This document shows, piece by piece, positions 1-64,000 of a DNA stretch of 64,000 nucleotides. Within the stretch, counting starts at the first letter, position 1, and each line of letters opens with the position of its first letter. This DNA is from Acidobacteriota bacterium. GTDB lineage: Bacteria > Acidobacteriota > UBA6911. The stretch lies in assembly GCA_016933615.1 (NCBI GenBank), contig JAFGAO010000061.1, positions 2,082-66,081 on the forward strand, written 5' to 3'. A model generated the notes under the pieces. The model did no database searches. It worked only from the letters and a program-made list of their open reading frames with translations, and was not told the origin of the DNA. The translations under genes and the position numbers were made by a program.

Positions 1-1
1 C

Positions 2-253
2 GTCTGGTTCGGAGAAGGCATCGACAGTGAAGTCCTGCGAGAATCGACCGCCGCCCTCGACTGCGACGTCTTCATGACCGTCGGCACCGCGGCCGTCGTC
101 TACCCCGCGGCCGGTCTGGTCGACGCCGCCCACCGGAAAGGGGCATTCACCGCAGAGATCAACCTCGAACCAACCCCCGCCTCCGGCGCCGTGGACCTGT
201 CCATCCAGGGCCCGGCGGAAGTGATTCTGCATAGTGTGGAGGCTTTGCTGTAA
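2..253 (+). CDS. cobB: NAD-dependent protein deacylase (Sir2/CobB family), C-terminal fragment; the 5' end lies outside the window
   Basis: Frame 2 reads VWFGEGI...FMTVGTAAVVYPAAGLV...EINLEPTP...VILHSVEALL*. This matches the conserved sirtuin C-terminal region (VWFGE, GTS..VYPAA, INxEPT). Stop codon at 251-253. Confidence 0.7.
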   Translation, partial: VWFGEGIDSEVLRESTAALDCDVFMTVGTAAVVYPAAGLVDAAHRKGAFTAEINLEPTPASGAVDLSIQGPAEVILHSVEALL

Positions 254-310
254 AAACAGGGACATACCTTTTTTGTAGTGATAAAAAGGTATTGGACTAA
301 GCCGTTTTTA

Positions 311-970
311 TTACCTGGATCGTTTCAATCCTGTTTTCGGGCAATAGGGGGTGATGGGACAGCGGCTGCACCAGGGGGACACCGGGACGCAGAGATTCTG
401 GCCGAAAGTCACCAGGATGTCGTTGTAGGTTATCCAATGTCTTTTGGGAAGCTTTTTGCGCAGGGCAAATTCGGTCTCTTCGGGCGTCCGGGTCCTGACG
501 TAGCCCCAGAGATTGGAAATGCGGTGTACGTGGGTGTCCACGCAGATGCCGTAGTCCCCGAAACCCAACGTGAGCACCAGGTTGGCGGTCTTTCTGCCGA
601 CGCCCGGAAGCCCGAGGAGCGCCTCCATGTCGCGGGGAACCTTGCCGCCGAATTCCTCCGCCAGAATCCTGCATGTTTTCAGCAGGTTCCGCGCCTTCGT
701 CCTGTAGAACCCGACGGGATAGATCCATCGCTCGATCTCTTCAGCGGACAAAGCGGCGATGGTTTCCGCCGTCGGCGCACGCCCGAGCAGACGGCGGGAC
801 GCAGCCCCCGTCACCTTGTCCTTGGTGCGCAGCGACAGAATCGTGCTTACCAGGGTCTCAAACGGCCGGTCCGCGGCACGCTCGGCCATGATGCCGACAG
901 CCGGTACTTTCCATTTTTTTATTTCCTTTTTCAATATAATTAGAATCTTGTTGATTGTCGCGTTGTCCAT
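311..970 (-). CDS. nth: Endonuclease III (HhH-GPD DNA glycosylase with a [4Fe-4S] cluster)
   Basis: 219-aa ORF. It has the HhH-GPD segment LLGLPGVGRKTANLVL..CVDTHVHR and the C-terminal Cys cluster CVPVSPWCSRCPITPYC (C-x6-C-x2-C-x5-C). Confidence 0.9.
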   Translation of the reverse strand: MDNATINKILIILKKEIKKWKVPAVGIMAERAADRPFETLVSTILSLRTKDKVTGAASRRLLGRAPTAETIAALSAEEIERWIYPVGFYRTKARNLLKTCRILAEEFGGKVPRDMEALLGLPGVGRKTANLVLTLGFGDYGICVDTHVHRISNLWGYVRTRTPEETEFALRKKLPKRHWITYNDILVTFGQNLCVPVSPWCSRCPITPYCPKTGLKRSR

Positions 971-976
971 CGGAAT

Positions 977-2188
977 TCATTCCGGAACATGCAGCCTCTT
1001 GAAAGCGTCGCTTCCCTCTTCCCGGATTATTTCCCGGCCCAGCCGGTCCGCTCCCAGAAAGGCGCCCAGCAGTTTTTCCGGGGTGATCTCAAAAGGCTCG
1101 TTGTTCACAATCGGCTCGCCCGCGGCCGCTTTCATGGCATCCATCAGGACTTGGGAATTCTTTTGCGGATCCAGGCCGAACTGCTCGAGGCACACGGGCA
1201 AACCGACTCCGTTCAGGAAACGGGCCGCTTTCCCGGCTTCCTCGGGATGGCCTTCCAGCAGAAGGTGGGCCATGAGACCTGCGGCGACCATTTCCCCGTG
1301 AAGGAAATCCCGGTGCAGCGCTTCAATAACCGTCAGTCCGGCCGCGTAGGCATGGGCCGCCGCCAGCCCGCAGCTTTCGAAACCCACGCCGCTCAAAAGG
1401 GTATTCGCCTCGATGACGCGTTCCAAAGACTCGTTGATCTCTCCGCGCCTCATGGCGTCGACGGCGCGCATCCCGTCTTCAAACACGGTTTTGGCGCACA
1501 GTTCGGCAATCGCAAGCGCCGCAATGGTCATTCGCGCTCCGGCAATGGACCTGCCTTCCGGATTCCCGTAGCAGGTTCGGGCTTCGTATCCGGTTGCCAG
1601 AGCGTCGCCCATGCCGGATATCAAGTGCCTTGCGGGAGCCGCGGCGATGACACCCGTGTCGACGACAACCAGGGCCGGGTTTCGGGGATAGAATTCAGGC
1701 CCCTTCCCTACACCGGCGGGCGTGTACAGAATCGACACGGCGGAGCACGGAGCATCGGTGGACGCAATGGTCGGGCAGATCACGGCCGGGACATCAAGGC
1801 GGAACGCGACGGCTTTTCCGGCGTCGATGCACTTCCCTCCACCGGCGGCAACGACGCAGTCCGCCGCCGGTACGTATTTGCGGGAAACTTCTACGACGCG
1901 CTCCACTTCCTCAAGGGAGCATTCTCCCCCGAATATCTCCACCCTGCCCTGTACCGCATTCTTCCGGAAACTCTCCTCCAGGCGCCGGCCTAATCGGACC
2001 CTTCCTCCTTCGGTTGTCAGCACCAACGGCCGTTTCGCGGGCACGAGCGACAGGTACGTTCCAAGCAGGTCGATCACGCCGTTTCCCTGGACATACCGGG
2101 ACGGGGCCGCCAGAACGCGAGGCGGGATCCCGCCGCCCGGACCGGTTGAGAAAACAGCGTGCGGGGAAAACCGTCCGCGCGTCGTCAT
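977..2188 (-). CDS. gldA: Glycerol dehydrogenase-like iron-containing alcohol dehydrogenase
   Basis: 403 aa, colinear from recall with E. coli GldA (PTIASTDAPCSA, VVVDTGVIAAAPARHL, GMGDALAT, VIEANTLLSGVGFES.GLAAAHA, HGEMVA). Strong SD (AAGGAGG) lies 4 nt before the ATG at 2188. Confidence 0.8.
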   Translation of the reverse strand: MTTRGRFSPHAVFSTGPGGGIPPRVLAAPSRYVQGNGVIDLLGTYLSLVPAKRPLVLTTEGGRVRLGRRLEESFRKNAVQGRVEIFGGECSLEEVERVVEVSRKYVPAADCVVAAGGGKCIDAGKAVAFRLDVPAVICPTIASTDAPCSAVSILYTPAGVGKGPEFYPRNPALVVVDTGVIAAAPARHLISGMGDALATGYEARTCYGNPEGRSIAGARMTIAALAIAELCAKTVFEDGMRAVDAMRRGEINESLERVIEANTLLSGVGFESCGLAAAHAYAAGLTVIEALHRDFLHGEMVAAGLMAHLLLEGHPEEAGKAARFLNGVGLPVCLEQFGLDPQKNSQVLMDAMKAAAGEPIVNNEPFEITPEKLLGAFLGADRLGREIIREEGSDAFKRLHVPE

Positions 2189-2262
2189 CTTTCCTCCTTG
2201 TCGGATTGCCGGGGCGGAAGATTCCGTCCGGATCTGGTATTCTTACATCAAAGGAGGTCGTC

Positions 2263-2598
2263 ATGGCATCAAAAAGCGGAAATAAAAACACCCTGTTGGC
2301 CCTGGCCACAGGCGCTGTCGCCGGAGCCGCAATCGCTCTGCTTCTTGCGCCGCAGTCCGGGGAGGAAACGCGGCAGGATATCCGCCGCGCAGGGAAGAAA
2401 GCTCTGGATAAAACCGATTCTCTGCGGGCGGAGCTGTGCCGCAGCATCGACGGTATGGCCGACGAAGTCTGGGAAAAGATTCAGAAAGACCTCGATCAGG
2501 GCCGCAAGTGGACCGAAAAGTCTCTCAGCGAGCTCCAGAAGGTACTCAATTCCGGAAGAGACTCTATCCGCGATGGAATCGACAAAATCCGGGGATAA
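2263..2598 (+). CDS. YtxH-domain (general-stress-like) membrane-anchored protein
   Basis: I chose the internal ATG at 2263 because AAGGAGG sits at 2251-2257. The N-terminus LLALATGAVAGAAIALLLAPQSGEETRQ is the typical YtxH motif, followed by a helical tail. Confidence 0.7.
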   Translation: MASKSGNKNTLLALATGAVAGAAIALLLAPQSGEETRQDIRRAGKKALDKTDSLRAELCRSIDGMADEVWEKIQKDLDQGRKWTEKSLSELQKVLNSGRDSIRDGIDKIRG

Positions 2599-2678
2599 TC
2601 TAGGCGCAGTGCCTTTCTGATATCGAACGGAAGCCGGGGCTCGCCGTTTGTATTTCATGCCGGACGGAAGAGAATGCG

Positions 2679-3179
2679 ATGAGTAAAATAATTGCCGGAG
2701 TTATGGGGCCGGGGAAAACCGCAACCGATGAGGAGATGCACCTGGCCCATGAAATAGGAAAACTTATTGCGCAGCAGGGCTGGGTTCTGCTGACGGGCGG
2801 TATCAAATACGGGGTCATGGATGCGGCGGGACTGGGAGCCAGGGAATCGGGCGGGACTGTTGTCGGGATTCTGCCCGGGGCCGATGCCGCGGAAATGTCC
2901 GGCAGTGTCGATATCCCTATCGTGACCGGCATGCTGGACGCACGGAACAACATCAATGTCCTTTCCAGCAGGATTTTATTTTTTATCGGCATGAGTCCCG
3001 GCACGGCCTCGGAACTGGCTCTGGCTCTGAAATACGGGAGGGCGTCGATACTGATTTCGCAGAAGGAGGATGTGATCCGTGCATTCCGGTATATCGGACG
3101 CAATAAAATTGAGATCGCCCCCGATGTACCGTCCGCCATGGATATAGCCCGCAGAATCGCTGAAAAAAACAGGGCATAA
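2679..3179 (+). CDS. TIGR00725 / LOG-like (DprA-Rossmann-related) family protein
   Basis: 166 aa. Pattern IAGVMGPG...LLTGGIKYGVMDAAGLGA...GGTVVGILPG...GMSPGTASELALAL resembles the LOG/TIGR00725 nucleotide-binding fold. The assignment is from motif recall only. Confidence 0.6.
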   Translation: MSKIIAGVMGPGKTATDEEMHLAHEIGKLIAQQGWVLLTGGIKYGVMDAAGLGARESGGTVVGILPGADAAEMSGSVDIPIVTGMLDARNNINVLSSRILFFIGMSPGTASELALALKYGRASILISQKEDVIRAFRYIGRNKIEIAPDVPSAMDIARRIAEKNRA

Positions 3180-3237
3180 ACCACACCTGCCTCCACGATC
3201 CAACGGGAATTTCCAATCGGGTCGGAGGACATGCGAA

Positions 3238-3594
3238 CTAATTGTTTTTATACCCTCCGGAAGGATAGACCAGCTCGGAATACTGAATAGAAGGGTCCCA
3301 GTCCGTCTTTTTCAGGATTTTCCGGTTGCCTTCGAGCGTCTCGGACCGGACATAGCCGTCTTCCTCGAGTTCGGCTATCAGCTGGTCAAAGGAGCGAATC
3401 CAAGTATAGTACCCGGCCTGGTTGTCCTCCCTGTCCCAGTCCACCTCTTCGCGCCTGTGGCCCGTCAGGGACTCGAATACGGCTCTTTCCCACAGATCGG
3501 GCGTTGTTTCCTTGAGGCGCGCCAGTTGACGCAGCATCTCCGATTTTACCTGGACCTTGGTGTCGCCTGTCACGATGCCTTCATTCACTGTCAT
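3238..3594 (-). CDS. Hypothetical protein (acidic, 118 aa)
   Basis: I moved the start from the track's TTG (3612) to the ATG at 3594, which is preceded by AAAAAGGAG. Codon usage looks coding. I recognise no family. Confidence 0.5.
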   Translation of the reverse strand: MTVNEGIVTGDTKVQVKSEMLRQLARLKETTPDLWERAVFESLTGHRREEVDWDREDNQAGYYTWIRSFDQLIAELEEDGYVRSETLEGNRKILKKTDWDPSIQYSELVYPSGGYKNN

Positions 3595-3746
3595 GTCTTT
3601 CTCCTTTTTCAATGTCTGTTTCGGGTTCGAAACATTTTAATATGAAAATAATATTCATAATCATAACAATCAAACAAATTCACAAGCCGGCTGCCATATT
3701 TTAGGGTACTTGATTCGGGACAATATTGAGGCTAATGTAGAAATCC

Positions 3747-4658
3747 ATGGACTGGTGTGAGCCGAGGGACTTCAGCGATTGGTTCGGTCGATTTTTCTCC
3801 CTGCGGAGCCTGACATTCATACTGATTGTTGCGCTGCTTGTAATCTTTGAATTCCGTTTTGACTGGATGGAAAAGGCGCTGGGATCCTATCTGTCCACCA
3901 CCAACCGTCAGCGGCCCGAAACCGGAGAGATCTGGGAAACGGCTCACGACACAGAGCAGGCGCGGAATTCCCTGAATGAGATCACGGTCGACCGGGAAAC
4001 CCTGCAGCGCAACGCCCGGGGCGCCGTCGACCTGGCCGATATCATCTCCTTCATTGCTGAAAATCAGAGCGTCATGATTTCTCCCGAGCACTTCCGTTCG
4101 CTCTATATGAAACTGCCTCGCAGCATCGCGTCGAAAATTATTGCGCCCAATGATCTGCTGCGCTTGCTGGGGGAGGGGGAGTGGGAGCGCACGTATTTTC
4201 GAAAATACGGAAACCAGCTCAGCATTTATCTGATAGACGGGTCCAACCGCGCCCTCTGCGAGATCGCAGTTCCGGACAGCACACTGGTGCAGATTGAACG
4301 CCGCAGGATCGTTTTCAGCGGATCGCTTGAAGAATGGGGCTTTGCGCCTGAAAGAATCCGCCCGGCGAACCGGTTCTTTTCCTCACTGGGTTCCCTTCCT
4401 GAGGATGTCCGGGCCGAAATCCTGGCACGACCCGAGGATATTCTCAGCGCCGGAGGCCGCCTGGTCCGGGTCGGTTTTCCGCCTCAAGGGCAGGCCGAAT
4501 GGGTGGATATCGGCTTCGAGCTCGACGACGGCTCGCAACGGCAGGTCGTGATCCTGCCCGCCCGCGAGTGGGCCCTGGGACGGCTGCGTACGGCCGAAGA
4601 ATCGGCCGCGCTCTCCGGGCCCGTCATCCGCAATCCGGAGACAGGAATCGAACCATGA
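3747..4658 (+). CDS. Hypothetical N-terminally membrane-anchored protein, translationally coupled to PBP1A
   Basis: 303-aa ORF with one predicted TM segment (LTFILIVALLVIFEF). Its TGA (4656-4658) overlaps the ATG of the next gene (4655) as ATGA. Confidence 0.6.
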   Translation: MDWCEPRDFSDWFGRFFSLRSLTFILIVALLVIFEFRFDWMEKALGSYLSTTNRQRPETGEIWETAHDTEQARNSLNEITVDRETLQRNARGAVDLADIISFIAENQSVMISPEHFRSLYMKLPRSIASKIIAPNDLLRLLGEGEWERTYFRKYGNQLSIYLIDGSNRALCEIAVPDSTLVQIERRRIVFSGSLEEWGFAPERIRPANRFFSSLGSLPEDVRAEILARPEDILSAGGRLVRVGFPPQGQAEWVDIGFELDDGSQRQVVILPAREWALGRLRTAEESAALSGPVIRNPETGIEP

Positions 4659-6718
4659 ATCGCCGCGGCAGGCTCATCCGTCGTATTCGAATGGTTTTCT
4701 ACACCCTTGCGGGCCTGGCGGCTTTTTCTTTCCTCACGGCGGTCGTCTCCTTCTTCGTCCTTCTGGATCAACTGCCCCGCGTCCCCGAACCTCTCAGCCG
4801 CATCATCGAAAGGCCTCCCACGGAAATTTACGCGGCGACGGGCGAACGCGTTCTCGTTCTGGGCGGCCGTGAAGCGGTGCCCCTGAACCGGATCTCCCCG
4901 CGGTTTGTCGAAGCCGTCGTGGCCGTTGAGGACCATCGCTTCTGGAGCCACCACGGCATCGATAAGATCCGCCTTACCAGGGCGTTCCTGGACGGACTGG
5001 CCCCCCACAGAAGAGTCCGGGGCACATCCACAATCACCCAGCAGCTGGCGAAAAACCTTTTCTTCAGCCTCGACCGGTCCCTTAAACGCAAGTTCCTGGA
5101 AATACTCGTCGCGTGCCAGATTGAATCCAGGTATTCAAAGGAAGAAATCCTTCAGGCCTACATCAACAACACCTCTTTCGGAGTAAACGCCCTCGGGATC
5201 GAGCAGGCCTCCCGTTCATTTTTCGGCAAGCCTGCATCCGATCTCAACCTGGCGGAAGCGTCCCTGCTGGCCGGTCTGCCCCAGTCTCCCAGCGGATACA
5301 ATCCCTACCGGCACATGGATCGGGCAAAGAGGCGGCAGCGGACGGTTCTCGGGCGCATGGCGGCCGTCGGATACATCACCCCGAAGGAGTCGGACGAAGC
5401 TTTCGAGTCGCCGCTGGATCTGCGTCCGAGGCAGGCGTCCGGCGGCGGAAGCTACTTCCTGGACAAGGTCATCCGGGACCTGGAAGAACGGTACGGCCCC
5501 GAGGTCGTCTACAACGGGGGCCTGCGCGTAACCACGACACTGGACATACAGCTTCAGCGTTGGGCCGCGGAAGCCGTCGAGAAAGGCGCCGGGCGGCTGG
5601 ACCGGGAAATAGGATTGTTGCAAACGAACGCGGCGGAAAATCAAACGGCCGTGCCGCAGGTCGCTCTGGCGGCCGTGGACGTCAACTCGGGAGCCGTCAA
5701 AGCCGTCGTCGGCGGCAGGGACTATTTCAAAAGCGAATACAACCGCGCCGTCCAGAACAACCGCCAGCCCGGATCCGGCTTCAAGCCTTTTCTGTATTAC
5801 GCCGCGCTCGATTCGCCCGGCATAACCCCCGCGACGGTTTTTACCGATAAAAAAGTGACCATCCCGGTCAGGGGCGCCCCCGACTGGACGCCCGACAACT
5901 TCGGCCGCGAACACGCGGGTCCGATGATCCTGAAACGCGCCCTGATGAATTCCGTCAACTCCATCGCGGCCCAGCTCATTGTGGAATTGAAGCCGGCCGG
6001 GGTTATCGAGACGGCGCGCAAATGCGGCATCAGCAGCCCCCTGGCCGAAGTCTATTCCATTGCACTGGGCACATCGGGAGCCAGCCCTCTCGAGATGGCT
6101 TCGGCGTTCGGCGTTTTTGCATCGGGGGGCGTGCGCCACGAACCTTTCTGGATCTGGCGCGTCGAGGACGCTTACGGCCGCGCACTGGAGGAACATATAG
6201 TCAGCGGAGAAAACGCGCTGAATCCCGAAACGGTATTTCAGCTCGTCGACATGCTGCGGGGAGTCGTCGACCGGGGAACCGCCCAGGCGATCCGCACAAT
6301 GGGATTCTCCCTGCCGGCGGCCGGAAAAACCGGGACCAGCAACGACTACATGGACGCTTGGTTCACGGGCTTCACGCCCGGCTTGAGCGTCAGCATATGG
6401 ACGGGCTACGACGCCGGCAAAGGGCTCCGGGACCGCAACGGCGTCGGCATCACGGGAGGCCGTGCCGCCGCCCCTATATGGGCCGATTTCATGATCAAGG
6501 CGACCGGCGGAGAACCGGCGCGCGAATTCACCGTACCGCCCGGCATTCATTTCGAAACGGTGGACGACAGGACCGGCTATCTGACTGAAGAAGGTTCGCC
6601 GAACGCCCTGAGGGTGGCCTTGAAACCCGGGCAGAATCCCGAACCGGCTCCACCGGCGTTTTATGCGCCGGCGGCGGAACGGGAGAACGAAAGACCGTCC
6701 GCGGCAGGGCCCGATTGA
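4655..6718 (+). CDS. Penicillin-binding protein 1A (bifunctional glycosyltransferase GT51 / transpeptidase)
   Basis: GT51 motifs are EDHRFWSHHGID, GTSTITQQLAKN and RKFLE. Transpeptidase motifs are SGFKP (SxxK), SVN (SxN) and KTGTSND (KTG). There is an N-terminal TM anchor. The start at the ATG at 4655 fits the signal anchor. Confidence 0.9.
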   Translation: MNRRGRLIRRIRMVFYTLAGLAAFSFLTAVVSFFVLLDQLPRVPEPLSRIIERPPTEIYAATGERVLVLGGREAVPLNRISPRFVEAVVAVEDHRFWSHHGIDKIRLTRAFLDGLAPHRRVRGTSTITQQLAKNLFFSLDRSLKRKFLEILVACQIESRYSKEEILQAYINNTSFGVNALGIEQASRSFFGKPASDLNLAEASLLAGLPQSPSGYNPYRHMDRAKRRQRTVLGRMAAVGYITPKESDEAFESPLDLRPRQASGGGSYFLDKVIRDLEERYGPEVVYNGGLRVTTTLDIQLQRWAAEAVEKGAGRLDREIGLLQTNAAENQTAVPQVALAAVDVNSGAVKAVVGGRDYFKSEYNRAVQNNRQPGSGFKPFLYYAALDSPGITPATVFTDKKVTIPVRGAPDWTPDNFGREHAGPMILKRALMNSVNSIAAQLIVELKPAGVIETARKCGISSPLAEVYSIALGTSGASPLEMASAFGVFASGGVRHEPFWIWRVEDAYGRALEEHIVSGENALNPETVFQLVDMLRGVVDRGTAQAIRTMGFSLPAAGKTGTSNDYMDAWFTGFTPGLSVSIWTGYDAGKGLRDRNGVGITGGRAAAPIWADFMIKATGGEPAREFTVPPGIHFETVDDRTGYLTEEGSPNALRVALKPGQNPEPAPPAFYAPAAERENERPSAAGPD

Positions 6719-6797
6719 CAGGAAGCAATAGCGTACCTCCGGTTCGCGACAGGAGCTGTTTAACGGGAAACGGGAAACCCGGTACGTTTTTAAGAAC

Positions 6798-8264
6798 ATG
6801 GTCCATGCACTGAAAAACATAACGATCCGCCTCTGGATCGCCCTGGCAGCGGGCGGGCTCGCCACTCTGGGCTTGCTGGCCCTGTTCGGTTCCCCCCTGG
6901 GAGCGGCATTGAACCTGTCCGTCGCCCTTGTGCTGATCACCCTGGCATTTGTCGGATGCGGCTGGCTGTTCAACCGCATCGCGGCCCAGCGGCTCCAGGA
7001 TTGCTACAGAGAAGCCGCTTCCCGGGAGCGCACCGCAAGGATCGGGGAAGCGGCAGAGACTTTCCGCAGGGCGGTAGTTCTCTTCGACAGCTTCCTGGTC
7101 TCCCCCATGTTCCGCCGGCGTGCGGGCAGGGACCTGGCCGGAAGAATAGCGCGCTTCCACATAGCGCGATCCGTGCGCAACCCGGATTCCGAAAACTTTG
7201 TAACATCCTATCTGTGGGCGCATCCGGATGACGGGGAGGTCGCCGAATACTGGCTTCAGCATGCCCGGCTTGGAGACCGGGCCGATCCGGACCACTTGGC
7301 CCTTGCGGACCGCATCGCCGCGGCGCAGACACAAAATCCCGCGATCCTGAGCCTGATGGCCCAGACGTATCTGGCGCGGAACCGGACGGACTACACGGCC
7401 CTGCAAATCTATAAAAAACTGCTGCGGGAATCCGGCCATATCCAGGCAAAGGTTCTCCTGCGCCTGGCCGATCTCTTCGTCCAGGAAGGCCGGGCCGACG
7501 ATTGGGCCCTGGAAGCGTATCTGAAAGCCGTCAGGCGGGCGCCGGACAGGACGGAATATCTTCAGGGCCTGGCTGCCTGCCTGAGGCAGATCCGGACCAC
7601 GGAACGGAATGAATCCCTGGTTGAGGAAGCCGGGCAGGTTCTCGGCGCCTTCGACGCAGACACAATCCGCCGGTGGCAGGATCTGTTCAGCCGGGCGGCA
7701 ACCCCTTCGGCGTCCGAAGAACCGTCCCTTACGGAAAGACTGCTTTTAACCGTTCCCGGGCTCCTGCGCCGCGGATCCCGTGTTGCGGCTGAAAACACGG
7801 TGACCGCCGCCGCCATTGCCGCCCGATGGGGCCGGCATATCGGGAAATCCTGGAAAGAATCCGCGCGCACCCGCCAGACGGCCAGGTGGGCGGCGGTGAG
7901 CGTGTTCGCCGCCGTCGTCTTCATCTCCGGGATCCGAACCATAATTTACATCAGCGAAACCAAGGAATCGCCCGAATCGGCTCCATCCCCGGCAAAAACT
8001 CCCCCGATAACCGCCTCCGGCCGCTACACGGTCCAAGTCGCCTCCTTCCGCAATCGCCCCCAGGCGATCGGCTTCTCGGATCGTTTGCAGAAGATGGGAT
8101 TGCAGGCTTACTGGGGGGAATCCCGCATCACCGACGACAACATCTGGTATTACGTACGGATTTCCAGGTTCGAGGGGAAACTGGAAGCCAAGGAATTCGG
8201 GGAGAACCTGAAGAGCAAGGGTATCATCGACGACTTCTACGTCGCAAACTATAAGGCTCCATAA
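6798..8264 (+). CDS. Membrane protein with a TPR-like repeat region and a C-terminal SPOR (peptidoglycan-binding) domain
   Basis: 488 aa with two N-terminal TM helices and a central helical repeat region. The C-terminus YTVQVASFRNRPQAIGFSDRLQKMGLQAYW...YYVRISRFEGKLEAKEF is a typical SPOR fold signature. Confidence 0.7.
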   Translation: MVHALKNITIRLWIALAAGGLATLGLLALFGSPLGAALNLSVALVLITLAFVGCGWLFNRIAAQRLQDCYREAASRERTARIGEAAETFRRAVVLFDSFLVSPMFRRRAGRDLAGRIARFHIARSVRNPDSENFVTSYLWAHPDDGEVAEYWLQHARLGDRADPDHLALADRIAAAQTQNPAILSLMAQTYLARNRTDYTALQIYKKLLRESGHIQAKVLLRLADLFVQEGRADDWALEAYLKAVRRAPDRTEYLQGLAACLRQIRTTERNESLVEEAGQVLGAFDADTIRRWQDLFSRAATPSASEEPSLTERLLLTVPGLLRRGSRVAAENTVTAAAIAARWGRHIGKSWKESARTRQTARWAAVSVFAAVVFISGIRTIIYISETKESPESAPSPAKTPPITASGRYTVQVASFRNRPQAIGFSDRLQKMGLQAYWGESRITDDNIWYYVRISRFEGKLEAKEFGENLKSKGIIDDFYVANYKAP

Positions 8265-8579
8265 AGCGAAAATTCCCGGCGCCGGCGACTTCCCATTTTC
8301 TCCAGGAATTCGCCCGGCTTTGGAACTCCCCGCGCCTTCGAAGTCCTCGGACGAACCCGGCATATTTTCTTCTTGTGTCTGCAGACGCAATAGCCTATAA
8401 CCGCCGTTGAAGGCCCCAAAAGCGTCAGAGGAACATTGGATTGTGGAATTTGAAAATCCGTCCGGTTCATTCAAACGACACGCATCGCCCCATTCCTTTA
8501 TGCATCAAAACCATTCTTCTTCGGATCCGGCGTCGGGTCATCCGGTCTCAAGCTCGGGAACAGCGGGGAGAAACACGCC

Positions 8580-9914
8580 ATGGCTCTGAAAGTCCTGAGT
8601 AAAGACGGCTTCTATGGCTGGGTGAACATGGCCGTAATGTTTTTCTTCAATATCGCCATAATGCTGATCATGGTGTCCTTCGGGGTGTTTTTACCTTCCT
8701 GGGTTGAAGAATTCGCATGGAACAGGGGAATGCTGACGGGAGCGAATACGTTGATGATGATATTGACCGGGATCGCGGCTCCCATGGTCGGTATCTTTAT
8801 CATGAAGCAGGGAGCAAAGCGGGCAATACTTATAGGGAATATTATTAATGTATGCGGTCTGGCACTGCTGGCCTACCAGGATAAGATCTGGCATTTGTAC
8901 CTGGGATTCGGCGCGCTTATCGGCATAGGATTGAGCCTCGGGGGGATGCTGGCCATGATGACGGTTATCAATAACTGGTTCATCATGAAAAGATCGATCG
9001 CCTTGGCCGTTTCCATGGCCTCCATGGGCATATCCGGAACAGTGATGACGCCCGCTTTAATGGGGATGATTCACACGGTGGGATGGAGGAACACGTACCT
9101 GGTTATCGCCGCAACCGTTTTGACATTATCCGTGATCCTACCTGCAATATTTCTGAAAAATAAGCCGGAAGATCTGGGCCAGATCCCGGACGGTCCGGTT
9201 TCCGCAAAACAAGGAAAAGCGGATGCTGAAGCTCCGGCTTACAAGAATGTCTATAAAACGCCCGTGGACTTCACTGCCAGGGAAGCGATTCGGACCCGGA
9301 CCATGTGGCTGCTCGTAGGGTACGGCACCCTTACTTTTCTTGCCATGAATGGATTGATGCCGATTCAGATAGATTTTCTATTGGATATCGGCCTATCCGA
9401 TTACAAAGCATCCGCGGTAGTGGGAGTGTTTTCGGCCATCATGGCAATCAGCCAGCTGGGAATTGGATTCCTGGGTCTCCGGTTCAAAATGCATTCTCTG
9501 GCTATTGTCTCCATAACCTTTGCCATTACCGGTTTTGCCGTCCTAATATTTTCAAATTCCATGCTGCTGGCGCTCACATACTGCATCTTACTGGGCATAG
9601 GTTTCGGCATACAATCGATTGCCATGGGCAACCTATTCCCCGATTATTTCGGCCGAACGGAATTTCCCAAAATCATGGGGTATACGATGCCGTTTACCAT
9701 CATCATCGCCGGCTTCGGGGGGCCCATCGCCGGCTTCATTCGGGAATCCACAGGCACCTATATTCCGGCTTTTCGGCTGTTTCTCATTTTCCTGGTCCTG
9801 GCTTTTTTCTGTATAATTTTCGCCAAACCACCTGTGCATCCTTCCCTGAAGAACAGGCGGTCGCCGGGCTTACCGGGCCCTGGAACCCAACACGTTTACC
9901 CAACCAATGATTAA
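8580..9914 (+). CDS. MFS-type transporter
   Basis: 444 aa with about 12 hydrophobic segments and a central hydrophilic loop. A GGGGAG SD lies upstream. It is the first gene of a same-strand trio with the next two genes. Confidence 0.75.
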   Translation: MALKVLSKDGFYGWVNMAVMFFFNIAIMLIMVSFGVFLPSWVEEFAWNRGMLTGANTLMMILTGIAAPMVGIFIMKQGAKRAILIGNIINVCGLALLAYQDKIWHLYLGFGALIGIGLSLGGMLAMMTVINNWFIMKRSIALAVSMASMGISGTVMTPALMGMIHTVGWRNTYLVIAATVLTLSVILPAIFLKNKPEDLGQIPDGPVSAKQGKADAEAPAYKNVYKTPVDFTAREAIRTRTMWLLVGYGTLTFLAMNGLMPIQIDFLLDIGLSDYKASAVVGVFSAIMAISQLGIGFLGLRFKMHSLAIVSITFAITGFAVLIFSNSMLLALTYCILLGIGFGIQSIAMGNLFPDYFGRTEFPKIMGYTMPFTIIIAGFGGPIAGFIRESTGTYIPAFRLFLIFLVLAFFCIIFAKPPVHPSLKNRRSPGLPGPGTQHVYPTND

Positions 9915-9929
9915 TGGTGCAGACCCCCA

Positions 9930-11432
9930 ATGAACCTCGCGCATTATCTGGAAACTTCCGCACAGTGTTTTCCCGGCCATCCGGTCATCCGTGAAGAGGC
10001 GGGCGATATCAGCTACGGCAAGCTGAATGAAGCGGCCAACCGCGTGGCTTCGGCCCTGGTCAGGCTCGGGATAAAGCCGGGGGACCTGGTTGCGCTCTGC
10101 GCCCCGAATTCCGGGGACTGGATGGCATTCTATTTCGGCGCCTTGAAGGCGGGCGCCGTGGCGGTCACCCTTTCCTTCCGTCTCAAAAGCATGGAATTCA
10201 ATAACCTTCTCCGCCATGCCCGACCGAGAATGGTTTACGCCGATGCAGCCCGCCTGCCCGATCTCGAGGCGCTCAAAGGCTCCGGCCTTCCTGAAACTAT
10301 CATCTGCCCCGGCGGCGACATGGATCTCGAGACACTCATGTCAAGGGGGACGCCCCGTTTCCGTACAGTGGAAAGAGACAGGCGGGACACCGTCGCTGTG
10401 CTGTACACCGGGGGCACCACCGGGAATCCCAAGGGCGTCATGCTCACCCAGGAAGGCATGGATTTCTCCTGCCAGTCCATAGCGCTTTACGAAAGGTATG
10501 CCCGCACGGATGTCAGCCTGTGCTTTCTCCCGTTCAACCATGTTTACGGCCAGATCTATATCATGAACTCCGTCATCCTGAGCGGAGGAAGCCTAGAACT
10601 CATGTCGGAGTTCGACATGGCCCGCATTCTGTGGCTCCTGGATCAGGAACGTCTTACGCGATTCTATGCAGTTCCCACCATCTATACCCGCTTTATAGAT
10701 GTCCCGGATTTAAGCAGAAAATTTGAAAAAGTGCGCTGCTGCTTCTCCGGAGGCGCTCCCATGGCGGCGGGCATTCTCAATCAATGGAAGGAACTGACGG
10801 GAATGACCGTGGCCGACGGCTACGGGCTTACCGAGATGATGCCCGTGACCTACAATCATTTCCACCTGGATCACCACTTGCCGGGTTCCGTGGGGCAGCC
10901 CGTGTTCGGCGTGGAACTCGAGATCCGCGACAAAGACGGCAATCAGGTGGCGGCAGGCGAAAAAGGAGAGGTCTCCGTTCGCGGCGCCAATTTGATGAAA
11001 GGATACCTTCAAAATCCCGATGCAACCGCCGAAGCGTTCTGGCCCGACGGCTGGCTTCGCACCGGGGACGTCGGCACGGTCGATTCCAGGGGCTACGTTT
11101 ATATCGTCGATCGCCTTAAGGACCTGATCATCACGGGCGGTGAAAACGTGTACCCGCGTGAAGTGGAAGAAGTGCTTTATACCAGGCCCGAAATAGAGGA
11201 CTGCTCCGTCGTCGGCGTCCAGGACCGGGAATGGGGAGAAAGAGTGGTCGCCTATATAGTGCCGCGACAGGGAAGAACTCTGGTTGCGGCCGAGCTGCAC
11301 GACTTTCTGGAAAGCCGCCTGTCTTCATTCAAAGTACCCAAGGAATACATCCGGGTGACGGAATTGCCCAAGAGCCCCCAGGGCAAGATCCTGCGCCGGG
11401 AAGTCAGGAAACTCCACAAATCGACAGCATAA
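9930..11432 (+). CDS. AMP-dependent acyl-CoA synthetase/ligase (FadD-like)
   Basis: The AMP-binding signature is LYTGGTTGNPKGV. Also present are YGLTE, GWLRTGDVG and DRLKDLIITGGENVYPREVE, plus the C-terminal PKSPQGKILR. Confidence 0.85.
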   Translation: MNLAHYLETSAQCFPGHPVIREEAGDISYGKLNEAANRVASALVRLGIKPGDLVALCAPNSGDWMAFYFGALKAGAVAVTLSFRLKSMEFNNLLRHARPRMVYADAARLPDLEALKGSGLPETIICPGGDMDLETLMSRGTPRFRTVERDRRDTVAVLYTGGTTGNPKGVMLTQEGMDFSCQSIALYERYARTDVSLCFLPFNHVYGQIYIMNSVILSGGSLELMSEFDMARILWLLDQERLTRFYAVPTIYTRFIDVPDLSRKFEKVRCCFSGGAPMAAGILNQWKELTGMTVADGYGLTEMMPVTYNHFHLDHHLPGSVGQPVFGVELEIRDKDGNQVAAGEKGEVSVRGANLMKGYLQNPDATAEAFWPDGWLRTGDVGTVDSRGYVYIVDRLKDLIITGGENVYPREVEEVLYTRPEIEDCSVVGVQDREWGERVVAYIVPRQGRTLVAAELHDFLESRLSSFKVPKEYIRVTELPKSPQGKILRREVRKLHKSTA

Positions 11433-11447
11433 TGAAAAGGAGCGGGC

Positions 11448-12341
11448 ATGCCGACTGTTGGCTACATAGGACTGGGAATTATGGGCAAATCGATTGCGCG
11501 CAATATCATGCGGGCCGGCTTCCCCATTGTCGTGCACAACAGGAGCCGGGCTTCCGTTGACGAACTCGTCGCCCAGGGCGCTGCCGAAGCTTTCTCGCCC
11601 GCCGAAGCCGCATCACGCACGGATATCGTTTTCACCAATCTTCCCGATTCGCCCGACGTAGAAATGGCGGTTCTGGGACCCGGCGGCATCTTTGAAGGAG
11701 CGCGTGAGGGACAGGTCTACGTCGACAACTCCACCGTCAAACCCGCCCTGGCCAGGAGACTGTCTGAAAAATTGTCCGAAAAGGGGGTGGCGGCCCTGGA
11801 CGCGCCGGTCAGCGGCGGGGATATCGGCGCCCGCGAAGGCACCCTGACGATCATGGTGGGCGGCCGGGAGAGCGCGCTTCAAAAGGTGATGCCTGTTCTC
11901 AAAGCCATGGGAAAAACCGTGACTCATGTCGGGGAATCCGGCGCCGGCCAGGTGGCAAAGGCCGCCAACCAGATCATGGTTGCGGCCCAGATGGTCGCCA
12001 TGGGGGAGCTGCTGGTCCTGGCGCGGAAAACCGGCGTGGATCCCGCAAAAGTCGTGGACGCCATCAAGGGGGGCGCGGCCCAATGCTGGACGCTGGACGT
12101 CAAACCGCAAAGGTTGTTTGCCGGCAACCGCAGGCCCGGATTCAAAGCTTACATGCAGGCCAAGGACCTGAACATCGTTCTCGACACGGCGCGCGAATAC
12201 GGCGTTCCGCTGCCGGCAACGGCCGTAAATGCCCAGCTTTACAATGCCATGCTGCAGATGGGAATGGCCGAGCTTGACAACTCGGCCGTTGTCGGCGTCA
12301 TCGAATCCCTGTCGGGTATTCAATTGCAAAACGGGGAATAA
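11448..12341 (+). CDS. NAD(P)-dependent 3-hydroxyisobutyrate / tartronate-semialdehyde reductase family dehydrogenase
   Basis: N-terminal Rossmann motif VGYIGLGIMGKSIARN, followed by DAPVSGG..GA..GTLTIMVGG and a KAANQ catalytic-Lys segment. AAGGAG SD lies before the ATG. Confidence 0.85.
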   Translation: MPTVGYIGLGIMGKSIARNIMRAGFPIVVHNRSRASVDELVAQGAAEAFSPAEAASRTDIVFTNLPDSPDVEMAVLGPGGIFEGAREGQVYVDNSTVKPALARRLSEKLSEKGVAALDAPVSGGDIGAREGTLTIMVGGRESALQKVMPVLKAMGKTVTHVGESGAGQVAKAANQIMVAAQMVAMGELLVLARKTGVDPAKVVDAIKGGAAQCWTLDVKPQRLFAGNRRPGFKAYMQAKDLNIVLDTAREYGVPLPATAVNAQLYNAMLQMGMAELDNSAVVGVIESLSGIQLQNGE

Positions 12342-13007
12342 TCAAAAGCGTACCACCACCCCGGCACTCAGCTCAAACTGGTGGGAAAAGTTCGAATAGG
12401 AAGGCGTCCAGCATTCCCATGCCCAGTACCGGCTGCAGTATATTCCGCCGTCGTCGGCCGCGATGCGGGTCGGCGTCCAGCGCACCCCGCCTTTGAATCC
12501 CAAATTCTCCGTGGTAAAGTACTTCACGCCTCCGCCCCATGTTGTGGAAAATCGGGTGCCCCCATCCACGGCGTTATCGTCTACGGCGTTGGGGCTGTAG
12601 TTGGTCGCGCCCAGGCCGCCGAAAACAAAAGGCCTCAAAGGCGCGTCCTCTTCGAAGAAACTGTAGGTAACAATGAAGTGAAAATTATTCACATTCATGC
12701 TGGAAATATCCACGCCTTCCAGGTCCTCCACGCTTGCCCTCAGCTTGCTTTTCTCCTGGGAAAAGTTAAAGCCGACAGCAAAGTTCTCGTTAATATAATA
12801 ATCCAGCCCCAGGCCGTAGGAGAAAGCGCTTTTCGGACTGAGCCGCTCGACCCGCAGCTCGTCTCCTTCCTGGCTTTCGATATGAACCCCTTCGCTGAAG
12901 GTGAAACCCAATTGACCGCTGAGTTCGTATCTCTTTTCCTGGGCCAAAACCGGCATCGAACCGACAATCAGGCAAAATGCCGCCAAAAGCAGATGTTTTC
13001 CCCTCAT
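12342..13007 (-). CDS. Outer-membrane beta-barrel protein (OmpW/OmpA-barrel-like porin family)
   Basis: Signal peptide MRGKHLLLAAFCLIVGSMPVLAQE, alternating beta-strand pattern and a terminal ...SAGVVVRF aromatic end. AGGAGG SD. Its stop abuts the stop of the convergent upstream gene with a 0-nt gap. Confidence 0.7.
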   Translation of the reverse strand: MRGKHLLLAAFCLIVGSMPVLAQEKRYELSGQLGFTFSEGVHIESQEGDELRVERLSPKSAFSYGLGLDYYINENFAVGFNFSQEKSKLRASVEDLEGVDISSMNVNNFHFIVTYSFFEEDAPLRPFVFGGLGATNYSPNAVDDNAVDGGTRFSTTWGGGVKYFTTENLGFKGGVRWTPTRIAADDGGIYCSRYWAWECWTPSYSNFSHQFELSAGVVVRF

Positions 13008-13322
13008 GCACTTTTCCTCCTAATATATTTTCATGGCGCGCCTACCCTTACCGTTTTCGAATAGTATCATGTCCGCAAAACCGGTCCAAATAGAAGTGCG
13101 GACAATGAGGCAAGAACCCGATTTTCATTAAATCCAAGTATTTATAACAAAATTCCATATCGGGCCGCCGCGAGCCCCGAAAATGATGGACGCTTTGTTC
13201 TGCATGCGCTTTCCGGCAAAACACGCTTTGAGGGTCAGGACCCTGCGGCTAATTTAAATGGACAATCGAGGCATCGTCGAAGCAGAATCCGTGACGCGGT
13301 AAAAAGGAGACGGGATCCGGAC

Positions 13323-14198
13323 TTGAAAACGCATATTGAAAAATCTCGGCTTTTTTCGGCTGTCTGCAGGCCGGTTGGCTGTTCCCTTTTTCTCTGTGTT
13401 TTATCGGCGGCGAATGCGCAGCCTAAAACTGAGCTGAAGCAGGAAACCGTCCGGGCTTTCGAACAGTACGCCGGCGAATTTGAGAAAAACATCGATGCGG
13501 CAGTAAGGGGCCGAAAGCCCTTTCTATGGATCCTGGACCAGGATCCCGACAAGCTGAAAAGCGCCCGCAGCGGGGAAATCCTAATATTCAAGCCAGACCG
13601 CAACGTCGATGTTCCGGACGGCATGATCCATGTCTGGGGAGTTTCGGCGTTTATAGACGGCGTCAAGGCCGAGGATGCCGCCGGCCTACTTATCGATTAC
13701 GACCGGCACAAGAACGTCTACCCCTCCGTAATCGATTCAAAACTTATAGGGAAAAACGGCGACACCGTCAGGGGTTCCCTGCAGTTCAAATACAAAAAGG
13801 TTCTCACGGTCGTTCTCAATACCGAGCACGAAGCTGAGTCGACCGCACTGGACGAGGGCAGGCATTTCATCCGCGTCCGCAGTTCGCGCATTGCACAGGT
13901 GGAGGACTACGAGAAACCGGAGGAGCACGAATTGCCCCCGGGCAGGGACAGCGGATTCATGTGGCGTTTGAACACCTACTGGTTCCTGGAGCCGCACCGG
14001 GACGGCGTTCTTCTTGAGTGCCGGTCCCTGACACTGACCCGCCGCATTCCGTTCGGCTTAAGCTGGATTGTCGGACCGTTTGTCGAAAGCATACCCCGGG
14101 ATTCCCTTAAGGAACTTGTGGAGGGCACAAGGCGATATTTTTCCGGGAGAACGAATGCATCCGGATCAGGGGAGATTCCGCCCGCTGGCATCCGCTGA
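13323..14198 (+). CDS. Secreted hypothetical protein, possibly SRPBCC/START-like lipid-binding fold
   Basis: TTG start, which is the only start codon in the open frame. The signal peptide ends ...LSAANA/QP. The fold suggestion rests only on the alternating strand pattern and length, and is weak. Confidence 0.45.
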   Translation: MKTHIEKSRLFSAVCRPVGCSLFLCVLSAANAQPKTELKQETVRAFEQYAGEFEKNIDAAVRGRKPFLWILDQDPDKLKSARSGEILIFKPDRNVDVPDGMIHVWGVSAFIDGVKAEDAAGLLIDYDRHKNVYPSVIDSKLIGKNGDTVRGSLQFKYKKVLTVVLNTEHEAESTALDEGRHFIRVRSSRIAQVEDYEKPEEHELPPGRDSGFMWRLNTYWFLEPHRDGVLLECRSLTLTRRIPFGLSWIVGPFVESIPRDSLKELVEGTRRYFSGRTNASGSGEIPPAGIR

Positions 14199-14264
14199 GT
14201 TCCTGCGTTCGGAGTGCCGCCGCATTACAAAACCCGCCCGAAGGGACACCAGGAATCGCGGTGT

Positions 14265-14621
14265 TCAATCAAGACTGCGGGCAATTCGGTTTAATTCTCC
14301 TGACCGTAAAAGGTCGTCTTGTTGAACCTGAGTGCGACCGCCAGATATGGCCGGAACTTTTGTGAATCTCTTAAGGGTCATATTCCCCCAATCAATCCTG
14401 TTGGCAATGCCATTGGCGCCGAATCCGAACTCCCAGCCGCCAGCGACGAATCCCAGACCGGAATCCAACGCGAATCCCCTGCCCGAACGGGAATTCAGAT
14501 AACAAGGGTCCAGAGGCGATGTCTCCGCCATTATCGTGAGCAATCCCTCCGAATCGGTGTCCAGCTGTAGGGCGAAATCGAGATCTTCATACCTGAATCC
14601 CCATAAATAATTGCAATTCAT
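14265..14621 (-). CDS. Hypothetical protein; possibly the 3' remnant of a beta-barrel gene
   Basis: 118-aa ORF. The frame stays open for more than 60 codons upstream of the ATG without any ATG/GTG/TTG, and it keeps a Gly-rich strand-like composition (GGYRGRIGIAGGSNRTG...). This suggests a 5'-truncated gene. Confidence 0.25.
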   Translation of the reverse strand: MNCNYLWGFRYEDLDFALQLDTDSEGLLTIMAETSPLDPCYLNSRSGRGFALDSGLGFVAGGWEFGFGANGIANRIDWGNMTLKRFTKVPAISGGRTQVQQDDLLRSGELNRIARSLD

Positions 14622-14819
14622 TGCGATATAGACACCGTCCCGGCTCGATCCGGTCCGGTTGCTCCCGCCGGCGATACCGATGCGCCCTCGATATCCACCC
14701 GTGACGGATCCGTTTTTCTCCGCAGAAATTGAGCGGGATAAATCCGGTCCGCATAGACATCTTCTACGGAAAAACCGAATTTCTGCTATTATGGGCCGGC
14801 CGGTTTCAGGGAGATTGCG

Positions 14820-16265
14820 ATGGCCGACCGACAGCGGAAAAATGTACTGGAAAAATGCCTCAGCCTGTTCACGGAAGTGAGAAGCGGCGAAGGGACCCGG
14901 GCGATACTGCTTTCCCTCAATATTTTCCTCATTCTGGCCTCCTATTACATCATGAAGCCGGTTCGCGAAGCGCTGATTCTTGCAGGGGGAGGGGCGGAGC
15001 TTAAAAGCTACATGGCCGCCGGACAGGCAATCCTGCTCCTGGGCATGGTGCCGCTTTACGCCATGCTGGCAGGCCGGTTTCCGCGACGCCGTCTGATCAA
15101 CAGCGTCACCGTTTTCTTTGTGGGCTGCCTGGCCCTTTTTTACCTCCTGGCGCTGGCGAGAATCCCGCTCGGCGTGATTTTTTTCCTGTGGGTGGGGATT
15201 TTCAATCTCATGGTCCCGGCGCAGTTCTGGGCCTTCGCCAACGACCTGTACGCGCCCGAGGCCGGCAAGCGCATCTTCGTCATCATTGCGTTCGGAGCCT
15301 CGGCGGGCGCCGTTCTGGGCGGCATCGTCACGGATTTACTCATCGAACCCCTGGGCATATACCAGCTGCTCCTGGTAGCCGGCGCCATGCTTCTTATCAG
15401 CCTGATTCTCACCAATATCGTGGAGATGCGGGCCCGGGAAAGCACGGCGACGGAAAGCGGCCCGAAGCCGGGAAGCGCCGATTCCCCGCTCTTGAAAAAC
15501 GGCGCTTTCAGGCTGGTGTTTCAGACGAAGTACCTGCTGCTGATTGCGCTGCTCATGACGTTTCTGAACTGGGTGAACACCACGGGGGAATATATTTTAG
15601 GACGCACCGTCGAGAGTACGGCAGAGGAACTGGCCGCCAGCCCCCAGGTTCAGGATCGTGCCGACCGGTATGCGCGCTCGGAATCCGCGGCCGCGGCAGC
15701 GCGGCCGGCTGCTCAGCGCGAGACACTCAGGGCGGAGTATCTCCGGGAATACACGGAAGAATATATCGGGAATTTTTACGCGAAATTCTACACCGCGGTC
15801 AATTTATCCGGTGTCCTGCTTCAGTTGTTCGTCGTTTCCAGAATTCTGAAGTACCTGGGGGTACGGATCGCCCTCCTTGTTCTTCCTTTCATCGCTCTTG
15901 GAGGATATCTCCTGATGGCCTTTTACCCGGTCCTCGGCATCATTCGATGGGTGAAGACCGCAGAGAATTCCACCGATTATTCCCTGCAAAACACGGTGCG
16001 GCAGATCCTTTTCCTGCCTACGTCCCGCGAGCAGAAATACAAGGCCAAGCAGGCGATCGACACATTCTTCTGGCGCGCCGGCGACGTTCTTTCGGCCGGT
16101 CTGGTTTTCGCGGGCACAAGCTGGCTGGCATTTGAAGCCCGCCATTTCGCCATGACCTGCCTGGGCCTGGCGGCTGTCTGGCTTGCGTTCGCCGCATTGA
16201 TAGGGATTGAAAATAAAAAAATTACTGCGACAAAGCAGTCATTGCACCATTCTGATTTCTCATGA
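14820..16265 (+). CDS. TLC/NTT-family (ATP/ADP-translocase-like, Npt1/Npt2) membrane transporter
   Basis: 481 aa, multi-TM. The N-terminal region ...LILASYYIMKPVREAL... and FWAFANDLY match the TLC family signature (FWxFAN). Its stop overlaps the ATG of the next gene as ATGA at 16262-16265. Confidence 0.7.
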   Translation: MADRQRKNVLEKCLSLFTEVRSGEGTRAILLSLNIFLILASYYIMKPVREALILAGGGAELKSYMAAGQAILLLGMVPLYAMLAGRFPRRRLINSVTVFFVGCLALFYLLALARIPLGVIFFLWVGIFNLMVPAQFWAFANDLYAPEAGKRIFVIIAFGASAGAVLGGIVTDLLIEPLGIYQLLLVAGAMLLISLILTNIVEMRARESTATESGPKPGSADSPLLKNGAFRLVFQTKYLLLIALLMTFLNWVNTTGEYILGRTVESTAEELAASPQVQDRADRYARSESAAAAARPAAQRETLRAEYLREYTEEYIGNFYAKFYTAVNLSGVLLQLFVVSRILKYLGVRIALLVLPFIALGGYLLMAFYPVLGIIRWVKTAENSTDYSLQNTVRQILFLPTSREQKYKAKQAIDTFFWRAGDVLSAGLVFAGTSWLAFEARHFAMTCLGLAAVWLAFAALIGIENKKITATKQSLHHSDFS

Positions 16266-17602
16266 TTCAAAAAAAATCCCTTCGCTTCAAATTACCCGCC
16301 CGCTGGATGGCACTGGCCCTCCTGCCTGTCCTTTTAGCCGGCAGCGGGACCGTGAATGCGCAGCAGGACAAATCCGCCGCCGGGGACCCTTACGGAAAAA
16401 TTGTGCGCGAAATCAAAATAGCGGGACTGCGCCTCACGGGCGAATCCATCGTGCGCAATCAGCTGGCTTCGCAGGCAGGAAAAGCCTATACCCGGGAAAC
16501 CGAAAAGCTCGACTACCGGTGGCTGGACCGTCTCGGGGTGTTCGCCTCGATTCGGACGGCTGCATGCGTGATTGAAAACGAAGTTGTGCTGACAATCGAG
16601 GTTCGGGAATTCCCGCCGGTCATTCCCTACCCGACCCTGAATATCACCGATGAGAACGGCGCCTCAGGGGGCTTGGGAACCAGGGCGACCAATTTGATGG
16701 GACGGGCCGTCGCCCTCTCGGGTTCGTCCAAATTCGGCGGACTGACGGAAATCCACACCGGCCTGCATGCCCCCTGGCTGTTGCGCCGGAGAGAATGGTA
16801 CAGCGTACGGTACGATTACCGGGACCGGGTGAACAAAGATGATGCCTACCGCGAAAACTCCCATGAACTGGAACTCAGAGTCGGCCTAAGCCTGCACCCG
16901 GACTGGATGCTGAGCGGCAGGTTCGGCTTCCTGTCCATGGGCAGCGATACGGCCGGGATCACCCTTTCCCCGGACAGCCGGGATACGACGCCCTATTTGG
17001 GGCTCGTGCTGGAATACGACGGCCGCGATTCCTTTTCCAATCCCCATCAAGGCTGGCAGGGAATTTTCGACATCGCGCAGAACGGGGGGTTTCTGGGAGG
17101 CGACGGTGATTTTGCGACCGCACAGATCGATATCCGGCGCTACCAGCCGATCACTTCCCGTCAATTCCTGGCGTTATTCCTGTACGGCACGATCCAGAGC
17201 AGCGTAGTCGGTCGTGATGTTCCGGTCTACCGCGATTATCAAATAGGCGGCACCAACTCCGTGCGCGGATGGGATTCGGGCGCGCGCAGAGGCAATAACC
17301 AGTTTTTAAGCACTCTTGAATTCCGCTACGAACTGGTCCCGCCGAAAACCTTTCGCGTTTATAGGTACGAACTGTATGCCGGACTCCAGCTGGCCGCTTT
17401 CGCGGATCTCGGAACCGCCTGGTCCGGGGGAAGCGGTTTCACGCGCAACGTGATCGCGGGAGGAGGCTTCGGCTTCCGTTTCCTGGTGCCTTTTGTGAAG
17501 ATGGTCCGCTTGGATTTCGGTTTCGGCCAGTCGGGTTCAGGGATAAACCCGCACCTTCACCTGCGCGAAAAAGCGGATTACAGCTCCAGGCGCATCCGCT
17601 GA
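16262..17602 (+). CDS. Omp85/BamA-family outer-membrane protein with one POTRA domain
   Basis: Signal peptide ...GSGTVNAQQ and one POTRA-like segment (IVREIKIAGLRLTGESIVRNQL...LTIEVREFP). The C-terminal surface-antigen barrel carries IGGTNSVRGW and GGGFGFRF. Confidence 0.8.
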   Translation: MIQKKSLRFKLPARWMALALLPVLLAGSGTVNAQQDKSAAGDPYGKIVREIKIAGLRLTGESIVRNQLASQAGKAYTRETEKLDYRWLDRLGVFASIRTAACVIENEVVLTIEVREFPPVIPYPTLNITDENGASGGLGTRATNLMGRAVALSGSSKFGGLTEIHTGLHAPWLLRRREWYSVRYDYRDRVNKDDAYRENSHELELRVGLSLHPDWMLSGRFGFLSMGSDTAGITLSPDSRDTTPYLGLVLEYDGRDSFSNPHQGWQGIFDIAQNGGFLGGDGDFATAQIDIRRYQPITSRQFLALFLYGTIQSSVVGRDVPVYRDYQIGGTNSVRGWDSGARRGNNQFLSTLEFRYELVPPKTFRVYRYELYAGLQLAAFADLGTAWSGGSGFTRNVIAGGGFGFRFLVPFVKMVRLDFGFGQSGSGINPHLHLREKADYSSRRIR

Positions 17603-17612
17603 AACAAGCGTC

Positions 17613-19715
17613 TCAAGGCTCGCGCGCGACATATACCAGCATCGAACGTCCCTGAAGGATCAGGCGCTCGTCCCGCAGAAAAGGCCCCTCTCCCAGGGAG
17701 AATATGTCCCGGGGGCCGGCGGATGCCGTATCGACAAAAAGGCGCCATCCCGTGTGCCGGACTTCCAGAGGAACCCGAAATTCCCGCCGCTGCTCTCCGC
17801 TATGAAAAAACATCATGATATTCCGGTTGGGCGGCTTTGAAGGATCGGAGCGGGGCACGGCCGCGAGGACGCAGACGAGACCCGCAGCGTCCACACTCCA
17901 GCTGACGGGCTCTCCGGAGCTCTCGTACCAGGAAATATCCGGCAAGCCTTCTGGACGATGGGGAAGGCCCCGCAGAAAAACCGTCTGCCGGACTGTCGGT
18001 TCCTCGCGCCGGAAACGGATCAGCTCCCGGCAGAAGCGCCACAAATCCTTGTTTTTGCCGACAAGGCTCCAGTCAAACCATGAGATCTCGTTATCCTGGC
18101 AGTAGGCGTTATTGTTGCCGCCCTGGGTGCGCCGGCATTCATCCCCCATCAGAAGCATCGGAACGCCCTGGCTCAGGAAAAGCGTCGCAAGCATGTTCTT
18201 GATAAGCCGCAGGCGAAGGGCTTCGACCGCAACGCGGCGCGTCGGACCCTCAACGCCGCAATTGAAGCTGTAATTGTTGTTTTCCCCGTCCAGGTTCCCC
18301 TCGCCGTTGGCTTCATTGTGCTTGCTTCCGTAGCTGACGAGATCGTTGAGCGTGAAGCCGTCGTGCGACGTTATGAAGTTTATGCTGTGATACGGCCTGC
18401 GGCCGCTGGACTGGTAAAGGTCGCTGGATCCGGCGAGCCTGGTCGCCAGCCGTCCCCTGGTATCGCCGTCCCCGCGCCAGAATCGCCGCACGTCGTCCCG
18501 GTATTGCCCGTTCCACTCCGCCCAGCGCAGGCTGGCGAACTCCCCCGACAGCAGATGCGCGAATGTGCCGACCTGATAGGCCCCCGCGGCATCCCAGGCT
18601 TCCGCGATGATCTTGGTGTCGGCCAGCAGAGGATCCTCCGCTATCGACTCAACGACCGGCGGATTCGGAATAAGATCCCCGCTGCGCCCGCGGCTCAGAA
18701 TGGAGGCAAGATCGAACCGGAAGCCGTCTATGTGAAAGTTGTGGACCCAGTAGCGCAGGCAGTGAAAAATGAGTTCGCGCACGATCGGATGGTTTCCGTT
18801 GACCGTGTTGCCGCATCCGCTGAAGTTGCGGTACCGATTTCCGCCGCCTTCGAGCATGTAATAAATCCGATTGCCCAATCCCTTGAAGCTCAGGGTCGGC
18901 CCGTTTTCGTTTCCCTCCGCCGTATGATTGAACACGACATCCAAAAAGACTTCGATACCGGCCTGATGCAGCGCCCGAACCATCTCCTTGAACTCGCGCA
19001 CCTGGGCGCCCGGTTCGCGTCCGACGGCGTATCCCCGGTGCGGCGCGAAGAACGCCAGGGGATCGTATCCCCAGTAGTTGGAATATTGAGTTTTTCGGCC
19101 GAAACGGTCGAGAGCGGAAAATTCCGCCACCGGCATGAGTTCCACGGCCGTAATTCCCAGGGACTGGAGGTAGGGAATTTTATCCACAACGCCCAAGAAT
19201 CCTCCAGGGGACCGGACTCCGCTTGTGTGCGACCGCGTGAAGCCGCGCACGTGCATTTCGTAAATGATTGTTTCATGCAGGCACCGCCGCAGATGACGGT
19301 CCCCTTTCCAGTCGAACCGGTCATCCACAACCACGCATCGGGGCGGACGAACCAGCCCGTCCGCGGAAGGCAGGAATTCGCCGGCCAGCGCCTTGGCATA
19401 CGGATCGATCAGGCGGGCGGCTGCATCGAAGCGATGCCCGCGGGACGGGTCGTAGGGTCCTTCGGCCTGGAAATGGTAGAGCTGCCCAGGTTGGATGCCG
19501 GGTACAAACAGGCTCCAGATATCACCCCAGCGATTCAGGCCCCTGTCGAAATCGAGAACGCGGGCCGGCTCCGGATCCTCAACCTGTTCGTAGAGCAGAA
19601 CGCGCATGGCGCTTGCATGCCGGCTGAAAACGGCAAACTGGACCCCTCCGTTGCGCAGGATGGCTCCAAAGGGAAGCGGGATGGCAAAATCTGTACCTGC
19701 GGTGCTTTCGGACAT
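17613..19715 (-). CDS. glgX: Glycogen debranching enzyme (GH13, GlgX type)
   Basis: 700 aa. GH13 conserved regions are DVVFNHT, GFRFDLAS, EAWD and FITSHDGFTLNDLVSY. The N-terminal CBM48-like region is also present. Confidence 0.9.
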   Translation of the reverse strand: MSESTAGTDFAIPLPFGAILRNGGVQFAVFSRHASAMRVLLYEQVEDPEPARVLDFDRGLNRWGDIWSLFVPGIQPGQLYHFQAEGPYDPSRGHRFDAAARLIDPYAKALAGEFLPSADGLVRPPRCVVVDDRFDWKGDRHLRRCLHETIIYEMHVRGFTRSHTSGVRSPGGFLGVVDKIPYLQSLGITAVELMPVAEFSALDRFGRKTQYSNYWGYDPLAFFAPHRGYAVGREPGAQVREFKEMVRALHQAGIEVFLDVVFNHTAEGNENGPTLSFKGLGNRIYYMLEGGGNRYRNFSGCGNTVNGNHPIVRELIFHCLRYWVHNFHIDGFRFDLASILSRGRSGDLIPNPPVVESIAEDPLLADTKIIAEAWDAAGAYQVGTFAHLLSGEFASLRWAEWNGQYRDDVRRFWRGDGDTRGRLATRLAGSSDLYQSSGRRPYHSINFITSHDGFTLNDLVSYGSKHNEANGEGNLDGENNNYSFNCGVEGPTRRVAVEALRLRLIKNMLATLFLSQGVPMLLMGDECRRTQGGNNNAYCQDNEISWFDWSLVGKNKDLWRFCRELIRFRREEPTVRQTVFLRGLPHRPEGLPDISWYESSGEPVSWSVDAAGLVCVLAAVPRSDPSKPPNRNIMMFFHSGEQRREFRVPLEVRHTGWRLFVDTASAGPRDIFSLGEGPFLRDERLILQGRSMLVYVAREP

Positions 19716-19970
19716 TGTTCAAACCTTCAAACTGCCGCGAGGGAAATCCCGGAATCGCCGGATCAGCATGAAATTAATATAGCTAAATCCTTTATCTGCA
19801 GAAAGTTTTTTTCAACTGGCCTCTCTGCAGCCGCCTTTTTTTCGAACCTATTTTTGGGGGCAGGGTAAAAGGGATCTCGATATTTGATGGAGCCGGATCA
19901 CTGCATCCGGGGAAAAAGGGCGGGTCGCTGCCGCCGGGTTCCCGCCGTCGGTCGGCCTCCTCAGGGGGAA

Positions 19971-19998
19971 CTGCGGGTTGCATTTCTGCAACCCGCAG
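19971..19998 (-). terminator. Perfect 12-bp stem hairpin downstream of the 20009-20362 gene (putative terminator)
   Basis: CTGCGGGTTGCA-tttc-TGCAACCCGCAG lies 10 nt beyond the stop codon of the minus-strand gene. Only a short TT follows on the minus strand, so it is not a textbook intrinsic terminator. Confidence 0.45.
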
Positions 19999-20008
19999 AG
20001 AATCAGTC

Positions 20009-20362
20009 TTACTTGGCTTTTTTAAGCACGACTTCCGTGGCCTGCCCCATCATGTCCCAGCTCAGCTTGAGCTCATTGCCGGACAGTACGCCCTTGTAGT
20101 CCACCTTCATTTCCTCTCCGAAATTGAAGACGACTGAAAACGATATGTTGTTTCCATTTATTTTCCCGTCCTGAATCTTCATTTCCTGGTCCATAATGGG
20201 GGTGGATCCGGTCAAAACATTCCCTTCCGCCTTAAACGTATAGGAAATGGGCATCTTCTGGCCCATCATATCCATCTCGCCTTCCCATTTCCCGTCGATA
20301 TCGGCCGCGAAGGAAATACCGGCAGTAAGCAGAAGCACCAAAGCGAATATACACAGTCTCAT
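20009..20362 (-). CDS. Small secreted hypothetical protein (117 aa)
   Basis: I chose the ATG at 20362 because GGAGGG lies upstream and the signal peptide MRLCIFALVLLLTAGISFAADIDGKW follows. The rest looks beta-rich. I recognise no family. Confidence 0.6.
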   Translation of the reverse strand: MRLCIFALVLLLTAGISFAADIDGKWEGEMDMMGQKMPISYTFKAEGNVLTGSTPIMDQEMKIQDGKINGNNISFSVVFNFGEEMKVDYKGVLSGNELKLSWDMMGQATEVVLKKAK

Positions 20363-20696
20363 AAAAATCCCTCCACTTAAGATTGACGAACGCCTCAAGA
20401 ACCGCTTCCGACACATTGATACTAGAATTCCGGGGGAATCATCCGGTTTCGATGCACTTACAATTTTTATGGAGCTGACAAATATATAGGCCATTTCCTC
20501 CGGGAAACAAGAGTAAAACCATTCTCGTCAACGGAGCCATTCCCCCAAGAAAAGAATACTCCCGGAAATAAGTTTTCGTTTCAGGAAAAATCGGCTTCTT
20601 GGCAGTGAAGTTTCTCAAAACCGGTATTATAGTATCAAGGTCGGTTGTAAATAATTTGTGGATGCAAGGTTGTGCAGAGTGAAAAAGGAGAAGAAA

Positions 20697-20786
20697 ATGC
20701 CCGGATTGCTGGCGCTGTTGCTGTTCTTTGCCGCTTATTTCGCACTGATGCGGTGGGTTCTGCCCAAGCTGGGAGTGCAGACATGA
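20697..20786 (+). CDS. 29-codon hydrophobic peptide ORF (MPGLLALLLFFAAYFALMRWVLPKLGVQT) ending in TGA; possible read-through to 20867
   Basis: AAAAAGGAG SD lies 6 nt before the ATG at 20697, and the product has a single TM-like helix. It is too short for the ORF track. See the finding on the TGA plus hairpin. Confidence 0.35.
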   Translation: MPGLLALLLFFAAYFALMRWVLPKLGVQT

Positions 20787-21071
20787 ATGTCCCCCTCCTG
20801 CAGCGCCGAGTCTCGGCGCGAAACCCGGGATATCCCCTCCGGCCGGGATCAGAATGCCCCGGAGTGAGGCTTTCCGGCCTTATGCCGATCAATTTCTACC
20901 CTGTTCATGCCCCACGTTTTCCCGCCTGATTCCCGATAAGGTACCCGGTTTATCCAGATCTCCTTCAGATAAATTTGAAATAACTCCTCTCTTCTTGACC
21001 CGGATCAAGGGCTTCCCGGAAACGGCAGGCCAATATTAAAGCGTGAATTGAAAACAAAAGAGAGGATCAAA

Positions 21072-21917
21072 ATGAAACGGAAAATCATTCGAATCGACGA
21101 GGAATTATGCAACGGTTGCGGCCTTTGCGTCCCCGATTGCCCTGAAGGGGCCCTGCAGGTGATCGACGGCAAAGCCAGGCTTGTGGGCGACCTGCTGTGC
21201 GACGGCCTCGGTGCATGCATCGGCGCCTGTCCGGAAGGCGCCATAAAGATAGAAGAACGCGAGGCGGAGCTTTACGATGAACGCAAGGTCATGGAGAATA
21301 TCATTCCGCAGGGAATCAATGGGATCCGGGCGCATTGCAATCACCTGAGAAACCACGGGCAGTCGGAATACCTGATACAGGCCCTGGCCTGCCTGAAAGA
21401 ACGGAACATCGAAGCCGGTATCGAGCCGGCCGGCGCCGATTTGCCTGTTGCCCGGCATCAATGCCCCGGTTCTCAGGTCCTGGCATTCCCGTCCGCGCGG
21501 GACAGGGAAGAGGGCAAAGACAAAAGGCTCTCCAGGCTGACGCATTGGCCCATACAACTCCACCTGATATCGCCGGGAGCCCCGCATTACCGGGGATCCG
21601 ACCTGCTGCTGGCGGCGGACTGCGTGGCCTATTCCATGGCCGATTTTCACAGGGATTTTCTGAAAGACCGGACGCTGGCCATAGCCTGTCCGAAGCTCGA
21701 TTCGAACCAGGAGGCTTACCGGGAAAAAATCACGGCTCTGATCGACCAGGCCGGCATCCGGTCCATTACGGTACTGATCATGCAGGTGCCCTGCTGCGGC
21801 GCATTGATGCAGACGGTCCTTGAAGCGGCCGGCCGGGCCGAAAGGAAGATACCGATCCATTGCGCCGTCGTCGGAATCCGGGGGGAAATCCTGAGGGAAG
21901 ACCGGTTGGCGGTCTAG
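21072..21917 (+). CDS. 2x[4Fe-4S] ferredoxin-domain protein with a conserved Cys-containing C-terminal domain
   Basis: The two cluster motifs are CNGCGLCVPDCP and CDGLGACIGACP. I prefer the ATG at 21072 (GAGAGGA SD) over the track's TTG at 21048. The C-terminal domain carries a VPCCG motif. Confidence 0.75.
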   Translation: MKRKIIRIDEELCNGCGLCVPDCPEGALQVIDGKARLVGDLLCDGLGACIGACPEGAIKIEEREAELYDERKVMENIIPQGINGIRAHCNHLRNHGQSEYLIQALACLKERNIEAGIEPAGADLPVARHQCPGSQVLAFPSARDREEGKDKRLSRLTHWPIQLHLISPGAPHYRGSDLLLAADCVAYSMADFHRDFLKDRTLAIACPKLDSNQEAYREKITALIDQAGIRSITVLIMQVPCCGALMQTVLEAAGRAERKIPIHCAVVGIRGEILREDRLAV

Positions 21918-21939
21918 TCCGGCGTCGATGTACGGATAA

Positions 21940-23793
21940 TCACTCGTTTCCGGGGAGCACGCGAACGGCGCCCTGATCAGCGGATGACGCGAACAAGGCA
22001 TACGCCCGGAGAGCCTGCGACACCCGTCGTTCCCTTTTGGGCCGAAACGCCGCCGCACCCTTTGCAAGCTCCTCTTGGCGGCGCCCTTTGATCTCCTCAT
22101 CGCTGATCCGAACGCGGATGCTGCGGTTGGGGATGTCGATCTCAATCGGGTCCCCGTCGCGCAGCAACCCGATGGCGCCTCCCGAGGCGGCTTCCGGCGA
22201 TACATGGCCGATCGACAGGCCGGAGGATCCTCCCGAAAACCTCCCGTCCGTAATCAGGGCGCACTCTTTGCCGAGATGCATCGATTTGATATAGGAGGTC
22301 GGATAGAGCATTTCCTGCATGCCGGGGCCCCCTTTGGGGCCCTCATAGCGGATAATCACAATGTCGCCCGCCTTCACGTCCCCGGAAAGGATCCCGTCGC
22401 AGGCGGAATCCTGCGAGTCGTATACCCTGGCCCGGCCGGTAAAATGAAATATGGACGGGTCGACTCCGGCGGTTTTAACGATGCATCCGTTCTCGGCGAC
22501 GTTTCCGTACAGGACCGCCAGGCCGCCGTCCCTGAAATAGCAATGGTCCGCGTCCCGGATGCACCCGCATTCGCGGTCCCGGTCCAGTTCCGGATAATAG
22601 GTTTCCTGAGACGCCAGCTTCAGGTTCCGCCCTTTCGCACCCGGAGCGCTCCGGTACAGCCTTCCGGCCTCTTCCGTTACAGAGGGCCGTGAAATGTCGT
22701 AGGCATCCAGAACGCTCTTCAGGCTGGAAGCATCCACGCGCCCGACGGTCGCGTCGACCAATCCGGCCCTTTCGAGTTCGCCCATGATCGCCATGATTCC
22801 GCCGGCGCGGTTTACGTCCTCAAGGTGATAGGACGAACTCGGGGCAACCTTGCACAGCACCGGCACCTTCCGCGACAGCCGGTCGATGTCGGACATGGTG
22901 AAATCGACCTCCGCGGCCCGGGCGATCGCAAGCAGGTGCAGAACGGTGTTGGTGGAACCGCCCATGGCGATGTCCACGGACATGGCATTCAGAAACGCCT
23001 GGCGCGTGGCGATCGAACGGGGAAGAACGGAAGTGTCGTCCTTTTCGTAGCGGGCGCGGGCCATTTCCACTATCCGTTGCGCGGCTTTTTCGAAAAGGCT
23101 TATTCGATTCCTGTGGGTGGCCACGACGGTACCGTTGCCGGGAAATCCAAGCCCCAAAGCCTCGGTCAGACAGTTCATCGAGTTGGCCGTGAACATCCCC
23201 GAACAGGATCCGCAGGTCGGGCAGGCGACGGCCTCGATATCGGCGATATCGCCGTCGGGCACCGACGGGTCGCCCGCCATGACCATGGCGTCGATCAGAT
23301 CATACCTTTTATCTCCCAGGACACCCGCTTCCATGGGGCCGCCGGAAACAAAAACCGTAGGGATGTTCAGCCTCATGGCCGCCATCAGCATTCCGGGCGT
23401 GATCTTGTCGCAGTTGGTGATGCAGACCATGGCATCGGCCTGATGGGCATTGACCATGTATTCCACGCTGTCGGCAATGAGCTCCCTGGAGGGAAGCGAA
23501 TAGAGCATGCCGCCATGGCCCATCGCGATCCCGTCGTCGATCGCGATGGTGTTGAATTCGGCGGCAAAGCAACCCTGCCGTTCTATGATTGTCTTGACCG
23601 CCTGCCCGATTTCGTGCAGATGGACGTGGCCGGGAACGAACTGTGTGAACGAGTTGGCAATCGCTACAACGGGTTTTCCCATTTGCTCTTCGCGCATGCC
23701 GTTGGCGCGCCACAGGCTGCGCGCTCCCGCCATTCGGCGGCCTTGCAGGGTAACGGCGCTTCTCAGTGTGGTCGGCATACTCCCCCCCATCAT
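21940..23793 (-). CDS. ilvD: Dihydroxy-acid dehydratase
   Basis: Colinear with E. coli IlvD from MP..RS....G..MAGAR.LWRA.G onward ([59 protein letters not shown]). The start is either the ATG at 23793 (ATGA overlap with the upstream small ORF) or the ATG at 23778 (aligns with the E. coli Met1). Confidence 0.95.
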
Positions 23794-24002
23794 TTGTTCT
23801 TGTTTGCGTGCACGACGGTCTTTAAAGCAAGAACCGCAAAAACCGCCAGAAATATTCCAAGGAGAAAACGTTCTTCCCGGCTTCGGGCCGGCAGCAGGAT
23901 ATAGAGGCCGACTGCCACCAGGGCCAGGTGACAGCCCAGGCCGATCAGGAGCCTTGGCGGCAACCGTCTTATTTTTTCAAGCAGATTTTTGCTCATCATC
24001 AT
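23790..24002 (-). CDS. Small two-TM membrane protein (70 aa), hypothetical
   Basis: Two hydrophobic helices. It sits between the Fe-S oxidoreductase and ilvD on the same strand, and its stop overlaps a candidate ilvD start. Confidence 0.4.
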
Positions 24003-24019
24003 CCGGAGAATGCAGCCCC

Positions 24020-26074
24020 TTATTTTTTCTCGAGACTGCCCGCTACCAGGGACGCGATATCGATCACCTTTATGGATTCCTCGCAGTCAAGCAGCTTGAC
24101 CGCATCCTGGAGCATGTGCAGGCAGAATGTGCACCCGGTTACAATCGTATCCGCGCCCGCTGCACGCGCCTGTTTCACACGCAGGTTGTTGATCCGCTCC
24201 CCGCGCTTCAGGTCCATGAAGTAGTGGCCGCCGCCGGCGCCGCAACAGAGGCTCTTCGCCCTGTGATTCTCCATTTCCACCAGATGGATCCCGGGAACCG
24301 ACCGGACGACTTCTCGCGGCGCGTCATAAATTTTCTGGTACCGGCCCAGGTAGCAGGGATCGTGATAGACGGCCTTGCGGGCGGCACCGTTTCCCGGCTG
24401 GAGACCCTTGAGCCGAAGCATCTCCAGGATGAACTCGCTGTGATGCACGACATTGAAGTCGCCTCCGAACTGCCGGTATTCATGCTTCAGGGTGTTGTAG
24501 CAATGGGGGCACCCGGTCAACAGGATTTTGAATTCGCGCTGCTTCAACAGTTCCACCTGTTCCTGCGCCGCCGCCTGGAAAAGCATTTCCTGTCCCAGTA
24601 CCCGGGCGGGATCGCCGCAGCATTTTTCATCCACGCCCAGCACGCCGAAATCAATGCCGCACTCCTGCATTAGCCGGCACAGGTCCCTGGCGATCCTGCG
24701 CTTCTGCGGATCAAACGCGATGATGCAGCCGATCCAGTACAGAACGTCCACCTTTTCCCCGGGAGCCACCACCCGCACTCCCAGATCGCGAATCCAGTCG
24801 GCCCTTTCGGACTGCGGGCCGAAAGGATTTCCGTTGATTTCGAACAGCTTCATTGCCTGGCCGGCTTCTTCCGGTATGCGTCCCTGGATCAGCACTTCGT
24901 TCCGGCGCAGCTCCATCAGCGTATCGACATGTTCGATCAGGGCGGGGCAGACTTCCATGCAGGCGCTGCAGGTCCGGCAATGCCAGATAAATTCTTCATC
25001 GAAAACCTTTCCGACGATATCGGAAATCTCCGGCGCGGACTCCGCATCCGTTTTCACGGACGCCTCGCAGGCGTCTAGCGATTCCTTCAGGCGCGCTATC
25101 AGCTGCCGGGCGGAAAAATATTCCTTGTCCGCCATGTATGCCGGACAGACCTCGTCACAGCGCCCGCAGGAAACACAGGCATCGAGATCGAGGCGCTGCT
25201 TCCAGGTATATTCGTCCGCCTTTTGGATCCCAAGCCGGAAATCTTCTTCATCCTCGGCGCTTTCCATAAGTTCTTCAATGTTCTCCCGGCGCAGTTCGCC
25301 CCTCGGATTCAGCTTTGAGAAGAAGACGTTGGTCGGCAGCGAAAGCAGATGAATGAACTTGGTATAGGGAATAAGGGCGATCCAGCCCAGGGCGATAACC
25401 GTGTGCAGCCACCAGAAAGAGGCGTGAAGAGTGACCCCCGTATCCTCCCCCATCCCCGTAAAAAGCTTCGCCATCCCCAGCCCGACAAAGGAGAGCGGCG
25501 ACCAGGGATCGCCGTGAAACGCGATGCGCAGCCCTTCGACCAGGTAGCCCGTAACCACCATGGCTGCGATCAGGAGCAGCACGTAGCTGTTTTCGGCGGT
25601 ATGGGGCAAGGTTTCCGGTTTACGGATCTTTCGGCGGTACAGGGCCATCCCGACGCCGATGAGTATGAGGATGCCGGCCAGTTCGGAAGCCACGGAAAAG
25701 AAAACGTAGACGAAGCCCTGAAAGATGCTGAGATTGGTCCCGAACAGGTGGTTCATGTCGTACTGGACCATGATGATCAGGGTGGTAATAAACAGAACCA
25801 GGAATGAATAGAAGATGAAACAATGCAGGACGGCGGGAAAGCGGGAGTTGCGCACCTGTTTTTGCAGAAATATCTCCCGCAGGAGAATCGTGAGGCGTTT
25901 ACCCCAGTCGCCCAGACGCTCCTTGTCTGCCTTGCCGCGGCGCCAGTACTGTACCCTCTGATAGACTCCCCATGCAAAAACGACTGCGGCGGCGGCCAAC
26001 AGGACATACATCAACCAGACGGCCGAAATGTTCCACATCAACGGTCGAGTTGCTTCCGAAAGCGGTGGCATCAT
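24020..26074 (-). CDS. Membrane-bound HdrD/DsrK-like Fe-S oxidoreductase: N-terminal polytopic (NarI-like, His-containing) domain fused to a 2x[4Fe-4S] domain and two CCG domains
   Basis: 684 aa. There are about 5-6 N-terminal TM helices with conserved His. The cluster motifs are CVSCGRCDEVCP and CRTCSACMEVCP. Two Cys-rich CCG-type regions follow (EKCCGDP...GCPHC and SLCCGAGGG...GCTFC). Confidence 0.8.
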   Translation of the reverse strand: MMPPLSEATRPLMWNISAVWLMYVLLAAAAVVFAWGVYQRVQYWRRGKADKERLGDWGKRLTILLREIFLQKQVRNSRFPAVLHCFIFYSFLVLFITTLIIMVQYDMNHLFGTNLSIFQGFVYVFFSVASELAGILILIGVGMALYRRKIRKPETLPHTAENSYVLLLIAAMVVTGYLVEGLRIAFHGDPWSPLSFVGLGMAKLFTGMGEDTGVTLHASFWWLHTVIALGWIALIPYTKFIHLLSLPTNVFFSKLNPRGELRRENIEELMESAEDEEDFRLGIQKADEYTWKQRLDLDACVSCGRCDEVCPAYMADKEYFSARQLIARLKESLDACEASVKTDAESAPEISDIVGKVFDEEFIWHCRTCSACMEVCPALIEHVDTLMELRRNEVLIQGRIPEEAGQAMKLFEINGNPFGPQSERADWIRDLGVRVVAPGEKVDVLYWIGCIIAFDPQKRRIARDLCRLMQECGIDFGVLGVDEKCCGDPARVLGQEMLFQAAAQEQVELLKQREFKILLTGCPHCYNTLKHEYRQFGGDFNVVHHSEFILEMLRLKGLQPGNGAARKAVYHDPCYLGRYQKIYDAPREVVRSVPGIHLVEMENHRAKSLCCGAGGGHYFMDLKRGERINNLRVKQARAAGADTIVTGCTFCLHMLQDAVKLLDCEESIKVIDIASLVAGSLEKK

Positions 26075-26354
26075 GAATCAACCTCTTATCTGAAATACAT
26101 TTTCCGCCGTAACCCCCCGCCGGTCATCGATTCGGCGCGGGCTTTGCAACGGCGGAGAACAATCCTCCGGCTTGAAAATACGGCGGTCTGCTGCAAATAT
26201 TGTGAAACCGGCGCTGTTTCGGCAAACAAAAATCTGATTTTACATCATATCGCCGGGTTTATGGCTTATTATTCCATTGCGTGACCGAGTCACGCTCCCT
26301 ATCCGAGAGAGGATTAAGAGCGGCGTTCGGTTCATGAAAGCGAGGAGCATTCCC

Positions 26355-26936
26355 ATGAAAGTTGTGGCTTTTAACGGCAGCGGCCGGAAGAACGGCAATA
26401 CTTTAATTCTTCTTCAAACCGTACTGAATGAACTGGAAAACGAAGGGATAAAAACGGAACTGGTACAAATGGCCGGAGCCCCGATCCAGGGTTGTACCGC
26501 TTGTTTGGAGTGCATGGAAAGAAAAAACATGCAGTGTGCGATCGACAGCGACCCGTTCAACGATTACTTTGAAAAAATCAGCAGTGCCGACGGCCTTCTT
26601 CTGGGTTCCCCGGTTTATTTCTCAGACATCACGGCCGGAATGAAGGCCCTGATCGAAAGGACCGGATTCGTAGCCAGGGCCAACGGCAACATACTCCGGA
26701 GAAAGGTGGGCGCCGGCGTGCTTGCCGTGCGCCGTGCCGGCTCCAACCACGCCCTGGCGAGCCTCAACTATCTCTTCCTTATCAGCGAAATGATTATTCC
26801 CGGGTCGAACTACTGGAATATGGGCATCGGGAGAAATGCGGGGGAAGTCAAAAACGATACCGAGGGGCTTCAGACGATGAAGACCCTTGGAATCAATATG
26901 GCCTGGCTTCTCAAGGGGACGGCCGGTTGCCGGTAA
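26355..26936 (+). CDS. Iron-sulfur flavoprotein (NADPH-dependent FMN reductase / flavodoxin-like fold, ISF type)
   Basis: I chose the ATG at 26355 because GAGGAG lies 8 nt upstream. Motifs are MKVVAFNGSGRKNGNT, the compact Cys motif CTACLECMERKNMQC (C-x2-C-x2-C-x7-C) typical of ISF, and GSPVYF. Confidence 0.8.
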   Translation: MKVVAFNGSGRKNGNTLILLQTVLNELENEGIKTELVQMAGAPIQGCTACLECMERKNMQCAIDSDPFNDYFEKISSADGLLLGSPVYFSDITAGMKALIERTGFVARANGNILRRKVGAGVLAVRRAGSNHALASLNYLFLISEMIIPGSNYWNMGIGRNAGEVKNDTEGLQTMKTLGINMAWLLKGTAGCR

Positions 26937-27153
26937 ATATGCCCGCCAAGGGCCCGCATCCCTCAATCAGACGTCCGAATCCGCCCTTGATTCCGGCGGC
27001 AAGACCAACGCGCGACCCTATGAACAATTCCGGAGTATTTGTTCTGGGATTCCGGGGGTCCGTGCCGATATGAAAACATGATTGCGATCTGCCGGAGATA
27101 TCTGGGATATCGATCGGGGGCAGACATCCAACGGATTTTCAAAGGGTATATTA

Positions 27154-27504
27154 ATGGCTACATACAGCAGGATTCCAAAGGATCGGAGAAGCAGCTCTCG
27201 CGTGCTTGAACTCCTGGACTGCAGCTTTACCTGCAGGGATGCGGACCACCATGCGGTTATGGTGAATCTCTCGCTGAAGGGAGCCTTGCTTTCCTCCCGG
27301 ATAGAGGCGCCGAAGGGCGAAATAATCGACTTGCACATCCCGTCGGAATTCACGGGGGGAATGATAATTCTGAAAGGCATGGTCGTGCGCAGCACCAAAA
27401 CCCTGACCGACCACGGTCCAAGATACAAAACCGTCGTTCATTTCAACGGCACGCCGCCGGATCTGCGCATTCTTCTCGCCAAACTCAGCGCTAAATACAG
27501 CTGA
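27154..27504 (+). CDS. PilZ-domain (c-di-GMP-binding) protein
   Basis: Both PilZ signature motifs are present: RRSSSR (RxxxR) and NLSLKG ((D/N)xSxxG). The product is 116 aa from the ATG at 27154. Confidence 0.65.
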   Translation: MATYSRIPKDRRSSSRVLELLDCSFTCRDADHHAVMVNLSLKGALLSSRIEAPKGEIIDLHIPSEFTGGMIILKGMVVRSTKTLTDHGPRYKTVVHFNGTPPDLRILLAKLSAKYS

Positions 27505-27574
27505 ACGAATCGGCAGCCCATCGGGTTTCAAAGATGCGGCGGCGGTTGTCGACCGTCATTGTCGGGATCGGGCT

Positions 27575-28153
27575 TCAGCCGCCCAGCAGGCTCTCCAGTA
27601 AAACGGCCCTGAGTTTCTCCAGTTCGGGCTCGCAGGACCGCCGCAATGCATCCAGTTCGTTTTTCAAAGATTCATTATCCGCCATATTGGGCCGCAGCGC
27701 AGAACCGGAGATTCCAAGGGAACCCAGTTTTTCCATCTCGGTGGCTTCGCATTCCAGAAGTATTTTATCTTTTCGCTTTTGGAAATCATCCAGAATCCGG
27801 CTCCAGGCAGTCGTCGTTTTCTCCCGAAGGCCTTCCGCATCTCCCGCAAGCCGGCACAGCCCATTCAGGGCCCTGACCGCTGCCCCGGGATCGTCCGGCC
27901 GCACCGACCGGCAGAGGAAAGCGACAAAAGCGCGGCGGACAATCTCGCCCGGTTCCCCCGCATGCCGCGCGATTTCCGCGGGAATTTCCGTTTCGGCGAT
28001 GACGCCCTGCATGTACTTACTGGCCAAGGCTTCGCCCAAGGGACGGAACTCCTTCTCCTTCTGCTCGGCAATTTCCTCGGGAGTCAGTTCCGGCAAACCC
28101 GAAATCCTCTCCATGGCAATCTCCAGGGCGCTTTTTATTCCCTCATCCCCCAC
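27575..28153 (-). CDS. Hypothetical helical protein
   Basis: The ORF is open to 28378, but that would overlap the upstream MBL gene. I prefer the GTG at 28153, which is preceded by AGGGAG (6-nt spacing). The ATG at 28114 is an alternative. I recognise no family. Confidence 0.45.
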   Translation of the reverse strand: MGDEGIKSALEIAMERISGLPELTPEEIAEQKEKEFRPLGEALASKYMQGVIAETEIPAEIARHAGEPGEIVRRAFVAFLCRSVRPDDPGAAVRALNGLCRLAGDAEGLREKTTTAWSRILDDFQKRKDKILLECEATEMEKLGSLGISGSALRPNMADNESLKNELDALRRSCEPELEKLRAVLLESLLGG

Positions 28154-28281
28154 TTCTTTCTCCCTTAAAAAACCGGATTCACAGGTGCATCCAACCGGAA
28201 TGCATGGAGACGCATCACCATTGCATTCCCTGCATTCCCTGCTCTCCCTGCCGGCCGGCGAAGATGCGGACCGGCGGTTTT

Positions 28282-28950
28282 TTACAAATAGCTCAGTATG
28301 AGCTCGAAATTCTCCCTGACCTCTTCCCTCCCCCGGATGAATCCCGGATGGCCGTAGGGATGCCCGCAAAGAAGGCATTCGACATCCAGACGGGACATCC
28401 TCTCGATACTGTCCCGCAGCGCCTGGTGACTGCCGCCCGGAAGATCGGTCCTGCCGGTGCTCCGGTAGAAAATGCAGTCCCCGGCGATGAGCGCTTTTCT
28501 CGAAGGCCAGTAAATTGTGACATGGCCGGGCGAATGCCCGGGGGAATGAAAAATCTCCAGGCCGGTCTTGCTCCCGTTCGCGAGCTCCAGCGTTCCCTCC
28601 TGCAGATAAATATCCGCCCTGCCTCCCAGCATTTGAAACATTTCCTCGTCCGCCCGGTGCATGGCAACCAGGGCGCCCGTTTCCCGCTGCAGGACCGCGG
28701 CGGCTTCGCAGTGATCCGGATGCCCGTGGGTCACAATCACCAGACCGACCGAGGAATAATCCAGGCCGTCGCGCCCAATTTCCCGAGCCAGCTTTTCAAG
28801 GCCCGGCTCCCGATAGGAGGGAGTCCGCACGTGCCCCGGATCGACGAGCAGGTGCCTGCCCCCCTTCAGCACGCCGGCCAGCAGGCAGGCATTGCAGTTA
28901 TTGTCGCGCCCCTGCCACAAATAAATATAAAAATTATCGAATATTTTCAT
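28282..28950 (-). CDS. MBL-fold metallo-hydrolase (glyoxalase II-like)
   Basis: The HxHxDH motif is present in THGHPDHCEAA, with downstream His/Asp ligands (HSPGHSPGH, GDCIF, CGHP). 222 aa. Confidence 0.85.
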   Translation of the reverse strand: MKIFDNFYIYLWQGRDNNCNACLLAGVLKGGRHLLVDPGHVRTPSYREPGLEKLAREIGRDGLDYSSVGLVIVTHGHPDHCEAAAVLQRETGALVAMHRADEEMFQMLGGRADIYLQEGTLELANGSKTGLEIFHSPGHSPGHVTIYWPSRKALIAGDCIFYRSTGRTDLPGGSHQALRDSIERMSRLDVECLLCGHPYGHPGFIRGREEVRENFELILSYL

Positions 28951-29198
28951 AAAAAACTGTCCAAAGAGCGCACGCGCCTATAAAATTTGCCGTTTTACGG
29001 GTATGGTGCCTTCTGCTGCGAAACAAAACACAGGAGAAACACGGAAAGATCATAGCAACCCGGACATCGATGCGCAACCGGCGGGCTGCCGCGCCGGCAT
29101 CGCCCTTGTCCGGGATCGCTCTTGCTGAGATATGTAAAAGAACCGTACAGCTGAACCGCGACGACACCGTAAACGCGTTTTACAAGGGAGCATTTCAA

Positions 29199-31040
29199 AT
29201 GGAAGACAGGTACGTGAAAGAACGGGACCGGTCGAAAATACCCGACAGGTACAAGTGGGACCTCGGCGACATCTATCCAAACGACGCCTCCTGGCTGGAG
29301 GCGAAGAAGAAACTGATTGCGGAAATGCCCCGGATCTCGGGCTTCAAGGGAAGCCTGGCCGAAAGCCCTGAAAAGCTCTGCGCATGTCTGGACCTCGTCT
29401 ATTCACTCAGAAAGGAGTGCGTCCGGCTCGCGTGTTACGCCGGCATGCAGTCGGACCTGGACACGCGCAACGCCGCCTGTCTGGCAATGGACCAGGAAAT
29501 GGGCCAGATCGGGTCGGATCTCACCACACTGTATTCCTTCGTGGAACCGGAAATACTGGGAATCGGGCCGGAAACAGTCAGCGCTTTTCTGGACCGGGAT
29601 CCCGGGCTGGGAATATACCGCCATATCTTCGACGACATTCTCAGGAAAAAGGACCATACCGGCACCGAGGGAGAGGAAAAAATTATCGCCGGCGCCGGCC
29701 TGATGGCGGATTCCCCGCTGGCCATCAACAACGTCTTCTCCAACGCGGACTTCCCCTACCCCGATGTCGGCCTGCAGGACGGAACAACCGTGCGTCTCGA
29801 CCCGGCGGCTTTCAGTCTCTACCGGCGTGCGCGCAATCGCGAAGACCGGCGCAAGGTATTCGCATCCTACCTGGGGAAAATCCGCGAATTCCGCAGGACT
29901 TTCGGCGCGCAGCTCTCCGCCGAAGTAAGGAAAAACCTTTTTTTCACCCGCGCACGCAACTACGGATCGTGCCTGGAATACGCCCTGGACGTCCACAACA
30001 TACCGGCGGCCGTCTACAGGAATCTGATCGACGGAGTTCACGCGAACCTCCAAACCCTTCACCGGTATCTGGGCATCCGCAAGCGGCTGCTCGGGCTGGA
30101 TGATTTGCACTACTACGACCTGTATGCACCGGTCGTCAGGGAGGTGGATTTAAGCTACACTTTCGAAGAAGCCGTCGATCATGTGCTGGCTTCCCTGAAG
30201 CCGCTCGGGGGCGACTACCTGGACATAGCGCGCAGGGCGCTTTCGAACCGGTGGATCGACGTCTACCACAACGAAGGGAAGCGATCGGGCGCCTATTCCA
30301 ACGGATCCGCCTACGACGCGCATCCCTACATGCTTCTGAATTACAACGGAAAGTACGAGGATGTAAGCACCCTGACCCACGAACTGGGGCATACGATGCA
30401 CAGCTTCCTGGCCAACAGGGCCCAGCCCTACCCGCTGTCGGGCTACTCGATATTTGTGGCCGAAGTCGCTTCCACTTTTAACGAGGCCCTGCTGCTTCGT
30501 TACATGCTGGAGATTGAAAAACGGGATGAGGTCCGTCTTTCGCTGCTGTGCAACCACCTGGACAACGCGCGGGCGACCGTTTTCAGGCAGGTGCAGTTTG
30601 CCGAATTCGAACTCAAAATACATGAGACGATGGAATCCGGAGCGGCCCTGACCGGAGACCTCCTGGACTCCCTTTACGAAGAAACAGCGCGAAAATATTA
30701 CGGCCACGAGCGGGGAATCTGCATCGTGGACGGGGAAATCAAGTCGGAATGGGCCTTGATTCCCCATTTCTATTACAACTTTTACGTATACCAGTATGCC
30801 ACGTCGTATACCGCATCCGCGGCATTGTCGGAGCGCGTCCTTTCCGGGGACAAAAATGCCGCGGCCGGATACCTGGACCTGCTGGCATCCGGGGGCTCGG
30901 ACTACCCGATTGAACTTCTGAAAAAGGTGGGTGTAGACATGACCACGCCGCAACCGCTTGAGGCGACCCTGCAGGGCATGAACAGGATTATGGACGAAAT
31001 TGAAAAAATTGCCCCTGCTTCATCCGCGAGAAACTCATGA
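29199..31040 (+). CDS. pepF: Oligoendopeptidase F (M3B metallopeptidase)
   Basis: The HExxH zinc motif is in THELGHTMHS, with a downstream E in FVAEVAS. The length and N-terminal RYKWDLGDIY match PepF. The ATG at 29199 is preceded by AAGGGAG. Confidence 0.9.
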   Translation: MEDRYVKERDRSKIPDRYKWDLGDIYPNDASWLEAKKKLIAEMPRISGFKGSLAESPEKLCACLDLVYSLRKECVRLACYAGMQSDLDTRNAACLAMDQEMGQIGSDLTTLYSFVEPEILGIGPETVSAFLDRDPGLGIYRHIFDDILRKKDHTGTEGEEKIIAGAGLMADSPLAINNVFSNADFPYPDVGLQDGTTVRLDPAAFSLYRRARNREDRRKVFASYLGKIREFRRTFGAQLSAEVRKNLFFTRARNYGSCLEYALDVHNIPAAVYRNLIDGVHANLQTLHRYLGIRKRLLGLDDLHYYDLYAPVVREVDLSYTFEEAVDHVLASLKPLGGDYLDIARRALSNRWIDVYHNEGKRSGAYSNGSAYDAHPYMLLNYNGKYEDVSTLTHELGHTMHSFLANRAQPYPLSGYSIFVAEVASTFNEALLLRYMLEIEKRDEVRLSLLCNHLDNARATVFRQVQFAEFELKIHETMESGAALTGDLLDSLYEETARKYYGHERGICIVDGEIKSEWALIPHFYYNFYVYQYATSYTASAALSERVLSGDKNAAAGYLDLLASGGSDYPIELLKKVGVDMTTPQPLEATLQGMNRIMDEIEKIAPASSARNS

Positions 31041-31312
31041 TAAAAAGAGCCCGTAAAATAGCGGTTACCATCGTAGGAGGCACGGTCATTCTGTTCGGCA
31101 TCGCGCTTCTGGTATTGCCGGGGCCGGCCGTTGTCGTCATTCCAGTCGGCCTGGCCATCCTGGCCACCGAATATGCGTGGGCCCGCCGGTGGCTCCGGAT
31201 AATCCGGGAATCCGCCGAAAAGGGAGCCGACAAACTCAACCTGCGATCCTTTTTTACCAAAAACCCTTTCAAGAACGGGAAGCCCGGTGACGCTTCAGAG
31301 CAGAAAAAATAG
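31037..31312 (+). CDS. PGPGW-motif small membrane protein
   Basis: It carries LLVLPGPAVVVIPVGLAILATEYAWARRW (PGPGW-type twin-TM domain). There is an ATGA overlap with the pepF stop. Confidence 0.6.
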   Translation: MIKRARKIAVTIVGGTVILFGIALLVLPGPAVVVIPVGLAILATEYAWARRWLRIIRESAEKGADKLNLRSFFTKNPFKNGKPGDASEQKK

Positions 31313-31342
31313 CGCCGGCCGGGATTGACCCATTCCCGCGGA

Positions 31343-32158
31343 TCATTTGCCGGCGTCCGGATGCGGCCGGGCGCCCCGGTGGATCCAGCGGTATACGGCA
31401 TCCCCGGATTCTTCGCCCGGCTGCCTTTGCCGTCGCAGATCCTCCAGGGTCCGGTTCATGATCCCCCAAACGTCTTCCATAAGACGGTGCTTCTCGCCCC
31501 TGGAATAGGAGCTCAGGTCGATCGGTGAGCCGATTCTGATGCGCAGGATCACGCCCGGATTCACCTTGAGAGTTTTCGGCCGGATCACACGCCAGCTTCC
31601 CTCAAGCGAAATGGGCACCAGCGGAACTCCGGTCCGCAGTGCCAGCGCGAATGCGCCGCTGTGGAATTTTCCCAGCGCTCCCGTCCGGCTTCGGGTGCCC
31701 TCGGGAAAAGCGATGGCGCTCTTCCCGTCGCGTATCGTTTTCGCCGCCCGGATAATGCTTTTGGCCGCGTCCCTCGGGTTGTCCCGGTCTATGGCAATGT
31801 AGCCCGAGCGCCGCATATGCCATCCCATGAAGGGCACCCGGAAAAGAGATTTCTTTGCCACCCAGCGGAATTGAATGGGGAGGAATGCCGCAAGAGAAAG
31901 GATGTCGTGCAAACCGCTGTGGTTCGCCACGAAAATCATGGGGCGCCCGGAATCGACGTTCTCGAGGCCTTCGAGCCGGACCCGGGCCCGGCTCAACCGG
32001 AGATTGTCCCTGGACCACCGGCGCATGCAGTAATGCTGGAGCCTGCCGCTGCCGGAGACAAGGCTGCCCAGAATCGAGACCGTGCCCCAGAAAACCGTAC
32101 TGAGCGCGCAGCCGGTCCAGCACCCTATCGTGAAAAGCCTGGCCTTGAACTCTTCCAT
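31343..32158 (-). CDS. plsC: 1-acyl-sn-glycerol-3-phosphate acyltransferase
   Basis: The HX4D motif is in FVANHSGLHD. AFPEGTRS and a PLVPISLEG block follow. I chose the ATG at 32158 (MEEFKARLF...) rather than the Arg-rich N-terminal extension in the track. Confidence 0.85.
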   Translation of the reverse strand: MEEFKARLFTIGCWTGCALSTVFWGTVSILGSLVSGSGRLQHYCMRRWSRDNLRLSRARVRLEGLENVDSGRPMIFVANHSGLHDILSLAAFLPIQFRWVAKKSLFRVPFMGWHMRRSGYIAIDRDNPRDAAKSIIRAAKTIRDGKSAIAFPEGTRSRTGALGKFHSGAFALALRTGVPLVPISLEGSWRVIRPKTLKVNPGVILRIRIGSPIDLSSYSRGEKHRLMEDVWGIMNRTLEDLRRQRQPGEESGDAVYRWIHRGARPHPDAGK

Positions 32159-32262
32159 GCCGCAGACTCTACCACACCGGGCGCGGCGCGTGCCCCGGCA
32201 AAAAAGAAACAACCGGCGCCGCCTTATACGCGGACGGTCTTTTCTTATCAGAGGCACCATTG

Positions 32263-32298
32263 AAAAAAGCCCGCAACGGCTTGCCGTTGCGGGCTTTT
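32263..32298 (-). terminator. Intrinsic (rho-independent) terminator of sat
   Basis: On the minus strand the element reads AGCCCGCAACGG-caag-CCGTTGCGGGCT followed by TTTTTTCA. It is a 12-bp perfect GC-rich stem plus a T-run, about 60 nt after the sat stop. Confidence 0.8.
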
Positions 32299-32357
32299 CG
32301 TTCCAGGTTTCCCCGATGCTTCATGTGCCGGAAGCCTCGGAGGCCGCGCTGCCGATC

Positions 32358-33548
32358 TTACTCTTTAAGGTTCATGTAGTAACCCATGAGTATCTTGGCC
32401 ACTTCAGGGCGGGAAAACTCGACCGGCAGGGCTTCGCCCCTGGAGAGCATTTCGCGCACCTTCGTGCCGGACAGCATGATGTAATCGTCCTTGGTGTGGT
32501 CCGGGCAATCCCGCATCATGACGACCTTGTTGAGTTTTTTGGAATAGGCGGTATGGTCGGCCTCGAAAATCTTGATGAGCAGTGCGCCTTCCGGCACTTC
32601 CTCGCGGAAGATCGTCTGGGCGTCGAAACCGCCGTAGTAGTCGCCCACTCCGGCGTGGTCGCGGCCTACGATCAGGTGCGTGCAACCGGCATTCTGGCGG
32701 AATACGGCATGCAAAACCGCTTCACGGGGACCGGCGTACAGCATGTCGAACCCGTAGCCCGTGATCAGGACCGTGTTCGGTTCGAAATAGATCTCCACCA
32801 TCTTGCGGATGGACGCGTCGCGGACATCGGCCGGGATATCGCCTTTCTTGAGCTTTCCAAGGAGCATGTGGATCAGGATGCCGTCCGCATTCAGCTGCTC
32901 GTAAGCCATGCGGCACAGCTCCTCGTGGGCGCGGTGCATGGGATTCCGCGTCTGAAAGGCGACAACCTTTTCCCATCCCAGTTTGGCCATCTCTTCGCGG
33001 ATCTGGTACGCGGTACGGAATGTCTCCGGAAAATCGGTTTCGAAATAGGAATAGTGTAGGACCCGGATCGGGCCGGCGATGCCCACTTTGCCTACGGAAT
33101 TGAACGCATGGACACCGGGATGATTCTCGTCCGACGTCCGGAAAATCTGCTGGGTCATGGCCTTCATTTCATCATCGGTGTACTCGGCGATCTCTTCGAC
33201 GTCAATTACGGCAATGACCGGGTTGCCTTCCACGTTGGGATCTTTCAGGGCAATTCTTTTGGCGCCTCGTATCGCGGAAGCGTCCTTGACCATGCACAGG
33301 ATCGGAACCGGGAAAAACAGGCCGTAGGTGGTTTTCATCTTTTCAGCCACGGACAGCGCGTCGGCTTTCTTCATGTAGCCCTTGAGGGGATTGAAGTAGC
33401 CTCCGCCCATCATCACGGCGTTAGCCGCGGCGGCGGAACACCCCAGGACGGAGGGAAGGCTCTCGGCTTCTTTTTTCAGGGCCGCGCGCTGGGCGTCGTC
33501 CATTACGTAAAGCGGATTCAGTTGGTCGGAACCGTGAGGTTTGATCAT
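32358..33548 (-). CDS. sat: Sulfate adenylyltransferase (ATP sulfurylase)
   Basis: 396 aa. The signatures QTRNPMHRAHEEL and LIVGRDHAGVG are present, and an N-terminal PUA-like domain is also present. AAGGAG SD. Confidence 0.92.
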   Translation of the reverse strand: MIKPHGSDQLNPLYVMDDAQRAALKKEAESLPSVLGCSAAAANAVMMGGGYFNPLKGYMKKADALSVAEKMKTTYGLFFPVPILCMVKDASAIRGAKRIALKDPNVEGNPVIAVIDVEEIAEYTDDEMKAMTQQIFRTSDENHPGVHAFNSVGKVGIAGPIRVLHYSYFETDFPETFRTAYQIREEMAKLGWEKVVAFQTRNPMHRAHEELCRMAYEQLNADGILIHMLLGKLKKGDIPADVRDASIRKMVEIYFEPNTVLITGYGFDMLYAGPREAVLHAVFRQNAGCTHLIVGRDHAGVGDYYGGFDAQTIFREEVPEGALLIKIFEADHTAYSKKLNKVVMMRDCPDHTKDDYIMLSGTKVREMLSRGEALPVEFSRPEVAKILMGYYMNLKE

Positions 33549-33679
33549 GTGTAACTCCTTGTTTTCAGCATTTTAGGGGATTGACGGGGATAGAATGATT
33601 CGGCACGTTTCTATTCGATTTCTTCATCTTTCCTTAGTAACAGGTCGGAATAAACGCAACCATACAAAATAAGGCCAAC

Positions 33680-33708
33680 ATATTACGTGTTTCGGGTTCC
33701 CGAGTCAA
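33680..33708 (-). promoter_or_regulatory. Sigma70-type promoter candidate for sat
   Basis: On the minus strand the sequence reads TTGACT-17 nt-TAATAT (-35 at 33708-33703, -10 at 33685-33680). It lies about 130 nt upstream of the sat ATG. Together with the terminator at 32263-32298 it predicts a monocistronic unit. Confidence 0.45.
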
Positions 33709-33934
33709 AAGGTTTCGGCAGACGTCCCGCGTTCCATTCGCAATCTTTGGAGTGTCGAAGAAAAGGGATCCGGTGCGGCGACTCTGCTATCATGCACAGG
33801 CAGGGCTTGCGAAGACGGGAAAGCCCAGCAGGGCAAACGGCGGCAACCGGATTTCCCGGCATGGAGCAGACCCGCAGCGAATGCTTAGGGTTCGCGCAAA
33901 AACAAAAGGTTGACCGAAAGGACGGCGCGGCTTC

Positions 33935-34480
33935 ATGAATCCCATCGATATTATCAATGAATTCTATGCACCCGGATCCAGGGCGCACGGCATCACGGTC
34001 CGCCACGGAGAGGATGTGGCCCGCAAAGCCGTCGCCGTTGCCCGCAGAGTGCCGCACCTCCTTCCCGATATCGATTTCATCCGGGAAGCGGCCATGCTGC
34101 ACGACATAGCCATATTTCTAACCGACACGCCAGGCCTGGATTGCCGCGGCGCCTACCCGTATGTCTGTCACGGGTACCTGGGCAGAGAGCTCCTCGAGGA
34201 GAGGAACCTGCCCCGGCATGCCTTGGTATGCGAACGGCATGTCGGGATCGGCATATCGGCGGAGGATGTCAGGAGACACAATCTGCCGCTGCCGCAACGC
34301 GACATGATGCCCCTGTCCATTGAAGAGAAGATCGTCTGTTTCGCGGACAAATTTTATTCCAAGGAAAGCCGCAGCACGGAACCCGAGAAATCGGTCGAAG
34401 AAATCGTACGCAGCATCGCCCGATATGGCGCGGATAAAGCGGCCATCTTTCAGTCCTGGCTGGAGCTTTTCGGCCCGTAA
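33935..34480 (+). CDS. HD-domain phosphohydrolase
   Basis: The HD motif is in AAMLHDIAIF, with additional His residues (VCHGYLG, CERHVGIG). 181 aa. Confidence 0.75.
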   Translation: MNPIDIINEFYAPGSRAHGITVRHGEDVARKAVAVARRVPHLLPDIDFIREAAMLHDIAIFLTDTPGLDCRGAYPYVCHGYLGRELLEERNLPRHALVCERHVGIGISAEDVRRHNLPLPQRDMMPLSIEEKIVCFADKFYSKESRSTEPEKSVEEIVRSIARYGADKAAIFQSWLELFGP

Positions 34481-34509
34481 AACGTTCCCTCCCTGAAGGC
34501 GCGTCGCAG

Positions 34510-34567
34510 GGCGGACACACTTGTCCGCCGAAGCCCGCAGGCGAAGGCGGAAGGTTCGCCCCTGCGG
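34510..34567. repeat. Two adjacent GC-rich palindromic (REP-like) hairpins between convergent genes
   Basis: The first is GGCGGACA-cact-TGTCCGCC (34510-34529). The second is CCGCAGGCGAA-ggcggaagg-TTCGCC(cc)CTGCGG (34535-34567). The second contains AAGGTTCGCCCCT, which is identical to part of the 37-bp repeat unit at 52647-52779. Confidence 0.6.
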
Positions 34568-34638
34568 CGGCAATGCATGGGAGAATTTTTGTACTGTCTC
34601 TTCGCAAGCCGGGAGGCGGACGCCGGGGAAAGCGGAGA

Positions 34639-35319
34639 TCAGCCGAAAACGATTTTCCCGCCGGTGTGGCCCGTGGCGACGGCGAGCGGAATCAGCAGTA
34701 AATAGAGAACCAGCATCAGAATATCGACCGGCTCGACCGGCAGGATTCCCCTTGCCGTGTGGACGGAGACGACCACGGCCGTGTAGAAAAACAGCAGCAG
34801 AGACACAGTCATCTTGAAAAGGTATATGCCTTTCCGGCTTGCGGCGTACTTGAAATTCCAGTGGAAGAAACCCGTCAGGAGCGCCGGCACGCCCGTCAGC
34901 AGACCCGTTATTGCGAGGTAATAGCAGGTGCGTTCGAAATGCCCGTTGCCGGTGAAATAGAAAAGAATCAGAAACAGCGGGGCCAGGGACAGAAGCGCCT
35001 GGGGAAAATGCACGGTAATGGGGTGGGGATGCTGCCTGAGGATCAGCGATACCCAGGCGGGAGGCTGTTTCGCCCCGGCGGACGCATCCGACTTTATAAT
35101 CCCCACCTGCCGGAATTTGTCAAAAACCTCCTCCCCGTGCGGGGCGTTTTCCAGGGATTCTCCCTGTTCCCTGCCCGCGGCATGCCGGCTCATGTGTTCC
35201 CCGGTTTTCCAGAGTTCGCTTTCCGAAAGGTCGAAGACCTTGCCCTTTACCGCGACATAGGCGGGGCGGCCTTCCCTCCCGTCGAATTCCTCGAGGCTCT
35301 TGGGATCGAATTCTTTCAT
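34639..35319 (-). CDS. Cytochrome b5-like heme/steroid-binding domain fused to a 4-TM membrane domain
   Basis: The N-terminus LEEFDGREGRPAYVAVKGKVFDLSES.LWKTGEHM..HAAG is typical of cytochrome b5-like domains. It is followed by four hydrophobic helices. Confidence 0.7.
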   Translation of the reverse strand: MKEFDPKSLEEFDGREGRPAYVAVKGKVFDLSESELWKTGEHMSRHAAGREQGESLENAPHGEEVFDKFRQVGIIKSDASAGAKQPPAWVSLILRQHPHPITVHFPQALLSLAPLFLILFYFTGNGHFERTCYYLAITGLLTGVPALLTGFFHWNFKYAASRKGIYLFKMTVSLLLFFYTAVVVSVHTARGILPVEPVDILMLVLYLLLIPLAVATGHTGGKIVFG

Positions 35320-35434
35320 CTTGTTGCATCCTCCCTGTCCATAGCACTAAAAAACGAAGGCGACGGCAAATACTGCATTGCTCTCTAATATCCTTTCAAT
35401 TAACATCGTTGTCAAAAAGAAAACAGGAGGCCTT

Positions 35435-36568
35435 GTGACATTCCATACCTCGCGCAGAAAATTTCTGCAGGCGGGCCTGGCTTTGCCTGCGGCAGGATTG
35501 GTATCCACACACAAACTGTTTTCCGCGTCCGAACCGCCGACGCCGACGGCCTACCGCATGCTGGGCAAAACCGGTTTGAAGGTATCGGCCGTAGGATCCG
35601 GCGTGGGCATCGCGCCCGATCCCGCCGTCATCGCCCGTGCAATCGATCTGGGGGTCAATTACTTCGACACGGCCCGCGGCTATGGTGCGGGAGAAAGCGA
35701 ACGCATAGCCGGCCGGGCCCTCAAAGGCAAAAGAAGCAAAGTCGTGCTGGCTAGCAAGACCGATGCCCGGACAAAGGCGGACGCCGCAAAGGACATAGAC
35801 GCCAGTCTCAAGGCGCTGAATACGGAATACCTGGATATCTGGCACCTGCACTCCAGGGATACCCCGGATGCAATCACGGACGAAGCGGTCGAGGCTTGCC
35901 TGCTGGCCAAGGAGCAGGGCAAAACCCGCTTTATCGGCGTCAGCGCGCACGATCTCAACGCCGTCGCGGATACAATCCTGGACATCGGCAAATTCGACGT
36001 GGTCCAGACGACGTACAGCTACGCCCTGAACGCGCCTTTCCGCCAGGCTTCGATCGCGAGGCTGCACGACGCCGGGATCGGAGTCGTGGCGATGAAAGTC
36101 ATCATTGCCGTTGCGGGATTCATACCCAGGGACATCGAGCTCAAGGACGACGGGCCGCTGGCCGCCATAAAATGGGTGCTCCTGAATCCCGCAATTTCCA
36201 CGACCGTGCCCTATTCAAAAAACATAGCGGAACTGGAGATGAACGTCCGGGCGATGACGGAACCCTATACGCCGGCGGACGAAAAAATGCTGTACGTGCA
36301 CAACGAGCGGATCCGCCCCGACTACTGCCGTATGTGTTACACGTGCAGGGGGCAATGCCCGAAAGGCGTGCCGGTCGCCGACGAACTGCGTTTTCTGGCC
36401 TACAACGATTTCGGCGGCAGCTACAGGCAGGCGCGGGAAAACTTCATGCTACTGCCCGGAAAGATCCGCGAGGTACGCTGCAGCGACTGCTCCTCGTGCG
36501 TCATCCGCTGTCCCAACGGCGTCGAGGTCCGGAAGCGTTTGATCAGGGCCCAGGAGCTTCTGGCCTGA
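35435..36568 (+). CDS. Tat-signal aldo/keto reductase with a C-terminal Cys-rich (Fe-S) extension
   Basis: The GTG at 35435 lies 4 nt after AGGAGG. The twin-arginine signal is SRRKFLQAGLALPAAGL. The AKR core carries NYFDTARGYG and the C-terminus has CRMCYTCRGQCP...CSDCSSCVIRCP. Confidence 0.8.
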   Translation: MTFHTSRRKFLQAGLALPAAGLVSTHKLFSASEPPTPTAYRMLGKTGLKVSAVGSGVGIAPDPAVIARAIDLGVNYFDTARGYGAGESERIAGRALKGKRSKVVLASKTDARTKADAAKDIDASLKALNTEYLDIWHLHSRDTPDAITDEAVEACLLAKEQGKTRFIGVSAHDLNAVADTILDIGKFDVVQTTYSYALNAPFRQASIARLHDAGIGVVAMKVIIAVAGFIPRDIELKDDGPLAAIKWVLLNPAISTTVPYSKNIAELEMNVRAMTEPYTPADEKMLYVHNERIRPDYCRMCYTCRGQCPKGVPVADELRFLAYNDFGGSYRQARENFMLLPGKIREVRCSDCSSCVIRCPNGVEVRKRLIRAQELLA

Positions 36569-36606
36569 CTCCGGAAAGGGTCAAAATAGTCGAATGGTCC
36601 AAACGG

Positions 36607-37632
36607 TCAAATCCGTTTTCTCAGCGATTTCACCCATTCGAGGTTCTCGCGGATCAGATCCGGGATGGGAAGATCGTAGGGACAGCGCTCCATGCATTCG
36701 CCGCATTCGGTGCATTGGGCGGCTTTTTCCCAGATATCTTTGAACATGGGCTGCTCCAGCACCTGATCGCCCATTCTGCGGACCATCGACCGCACCCCGA
36801 GGGCGAACTGAATGTATATCCCCGCCGTGCACGGCAGGCAATAGTCGCAGCGCCGGCAGAATCTGCCGGCGAACTCCTTTTTGATTTCCCGGATTAGCCG
36901 CTCTTCGCCGTCGTCCAGGCGGCGGTCACCCAGAAAAACATCCCAGTTCCGGTCGAAATACGCCTTTTCCTCGACGCCGGCGAGCACCAGGATGCCGGGA
37001 CGGGAAAAAACCCACTTCAGGGCCGCCTCCGGGGAGGTAATGACCCCGCCCGACAGGGGCTTCATCGCAAGAATGCCCACCTGCTTCCGCCCTGCCTCCG
37101 GAATCACCTTTTCGCCGGCGGCGGGTTCGAGAAAGCTGTAGCAGACCATTATGGTCTCGAACAGGCCCTCATCGACCACTTTTTCCAGCAGGTCCAGGCT
37201 GTGGCTGGTGATGCCGATGTGGCCGATGATTCCCTGCTCCTTTGCTTTCAACAATCCCGTCAGGGCGCCGTCGGGAGCCGTAACCCGGCGGTACTCTTCC
37301 ACGTTGGCGACCGCGTGGCATTGGTAGATATCGATATAATCGAGCTGGAGCTCCCTGAGGCTGATTTCGACATCGCGCCGGATGCCGTCGGCCGAACGGT
37401 TGAAGGATTTGGTGGCGACAACGGCCTTTTTGTCCGTTTCCCTCAGGGCTTTCCCTATCCTGCTTTCGCTCGTCGTATACATTCGCGAGGTATCGATAAA
37501 ATCCATGCCTTTTTCCAGGGCGTGCCGCACTACTTCGACGGCCTGCTTTTCACTCACGCGCTGAATCGGAATGCCCCCGAATCCGAAACGGACCGCCTCG
37601 ATCCCGGTCTTTCCCAGAACAATTTTTTCCAT
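36607..37632 (-). CDS. Cytoplasmic aldo/keto reductase with a C-terminal Cys-rich (Fe-S) extension
   Basis: AKR motifs are GFGGIPIQR and MDFIDTSRMYT. The C-terminus has CRRCDYCLPCTAG...CTECGECMERCP. 341 aa. Confidence 0.85.
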   Translation of the reverse strand: MEKIVLGKTGIEAVRFGFGGIPIQRVSEKQAVEVVRHALEKGMDFIDTSRMYTTSESRIGKALRETDKKAVVATKSFNRSADGIRRDVEISLRELQLDYIDIYQCHAVANVEEYRRVTAPDGALTGLLKAKEQGIIGHIGITSHSLDLLEKVVDEGLFETIMVCYSFLEPAAGEKVIPEAGRKQVGILAMKPLSGGVITSPEAALKWVFSRPGILVLAGVEEKAYFDRNWDVFLGDRRLDDGEERLIREIKKEFAGRFCRRCDYCLPCTAGIYIQFALGVRSMVRRMGDQVLEQPMFKDIWEKAAQCTECGECMERCPYDLPIPDLIRENLEWVKSLRKRI

Positions 37633-37826
37633 AGGTGCTCACCCCGCAAATAAAACGCTTCTATTGGAACACATCCGGGATTCTTTCCCAAGCCCGGATC
37701 CCGGCCGCTGTGTTCAGCCGGCCGCGGTGGAATCGCCGGTTCGTGCTCGATCCGCCCGGAAAAGTTCGTGTACAATGGAGAAAATCCGGGCGACAATGCC
37801 CGCCAACACTAAAGGAGCAATGGAAC

Positions 37827-38243
37827 ATGCGGAAAGCGTACCGCTTCACCTGGATGCTTGCAGTCGTGATAATACTTTACCTCGGTTGGGTTTTCTATTC
37901 GCGCTGGAGCGAAAACCGCGCTTTCGAGCAACGTGTAGAGGAGCTGCAGGAATCCCGGGAAAGCACCATTTCCAAAACCTACGGCGAACTCAAGATACTG
38001 GGGTTTTACGCAACGCCGCCCGCCGTCGGCCCCGGTGAGAAGGCCCAGCTCTGTTACAGCGTAACCAGCGCCGAGAGCGTCCGCATCGAACCGCATGTTG
38101 AAAACGTCTGGCCCTCCATTTCGCGCTGTGTCGAGGTCGCTCCCGCCGAGAACACCACCTACCGGCTCGTAGCCGAAGATGCCGAAGGGAAAACGGTGAC
38201 GGCCGAGACCACAGTCGAAGTGTACGTAGTGCACAATTTTTAA
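37827..38243 (+). CDS. Hypothetical membrane-anchored protein with an Ig-like/beta-sandwich-looking ectodomain
   Basis: The ATG at 37827 lies 9 nt after AAAGGAG. The TM anchor is FTWMLAVVIILYLGWVF. The C-terminal 80 aa are beta-rich. The 3' end overlaps convergent trmO by 4 nt. Confidence 0.55.
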   Translation: MRKAYRFTWMLAVVIILYLGWVFYSRWSENRAFEQRVEELQESRESTISKTYGELKILGFYATPPAVGPGEKAQLCYSVTSAESVRIEPHVENVWPSISRCVEVAPAENTTYRLVAEDAEGKTVTAETTVEVYVVHNF

Positions 38244-38713
38244 TCTAGGACCGGCTCTTCATGATTCCCGCGTTTTTCCGCGTCTTCCAGCCAGCCGCGC
38301 CGCAGTTTTTCCATGGGAATGCTCGACATGACAGGCTTGATGTCCAGGACGGGGGTGCCGTCGAGCATGTCGATGCCCCGCACGTGTAGAATACGTCCTT
38401 CACGCCGCAGCAATTCTACGGCCGTCAACCCGATGGCATTCGGCCTGCGCGGCGAACGGGTGGAGAAGACCCCGTGGGGACGATCGTCCGTCGGGGGGGT
38501 TCCGACGAGATGGTAGCCCTGCGTGCGGTGGAAAACCCATATGACGAACAGGTGGGAAAAGCCCTCGATGTCCTTGAGCCCCTGCTCGAATTCGGGCAGT
38601 ATCTCCAGCGTCCCCTCCTTCGTGTGTTTGGTTCCCAATCCCTTTGGAACCTCCCGGGTATCGGAATAGGAACTCCGGATATATCCGATCGGCCGCATTT
38701 TCCATTCTTCCAT
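38240..38713 (-). CDS. trmO: tRNA (t6A37-N6)-methyltransferase TrmO (TsaA family)
   Basis: Matches to the TsaA/TrmO fold are MRPIGYIRS, GFSHLFVIWVFH, FSTRSPRRPNAIGLT and GTPVLDIKP. GGAGG SD. Confidence 0.85.
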   Translation of the reverse strand: MEEWKMRPIGYIRSSYSDTREVPKGLGTKHTKEGTLEILPEFEQGLKDIEGFSHLFVIWVFHRTQGYHLVGTPPTDDRPHGVFSTRSPRRPNAIGLTAVELLRREGRILHVRGIDMLDGTPVLDIKPVMSSIPMEKLRRGWLEDAEKRGNHEEPVLD

Positions 38714-39020
38714 GAAACCTCCGCGTGTATAAAATTTTAGGATTGAATTATACAGAAGTATTCATGCCATAGACGTTCCGGAACCATGAAAAGGGCGGCA
38801 GCGAAAAGCGCGCCGGCCCTCCCCGCCCGGCTGTCGGATTTTTTACCCGGCATCAGGCCGGCTGATATCAGGCTTCCCGGCAAAAAGCTGCACTTCGATT
38901 CATCCTCAATATCGCCGTTGGAACGCTCAATCCCGGAATCCCCGCCGAATCGGGATGTCGAAAACCGGAATTATTCCCCAGGAACATAAAAATAATGGGA
39001 CCGGCAAGAGAAGCCCGCCT

Positions 39021-40379
39021 TCATGGATTTATAAGCGTGTATATTTTATCCGGGCAATCGCGGAAATACTGATCCAGCCTGTAGTCTTTTTTCAGGGTTT
39101 CAGCTATTAAAACGCTGCGCGGAGTATCCCTTGTAATGATACAGCGGGGCCTTTTGTCCAGAATGGCCCGGAGTTCCTTATCCCCGTCAATTTCCAGAGT
39201 CTTATTGTGTTCTTTGTTGAAAATCAATGAGGGATGCACATAGCGGGTGGGTGGCAGTGCATCCAGCAAAAAATAAATAATTTGATGCGAATCACTGGTA
39301 TATATGCTTGCTTCGCAATGCAGAACTTCCTTAATATATTTTGCCCTCTCCCGGGCACAATCCGCTTCGTCGTAATATGCTTTTTTCTGAATAAAAAGAT
39401 TCACCGCGATCAGAAATGCCAGCAGCGCGTATCCCGTTTTCCTTGAGAAAAGGGACTCGACGACACGCGGTTTTTTTACTTCCGGCGAAAAGAAATTCCC
39501 CGCGAGGAGCGATACGGGAAGCATTAATTGAATAAAGTAATGGTCGAAGAGTTTTCCGGGGATCAGCACGCTCGCCAGGCAGAACGCGGACCATAGACCG
39601 GCAAAAAGCTTTTCACGAATTGTATATCCGCGGATTCTATATCCGGCCAGCAACGACCAGAAAAAGAAAACAAAAATGGGCAGGAATTTTAAAATAAACT
39701 CAAGTATCCAAAGCATGGAAGGGATAAAACTTATTTCCTGCGCATAATTGAAGAATGCACTGTAATGAATCCGGCGGAAATCGTCAAAATGTCCGGAAAG
39801 ATAGAAAGCCAGGTTAACCAGTGCAAATGGAACCAGGAAAAGAACACCGGATATGAAGTATAATCCAAGCTTTCTGGGCGTCAGCTTCTTGCCGATCCAA
39901 TCCGTTATCAGCAGGAACAGGAAAATGGCCGTTATGTCGAAAACCACAACGATCTTAATGAGGAAACCCGTTCCGATAACGATCCCGGCCAAGGGAAAAC
40001 GCCAGGCACTCCTGCTCGAGAACAGGATATAAACAGCCAGGGCCGTAAATAAATTAAAAAAATGCTCCGTATTGACGGATACTCCATAGTAAGTCCAAAT
40101 GGAGATGAAAAAGATGTACAGTATTCCGCTGGCCAGGGCCGCCCTCCTTCCATGGCCGATACTCAATTTTATTTTATAAAGCAGGAACGAGGTCAGTCCA
40201 ATGACGACGGCGCCAAAAAGCCTGAATCCGAAAATAGTGTTGCCGAATATCTTTAGAAAAGCGGCGGTGATATAAAATATGCCCACCGGCTTAATATCGG
40301 TGACGTCCGTATACAAGAGTTTGCCTTCATTTATTTCATCGGCGATAACGAGGTAGGTCGATTCATCGTGGTCGATCAC
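39021..40379 (-). CDS. GT39/ArnT-like (PMT_2-type) polytopic glycosyltransferase; N-terminus appears disrupted
   Basis: 452 aa from the GTG at 40379, multi-TM. An early DHDESTY (DExxY-type) motif follows what should be TM1. TM1 (KILLLLTVLAVVIRFFSFF) is encoded in frame upstream of 40379 but has no ATG/GTG/TTG. G+C is much lower than the flanks: I hand-counted 42 and 37 G+C in two 100-nt samples. Confidence 0.7.
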   Translation of the reverse strand: MIDHDESTYLVIADEINEGKLLYTDVTDIKPVGIFYITAAFLKIFGNTIFGFRLFGAVVIGLTSFLLYKIKLSIGHGRRAALASGILYIFFISIWTYYGVSVNTEHFFNLFTALAVYILFSSRSAWRFPLAGIVIGTGFLIKIVVVFDITAIFLFLLITDWIGKKLTPRKLGLYFISGVLFLVPFALVNLAFYLSGHFDDFRRIHYSAFFNYAQEISFIPSMLWILEFILKFLPIFVFFFWSLLAGYRIRGYTIREKLFAGLWSAFCLASVLIPGKLFDHYFIQLMLPVSLLAGNFFSPEVKKPRVVESLFSRKTGYALLAFLIAVNLFIQKKAYYDEADCARERAKYIKEVLHCEASIYTSDSHQIIYFLLDALPPTRYVHPSLIFNKEHNKTLEIDGDKELRAILDKRPRCIITRDTPRSVLIAETLKKDYRLDQYFRDCPDKIYTLINP

Positions 40380-41056
40380 TGAAGGAAAGAAAGAAAAAAA
40401 ACGGATAACGACAGCAAGGACCGTAAGAAGCAGCAGTATCTTACAATCCGCAAATGCGGGTGGGGGTGCGCTTGTTACACATCGATTGGACGATAAAAGT
40501 CTGAAGAAAATGCGATTAATCCCCGCAATATCCGTAAATGACAGGAATCCTTCGCCCTGCGGGATTCTGTCACCGCAGGGGTTGCCGATGCCCGGATCGG
40601 ATGCCGGATCCTGTTCGAAGGAAAGAGGGGGGTCAATTGGAAAAACAGGCTATTTCTTTTCGAAACCCCATCAGTATCGAAACCTTGACGGCCTCTTCTC
40701 CTGCAGTTTCAGGCAAACCGTTCTTGGATTTTCCAGGGGGATTTTACTACAATCGCAGGCGGATTAAACTATAACCCTGTAATTTAAATAAGGGCGGGAA
40801 CGCTTATGACCTGGAAATGGTGCAGAAGAAGATTTTCCATGCATCCACCGGCGTTTCGCGCATTTCCTGCGCGCGACTTTCAGCATCGCGGGCATGCGCA
40901 GGATCGCGGATCCACCGCGGGGCCTCTTCCCTTTTATTGCCGGACAATCTTTTCCCTTTACTAAGGAAATTGCTCTTTCCGGAATTCATAAACCGTCCGG
41001 AAGCGCAAGACAGACGGGATCCGAAGCCGCTATTGCAATGGCCGGGAGGATTTCCT

Positions 41057-42754
41057 ATGATTGCATCTTTCATGGACCTAGGAGCGCCCGTGTCGTCTTC
41101 CAAATCCAGAAGTGGCGGTTCCCCGCAGCTGGACTTTCCGGACATGGAGTCCCTGCCCCCGGAGGCAAAAGAAGAACCCGTCGAACCGCCGGAAACCAGG
41201 AAGCGGGAAACCGCCGAGAGCATGGCCCGGCGCCAGAGGGAAATCTCGATCTCGGAGTTCTTCAGCAAGAACCGCCACCTGCTCGGTTTTGACAACCCCC
41301 GCAAAGCACTGCTGACCACCGTGAAGGAAGCCGTCGACAATTCCCTGGACGCCTGTGAAGACGCGGGAATCCTACCCTCCCTGAAGGTGGAAATCATCCA
41401 GATCGAAGAAGAAAGGTTCCGGGTCTGCGTCGAGGACAACGGGCCGGGAATCGTCAAGGCCCAGATCCCCAAGATCTTCGGAAAGCTGCTCTACGGCTCC
41501 AAGTTCCACACGTTGAAGCAGTCCAGGGGGCAACAGGGCATCGGGATTTCCGCCGCGGGAATGTACGGTCTTCTCACGACGGGAAAGTCGATTGCCGTGA
41601 CCTCCCGGACCGGCCCGGGGAAGCCGGCCCACTACTACGAAATCCAGATCGACACCCGGAAAAACGCCCCCCAGGTGATCACCGACCGGGTCGTCGAATG
41701 GGAGCCCCCCCACGGAACCCGGGTCGAAATCGAGCTCGCCGGAACCTATAAAAAGGGGAGGCATTCCGTCGACGATTACATCCGCCAGACGGCCATCGCG
41801 AATCCCCACTGCGAAATCGTATTTTCCGTCCCCGGCGAAGACGGGCCGCTGCATCTCGAGCGCGGCTCCTCGGTCCTGCCCCCGGAGCCGAAGGCGATCA
41901 AGCCGCACCCCTACGGCGTGGAGCTCGGCGTGCTGATACGCATGATGAAGGAATCCCCCGTCCGGCAGCTCGGCGCTTTCCTTCAAAAGGAATTCTCGAG
42001 GGTCAGCAGCCGCGTCGCGCAGGAAATCTGCGGGGAGGCTTCCCTGAAAACGCGGGCCAACCCCCGCTCCATCGCTGCCGGCGAAGCCGAACGCCTTTAC
42101 AGGGCGATCAATTCGACCAAGATCATGAGCCCGGCCACCAACTGCCTTTCTCCCATCGGCGAAGAGCAGATCCTGTCGGGGCTGAAAAAGGAGATCGACG
42201 CGGATTTCTACACGGCCGTGACGCGGTCGCCTTCCGTGTACCGCGGCAATCCGTTCCAGGTCGAGGCCGGTCTCGCCTACGGCGGGACCCTTCCCGGGGA
42301 CGAACTGGTCGAACTGATGCGCTTTGCCAACCGCGTCCCGCTTCAGTACCAGCAGTCCGCGTGCGCCATATCCAAGGCGGTTCTGGGAATCGACTGGCGC
42401 AGCTACGGCCTGTCCCAGTCAAAAGGCGCCCTGCCTGCGGGGCCGGTTCTGCTTTTTGTCCATATTGCCTCCGCCTGGGTGCCCTTCACATCGGAAAGCA
42501 AGGAAGCCGTGGCGGCCTACCCCGAAATCACGCGCGAATTGAGGCTGGCGCTCCAGGAGTGCGGGCGCAAACTGGCGTCCCACATCCGGACCCACCGGCG
42601 GGCGGCCGAAGAGCAGAAGAAAAGATCCTATATCGAAAAATACATCCCCCACATAGGCATCGCGCTGCGCGAAATCCTGGGATTTTCGGAAAGCGCGGAA
42701 AATAGACTGGTCGAAACTTTGAAAGACGTCCTCGAGCGCAGTCGAACAGCGTAG
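41057..42754 (+). CDS. top6B: DNA topoisomerase VI subunit B (GHKL ATPase + transducer)
   Basis: Motifs are [17 protein letters not shown], the N-box [10 protein letters not shown]1 DNGPGI, G2 [10 protein letters not shown], and transducer-region conservation ([46 protein letters not shown]). The ATG at 41057 lies 6 nt after GGGAGGA. Confidence 0.9.
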
Positions 42755-42825
42755 AGGTCTCTGGCTTTATGGTTGCGCGCGGATTCCGGACAATCGGCGC
42801 CGCAAACGGAAAACAGGATCGGTTC

Positions 42826-43953
42826 ATGGCGAAAAAAAGCGTATCGGCAGAAAAGCGGGGGCCCTCCGGCGGGAAAAATGTCCTCGAGGCGATCCGGGCA
42901 TCGGCCCAGGATATTCATAAGAAAATCCTGGCGCGGAAGAAACCCACAATGAAGTTTCCGGTACGGTCCCTGTCCAATGTCCGCTACCATCCGCAGCGCG
43001 GCTTTTTCGAGATAGCCGGGCGGAAAAAAGAACGCACCCTCACCGTCAACACGGTCAAAACATTCGCCCAGACCCTCCGGATGGTGTCCCTTTCGAAAGA
43101 ACTGATTGAAAACGACGACATCGCCACCAAAAGGGAAGCCTATTACGTGTCCAAGAACTGGGAGGAGGCGCGCTTCAACGAGCAGCCGGAGTCGGACACG
43201 GTGATGGACGACGTCGAGGCCTATTTCGCGGTCAACCGCGAGCAGTTGGGCTTTATTCCCGAGGAAAAAGGCGGGGACGTCGCCGGGCGCCTCGTGGTCA
43301 TCGACCACGACCGGGATACCGGCAAGGCACTGCGCATCGACTGCACCAGGTTCGGATCCGGCGCCTACAGCATCCCGATCTCGGTCGAACAGCTGGAGTT
43401 TGAAACCGGCGCCGACTTCATCCTGGTGATAGAAACCGCGGGCATGTTCCAGAGGCTGGTAAAGCACAACTACTGGAAAAAGGCCAACTGCATCCTGATC
43501 AGCATGGGAGGCGTGCCTACGCGCGCCTGCAGGCGCTTCATACGGCGGCTGGCGGACTCGAAGAAAATCCCCGTCTACGTTTTCGTCGACGGCGATCCGT
43601 ATGGAATAACAAATATTTACCGGACCCTGAAAGTCGGATCCGGAAACGCGGCGCACCTTAACGAGTTTTTCTGCGTCCCCCAGGCCAGTTTCCTGGGAAT
43701 TACGCCGCAGGACATCGTCGACTACCGGCTTCCGACGCACCCGCTAAAGGATGTGGATATCAAGCGCGCCCGGGACGCGATCAAAAACGACCCCTTTATC
43801 CGGCACCATAAGGAGTGGATCCGGGCCATTGAACTTCTGCTGAAGATGAGCGTGCGCGCGGAACAGCAGGCGCTGGCCAAGCACGGCCTGAATTACGTCA
43901 TCGACACCTATCTACCCGAAAAACTGAGGCGCCCCGAGCGCTTCCTGCCCTAA
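42826..43953 (+). CDS. top6A: DNA topoisomerase VI subunit A (Spo11/Top6A; 5Y-CAP + Toprim)
   Basis: The catalytic-Tyr segment is ATKREAYYVS. The Toprim Glu is in FILVIETAGMF and the DxD is in VYVFVDGDPYGI. The C-terminus has RAEQQAL. An alternative in-frame ATG lies at 42769. Confidence 0.9.
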   Translation: MAKKSVSAEKRGPSGGKNVLEAIRASAQDIHKKILARKKPTMKFPVRSLSNVRYHPQRGFFEIAGRKKERTLTVNTVKTFAQTLRMVSLSKELIENDDIATKREAYYVSKNWEEARFNEQPESDTVMDDVEAYFAVNREQLGFIPEEKGGDVAGRLVVIDHDRDTGKALRIDCTRFGSGAYSIPISVEQLEFETGADFILVIETAGMFQRLVKHNYWKKANCILISMGGVPTRACRRFIRRLADSKKIPVYVFVDGDPYGITNIYRTLKVGSGNAAHLNEFFCVPQASFLGITPQDIVDYRLPTHPLKDVDIKRARDAIKNDPFIRHHKEWIRAIELLLKMSVRAEQQALAKHGLNYVIDTYLPEKLRRPERFLP

Positions 43954-46334
43954 TATTCCCTCACGCCGCCGGTCGGAACCGTCAATACCTTTCGATACTG
44001 GGGAACGACAGGCCTGCCGCCCGCATCCAGCTTCACCGGTTCCAGCTCATATCTCACGGCCCGGGCTTTGAGGCACCGGCCCTGTGCGTCTTTTTCCTCT
44101 ACAAGGAGCCCCTCCGCGTTGAACTCCCGGACTCCCTCCGGCCCGAAGCGCAGCCAACCCAGCATCTCCCCTTCGGGCGTGTATCGATACACGTCCCGCC
44201 ATTGCTTCACGGATGCGATTCTGAAATCCACATAATTTTGGCGCCAGTCGCCGCCGACAGTGCCGGGGAAAAGGATCCGGCTCAGCAAAACCGCGTTCAG
44301 CCGCTCGACCATGCCCTTCTCGTGCCGGGTAAGGCGTCCGGACGTGAACCCATCCCCCGGCCTCACCGGTTTCAGCCTGAAGGAGGATCCTCCGGAATCC
44401 ACGGCCACACCGTAAACGAGGAGGGATTTGCGGACCTTTTGAAATTCTTCGACGGCTTTTTTATCGGAAGCGGCAACCAGCGCCAGGACATCCTTTTCAT
44501 TGGCGGCGAAAAGATCCGGATCCCGCATCAGGGAATCGAGCGCGTCCTCTACCAGGGCGGAAGCCCCGATATCCAGGCGTGGCATTTTTTTCGCAAGGAT
44601 TTCTTCCTCCGACTTCGTGATCGCGGCGACAGCGCTGCCGGCCTCCCGGTACTCACGGCTCAGATTTTCCTGTGCCTTCCGCGCCGCTTCCAGGGCCTCC
44701 GCGGCTTCCGCGAGGCCTGCTTCGGCCTGCGCGCTTTTGCGGGCCGACAGGGATTTTTTCGCCTCGGCCAGCTTTGCTTCAAGGGACCGGATCTCCTCCC
44801 TCGACTTGCGCAACGCGGCGTCGGCCTTTTCCTTTCTCTCTTCCGCGCCAAGCCGCCCGGCGTGGATTCTGCGGTACTCTTTCGAAACCCGGCCCAACGC
44901 ACCGATCTCGGCAGGCGTAAACTGCTCCCTCAATAACCTCTCCGGCCAGGAATTTCCGCCGGATTCCATAATGTCGAAAAAGCGGGACCAGTCGGCGACG
45001 GAGACAAAGGATGTTCCGGCGTCGTAGGCGATCTCGAGCGGTCGCCCGTCGGAGTGATAGCTTCTGGCTTCGCTATCGAGGCTGTAGAAGGTTATAAATG
45101 CCGGCGGAGAATAGTAGATGCCATTGTGGACAAACACGCCGATGTCCACCCGGTTCGATTCCAATCCCGGTTCGCCCGCTACCGGGAAGCGCCCGTGATA
45201 GGCGACCGTGATTTCGGCCCTGGAGCGGGATTGGTTCAGGTAATCGATCCTGATTTTTTCAGGGTCTCCGCGCAGAACGGCCCAGTGGTATTTCAGGGGG
45301 CGGTTATTCAGGTCCCTGCTGCCTTCGGCGCTTACCGTCATTTTGCGCAGGTATTGCGATCCCCGGACGATGCGCGCGACCGCGGCCGGAGTGTCCGCGA
45401 GCTTTTCCGTAAGCTCCGGTTCGAAGCAGTCGACGCCCGGAACCGGCGCGTCTTCCCGAACCACCCGCAGCAGCGCAATCGGGGGGATGTCCGAAAGGGC
45501 AATCCCGTGCGCCATATCGACCATTTTCCCGGCATCGACGTCGCTCCCGCGCATGACGGTCGGGTGCGCCTTGCCGGTCAGATACTCCTCGGGGCGTTCG
45601 AGGCGTTTGCTCGTGATTCTCAGAATCATCTGAACGGCCGGCATCAGCATGCCCGATTGAACCAGGCGTTCCTTCACCTCCGGCCGGAATGCCGCCAGGA
45701 CGTAGGGCAGCGCGCGCATGAAGGGCTGGTCCGATCCGGAAGACCCCTGCGAGATAATCAGGTACGGCGTGTTGGCGGGATACAGATCGCCGTATCCGGC
45801 CGCTTGGCCCGCCAAGCCGATGCCGTTGTGCCCGGGATCGTGGTCGCGGTGTTCGGGGTATATGTAGAGATTGTTCCGGGCGTACTGCGCGAAGAGAAAT
45901 TCCAGCCCGCCCGTCAGCGTGTAATAGGTTCTCGCGTTGCTGCCGGTCCTTTCGGGTCCGGCCGCGGTCGAGGAATTCCCGAAGACGACATGGGGAAGAA
46001 TCTTCGTCTGCATGCCGTAGTTCTGCCGGTCCCTGATCTGTTCTTCCGTGTATTCGACTTTGCTCAACTGGGGGTAAGGGGCGAGCTTCAGACTGGAGTG
46101 CCCCCCGTCGCGGTTGTCGTAATAGTCCCCGTAGTTGCCGGCGGCGGTGCCCCGGGAATACCAGTCCCGCAAACGCTCCCCGATCTCCCCGCCGTCGACG
46201 GCCACGGGTATTTCCGTCAGCCTCGTGGCGGGCAGCACGGGCGGTTCCTGCTGTCCCCGCAATGCCGAAGAAGCGACGAGAACGCATACAAACCCGATCC
46301 ACAGCCGGTTCCCAAGTTCATGCCGCACTTCCAT
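43950..46334 (-). CDS. Large secreted hypothetical protein (about 794 aa) with a central Ala/Glu/Lys-rich coiled coil
   Basis: I chose the ATG at 46334 for its signal-like N-terminus, MEVRHELGNRLWIGFVCVLVASSALRGQ. Conserved-looking His/Asp patches are NYGDYYDNRDGGHS and IYPEHRDHDPGHNG. The coiled-coil stretch is RKEKADAALRKSREEIRSLEAKLAEAKKSL.... I recognise no family. Confidence 0.65.
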   Translation of the reverse strand: MEVRHELGNRLWIGFVCVLVASSALRGQQEPPVLPATRLTEIPVAVDGGEIGERLRDWYSRGTAAGNYGDYYDNRDGGHSSLKLAPYPQLSKVEYTEEQIRDRQNYGMQTKILPHVVFGNSSTAAGPERTGSNARTYYTLTGGLEFLFAQYARNNLYIYPEHRDHDPGHNGIGLAGQAAGYGDLYPANTPYLIISQGSSGSDQPFMRALPYVLAAFRPEVKERLVQSGMLMPAVQMILRITSKRLERPEEYLTGKAHPTVMRGSDVDAGKMVDMAHGIALSDIPPIALLRVVREDAPVPGVDCFEPELTEKLADTPAAVARIVRGSQYLRKMTVSAEGSRDLNNRPLKYHWAVLRGDPEKIRIDYLNQSRSRAEITVAYHGRFPVAGEPGLESNRVDIGVFVHNGIYYSPPAFITFYSLDSEARSYHSDGRPLEIAYDAGTSFVSVADWSRFFDIMESGGNSWPERLLREQFTPAEIGALGRVSKEYRRIHAGRLGAEERKEKADAALRKSREEIRSLEAKLAEAKKSLSARKSAQAEAGLAEAAEALEAARKAQENLSREYREAGSAVAAITKSEEEILAKKMPRLDIGASALVEDALDSLMRDPDLFAANEKDVLALVAASDKKAVEEFQKVRKSLLVYGVAVDSGGSSFRLKPVRPGDGFTSGRLTRHEKGMVERLNAVLLSRILFPGTVGGDWRQNYVDFRIASVKQWRDVYRYTPEGEMLGWLRFGPEGVREFNAEGLLVEEKDAQGRCLKARAVRYELEPVKLDAGGRPVVPQYRKVLTVPTGGVREY

Positions 46335-46686
46335 GTTTCCGTTTCTCCGGTGCATCCGCCCGGTGCAATCCCCGATCCGATCCGGGCCGTCCGACACCGT
46401 CCTGCGCCGGCGCCCCGGCATACGGATCGGCAGGGGCGACCGACGTTCTTATTTCAAAGGGCGGAGAACGGCACGGCTGGGGCCGGCATCCCCGTTGTCA
46501 TGAAGTAAATATCGTACCATCCGTCGGGAACTTTTACGGCCATTGCAGCCTCCGGTTATTTCGTTTGTAATAAGGGCTATCTTAACCGATGCCCCTGACG
46601 ACATCCTCAAAAAAATGACGGGAAGACGGCAACGGTCTTTCGGATATAATGGCCGTCCAGAATACAACGCACTCCGGGAGAGGCAT

Positions 46687-46956
46687 ATGGCGGTCAGAGC
46701 TCGCGGTCTCCTTTTGGCAGGGCTGCTGTATCTGCCGATGCTGCCTTTGAGCGGCGGCTCGGCCGAAGCGGCCGAATACGCCATCGGCGCGGATTTGTCC
46801 TTTCTCATGTCAGCCGAAGAGAACGGCACGGTGTTCAAAGGAGACGGCCGGGCGGAAAGATTTACCGGCCCGGGCGGGCTGACCGAGTGGACGCAGAGCC
46901 GAAAGGACCTTTGCGCCGATCATTTGGGCTGCACTTCGCCCCGGGAAAATGTATAA
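46687..46956 (+). pseudogene. Possible remnant of a GH53 (arabinogalactan endo-beta-1,4-galactanase) gene: signal peptide plus about 25 N-terminal residues only
   Basis: MAVRARGLLLAGLLYLPMLPLSGGSAEAAEYAIGADLSFLMSAEENGTVFKGDG resembles the start of the GH53 domain (GADxSxL...E..G..F). After that the frame degenerates and stops at 89 aa. I found no continuation in the other frames. Confidence 0.3.
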
Positions 46957-47049
46957 TTCAAACGTTGCGGAAAATGTTTCGAAGCCGAAGTTTAATACTG
47001 TGGCCGCACAATCCTGTGGCCGGCCACCCATCATTAATAAACGGGGAGA

Positions 47050-47433
47050 ATGATGATCAAGAAAAAGAGCATCTATTATTGCAAAAAGTGCCACAACATC
47101 GTCGAAAGCCTGTGGAACGGGAAGGCTCCCATAATGTGCTGCGGTGAAGCGATGCAGGAACTCGTGGGAAACACGGTCGACGCGGCGGTGGAAAAACACG
47201 TGCCGGTCATCGAACGCGACGGGAATAAAGTGACGGTCCGTGTCGGAAGCGTCCCTCATCCCATGGAAAAGGATCATTATATTTTATGCGTGGAAGTCCT
47301 CGCCGGGGATAAAGTGTACAGGCACGACTTCAAGGAAGGGGACACAAAAGCCGAAGCCGTCTTCACCATCGAGGAAGCCGACATCGTGGCACGGGAATTC
47401 TGCAATCTGCACGGGTTGTGGCAAACCAAATAA
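47050..47433 (+). CDS. dfx: Desulfoferrodoxin (2Fe superoxide reductase)
   Basis: The centre I cysteines are YYCKKC...MCCGE. The centre II ligands are EKHVPVI, HPMEKDHYI and CNLHGLW. The product is 127 aa and colinear from recall with Desulfovibrio Dfx. Confidence 0.9.
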   Translation: MMIKKKSIYYCKKCHNIVESLWNGKAPIMCCGEAMQELVGNTVDAAVEKHVPVIERDGNKVTVRVGSVPHPMEKDHYILCVEVLAGDKVYRHDFKEGDTKAEAVFTIEEADIVAREFCNLHGLWQTK

Positions 47434-47453
47434 TCCAGCTGGACCGTTGTTAT

Positions 47454-47488
47454 GCATTCGATCCCACAGCGAGCGTGAGATCGAATGC
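47454..47488 (+). terminator. 10-bp stem hairpin after dfx (weak terminator candidate)
   Basis: GCATTCGATC-15 nt-GATCGAATGC begins 21 nt after the dfx stop. It is followed by a C-run rather than a T-run. Confidence 0.3.
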
Positions 47489-47821
47489 CTCCCCCCCCAA
47501 TGCGCCCCGCCGCTGTTTGCGCCTTACCCTTGTATATCCGTGCGTTGCTGAAACGGTCCGGGGCATTCGAAAAACCGTGTGCGCTCCCGCATTCCGTATC
47601 CCGGTCGGATCGAGACTCCGCCGGCATCCCTCCGTCCGTTTTTCACGGAGCATCCCGCGCTTTGAGGTCTTTCCTCCGGGCCGCCGCTTTGATCCATGAT
47701 TTGTCGCCGTTTATCCGAGGACTTGTAGTGTATCTCATTGATTTTTCTGATACATTACTTGAGTTCCATTATATTTTCCCGGCGGCGGGAACGGGACAGG
47801 CAGCGGATTCATCCCTTCAGT

Positions 47822-49873
47822 ATGGTGCATTTGCCGATGCGGGATATCAAGAGGGTTCTACTAACCGGAGGAGGAACCGCGGGGCACGTCAATCCGGCAC
47901 TGGCGATCGGATCGATCTTCGCCGGAGCGGGAACCCGTTACCTGTTCGTCGGCGTCCGGGGCGGGGTCGAAGAGGATGTGGTCCCCCGCGAAGGGATCCC
48001 CATCCGGTTCGTCCGGGCATCCAGGTACCCGGGCGGTCATTCGCCCGAGATGATCAAATTTCTTGCCAACCTGCTCGCGGGATCGACCCGGTCCGTCTTT
48101 ATTCTGCTCCGCTTCCGCCCCGACATCATTGTCGGAACCGGAGGCTACGCGTCGGCCCCGATCATGATCGCCGCGGCTTTCCTGAAGAAATTCCGTCTGC
48201 TGCGTGCGCGGATTTACATGCACGAACAGAATGCCGTTCCGGGAAAGCTGAACAGGTTGATGGGACGTTTTGTGCATCAAGTATTCGTAACCTTTGACGA
48301 AACCCTGTCCCATTTTCCCGGAAAGGGCATGCCGGCAGGCTACCCGCTCCGGAAACAAATCAGCCGCAAGCCCCGCGATGAGGCGGCGCGCAAGCTTGAC
48401 TTCGACATCCCCCTAGGAAGAAAGATCATCCTGGTCTTCGGAGGATCACAGGGATCCCGGGTCATCAACCGGGCTCTGGTCGACGCCCTGGGCCACCTGC
48501 TTCCCTATCGCGATTCCCTGTTCCTCATCCATGGAGTCGGGCTTTACTGTAAAAAAGAGTACGACGCCCTGCGCGATACCGAAGAAAGGCTGCGGGGGTC
48601 CTACAGTGAAGCCCAGCTCAAAGACATAGAATCCTTTTACATTTACCGTCCGTATTTCTACGATATCGATAACCTCTATGCTGTGAGCGATCTGGTCGTG
48701 GCCCGGGCCGGCGCCGGCAGCCTGAACGAAATTTCCGCCATGGGACTCCCGGCATTGATCATCCCGAAATCCAATCTTCCCGGCAACCACCAGGTTCTGA
48801 ACGCCCGATCCATGGAAGCGGCGGGGGCGGTGGACATTCTCTACGAACAGATCACGGCAAAGAACCGTGCACTCTCGGAAACGGTCAGCGGGGAGAAGCT
48901 TGCGGAAAAGCTGCTTTCCCTGGTTCATGACCGGGAGCGCCTCGAAAAAATGGGGGCCCTGAGCCGGTCTTTTTTCAATAAGGACGCCCTCATCCGCATA
49001 GAGAAATATCTGCGGGGCGAACCGGAAGCCCGGACCGGCGGCGATCGCGTCTCAATGAAATCCGACGGGGATTTTGCGCTTGCCGACAACCATGCGCTAC
49101 TGATGCGGCTGGAACGGGAGGCGGAAAAGCGCCGCCACGAATACCGGCCGGAAAAAGTCATTGCCAGGCCTCAGGATCTGGAATATCTCAAATACCGGGC
49201 GGCCGCGCTCCTGCTTCATCCCTCCTGGCGGCACCGCAACCTGGGCGTCAAACTGCTCGGCCTGTTGGGTGCGAAAGAAAATATTCCCGAAATGCTGGCG
49301 CTCTATTCCGAACGGAAACCCGTCCCCTGGTACAAGAGACTGCTGGGGGGCGATTTCGAACAGGTTGGATTCATCCGGAGGAATATTCTCACTTCCCTTG
49401 TCCGCCTCGATGAAATCTCTCCCGGAATCGAGGAAGCGCTTGCAGCGGGCATCACGGATCCCTACTACGAAGTCAGAGCCCAGGCGGCGCACGCAGTGGC
49501 TCATTTCGGTTCCAGGCTCGCCTCCGCCCAAAACCTCGTCGACGGAATCAAGAAACTTCTAAAGGACACCAATATCGATGTAACGGTTGCGGCCGCCGAG
49601 GCTCTGGGAAAAATAGGCGGAGAGACAGACGCTCTCCCCGCGCTTCTCGGAATGTGGGACACCCGGCTGTGGAAGGTGCGCTCCGCCGTCCTGCGGGGCA
49701 TTCTGAACCTCGTGAAACGGGGCGTGATCGAAAACCCGGAAACGATTGAAGACGGCGTCGAGAAATTCATTCTGACATCCACCGATTTCAGGCCGCACTT
49801 CGAGATCAAGGCCGTTTACCGCCATCTCATGGAACTGATTGAAACGAAGAAAGAAAAGAGAATCGTACGATGA
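47822..49873 (+). CDS. murG: MurG (lipid II-forming GlcNAc transferase, GT28) fused to a roughly 300-aa C-terminal HEAT-repeat domain
   Basis: The N-terminal ~390 aa are colinear with E. coli MurG (GGGTAGHVNPALA, GTGGYASAP, HEQNAVPGKLNR, FGGSQGSRVIN, ARAGAGSLNEISAMGLPALIIP, HQVLNARSMEAAGA). The C-terminal part has HEAT-like repeats (DPYYEVRAQAAHAVAHFG, VTVAAAEALGKIGGETDALPALL, LWKVRSAVLRGI). The start is ATG 47822 or 47837. Confidence 0.8.
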   Translation: MVHLPMRDIKRVLLTGGGTAGHVNPALAIGSIFAGAGTRYLFVGVRGGVEEDVVPREGIPIRFVRASRYPGGHSPEMIKFLANLLAGSTRSVFILLRFRPDIIVGTGGYASAPIMIAAAFLKKFRLLRARIYMHEQNAVPGKLNRLMGRFVHQVFVTFDETLSHFPGKGMPAGYPLRKQISRKPRDEAARKLDFDIPLGRKIILVFGGSQGSRVINRALVDALGHLLPYRDSLFLIHGVGLYCKKEYDALRDTEERLRGSYSEAQLKDIESFYIYRPYFYDIDNLYAVSDLVVARAGAGSLNEISAMGLPALIIPKSNLPGNHQVLNARSMEAAGAVDILYEQITAKNRALSETVSGEKLAEKLLSLVHDRERLEKMGALSRSFFNKDALIRIEKYLRGEPEARTGGDRVSMKSDGDFALADNHALLMRLEREAEKRRHEYRPEKVIARPQDLEYLKYRAAALLLHPSWRHRNLGVKLLGLLGAKENIPEMLALYSERKPVPWYKRLLGGDFEQVGFIRRNILTSLVRLDEISPGIEEALAAGITDPYYEVRAQAAHAVAHFGSRLASAQNLVDGIKKLLKDTNIDVTVAAAEALGKIGGETDALPALLGMWDTRLWKVRSAVLRGILNLVKRGVIENPETIEDGVEKFILTSTDFRPHFEIKAVYRHLMELIETKKEKRIVR

Positions 49874-50976
49874 TCTATTTCCTCGGCAGGTTCCTTCACA
49901 CCCAATTTGAACCGTTTTCCTTTCTCCGGCTCGTGGAATACATTTCCGCGAGGTCGATCGGAGCGGCGCTGACGGCAATTCTGCTTACCCTTTTTTTGAC
50001 TCCGATATTCATCCGTTATCTCCACCGCCGCGGATTCGTGGACCAGTGGCGCAACACCGGAATCGCATCCTCCTACGACAAGGCGGGAACTCCCGCCATG
50101 GGAGGCGTCATCATAGTCGGCTGCATCCTCTTCTCCTGCCTGCTGTGGTGCAACCTGGTCAACGGATACCTTGTATCCGTCCTGTCCGGGATGGTGTTTT
50201 TCGGAATTATCGGAATGATCGACGATGTTGCCAAGGCCCGGAGGAAATCGGGCGACCACGGCCTTTCGGAAGCCAAAAAGCTCCTGTTGCAGGCGGCATT
50301 CGCCGCGGCCTTCATGCTTTACCTGGCCAGTGCGTTTTCGCCGCTTCCCCCAAACCAGGCCGGCACATTCTACATTCCCTTTCTGAAGGCTCCGCTGTTC
50401 GATTCCATATGGCTATACCTGCCGATTGTATTCTTTTTCGTGATCGCGGTCGGCAATTCGGTCAATATCACCGACGGCCTGGACGGCTTGGCCATAGTGC
50501 CGTCCGTTTTCGTCATAGGGGTCCTGGGAGTGTTCGGGTACGCCCTGGGCAGGATCGATTATGCCCGATACCTCAACTATTCGTATCTTCCCGGGGCCGG
50601 CGAACTGACGGTTTTCAGCGCCGCCTTCATCGGTGCGGGCATCGGATTTCTCTGGTTCAACGCCTACCCGGCTCAGGTGATCATGGGGGACACCGGATCC
50701 CTGGCGATCGGGGGCAGCATGGCCGTGCTCTCGGTCGTCCTGAAACAGGAGGCGCTGTTTTTGATCCTGGGTGGGGTGTTCGTGGCCGAAGCGGCCAGCT
50801 CCCAGATCCAGGACAAGATCGGGATACGCTGGCTGGGCAGGAGGATCTTCCTGAGGGCCCCCCTGCATCATGCCATGCAGCATAAAGGCCTGGCGGAGAC
50901 CAAGGTGGTCATCCGCGTCTGGATAGCGTCGGGAATCCTGGCCCTGATCGCCCTGGCGACGCTCAAACTCCGTTGA
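49870..50976 (+). CDS. mraY: Phospho-N-acetylmuramoyl-pentapeptide transferase
   Basis: 368 aa, colinear with E. coli MraY (KAGTPAMGG, GMIDDVAK, NSVNITDGLDGLA, FLWFNAYPAQVIMGDTGSLAIGG, ALATLKLR). There is an ATGA overlap with the murG stop. Confidence 0.92.
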   Translation: MIYFLGRFLHTQFEPFSFLRLVEYISARSIGAALTAILLTLFLTPIFIRYLHRRGFVDQWRNTGIASSYDKAGTPAMGGVIIVGCILFSCLLWCNLVNGYLVSVLSGMVFFGIIGMIDDVAKARRKSGDHGLSEAKKLLLQAAFAAAFMLYLASAFSPLPPNQAGTFYIPFLKAPLFDSIWLYLPIVFFFVIAVGNSVNITDGLDGLAIVPSVFVIGVLGVFGYALGRIDYARYLNYSYLPGAGELTVFSAAFIGAGIGFLWFNAYPAQVIMGDTGSLAIGGSMAVLSVVLKQEALFLILGGVFVAEAASSQIQDKIGIRWLGRRIFLRAPLHHAMQHKGLAETKVVIRVWIASGILALIALATLKLR

Positions 50977-51318
50977 TGCGCGAAGCGCCCAGCCATCTGC
51001 AGGGACGGTCGATAATTCGGCCGGGATACCGTAACAGCGGCCTCCGGATCCCGCCACATCCGGCGTGACAGGGGTCTCCCTCTTCGGAGGATTATTCAAT
51101 GCATCCGGAATAAATTGTTTTGATTAAATAGAAAACAGGCCGCAAAGCCGGCCGATAACGTAACAGGAGAAATTTAAACGGAAGGCGGGCTTTTTTAGGC
51201 CCGCGCCCCTATGGTATATACAGATCAACGATCATTTCGCAAGGCTTCAAACACCGGGCGGGAAAAGAAACGGAAGACGCCGCCTCGAAAGCGCGACTGA
51301 AGCAGGAGAGCGAACCCC

Positions 51319-52083
51319 ATGAAAAAGGTAGTTTTTCTGAGGCACGGACAGAGCGTCTGGAACGAGAAGAATCTGTTCACCGGATGGAAGGATGTAGGGC
51401 TCACCGAAAAAGGGACGCAGGAAGCCGTCGACGCCGGCCGCATCCTTCAATCCGAAGGATTCACTTTCGACGTCGCCTACACCTCCGTGCTCAAACGGGC
51501 CATTAAAACCTTGTGGATAGTATTGGAAGAAATGGACCTCATGTGGATCCCGGTTCACAGAAGCTGGCGCCTGAACGAGAGGCATTACGGGGCTTTACAG
51601 GGGCTGAACAAGGCGGAAACCGCAGAAAAATTCGGCGTCGATCAGGTTCGCCAATGGCGCCGCAGCTATGACATCCCCCCTCCCCCGCTCGACCCGAACG
51701 ACGAGCGTTCCCCTACCAGGGATCCCCGTTACGCCTCCCTTACCGATAAGGAGATCCCCAGATCCGAGTGCCTGAAGGATACCGTGGAGCGCGTCCTCCC
51801 CTACTGGCTGAGCACGATTGCGCCGGCCGTCCAATCGGGGCGGCGGGTCATTGTCTCGGCCCACGGGAACAGCCTCCGGGCGCTGATGAAATACCTCGAC
51901 AACATTTCCGAAGAGAAAATCGCCGGACTGAACATCCCGACGGGATCCCCGCTGGTTCTTGAATTCGACGACGACATGGCCCTGATCCGGCACTACTACA
52001 TCGGGGACCAGGAGGCCATTCAGAAGGCCGCCCAGGCGGTCGCCAACGAGGCGATCCTGAAGCCGCCGGCAGCGCAGCGCTGA
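51319..52083 (+). CDS. gpmA: 2,3-bisphosphoglycerate-dependent phosphoglycerate mutase
   Basis: Motifs are [34 protein letters not shown] and [10 protein letters not shown]. Confidence 0.93.
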
Positions 52084-52129
52084 AAGCCCCGCATTAACGC
52101 CGAAATGTGGGGCTTGATCCTGAGTTTGA

Positions 52130-52570
52130 CTATTTAGGGCGTCCGGGAGGCAGGGAGAAATATTTCCTATAACTGTCGGGCAGACGCGCGGGCCGGAATT
52201 CCGGGTCCGTGACCAGATGGGCCGTTACGCCTGTCGCAAGCAGACGGCCGGTCTCTTTCGCGCGGATCTCGTAACGGTAGCGGATCAACCGGTCGCTGGC
52301 TTTTGCGAGGGAAGTTCTGACAACGATCTCCTCCCCGAAGCGCGCCGGAGCCTTGTACCGGCAGCCGGCTTCGGCCACCACCATGAGGCGCTTCTCTTTG
52401 GCTTCCATCTCCGCATAGTGAAAACCCTTCGCCCTGCACCAGGCGACCCTTCCAACCTCAAACCACACCAGATAATTGGCGTAGTAAACGATTCCCATCT
52501 GGTCGGTTTCCGCGTAGCGGACGTTCAGGAAAGTCTCAACAAAATCCGTCTGTGCTGTTTCATCGCCCAT
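52130..52570 (-). CDS. Acyl-CoA thioesterase (4HBT/YbgC family hotdog fold)
   Basis: It carries VRYAETDQMGIVYYANYLVWFEVGR (catalytic Asp context). I chose the ATG at 52570 (MGDETAQ...); the track ORF begins 9 codons earlier. Confidence 0.8.
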   Translation of the reverse strand: MGDETAQTDFVETFLNVRYAETDQMGIVYYANYLVWFEVGRVAWCRAKGFHYAEMEAKEKRLMVVAEAGCRYKAPARFGEEIVVRTSLAKASDRLIRYRYEIRAKETGRLLATGVTAHLVTDPEFRPARLPDSYRKYFSLPPGRPK

Positions 52571-52646
52571 AGCCAGATTCGACCCTCGACAGTGCATAGG
52601 ATTATTCCGCCCAATGCTCCAGACACGGGATCATACCATATCGGCA

Positions 52647-52779
52647 GGGGTGAACCTTGTGTTCGCCCGGGAGAGGACTTGTAGGGGCGAACCTTGTGTT
52701 CGACCAGAAGAGGGGTTGTGGTGGCGAACCTTGTGTCCGCCCGGAAGAGAACTTGTAGGGGCGAACCTTGTGTTCGCCC
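52647..52779. repeat. Tandem array (3.6 units, period exactly 37 bp) of a palindromic REP-like element
   Basis: Unit starts are at 52647, 52684, 52721 and 52758. Each unit has the core GGGCGAAC-cttgt-GTTCGCCC (8-bp arms) plus a 15-nt purine-rich linker (gggagaggacttgta / agaagaggggttgtg / ggaagagaacttgta). It lies in the divergent intergenic region between the thioesterase and aminotransferase genes. Confidence 0.85.
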
Positions 52780-52972
52780 TTTTGAACTCCTATGCCATGC
52801 TGATAAAATGTGTCTGCCCGGGTGCCGTAAACGCCCGGTCGCCCGGGCTTGGGATTCGCCCAAAAATAACTTCACATTTTGCGCGAACCCTCAGCGTGAA
52901 ACGGAGATTGAAAAACATCCCGGTTTTTTTAATCTTCAATTTTTCAATCTTTCATTTTCAATTGCGGTTTCC

Positions 52973-54178
52973 ATGTTTTCCCGTATCGCGTCCCGGCTTC
53001 ATGGAGAAACGAACCCGCTCTACCGCCTGCGGGACTCGTTCTTGCGCCAGTCGGTGCCGGTTCACGATCTCATTTCAGGCAATATAAACGAACAGGGATT
53101 CCTGTTCCCCCAGGAACGCCTTGAAGAAATCCTGGTGCGGGCGTCCCGGGAATGCCTCATTTACCGGCCCGATTCCCTGGGCCGGAAATCCGCCCGGGAG
53201 GCGGTTGCGGAATTTTATTCCGGTCGCGGCGTGTCCCTGGATCCCTGCAATATCCTCCTGACGCCCGGGACCAGCCTTTCCTACCTCTACTGTTTCAAGC
53301 TGCTGGCCGACGAAGGGGACGAGATACTCTGCCCGCAGCCGTCATATCCCCTTTTCGATTATATCGCCCTGCTCAGCGGAGTGCGGCTGATCCCCTACAG
53401 GCTCGTCGAAGCCGAAGGCTGGGCAATAGACATTGACCGGCTGGAAGCCGCAATTTCCACCCGGAGCAGGGGGATCGTGCTCATTTCCCCCCACAATCCG
53501 ACCGGACGCGTGACATCCGCGGAGGAGATTGCCTGTTTGGCCGAAATTGCGGCCCGCCACGAGCTCGCGATCATCAGCGATGAAGTGTTCAGTGAATTCC
53601 TGATCGGGAGGAAGGCATTGCCCCGTCCCGCCGGCAGCTCGGCCCCTCTTGTATGCACATTGAACGGATTCTCCAAGATGTTCGCACTGCCCGGGATGAA
53701 ATTCGGATGGATGGCGCTCTCCGGGGAGCGGAGCCTGCTTGACCGGGCAATGCGCTCGCTCGAGCTCATTTCGGACACCTTCCTTCCCGTGAATGAAACC
53801 GTTCAGGCCGCGGCACCGGAAATATTCCGCCACGGAGAAAGCCTGCGGACGGATTTTTCCCGCCGGATCGTTCAATGCTGGAACATAGCGCAGGAAATCC
53901 TGGATTCGACGGGCGGCTGCCATTACGTGAAACCGCAGGGAGGGTTTTACGTCACTCTTTCCCTCGACGGCCTGGACGAAGAGGAAGCGGCGTCCAAAAT
54001 CCTCGACAGAAACCATATACTGATCCATCCGGGATACTTTTACGACATGGCGCCGGCCCATCTGGTTATGAGTTTTGCCCAGAAACCCGAACTGCTGCGG
54101 GTTGCCTTGCCGGCTTTGACCGCTACCCTGTCCGGGCTTCGGGCCGGCCACCCGGCCGACTGCAAAAAGAATCTCTGA
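52973..54178 (+). CDS. Class I/II PLP-dependent aminotransferase
   Basis: I chose the ATG at 52973 because the upstream part of the track ORF is translated repeat DNA. Motifs are SPHNPTGRV and the PLP-Lys context NGFSKMFALPGMKFGW. Confidence 0.85.
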   Translation: MFSRIASRLHGETNPLYRLRDSFLRQSVPVHDLISGNINEQGFLFPQERLEEILVRASRECLIYRPDSLGRKSAREAVAEFYSGRGVSLDPCNILLTPGTSLSYLYCFKLLADEGDEILCPQPSYPLFDYIALLSGVRLIPYRLVEAEGWAIDIDRLEAAISTRSRGIVLISPHNPTGRVTSAEEIACLAEIAARHELAIISDEVFSEFLIGRKALPRPAGSSAPLVCTLNGFSKMFALPGMKFGWMALSGERSLLDRAMRSLELISDTFLPVNETVQAAAPEIFRHGESLRTDFSRRIVQCWNIAQEILDSTGGCHYVKPQGGFYVTLSLDGLDEEEAASKILDRNHILIHPGYFYDMAPAHLVMSFAQKPELLRVALPALTATLSGLRAGHPADCKKNL

Positions 54179-54207
54179 AAAAAAGAGGAAAGAGAGAGGG
54201 TTGCCTT

Positions 54208-54972
54208 ATGAAATACGTACGCTATCAATATCGGGATATCGCTTCCTACGGCGTTCTCGAAGGCGGGACCATCCGGGATATCGGCGGCGGATTGTTTGGA
54301 AACCGCAAAGAAACCGGCAAGGTCCGAGACCTGCGCGACGTGAAGCTCCTGTGCCCGTGCGAGCCGTCCAAGGTGCTCGCCATCGGGCTGAATTACCGGA
54401 GCCACCTCGGCGACAGGGTCGCGCCCGACAAGCCCGCGGTTTTTGTGGTCCCCCCTTCCGCGCTTCTGGAACCGGAGGGAGAGATCCGCATTCCCCCCGA
54501 TGCCGAAGATACCCATTACGAGGGGGAGCTGGTTGCCGTCATCGGCACAACGACGCGGGATGCGACCCCGGCCGAGGCGGAAGAAAGCATCTTCGGATTC
54601 ACCTGCGGCAACGACATCAGCGAACGAAAGTGGCAGAAGAACGATCTCCAGTGGTGGCGGGCCAAAGGCTGCGACACCTTCGCCCCCCTGGGCCCCTGCA
54701 TCGAGACCGCTTACAACTGGCGCGGGCGGGGCATCAAAACCCGGCTGAACGGCACGGTGGTCCAGCAGGGGCGTTTCGCCGAACTGCTCTTCGATCCCCC
54801 CGCAATCGTCAGCCACATCAGCCGCTACATTACGCTGCAACCCGGCGATGTCGTCTACACGGGAACGCCGGGAAACACGGCCGCCCTCAGGCATGGGGAC
54901 ACCGTTACGGTGGAAATCGAGGGGATCGGAGTCCTGACCAATACGGTCCGGAATCCCGGGCGTCGTGTGTAA
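54208..54972 (+). CDS. Fumarylacetoacetate hydrolase (FAH) family protein
   Basis: I chose the ATG at 54208 (AGAGAGGG upstream). Motifs are AIGLNYRSH, HYEGELVAVIG, GFTCGNDISER and GDVVYTGTPGN. Confidence 0.85.
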   Translation: MKYVRYQYRDIASYGVLEGGTIRDIGGGLFGNRKETGKVRDLRDVKLLCPCEPSKVLAIGLNYRSHLGDRVAPDKPAVFVVPPSALLEPEGEIRIPPDAEDTHYEGELVAVIGTTTRDATPAEAEESIFGFTCGNDISERKWQKNDLQWWRAKGCDTFAPLGPCIETAYNWRGRGIKTRLNGTVVQQGRFAELLFDPPAIVSHISRYITLQPGDVVYTGTPGNTAALRHGDTVTVEIEGIGVLTNTVRNPGRRV

Positions 54973-55285
54973 TCGGTCACTCAAAAAGCATGGCTTCGGC
55001 TTGCCCCGCAAGCGCGCCGGCCATCGGAGTCGGAATCGGCATCGATCGCGAAGCAGAGAGCCTGTCGGTTCCAACGAATATGCAGATCCTCGATCCCGAC
55101 AGCGACACCGGCTCCCGGAGCGCTCCTGCCAACAACCTTCGCCGGAGCAGCCGGCCACCCTAGGTTACAGGGCCGGATGTTTTGGGGTTATGAAGAAAAA
55201 GGCATCTAGAAAATCAGTTTCTCATTTTTCTGCTTTTGAGTTCGAAGGAACCATAAACGTGTTCGACACTTTGCAGCAAATCGCT

Positions 55286-55464
55286 TCATCTTCCCTGCTG
55301 TCTAAAGGGAGCAAATAAGTACTCAAGCCCGTTGACCTTTATTTCGTACAGCAAAAGCAACATCTCCCCAAGCTCACCTTCAGGGAATCCCCTTTGCCGA
55401 AACCAGACGACGTATGGTTCAGGTAAATCGATGAGCGGCCTGTGGCGTATTTGCCGAAAGGCAT
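55286..55464 (-). pseudogene. Small DUF3820-like ORF (MPFGKY...RPLIDLPEPYVVWF...) with an apparent 1-nt frameshift after codon 7
   Basis: The ATG at 55464 gives MPFGKYAT, after which the frame degenerates. The -1 shifted frame reads HRPLIDLPEPYVVWFRQRGFPEGELGEMLLLLYEIKVNGLEYLFAPFRQQGR* with the stop at 55286-55288. The family assignment is from memory of the MPFGKYKG..L.DLP..Y..W motif. Confidence 0.3.
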
Positions 55465-55541
55465 CTTCGCATTAGCGAATTTCACCAAATATTTTTTTTC
55501 GGGGAGAATGTCCATTCCATCGCTCTATGGAAAAATCGCCG

Positions 55542-56651
55542 TTAGGGATTGCCAATTTCAGCAAGGGCATAGCTTGTGCTTCGCCCTCCCGCCGGGCTGC
55601 GCGCCAGGATTCCTTGCTCCACCAGAGATAGGATGTCACGCAGCGCTGTATCCTGAGAACACCTGGCAAGTTTTGCATACTTGGATGTCGTCAGCTTTCC
55701 TTCGAAGCCTTCGAGCAATCGGTTCAGAACCATAGTTTGTCGTTCGTTTAACGAAACGCCCTGCGTGCGTTCCCAGAAACGCGCCTTGGCAAGGACGGTC
55801 GCCAATATGCTTTGCGCGTTCTCGATAGCCCGGCCCATACAGGTGAGGAACCAGATCAGCCATTGGGTAGCATCCATTGTGCCTTTCTGGGTTTGCTCAA
55901 GAATACCGTAGTACGCGTTGCGCTCCCGCCTGATCTGCTCCGACATACTGTAGAAACGTTGCGGGCTTTTCTCCGAGCGCGCAAGAAGCATGTCGGTAAT
56001 GGCGCGTGCAATTCGACCATTGCCGTCATCGAACGGGTGGATGGTCACAAACCAGAGGTGCGCAATTGCGGACTTTAAGACCTCATCCGTCTCGGGCGAT
56101 CTGTTGAACCAATCAAAAAAAGCCGACATTTCCTGGGAGAGCCGCCCCGCAGCCGGTGCTTCATAATGAACGCACTCCTTTCCAACGGGCCCGGAAACGA
56201 CTTGCATGGGACCGGTGCTATCATCGCGCCAGGTCCCTACTCTGATTGTTTTCATGCCGCTGCGCCCGGTAGGAAACAGAGCAGCATGCCAGGCAAACAG
56301 CCGTTCTTCATTCAGCGGCCGGTCGTAATTTCGGGTGGCATCGAGCGTCATTTCGACGATTCCTTCCACATGGCGATCGGCCGGCTTGAGCGCTCCGATG
56401 TCCATTCCGAGATGGCGCGCGACAGAGGAATGTACCTGTACCTTGTTGAGATCCTCACCCTCGATTTCGCTGCTCTTAAGGACGTCTGCCGTAAGTGTCT
56501 GCAAGACAGCCTCCTGGCGAAGCTTAAAGCCGAGGGCTTCCATATGGCCCGTTAACCGTCCTTGCTTATGACGGACCTCCGCTAGAGAATCAGCAAGACG
56601 TTCCTTGTCCCATCTGAAATGAGGCCAGTCTTGAAGATCATGAATATACAA
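55542..56651 (-). CDS. Fic-family protein (AMPylase type; class II with an N-terminal inhibitory helix and a C-terminal wHTH-like region)
   Basis: The Fic motif is HPFDDGNGRIARA. The inhibitory motif is SSEIEG ((S/T)xxxE(G/N)). The N-terminus YIHDLQDWPHFRWD is DUF4172-like. I prefer the TTG at 56651 (8 nt after AGGAGG) over the track's GTG at 56660, which directly abuts the SD. Confidence 0.85.
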   Translation of the reverse strand: MYIHDLQDWPHFRWDKERLADSLAEVRHKQGRLTGHMEALGFKLRQEAVLQTLTADVLKSSEIEGEDLNKVQVHSSVARHLGMDIGALKPADRHVEGIVEMTLDATRNYDRPLNEERLFAWHAALFPTGRSGMKTIRVGTWRDDSTGPMQVVSGPVGKECVHYEAPAAGRLSQEMSAFFDWFNRSPETDEVLKSAIAHLWFVTIHPFDDGNGRIARAITDMLLARSEKSPQRFYSMSEQIRRERNAYYGILEQTQKGTMDATQWLIWFLTCMGRAIENAQSILATVLAKARFWERTQGVSLNERQTMVLNRLLEGFEGKLTTSKYAKLARCSQDTALRDILSLVEQGILARSPAGGRSTSYALAEIGNP

Positions 56652-56746
56652 TCTCCGCACCTCCTGCGGAGATTGTAAAATTATTCACCGCAAAAGACAA
56701 CATATATTCCGCATATTTTGCGTCGAATAGTAGGATAATCTCCGCA
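56649..56746 (-). promoter_or_regulatory. Hairpin/operator-like repeats at the Fic translation start and upstream region
   Basis: CAATCTCCGCA (56649-56659) and its reverse complement TGCGGAGATTG (56665-56675) flank the loop CCTCC. On the mRNA strand that loop is the SD GGAGG, and the TTG start lies in the stem. A third copy, AATCTCCGCA, is at 56737-56746 inside about 32% G+C DNA. Confidence 0.5.
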
Positions 56747-56803
56747 ACTATCATATATTAAAGTGTTGTCTTAAATAAGCATAAGTCGATAAAAATCAAG
56801 CTT

Positions 56804-57142
56804 CTACAAGGAACTCAGCGATCCGATTCGCATAAATCGCCCGCAGGCCGGATCCGAAGTCCGAGATCCCGAGCTGCCCAAAGTGGTGGCGTGATGCTCG
56901 CCAGACAACCATGAAATTCCCATCAAGACAAATGAAAACCACGCCAGACGGTTGGCGCCTTTTCTGTCATCATGACCCAAGCGAAGATTGCGCCATGCAA
57001 AAAATGCAATGATGGCAATTGCCAGGCAGGCGACGACACTACGGGCGCCTATACGGTAAGCAACCTCAGATTTTGATGCCGATGAGCCGGTTGAATGAAT
57101 CGCAATGCCTTTACAGGCGGGACCAGTCAAGCGCCAAAACAC
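56804..57142 (-). CDS. Hypothetical membrane protein fragment (112 aa)
   Basis: It has two hydrophobic helices. The segment WRNLRLGHDDRKGANRLAWF resembles juxtamembrane regions I recall from larger sensor/kinase proteins, so it may be a gene fragment. This is weak. Confidence 0.25.
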   Translation of the reverse strand: MFWRLTGPACKGIAIHSTGSSASKSEVAYRIGARSVVACLAIAIIAFFAWRNLRLGHDDRKGANRLAWFSFVLMGISWLSGEHHATTLGSSGSRTSDPACGRFMRIGSLSSL

Positions 57143-57446
57143 AGCCTTGCCTTGCAGGGCAGCCGAGTCAATGCGAATCGGCGAATCGGGAAAATCCGGC
57201 GATTCGCCCGTTCAGGCTTCTCGCTCATTCGCGCAAGCCGGATAAGCCCAGTCCGGCGCCACTGCCCTAAATTCAGCCTGATTGACAGGAGTTTAAGGGA
57301 TGAGAAGCTAGTATGGTCGTAAACTCCTGATTCCGGATAAGTTATTTTTTGCGCGAGCCTTTAATGCCGGATCCGGCGGTTTAGGAATTTTAACCCGGGA
57401 CATCGGGCGCGATCTATAACAAACAAACCGGCGGATCCTGGGAAAA

Positions 57447-58835
57447 CTACTGCTGACGCTTCTTTGCTTCCTCCAGTTTGCGCGTGATCCTGTCGCGGAT
57501 CCAATGGCCGTCCGACCATTCGACCGGATTCACCGGGAGCCCCTGCAGCAGGGTGCAGAAGTGGAGGTGGTCCCCGCCGGCCAGCCCCGTGGTGCCGGTA
57601 TTTCCGATCACATCCCCTCGGGAAACCCGCCGGCCTTCCTCCACCGCGATGGACGACAGGTGTCCTGAAATGCTCATGAGACCGTAGCCGTGATCGATCA
57701 CAACGGTATTGCCGTAGATGCCCAGGTAACGGGCCCATACGACAATCCCGTCGTTTGGCGCGGGAATGGCGGCGTTGCGCACGGAGGCGAAATCGATACC
57801 CAGGTGGACCTGCCGGTCGACGGCCTTCCCTTGGTAAAAGTAGGTCCTGTTGTCCCCGAATGTGGCCGTCGCCTTGCTGTTGGGCAGCATCAGAAAGGGC
57901 CCGGACCAGAGAAACTCGGGCTTCGATTTCCGCGCCAGCTCCACAATCGTCTCCGCGTTACTCAGGCGCAGCTCCCGGTTGATCGCCAGGTAATTCTCCA
58001 GCAAGCCGCCCCGGTCTTCGAAGCCCGGAGTCTGAGACAGGATTTCAGGCACGACTTTGGAAAGAAAAGCATCGCCGATCGTCAGCGTATCCGATTTGAA
58101 TGACTTTGCATAAAACCTGTCGATGAAGGTTTCTTCGGATTCATTGCCGGCATCGTCGGCCGCGACCAGCCTCGCATCGGGCTCGCTCCTGTCGTATGGG
58201 ACCGAAAAGAGCGCGAATCTGTCCCCGGCTTCGCCTTCGGGCAAAGGGTATCCGGGAAACCACCGGGAACCCGCCCGGACCCCGTCCCGCACCGCCGTCT
58301 TGCCGACCCGGTAGGTGACGAGCTCGCTTCCTCCCCGGGAGACGTAGGTATGAATCGACGTGACTTGAATGGACGGCGCCGTGAGTCGGACCGGGAGGCT
58401 GATTTCGCCGCTGACGGGACCCGGGCGGCGGAGCCAGGTCGCGGCCCTGTCCGCAGTCGCCCGGATTACCGCGGTTCCCTCCGCCAGCCCCTGCACGTTC
58501 AGGGAGCCCGCAGTTGCCGTCAGAGTGTCAGTGGCGGTTTTGCGTCCCCAGGGAAAGAACTGCGGGCTTGCGGAGTAGGTTTTCTCCGCCAGAGTCACGG
58601 CGCGGCCTTCCTGTACGCATTCAATCCGGACGCGGGTCAAGCCGCGCCGGGCTTCGGACACCTTCACCTGGAAAGGAGTCTGCTTTCCTATGGCCGGCAT
58701 CCCGGGTTCGATTTCGATCGACGGCGCTTTCCCCGCGAAGAAAATACCCTGGGCCACCAACAGCAAAAGCAGCGGCCCCGCCAGAACCGCAGTCTTTTTC
58801 AGCCAACCTCCGAAACGTGTTTTTTCAACCTGCAT
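57447..58835 (-). CDS. M23-family (LytM-type) peptidoglycan metalloendopeptidase
   Basis: The C-terminal M23 motifs are HLGIDFA, NDG and GTTGLAGGDHLHF. I chose the ATG at 58835 (MQVEKTRFGGWLKKTAVLAGPLLLLLV signal anchor) instead of 59048. Confidence 0.85.
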   Translation of the reverse strand: MQVEKTRFGGWLKKTAVLAGPLLLLLVAQGIFFAGKAPSIEIEPGMPAIGKQTPFQVKVSEARRGLTRVRIECVQEGRAVTLAEKTYSASPQFFPWGRKTATDTLTATAGSLNVQGLAEGTAVIRATADRAATWLRRPGPVSGEISLPVRLTAPSIQVTSIHTYVSRGGSELVTYRVGKTAVRDGVRAGSRWFPGYPLPEGEAGDRFALFSVPYDRSEPDARLVAADDAGNESEETFIDRFYAKSFKSDTLTIGDAFLSKVVPEILSQTPGFEDRGGLLENYLAINRELRLSNAETIVELARKSKPEFLWSGPFLMLPNSKATATFGDNRTYFYQGKAVDRQVHLGIDFASVRNAAIPAPNDGIVVWARYLGIYGNTVVIDHGYGLMSISGHLSSIAVEEGRRVSRGDVIGNTGTTGLAGGDHLHFCTLLQGLPVNPVEWSDGHWIRDRITRKLEEAKKRQQ

Positions 58836-59322
58836 TCTCAATCTCCCGGCCGCCCGTGCTGTCGCCCGATGAATGCGAAAATCCGAAGCAATTGCGCCCG
58901 GAACCCCGTCGGGGATTCCGCCGCTTCGGCTGTTGGGACCGTCAAAACCGCAAACCCGGTTCGGGCTGCGCATAAACGGAACCCGCCCCCCCGCATCGAA
59001 GCGGCCAATACCCTGAATGAGCGCGGGGAATCCCGGGAAGTGTACCATTGCCGGCCGGCATATTCCCGGTATTTCGCTGCTGCAATGCCGTAAACCGGCC
59101 CGGCGGTCCCGCCCCGCGCCGGCAGCATCCGGCCCGGCGCGCGCGGTGCTTTCGTCTGCTGCGCGGGAATATTGCCGGCTGGATTCCCTCCGGCCCGGCG
59201 CGACGGGGTTTTCGGGAAAAGATACATTGCCGGCAGCCTGCGATTGCTCTGTTTCCCCACTCTATTGTACAATCGGGCCGTCGCAATTCCTCTGAATGCA
59301 TCAAGAGCATGGAGGCTTCACA

Positions 59323-59679
59323 ATGAAAAAACTTTGCATGGTTGTCTCGCTGATTGTCTGCCTTCTCGGCACCCTGAACTGCTCCTCGACACCGCCCGGA
59401 ACGCTTGCCATCGACGATGTGAACGCACGGGAAGGAGAACTGCTGGGGCAGAACGTCGTTGTCGTCGGCACGGCGGAAATCAAAACCAACATGTCGACAT
59501 TCAACATGTTCAAGGTTTACCAGGGCGGGGATTTTATCTGGGTGGCCTTCGACCCGGATGCCGTGACAATGCCGCCCCAGGGGCTGGATGTGCGGGTAAC
59601 CGGGACTTTGGGGAAGAAGAAATTCACGGCAATCGGGGAACAGCTGTATATTGACGCGGCATCCGTCGCCATGGAATGA
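59323..59679 (+). CDS. Small lipoprotein (118 aa), hypothetical
   Basis: The ATG at 59323 lies 7 nt after GGAGG. The signal peptide has a lipobox-like LLGTLNC. The mature part is beta-rich. Confidence 0.6.
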   Translation: MKKLCMVVSLIVCLLGTLNCSSTPPGTLAIDDVNAREGELLGQNVVVVGTAEIKTNMSTFNMFKVYQGGDFIWVAFDPDAVTMPPQGLDVRVTGTLGKKKFTAIGEQLYIDAASVAME

Positions 59680-59758
59680 CCCTGTCGCCGACGGCGGATC
59701 CCGGCAGAACGGTTGTGCGCCGCAAGCTACCCTTTCATGGGGAGCCCGCCCGCGAAAC

Positions 59759-60529
59759 TCAGGCAGACAGCAGCCCGGAATCCCGGGACAGGCACTCCGG
59801 GAGAAACCGCTCCAGGGAATGCCGCGCAACGGATGCATTCCGTTTCCACATTCGAAACGCTTTCACCGGATTTCCCTTTCCAATGAGCCGCGCCGCGCGC
59901 TTCGGAATGCGGGCGGCGGGGTCGTAGGAAAAAGGCTCCAGGAAGGAATCCTCCGCCTCATCGCTGACAACGCGGATACAGCGCAGGGGGATGCCCGCAG
60001 CTTCCGACACGCGGGCAAGCGCGGCTGTCTCCATATCCACGATGCAGGCCCGGAATTTCCGCAGCAGAATCCGTTTGTGCTCCGGATTCCCCCACACGTG
60101 CGACGTAGTCATCGTGTCGCCGTAGCGCACGGGAAACGCCAGCGACCGCGCGCTACGGACGAGAAAATCGCTCGGCGCCAATGCAAATTCCCCGTCCAGA
60201 TTCATACGTTCCACCGCCGGTTCCGCTTCATCGATGCTGCAGGAGAGCGCTTTTCTGACAACCACGAGCGCTCCCAGCTTCAACCGCGGATCCAGGGCGC
60301 CGGCATATCCCAGAATCAGGATGCTGGAGATGTCCAGAAACCCGAGCGCATGCTGCAGGCGGGATGCCGAACGCACGGGGCCGACCCCCGTTTTGAGGAA
60401 ATGGATTCTCTGGCCGTTAAGGGCCGCGTGCCACAGACCGGCACCCCCCCGCCGGGTCTTTTCCGGATCCCCGCAGAGGGAGAGGGCGACGTTCAATTCT
60501 TCCTGGAGCGCGGCGCAGATCAGCAACAT
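59759..60529 (-). CDS. Nucleoside phosphorylase-family protein (PNP_UDP_1; MTA/SAH-nucleosidase or HpnG-like)
   Basis: Motifs are MLLICAALQEE, LKTGVGPV, ILGYAGAL and IVDMETAALA, as in the MTAN/futalosine hydrolase/HpnG group. The exact subfamily is not resolvable by eye. Confidence 0.7.
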   Translation of the reverse strand: MLLICAALQEELNVALSLCGDPEKTRRGGAGLWHAALNGQRIHFLKTGVGPVRSASRLQHALGFLDISSILILGYAGALDPRLKLGALVVVRKALSCSIDEAEPAVERMNLDGEFALAPSDFLVRSARSLAFPVRYGDTMTTSHVWGNPEHKRILLRKFRACIVDMETAALARVSEAAGIPLRCIRVVSDEAEDSFLEPFSYDPAARIPKRAARLIGKGNPVKAFRMWKRNASVARHSLERFLPECLSRDSGLLSA

Positions 60530-60677
60530 AGGAACTCTAAGGATACGGGCATCATGGGGTACAGTAAAGAATCTTTCAAACGCGGATATTCTCGGATGTT
60601 GCAGCGAGACCTGCTATGATGGGAATCCGTATCAAGAAATCATGCAGCCGGGCAACAGACTCTAAAGGGGATTTCCT

Positions 60678-62138
60678 ATGGAATCAGCGGTGAAAAATCT
60701 GAAACCGGAACTTGTGTGGCAGTATTTTGCCCGCATATCCCGTATTCCGCGCTGTTCGAAAAATGAAGCGGCCATGACGCGTTTCGTCCTGGACACCGCG
60801 AATAAACTGGGCCTCGAGGCCCGGGCGGACAAGCTTGGAAACGTGGTGGTCCGAAAACCCGCCTCCCCCGGGCGCGATAAAATCCGGCCGGTCGCCCTCC
60901 AGGGGCATCTGGACATGGTTTGCGAAAAGAACAGCGGCAAGAGGCACGATTTCCGGAAGGATCCCATCCGGCTCGTCCGCAAAGGCGGCGTGCTCAAGGC
61001 GGACGGCACGACCCTGGGCGCCGACAACGGCATAGCCGTAGCGGCCAATCTGGCCGTCATGCAGGACCGCTCCCTGAAACACGGGCCGCTGGAACTTCTG
61101 TTTACAGTGGACGAGGAAACAGGCATGACCGGGGCCGCCGGCCTGAAACCGGACTTTCTGGAAAGCAGGACTCTCTTGAATCTGGATTCGGAGGAAGAGG
61201 GAACGCTCTATGTTGGCTGCGCCGGAGGCAGGGATACGAGCGGGTCATGGAAGCTTTCCTTCGAGAAACCTCCCGCCGGGTATTTGCATGCCCGGGTAAA
61301 AGTTTCAAATCTGAAGGGCGGCCATTCGGGACTGGAGATCGACAAGGGCAGGGGCAATGCCATCAAGATCGCGGGACGGGTTCTGCGGGCCCTGGAAGCC
61401 GCGGGCGCGCGCCTCGAGGGCATCGAAGGGGGAAACAAACGCAACGCTATTGCACGGGAGTGCGAAGCTTCGCTGTTTCTTCCCGCCGGTAGAATCCGAA
61501 AGGCCGAGGAGATCACGGCGGATCTTTACGCCGACGTCAAAAAAGAGCTGGGGGAAGCCGAACAGGACTTCAAAATGGATCTCGTCGTCGATTTCGGGGA
61601 CAGGGAGCGCGGGAAGGTTCTTAAAAAGGCTCTCCAGAGAAAAATACTGGGGGTGATTGCGGCGCTCCCCCACGGCGTCATAGGCATGAGCGGTTCCATC
61701 GAGGGGCTGGTCGAGACTTCAACCAACGTCGCCGTCGTCCGCACCGGCGAAGACTCCCTGTCCCTGGACACCAGCCAGCGAAGTTCCGTCGCTTCAAGAT
61801 TGAACGAGGTTGTTGACGCGGTTTCCGCGATTTTCAGTCTTGGGGGCGCTTCCATCCGGCATTCGGACGGGTACCCCGGATGGGAACCGGACATGGAATC
61901 GCCGATACTGAAAACGGCCCGGTCCGCCTATCGGTCGCTTTACGGAAAACCGGTGCGGGTCAAAGCCATCCACGCCGGGCTGGAATGCGGGCTTGTCGGC
62001 CGGCGCGTCCCCGGAATGGACATGCTTTCTTTCGGGCCGACCATCGAAGGAGCGCACTCCCCGGACGAAAGAATCCATATCGACAGCGTTGGAAAATTCT
62101 GGAAATTTCTCCTCGAAATCCTCGGGCGCATCCGTTGA
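60678..62138 (+). CDS. pepD: Aminoacyl-histidine (Xaa-His) dipeptidase, M20C
   Basis: Colinear with E. coli PepD (LWQYFARISRIPRCS, LQGHLDMV, GTTLGADNGI, HGPLELLFTVDEETGMTGA, IHAGLECG). Confidence 0.9.
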   Translation: MESAVKNLKPELVWQYFARISRIPRCSKNEAAMTRFVLDTANKLGLEARADKLGNVVVRKPASPGRDKIRPVALQGHLDMVCEKNSGKRHDFRKDPIRLVRKGGVLKADGTTLGADNGIAVAANLAVMQDRSLKHGPLELLFTVDEETGMTGAAGLKPDFLESRTLLNLDSEEEGTLYVGCAGGRDTSGSWKLSFEKPPAGYLHARVKVSNLKGGHSGLEIDKGRGNAIKIAGRVLRALEAAGARLEGIEGGNKRNAIARECEASLFLPAGRIRKAEEITADLYADVKKELGEAEQDFKMDLVVDFGDRERGKVLKKALQRKILGVIAALPHGVIGMSGSIEGLVETSTNVAVVRTGEDSLSLDTSQRSSVASRLNEVVDAVSAIFSLGGASIRHSDGYPGWEPDMESPILKTARSAYRSLYGKPVRVKAIHAGLECGLVGRRVPGMDMLSFGPTIEGAHSPDERIHIDSVGKFWKFLLEILGRIR

Positions 62139-62178
62139 TCTTCGAGGCGGGGTTTGCCCAAGCGAAGGGATCGGAATT

Positions 62179-64000
62179 ATGAAACGTCAAGTGATTCGGG
62201 CGCTCTTTACGCTCCATCTGGGCATCTGTCTGGCGTGCCCGGTCCAGGCCGCGGGCCACTACCGGAATTTCAGGGTTTCCGTTTACGCCCGCGTCTTTGA
62301 GGTGAACCGGATGGGAGATACCGAATGGCTGCAGTCCCGCTGGGATGAAATGTCCCGTCAGGTAAAAATCGATAAAATATACCTGGAAACGCATCGGGAC
62401 ATGGTTGTTGCCGACAGGGAAACCCTGGAAAAAGCGAAGCGTTTTTTTCAGGAGCGCAATGTCGAGGTCGCCGGGGGCATCACGATTACGGTCAGCGAAA
62501 GAAACCAGTTTCAAACATACTGTTATTCAAATCCGGAACACCGGAGAAAATTGAAGGAAGTCGTTGAGTACACGGCCGGTTTTTTCGACGAAGTTATTCT
62601 GGACGATTTTTTCTTCACCAACTGCAAGTGCGAATTGTGCATCCGGGCCAAGGGTGAAAAAAGCTGGACCCGGTTCCGGCTGGATCAGCTGGATCAGGCC
62701 GCCCGCGAACTGATCGTCGAACCGGCGAAAGCCGTGAACCCGGGGATCAAACTGGTCATCAAATACCCGAACTGGTATGAGCATTTTCAGGGGCTGGGTT
62801 TCGACCTGGAGAGAGGGCCCAAAATCTTCGATCGTATCTACACCGGGACCGAAACCCGCGACAGGTCCTGGGATCAGCACCTGCAGCAGTATCTGGGCTA
62901 TGCCATATTCCGGTACTTCGAGAACCTGAAGCCCGGGGGAAACGGCGGAGGTTGGGTGGACACCGCCGGCAGCGCGTATCTGGACCGCTACGCGGAACAG
63001 CTCTGGCTGACCCTGTTTGCGAAAGCCCCGGAAATCACGCTTTTTGATTTTTCCCAGCTTCAGCAGCGGCTTCGCCCCGAATCCAGGGCCGCCTGGCAGG
63101 GCCAGCAGACCAGCTTCGATTTCGATGCAATGATGAAGCCGGTGCCGCAGGCCGACGGAACGGCCGCGGAGCCGACAACAATCGCCCGGGCGGCGGGGTA
63201 CACCCTGGAGCAAACCGACGCGTTCCTGGGAGAATTGGGAAACCCTGTAGGGCTTAAAAGCTACAAGCCCTGCCATTCGACCGGCGAGGATTTTCTGCAT
63301 ACCTACCTCGGCATGATCGGCATCCCGATTGACCTCGTGCCGGAATTTCCGGGGGAAGCGCCCACGGTTCTCCTGACCGAATGCGCCGCCGGCGATCCGG
63401 GTATCGTGGATAAAATGAAAAGGCATCTGTCGGGCGGCAAATCGGTCGTCATCACTTCGGGGCTCTTGCGGGCCCTGCAGGGAAAGGGCATCGAAGACAT
63501 TGCCGAGATCCGCGCAACCGAACGCAAGGCGATTATCGGGGGCTTCCGGGGCCAGGGCCCCATCCCGGAAAATTTGAGAATATTAATCCCCCAAATCCAG
63601 TATCTTACGAACGACGTTTGGGAACGCGTGAGCGCCACGGCGCAAAACGACCTCGGGTATCCGCTGCTGCTCGAAGCGGATTACGCCGAGGGAACCCTTT
63701 TCGTGCTGACCGTCCCGGAAAACTTCAGCGATTTTTACAGCTACCCCGCTGCAACATTGACCCAGATAAGAAACAGGCTGCTTCGCGATTTCTTCGTGCG
63801 GGCGGAAAGCCCGGGCGACGTCAGCCTGTTCGTTTACGACAACGGTACTTTCATCGTGGAATCTTTCCTGCCCGAAAGCGTCGATGTCCAGCTGTCCCTG
63901 GATCCCCGTTACGGGAAGATCCGGGACCTGGTCAGCGGCCAGGAAATGACGGGGAAGTCCGCCGGAGCGGGCGGGGGCTTTTTCGGCTTCGGAATGAACT
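62179..64000 (+). CDS. Large secreted hypothetical protein, 5' partial (runs off the window end; more than 607 codons with no stop)
   Basis: It is absent from the ORF track because no stop codon lies within the window. The ATG at 62179 lies 8 nt after GAAGGGA. The signal peptide is MKRQVIRALFTLHLGICLACPVQAAG. I translated the whole frame by hand and it is uninterrupted. The opposite-strand ORFs at 62527-63426 and 63303-63638 are shadows. Confidence 0.7.
   Translation, partial: MKRQVIRALFTLHLGICLACPVQAAGHYRNFRVSVYARVFEVNRMGDTEWLQSRWDEMSRQVKIDKIYLETHRDMVVADRETLEKAKRFFQERNVEVAGGITITVSERNQFQTYCYSNPEHRRKLKEVVEYTAGFFDEVILDDFFFTNCKCELCIRAKGEKSWTRFRLDQLDQAARELIVEPAKAVNPGIKLVIKYPNWYEHFQGLGFDLERGPKIFDRIYTGTETRDRSWDQHLQQYLGYAIFRYFENLKPGGNGGGWVDTAGSAYLDRYAEQLWLTLFAKAPEITLFDFSQLQQRLRPESRAAWQGQQTSFDFDAMMKPVPQADGTAAEPTTIARAAGYTLEQTDAFLGELGNPVGLKSYKPCHSTGEDFLHTYLGMIGIPIDLVPEFPGEAPTVLLTECAAGDPGIVDKMKRHLSGGKSVVITSGLLRALQGKGIEDIAEIRATERKAIIGGFRGQGPIPENLRILIPQIQYLTNDVWERVSATAQNDLGYPLLLEADYAEGTLFVLTVPENFSDFYSYPAATLTQIRNRLLRDFFVRAESPGDVSLFVYDNGTFIVESFLPESVDVQLSLDPRYGKIRDLVSGQEMTGKSAGAGGGFFGFGMN

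Follow-up and report, generated by a model that had tools for sequence, protein, structure and literature searches.

A complete DNA topoisomerase VI operon in an Acidobacteriota chromosome and a candidate sliding-clamp-binding motif in the N-terminal tail of bacterial Top6B

Introduction

The closest well-described counterparts of the locus studied here are the archaeal type IIB topoisomerases of M. mazei (2Q2E) and S. shibatae (2ZBK) and the Top6A subunit of M. jannaschii (1D3Y). These enzymes and the present gene pair have the two-subunit organisation and all catalytic residues in common. The domain order is also alike, with GHKL, H2TH and transducer domains in subunit B, and a winged-helix domain (WHD), a beta domain and a Toprim domain in subunit A. 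In contrast to the archaeal systems, the host here is a bacterium.

A published survey recorded bacterial topoisomerase VI (Topo VI) in 17 families, with Anaeromyxobacter, Nitrospira, Bdellovibrio and Pirellulales among them (Allen & Maxwell 2024, PMC11302465). In that survey, gyrase was present in every Topo VI-bearing bacterium, and topo IV was found only in those belonging to Pseudomonadota and Terrabacteria; its authors also mention unpublished work in which M. mazei Topo VI complemented E. coli parE(ts). No biochemistry on any bacterial Topo VI was found in the literature consulted. The pair described here is the same enzyme, and its Top6A is closer to that of Methanococcales (383 bits) than to that of Methanosarcina (212 bits), which fits the published bacterial cluster beside Methanococcales (PMC11302465). 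However, Acidobacteriota lie outside the families surveyed and are nowhere named in that paper, nor are N-terminal tails discussed there. The distribution found here is also much wider.

Distant bacterial relatives are known within the type IIB/Top6A superfamily. In Topo VIII, the A and B parts are fused in one polypeptide. Published accounts describe Topo VIII (also Mini-A) as plasmid-borne and atypical, and MksG/JetD as lone A-like Toprim nucleases in SMC-type defence (PMC7671362, PMC13040014). By contrast, the two subunits considered here are separate, canonical and chromosomal. They are encoded on the forward strand of the window, which is the whole 64,000-nucleotide stretch analysed, taken from a 66-kb contig in a metagenome-assembled genome (MAG) of an Acidobacteriota bacterium.

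The top6B–top6A Pair and Its Catalytic Elements

A sequence-only reading of the window had proposed a complete top6B–top6A pair with every catalytic element intact. Both genes are indeed full-length open reading frames on the + strand (Table 1), supported by HMM scores for both subunits, and the motifs that had been quoted for Top6B and Top6A are all present in the translations. The domain searches it had suggested (TP6A_N, Toprim, HATPase_c and the Topo-VIb transducer) each gave a match in Pfam. Inactivating substitutions were looked for and none was found: the Tyr, Arg, Glu and DxD of Top6A and the ATPase residues, G-loops and switch Lys of Top6B are all kept.

Table 1. Features of the topoisomerase VI locus (positions within the window)
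Feature	Position	Strand	Remarks
Shine-Dalgarno-like GGGAGGA	41044..41050	+	6 nt 5' of top6B ATG, read from sequence
top6B CDS	41057..42754	+	565 aa, stop TAG
Top6B N-terminal tail (aa 1–51)	41057..41209	+	Ser/Pro/Glu-rich; conserved only among closest relatives
Tail island S-P-Q-L-D-F-P-D-M (aa 22–30)	41120..41146	+	divergent member of the Top6B tail motif; candidate beta-clamp-binding motif
Start of universally conserved Top6B core	41210..41263	+	homology to other phyla and M. mazei Top6B starts here
Top6B GHKL (Bergerat-fold) ATPase domain	41303..41620	+	Pfam HATPase_c
Top6B ATPase residues	Glu91 (41327), Asn95 (41339), Asp127 in DNGPGI (41435)	+	aligned to S. shibatae E38, N42, D76 and to M. 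mazei
Top6B ATP-lid	41525–41554	+	RGQQGIG157–163 aligned to S. shibatae and M. mazei
Top6B transducer domain	42131..42622	+	Pfam Topo-VIb_trans
Top6B switch lysine Lys482	42500–42502	+	in FTSESKEA; aligned with Lys of S. shibatae YKSAGKES
top6A CDS	42826..43953	+	375 aa from MAKKS, stop TAA
Top6A winged-helix (5Y-CAP) domain	43057..43251	+	Pfam TP6A_N
Top6A Arg and catalytic Tyr, in KREAYYVS	43132–43134, 43144–43146	+	aligned to M. jannaschii Arg99, Tyr103
Top6A Toprim domain	43417..43926	+	Pfam TOP6A-Spo11_Toprim
Top6A Toprim Glu (IETAGMF) and DxD (DGDPYG)	43432–43434, 43588–43596	+	aligned to M. jannaschii Glu197, Asp249, Asp251

An open Top6B frame spans 40817 to 42754 on the + strand. Its product passes two whole-protein equivalog models, NCBIfam NF003218 (692 bits, cut-off 274), of which it covers profile positions 3–509 of 539, and TIGR01052 (544 bits, cut-off 381). 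In Pfam, it matches Topo-VIb_trans (E = 1e-61, aa 359–522) and HATPase_c (7e-11, aa 83–188), and its alignment with M. mazei Top6B extends over 490 residues (E = 4e-155). Unlike the M. mazei protein, it has no C-terminal Ig-like domain and ends about 20 residues past the transducer helix. Judged by its position, the beginning of the conserved core would correspond to the N-terminal strap region. An alternative start, the GTG at 41090 with TAGGAG ahead of it, would give 554 aa, and the Top6B of most close relatives is annotated from the equivalent position. An identical 565-aa protein (P0001) is already annotated by NCBI as Topo VI subunit B.

Top6A matches TOP6A-Spo11_Toprim (5e-60), Topo_VI_alpha (8e-18) and TP6A_N (6e-16) in Pfam and aligns with M. 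jannaschii Top6A over 303 residues (E = 1e-113, 57% identity). It falls below the NCBIfam equivalog cut-offs, with a best score of 485 bits against 675 for NF003337 and all six of the six PRK04342 sub-models missed. Since every Pfam domain cut-off is exceeded, this shortfall points to narrow, lineage-specific archaeal sub-models rather than to a missing feature. The open reading frame spans 42769–43953, and an in-frame upstream ATG at 42769 would give 394 aa (in this numbering, the key residues are Arg122, Tyr126, Glu222, Asp274 and Asp276). The start at 42826 is the most likely one because the alignment with most relatives begins only at residue 20 and because, in L001 and L003, a stop lies five codons 5' of that Met. 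The gap between the two genes is accordingly 71 nt, or 14 nt with the upstream start.

It is very probable from these features that the locus encodes an active Topo VI. By homology with the solved archaeal enzymes, the GHKL domains of Top6B would dimerise upon ATP binding and trap the T-segment, and the transducer and its switch lysine, which in this family contacts the gamma-phosphate, would pass this on to Top6A. The winged-helix Tyr and the Mg2+ site of the Toprim domain would then cleave the G-segment, in Topo VI with a stagger of 2 nt, a second duplex would cross and the break would be resealed. The outcome of such a cycle would be relaxation and, above all, decatenation. The enzyme may be the cell's dedicated decatenase beside gyrase, a role proposed because surveys find topo IV missing from Topo VI bacteria outside Pseudomonadota and Terrabacteria.

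Proteins derived from Topo VI could also serve as a nuclease or defence module, as MksG/JetD- or Spo11-like breakers, or could be catalytically dead, and Top6A-like Toprim nucleases are known from bacterial defence systems (PMC13040014). Such a function is highly improbable here, given a full-length Top6B with intact ATPase residues and switch lysine that scores above the equivalog cut-offs and a very high conservation of residues over hundreds of genomes; SMC/Mks or other defence genes were not found adjacent to the pair. Assignments to Topo VIII, Mini-A, MksG and Spo11/TopoVIB-like proteins were likewise rejected, as the subunits are separate and canonical and Top6B exceeds the Topo VI equivalog cut-offs.

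Distribution, Neighbourhood and Inheritance

A scan of the genome collection with Top6A found close relatives in at least 526 species-level bacterial genomes. The best 42 matches are all labelled Acidobacteriota (two of them as Terriglobia), with 85–95% Top6A identity, and they are accompanied by relatives in Latescibacterota, Eisenbacteria, Krumholzibacteriia, Binatia, Gemmatimonadota and Scalindua, as well as Myxococcota and Polyangiaceae among the related loci. Complete relatives include OY761556.1 (6.9 Mb) and CP070631.1. Of 80 related loci, about 75 keep the gene order B then A; the others are truncated contigs or have the genes further apart. The novelty that the sequence-only reading had implied was thus overstated, as 17 families had been published, the exact protein is annotated at NCBI and the enzyme is common both in this lineage and in many uncultured phyla. 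None of the findings that the reading had named as refuting the identification came to light. The find is not new in kind.

The wider neighbourhood is also conserved. The order TrmO ... top6BA ... MurG/MraY recurs in dozens of Acidobacteriota genomes, and both a closed chromosome of 6.9 Mb and a contig of 1.36 Mb have it. When the neighbouring ORFs of 80 loci were clustered, no gene for replication or segregation proved to be linked to the operon, the synteny being only lineage-specific; dnaN itself lies outside the window. A promoter and terminator scan of 40300–44200 gave nothing above chance.

An archaeal or chimeric contig, produced by an error of binning or assembly, might be suspected since archaea are the characteristic carriers of Topo VI and the solved structures that match best are archaeal. 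The contig proved to be bacterial, as had been claimed. It carries genes for PBP1a, a SPOR protein, Omp85, MurG, MraY and an M23 peptidase, so that the operon is flanked on either side, within the same 64 kb, by genes for peptidoglycan and the outer membrane. The same gene order recurs in independent assemblies, among them the closed chromosome and the 1.36-Mb contig, and there is no composition break at the operon. An artefact of this kind is therefore extremely improbable.

The operon could alternatively have been acquired recently by horizontal transfer or belong to a mobile island, and would then not be a stable core function of the bacterium. The ultimate origin of bacterial Topo VI is horizontal transfer from archaea (PMC11302465), Top6A is 75–82% identical across phyla, which hints at transfers between phyla, and a low-GC glycosyltransferase gene lies directly upstream. 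However, the composition of the operon is host-like, in agreement with the first description (GC 0.61 and 0.58 for the two genes against 0.576 for the window; GC3 0.78 and 0.77). Identity drops in step with taxonomy, and every locus labelled Acidobacteriota, apart from L057, sits within a single clade of a rough neighbour-joining tree of Top6B. The TrmO and MurG–MraY genes flank the operon in many genomes of the phylum. The upstream gene had rightly been called foreign-looking (GC 0.45), and it has no counterpart in any syntenic relative; because it is absent from all of them, it is this gene, not the topoisomerase, that represents the insertion. For these reasons, a recent acquisition is very unlikely.

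The best explanation, to which we assign a probability of roughly 0.85, is that the locus encodes a functional A2B2 type IIB topoisomerase VI, acquired long ago and inherited vertically as a core chromosomal operon; the presumed decatenase role and, at its own strength, a proposal on the N-terminal tail are attached to it.

The N-Terminal Tail of Top6B

The most interesting part of the find is the N-terminal extension. A Ser/Pro/Glu-rich stretch had been noted at the beginning of Top6B, and it is present as described, with 62 residues ahead of ISISEFF, about 46–51 of which lie upstream of the stretch conserved in other phyla (TAESMAxRQRE). Archaeal-type Top6B, in contrast, does not have this additional tail of 46–51 residues, and the two archaeal cluster representatives with taxonomy are both short-tailed. 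The tails of bacterial Top6B are of low complexity and variable length and cannot be aligned with one another. In an AF2 model, residues 1–52 are coil with a pLDDT of about 30; the whole model, built on a 36-sequence alignment of close relatives, is poor (mean pLDDT 54.5, pTM 0.32), too poor for a fold search or for a firm statement on disorder of the tail.

Within these tails, a common island can be recognised, Q-L-x-L-[FLVIM]-[ED], located about 40–75 residues ahead of the conserved core. Its spacing is preferred, with a median of 57 residues ahead of ISxSEFF, inside sequence that is otherwise unalignable and of low complexity. Several tails contain QLGLF, QLSLL, QLDMF or QLNLL literally. 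Motif-bearing peptides include ESSRQLSLLEASQ (P0013), KRVQLGLFEEAA (L052) and TDALPLFEGSE (L049), and further examples from Top6B tails are KRVQLGLFEEA and RQLSLLEAS. In the rough Top6B tree, only sequences of the bacterial clade have the motif, and those of archaeal type with short tails lack it. It was also sought in the N-termini of Top6A, where it is absent in the window and matches elsewhere are at chance level.

The window has a divergent member of this island, QLDFPD (Q24 to D29, nt 41126–41143; core QLDFP, 41126–41140). When its subclade is aligned, no part of the tail is better conserved than this island, with L25 invariant and S22 and E/D29 at least 90% conserved. Sister sequences are canonical at the same aligned position, namely QLSLL(E) in P0013 and QLNLL(E) in P0017. 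At the start of some relatives' tails, an apparent 'ERRNSI(R/P)KK' element turned out to be a translated Shine-Dalgarno sequence with an ATT/ATC codon and was rejected as a protein motif; the island was therefore checked for constraint at the protein level. When the window is compared with L002, L003 and L004, synonymous codon changes are seen in the island at S, P and L, in line with such constraint.

Does the Tail Dock on the Sliding Clamp?

The consensus for binding to the bacterial beta sliding clamp (DnaN) is Q-phi-x-[LM]-[FL], and its known ligands include Hda (QLSLPL), Pol II (QLGLF) and UmuC (QLNLF) (PMC11139829). Hda provides a precedent for such a motif in a disordered N-terminus, and clamp-binding motifs have been described with acidic flanks (PMC11139829). 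In Top6B, too, a short linear motif with acidic neighbours lies in a terminal tail of low complexity. Among the short linear motifs of bacteria, the form QLxLF is not known outside clamp binding.

When this consensus, fixed a priori, was searched for in 91 non-redundant tails, it occurred in 11, against 0.28 +/- 0.53 by shuffling, and none of 2000 shuffles reached 11; the enrichment is about 40-fold, but the shuffle test overstates independence, because the de-replicated tails are still phylogenetically related. For a relaxed pattern, defined post hoc on data that had already been inspected, 1.7 matches were expected in the same set and 37 of the 91 tails had one. The strict hexameric clamp consensus occurred in none of the 91 and showed no enrichment. 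Of 38 instances, 25 have Asp or Glu directly after the motif, at a residue that lies outside any of the patterns (background 9%).

These observations suggest that the bacterial Top6B lineage may have gained a disordered N-terminal tail whose Q-L-x-L-hydrophobic-[D/E] peptide docks on the beta clamp. Docking would concentrate Topo VI on freshly replicated DNA, the site of precatenanes. That the family-wide motif is a genuine clamp-binding motif has, in our estimation, an even chance. The fuller proposal, in which Top6B gained the tail on its move from archaea to bacteria, the decatenase became coupled to the replisome or to trailing clamps, and the window retains a divergent descendant of the docking peptide, is put forward a little more cautiously.

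The tail motif may instead have another function. It could dock a different partner, act as a degron or in regulation, take part in the ATP gate within the molecule, or be another conserved feature unrelated to the clamp, and the enzyme would then be an ordinary Topo VI without a tether. Many instances deviate from the strict consensus, with Val, Met or Ile at position 5 or Phe at position 4, and about a quarter have no leading Gln (xLPLF, TLSLF), the loss of which weakens clamp binding in E. coli (PMC11139829). Many functional-looking orthologues have short tails without the motif, among them many close Acidobacteriota relatives, Scalindua/Brocadiaceae and Polyangiaceae, and the motif must therefore be dispensable or replaced in these lineages. 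In addition, type II topoisomerases are not among the known ligands in a 2024 review of the beta clamp, in which the words "topoisomerase" and "gyrase" occur 0 times (PMC11139829). Against a function apart from the clamp stand the enrichment of the a-priori consensus, the acidic residue that follows the motif together with its location in a probably disordered N-terminus, both of which fit described clamp-binding motifs, and the QLxLF form itself. On balance, a role other than clamp binding has a probability only slightly below even.

For the window itself, clamp docking is a more tentative proposition. QLDFPD satisfies neither Q-phi-x-[L/M]-[F/L] nor Q-phi-x-[L/M]-x-[F/L], since its fourth residue is Phe and its fifth Pro, and it is thus non-canonical in comparison with the known ligands. 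Because of this divergence, tethering of the window's enzyme is only inferred, and it is somewhat doubtful that this variant still binds the clamp.

Implications for Bacterial Topoisomerase VI

The operon itself is ordinary. It adds Acidobacteriota and several uncultured phyla to the bacteria with published Topo VI, and it indicates that the enzyme is common and vertically stable in those lineages rather than sporadic. The tail motif would have wider consequences if it binds the clamp. It would explain how an archaeal enzyme became wired into bacterial replication and would suggest a mechanism for the function of Topo VI in bacteria, which the literature treats as a puzzle. A type IIB topoisomerase lies outside the known classes of clamp ligands, and Topo VI would be the first type II topoisomerase known as a direct client of DnaN. 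The interactome of the beta clamp, a drug target in its own right, would thereby gain a new class of clients. The binding of the peptide to DnaN and the deletion of the motif would then provide a direct handle on the function of bacterial Topo VI, which has so far been unstudied.

Gene content and translation starts

Two consecutive plus-strand ORFs occupy 41057-43953 and encode full-length subunits B and A of DNA topoisomerase VI (Topo VI). The sequence-only reading had described them as a complete pair with intact catalytic elements, and this is borne out by profile searches and residue mapping; every peptide string that it quoted is found in the translations. Top6B scores above the equivalog cut-offs of NF003218 (692 bits vs 274) and TIGR01052 (544 bits vs 381). 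The Pfam matches are Topo-VIb_trans (1e-61) and HATPase_c on Top6B and TP6A_N, Topo_VI_alpha and TOP6A-Spo11_Toprim (5e-60) on Top6A. Among solved structures, M. mazei Top6B aligns over 490 residues (E = 4e-155) and M. jannaschii Top6A over 303 residues at 57% identity (E = 1e-113); the A subunits of M. mazei (212 bits) and S. shibatae (164 bits) match much more weakly. Arg122, Tyr126, Glu222, Asp274 and Asp276 of Top6A (394-aa numbering) correspond to M. jannaschii Arg99, Tyr103, Glu197, Asp249 and Asp251, while Top6B Glu91, Asn95 and Asp127 correspond to S. shibatae E38, N42 and D76, RGQQGIG to the conserved ATP-lid and Lys482 to the switch lysine. No inactivating substitution was found by this mapping in either subunit. 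The gene content is complete, the catalytic residues are intact, and by homology the A2B2 holoenzyme would perform ATP-gated strand passage.

Features of the window around the Topo VI operon
Feature	Position	Strand	Remarks
Low-GC segment	38714-41056		between TrmO and top6B
PMT_2/ArnT-like glycosyltransferase	39021-40379	-	GC 0.45, GC3 0.53
top6B ORF	40817-42754 (open frame)	+	565 aa from ATG 41057; GC 0.61, GC3 0.78
Top6B tail motif Q24-L-D-F-P-D29	41126-41143	+	
top6A ORF	42769-43953	+	most likely start 42826 (MAKKS...); GC 0.58, GC3 0.77
823-aa ORF	43950-46421	-	convergent with top6A, 3' ends overlap 4 nt
MurG-HEAT glycosyltransferase	47738-49873	+	711 aa
Fic/DOC + DUF4172 gene	55542-56660	-	in stretch of GC 0.52-0.53, below surroundings

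The top6B ATG is preceded at six bases by GGGAGGA. An alternative GTG at 41090 follows TAGGAG and coincides with the annotated start in most close relatives. A start at 41222 is impossible because cross-phylum homology begins at residue 47-52, ahead of Met56. The probable Top6A start is supported by relatives that align from residue 20 and by stop codons five codons upstream of the equivalent Met in two related loci (L001, L003).

In six related loci (L031, at ~8161-8180, L036, L032, L039, L016 and L040), the top6B frame opens directly after a stop codon, with a strong Shine-Dalgarno sequence, AAGGAGGATAGGAGT, and then ATT or ATC; no ATG, GTG or TTG precedes the conserved tail motif in that frame. 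Top6B may be initiated at non-canonical AUU/AUC codons in these Acidobacteriota, which, if used, could throttle its translation. Compared with the window and the database protein P0003, L002 has a one-base frame break in the top6B tail just 5' of the motif (~7820-7870), which probably reflects either misassembly or a frameshift that arose recently in this MAG.

Host, neighbourhood and inheritance

The host is bacterial, as had been claimed. Envelope genes flank the operon on both sides (PBP1a, a SPOR protein, an Omp85 protein, MurG, MraY, an M23 peptidase), and the order TrmO - top6BA - MurG-HEAT/MraY is shared with many Acidobacteriota relatives; an archaeal or chimeric contig was rejected on these grounds. 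A recently acquired island was likewise rejected, given the shared neighbourhood and a GC and GC3 of both genes like those of host genes, and the operon is inherited vertically within the lineage. The upstream glycosyltransferase, rightly called foreign-looking, has no counterpart in any syntenic relative. TrmO and top6B are immediate neighbours in L002, which marks the glycosyltransferase as the inserted gene and the topoisomerase as the resident. No replication gene linked to the operon was found.

A scan of species-representative genomes for close Top6A relatives gave at least 526 loci. The best 42 of these (85-95% identity) all carry an Acidobacteriota label, in two cases Terriglobia; among them are UBA6911 and a gp18 isolate, as well as a closed chromosome of 6.9 Mb and a contig of 1.36 Mb. 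At 75-82% identity, the matches listed include Latescibacterota, Eisenbacteria, Krumholzibacteriia, Polarisedimenticolia, Myxococcota, Gemmatimonadota, Binatia, Fibrobacteraceae and Scalindua/Brocadiaceae. Topo VI is thus common in this lineage and not sporadic, and the operon as such is of an already known kind. Nor is it novel in bacteria: Allen & Maxwell (2024) catalogued it in 17 families, in two clusters within the archaeal clade, one adjoining Methanococcales (PMC11302465). This last cluster agrees with the much better match of the window's Top6A to M. jannaschii. Acidobacteriota are absent from that list, and N-terminal tails are not discussed there. The survey terms the role of the enzyme in bacteria unresolved. 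Outside Pseudomonadota and Terrabacteria, bacteria with Topo VI are reported to have no topo IV (PMC11302465); from this literature, Topo VI would be the main decatenase of cells that lack topo IV. An NCBI entry residue-identical to the window's Top6B is named 'MAG: DNA topoisomerase VI subunit B [Acidobacteria bacterium]' (66,250-bp contig).

Several further observations concern these loci. Top6A identity across bacterial phyla (e.g., Acidobacteriota vs Scalindua) is 75-82%, and that of Top6B at the same loci is ~58-65% (L001-L080 vs window), so that Top6A is either unusually constrained or recently moved between phyla. The 823-aa ORF has a hydrophobic N-terminal segment, a long Ala/Glu/Lys-rich stretch resembling a coiled coil and no Pfam/NCBIfam match; only the two closest relatives have homologues (L001 69%, L002 61% identity). 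The MurG-type protein (GT28 N- and C-terminal domains) carries fused HEAT repeats at its C-terminus and has full-length matches beside MraY in many Acidobacteriota relatives. In a cluster of eight loci, seven of which are non-Acidobacteriota, the gene directly upstream of top6B encodes a Peptidase_M54 (archaemetzincin-family) protein (scanned representative L063, Scalindua, 5760-6446).

A recurring motif in bacterial Top6B tails

Tails upstream of the ...TAESMAxRQREISxSEFF core were compared in ~70 loci labelled as bacterial, in the 120 closest database proteins and in 150 representatives at 50% identity. Archaeal-type proteins have 5-30 residues before the core and bacterial ones often 40-300, of low complexity and unalignable between lineages. 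Within the bacterial tails one short island recurs: QLGLFE in Myxococcota and Polarisedimenticolia, xLPLF[DE] in Latescibacterota, Krumholzibacteriia and others, QLSL[VMI][ED] in many Acidobacteriota, and also QLDMFG, QMDLF and QLALL. The window's subclade has SPQL[ND]F[PLM]E[IM], with QLSLLE and QLNLLE in sisters at the same aligned position. Between the window and L002, L003 and L004, the island codons differ synonymously at Ser, Pro and Leu, which indicates that the constraint acts at the level of the peptide, not of the DNA.

The island resembles the motif that binds the beta sliding clamp (DnaN), Q-phi-x-[L/M]-[F/L] or Q-phi-x-[L/M]-x-[F/L], which in Hda sits in a disordered N-terminus and whose flanks are mostly acidic (2024 beta-clamp review, PMC11139829). 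The pentameric consensus, set a priori, occurs in 11 of 91 de-replicated tails, against 0.28 +/- 0.53 in composition-preserving shuffles (n=2000), none of which reaches 11; the tails are related by descent, and the test overstates their independence. The hexameric consensus is not enriched (0/91 tails). A relaxed pattern, defined post hoc with the data already seen, is found in 37/91 tails vs 1.7 expected. Independently of any pattern, Asp or Glu directly follows the motif in 25 of 38 instances (9% background). The motif lies a median of 57 residues ahead of ISxSEFF and is present in 28/38 tails of at least 90 residues and only 3/30 tails of 39-60 residues; about a quarter of instances miss the initial Gln. 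It is a statistically robust feature specific to bacterial Top6B tails.

A rough neighbour-joining tree places all motif-bearing Top6B inside the clade holding every labelled bacterium. The motif is widespread there, and many orthologues have none, with apparent losses in Scalindua/Brocadiaceae, a Polyangiaceae/Thermoanaerobaculia group and many shallow Acidobacteriota branches. On this low-resolution tree, the motif can be interpreted as ancestral and repeatedly lost.

Other additions to Top6B were also observed. Large inteins (Intein_splicing with a LAGLIDADG homing endonuclease) split it just before the ATP-lid, at query residues ~150-165, in P0121 (aa ~243-741), P0124 (aa ~143-658) and many further 50%-identity representatives whose match falls into two stretches; the tail motif of P0121 places this protein in the bacterial clade. 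A second tail type is a long Lys/Ala/Pro-rich, histone-H1-like N-terminal extension without the QLxL motif, on both subunits in L057, L071, L076 and L077 and on Top6B in P0123, P0204 and P0268, which suggests an alternative add-on for non-specific DNA binding.

A possible link to the sliding clamp

It is hypothesised from the motif's sequence that this candidate element would tether Top6B to DnaN. The window's own motif fails the strict clamp consensus and is kept as QL[ND]F[PLM]E across its subclade. In the AF2 model of the whole subunit, which is poor (pLDDT 54.5), the tail is coil of low confidence. The beta-clamp review mentions neither topoisomerase nor gyrase (PMC11139829), and a literature search, with most subscription journals outside it, gave nothing relevant on Topo VI together with a clamp-binding motif or sliding clamp. 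To the question of what Topo VI does in bacteria, which the survey of Allen & Maxwell finds puzzling, the tail motif would offer a concrete and cheaply testable answer.
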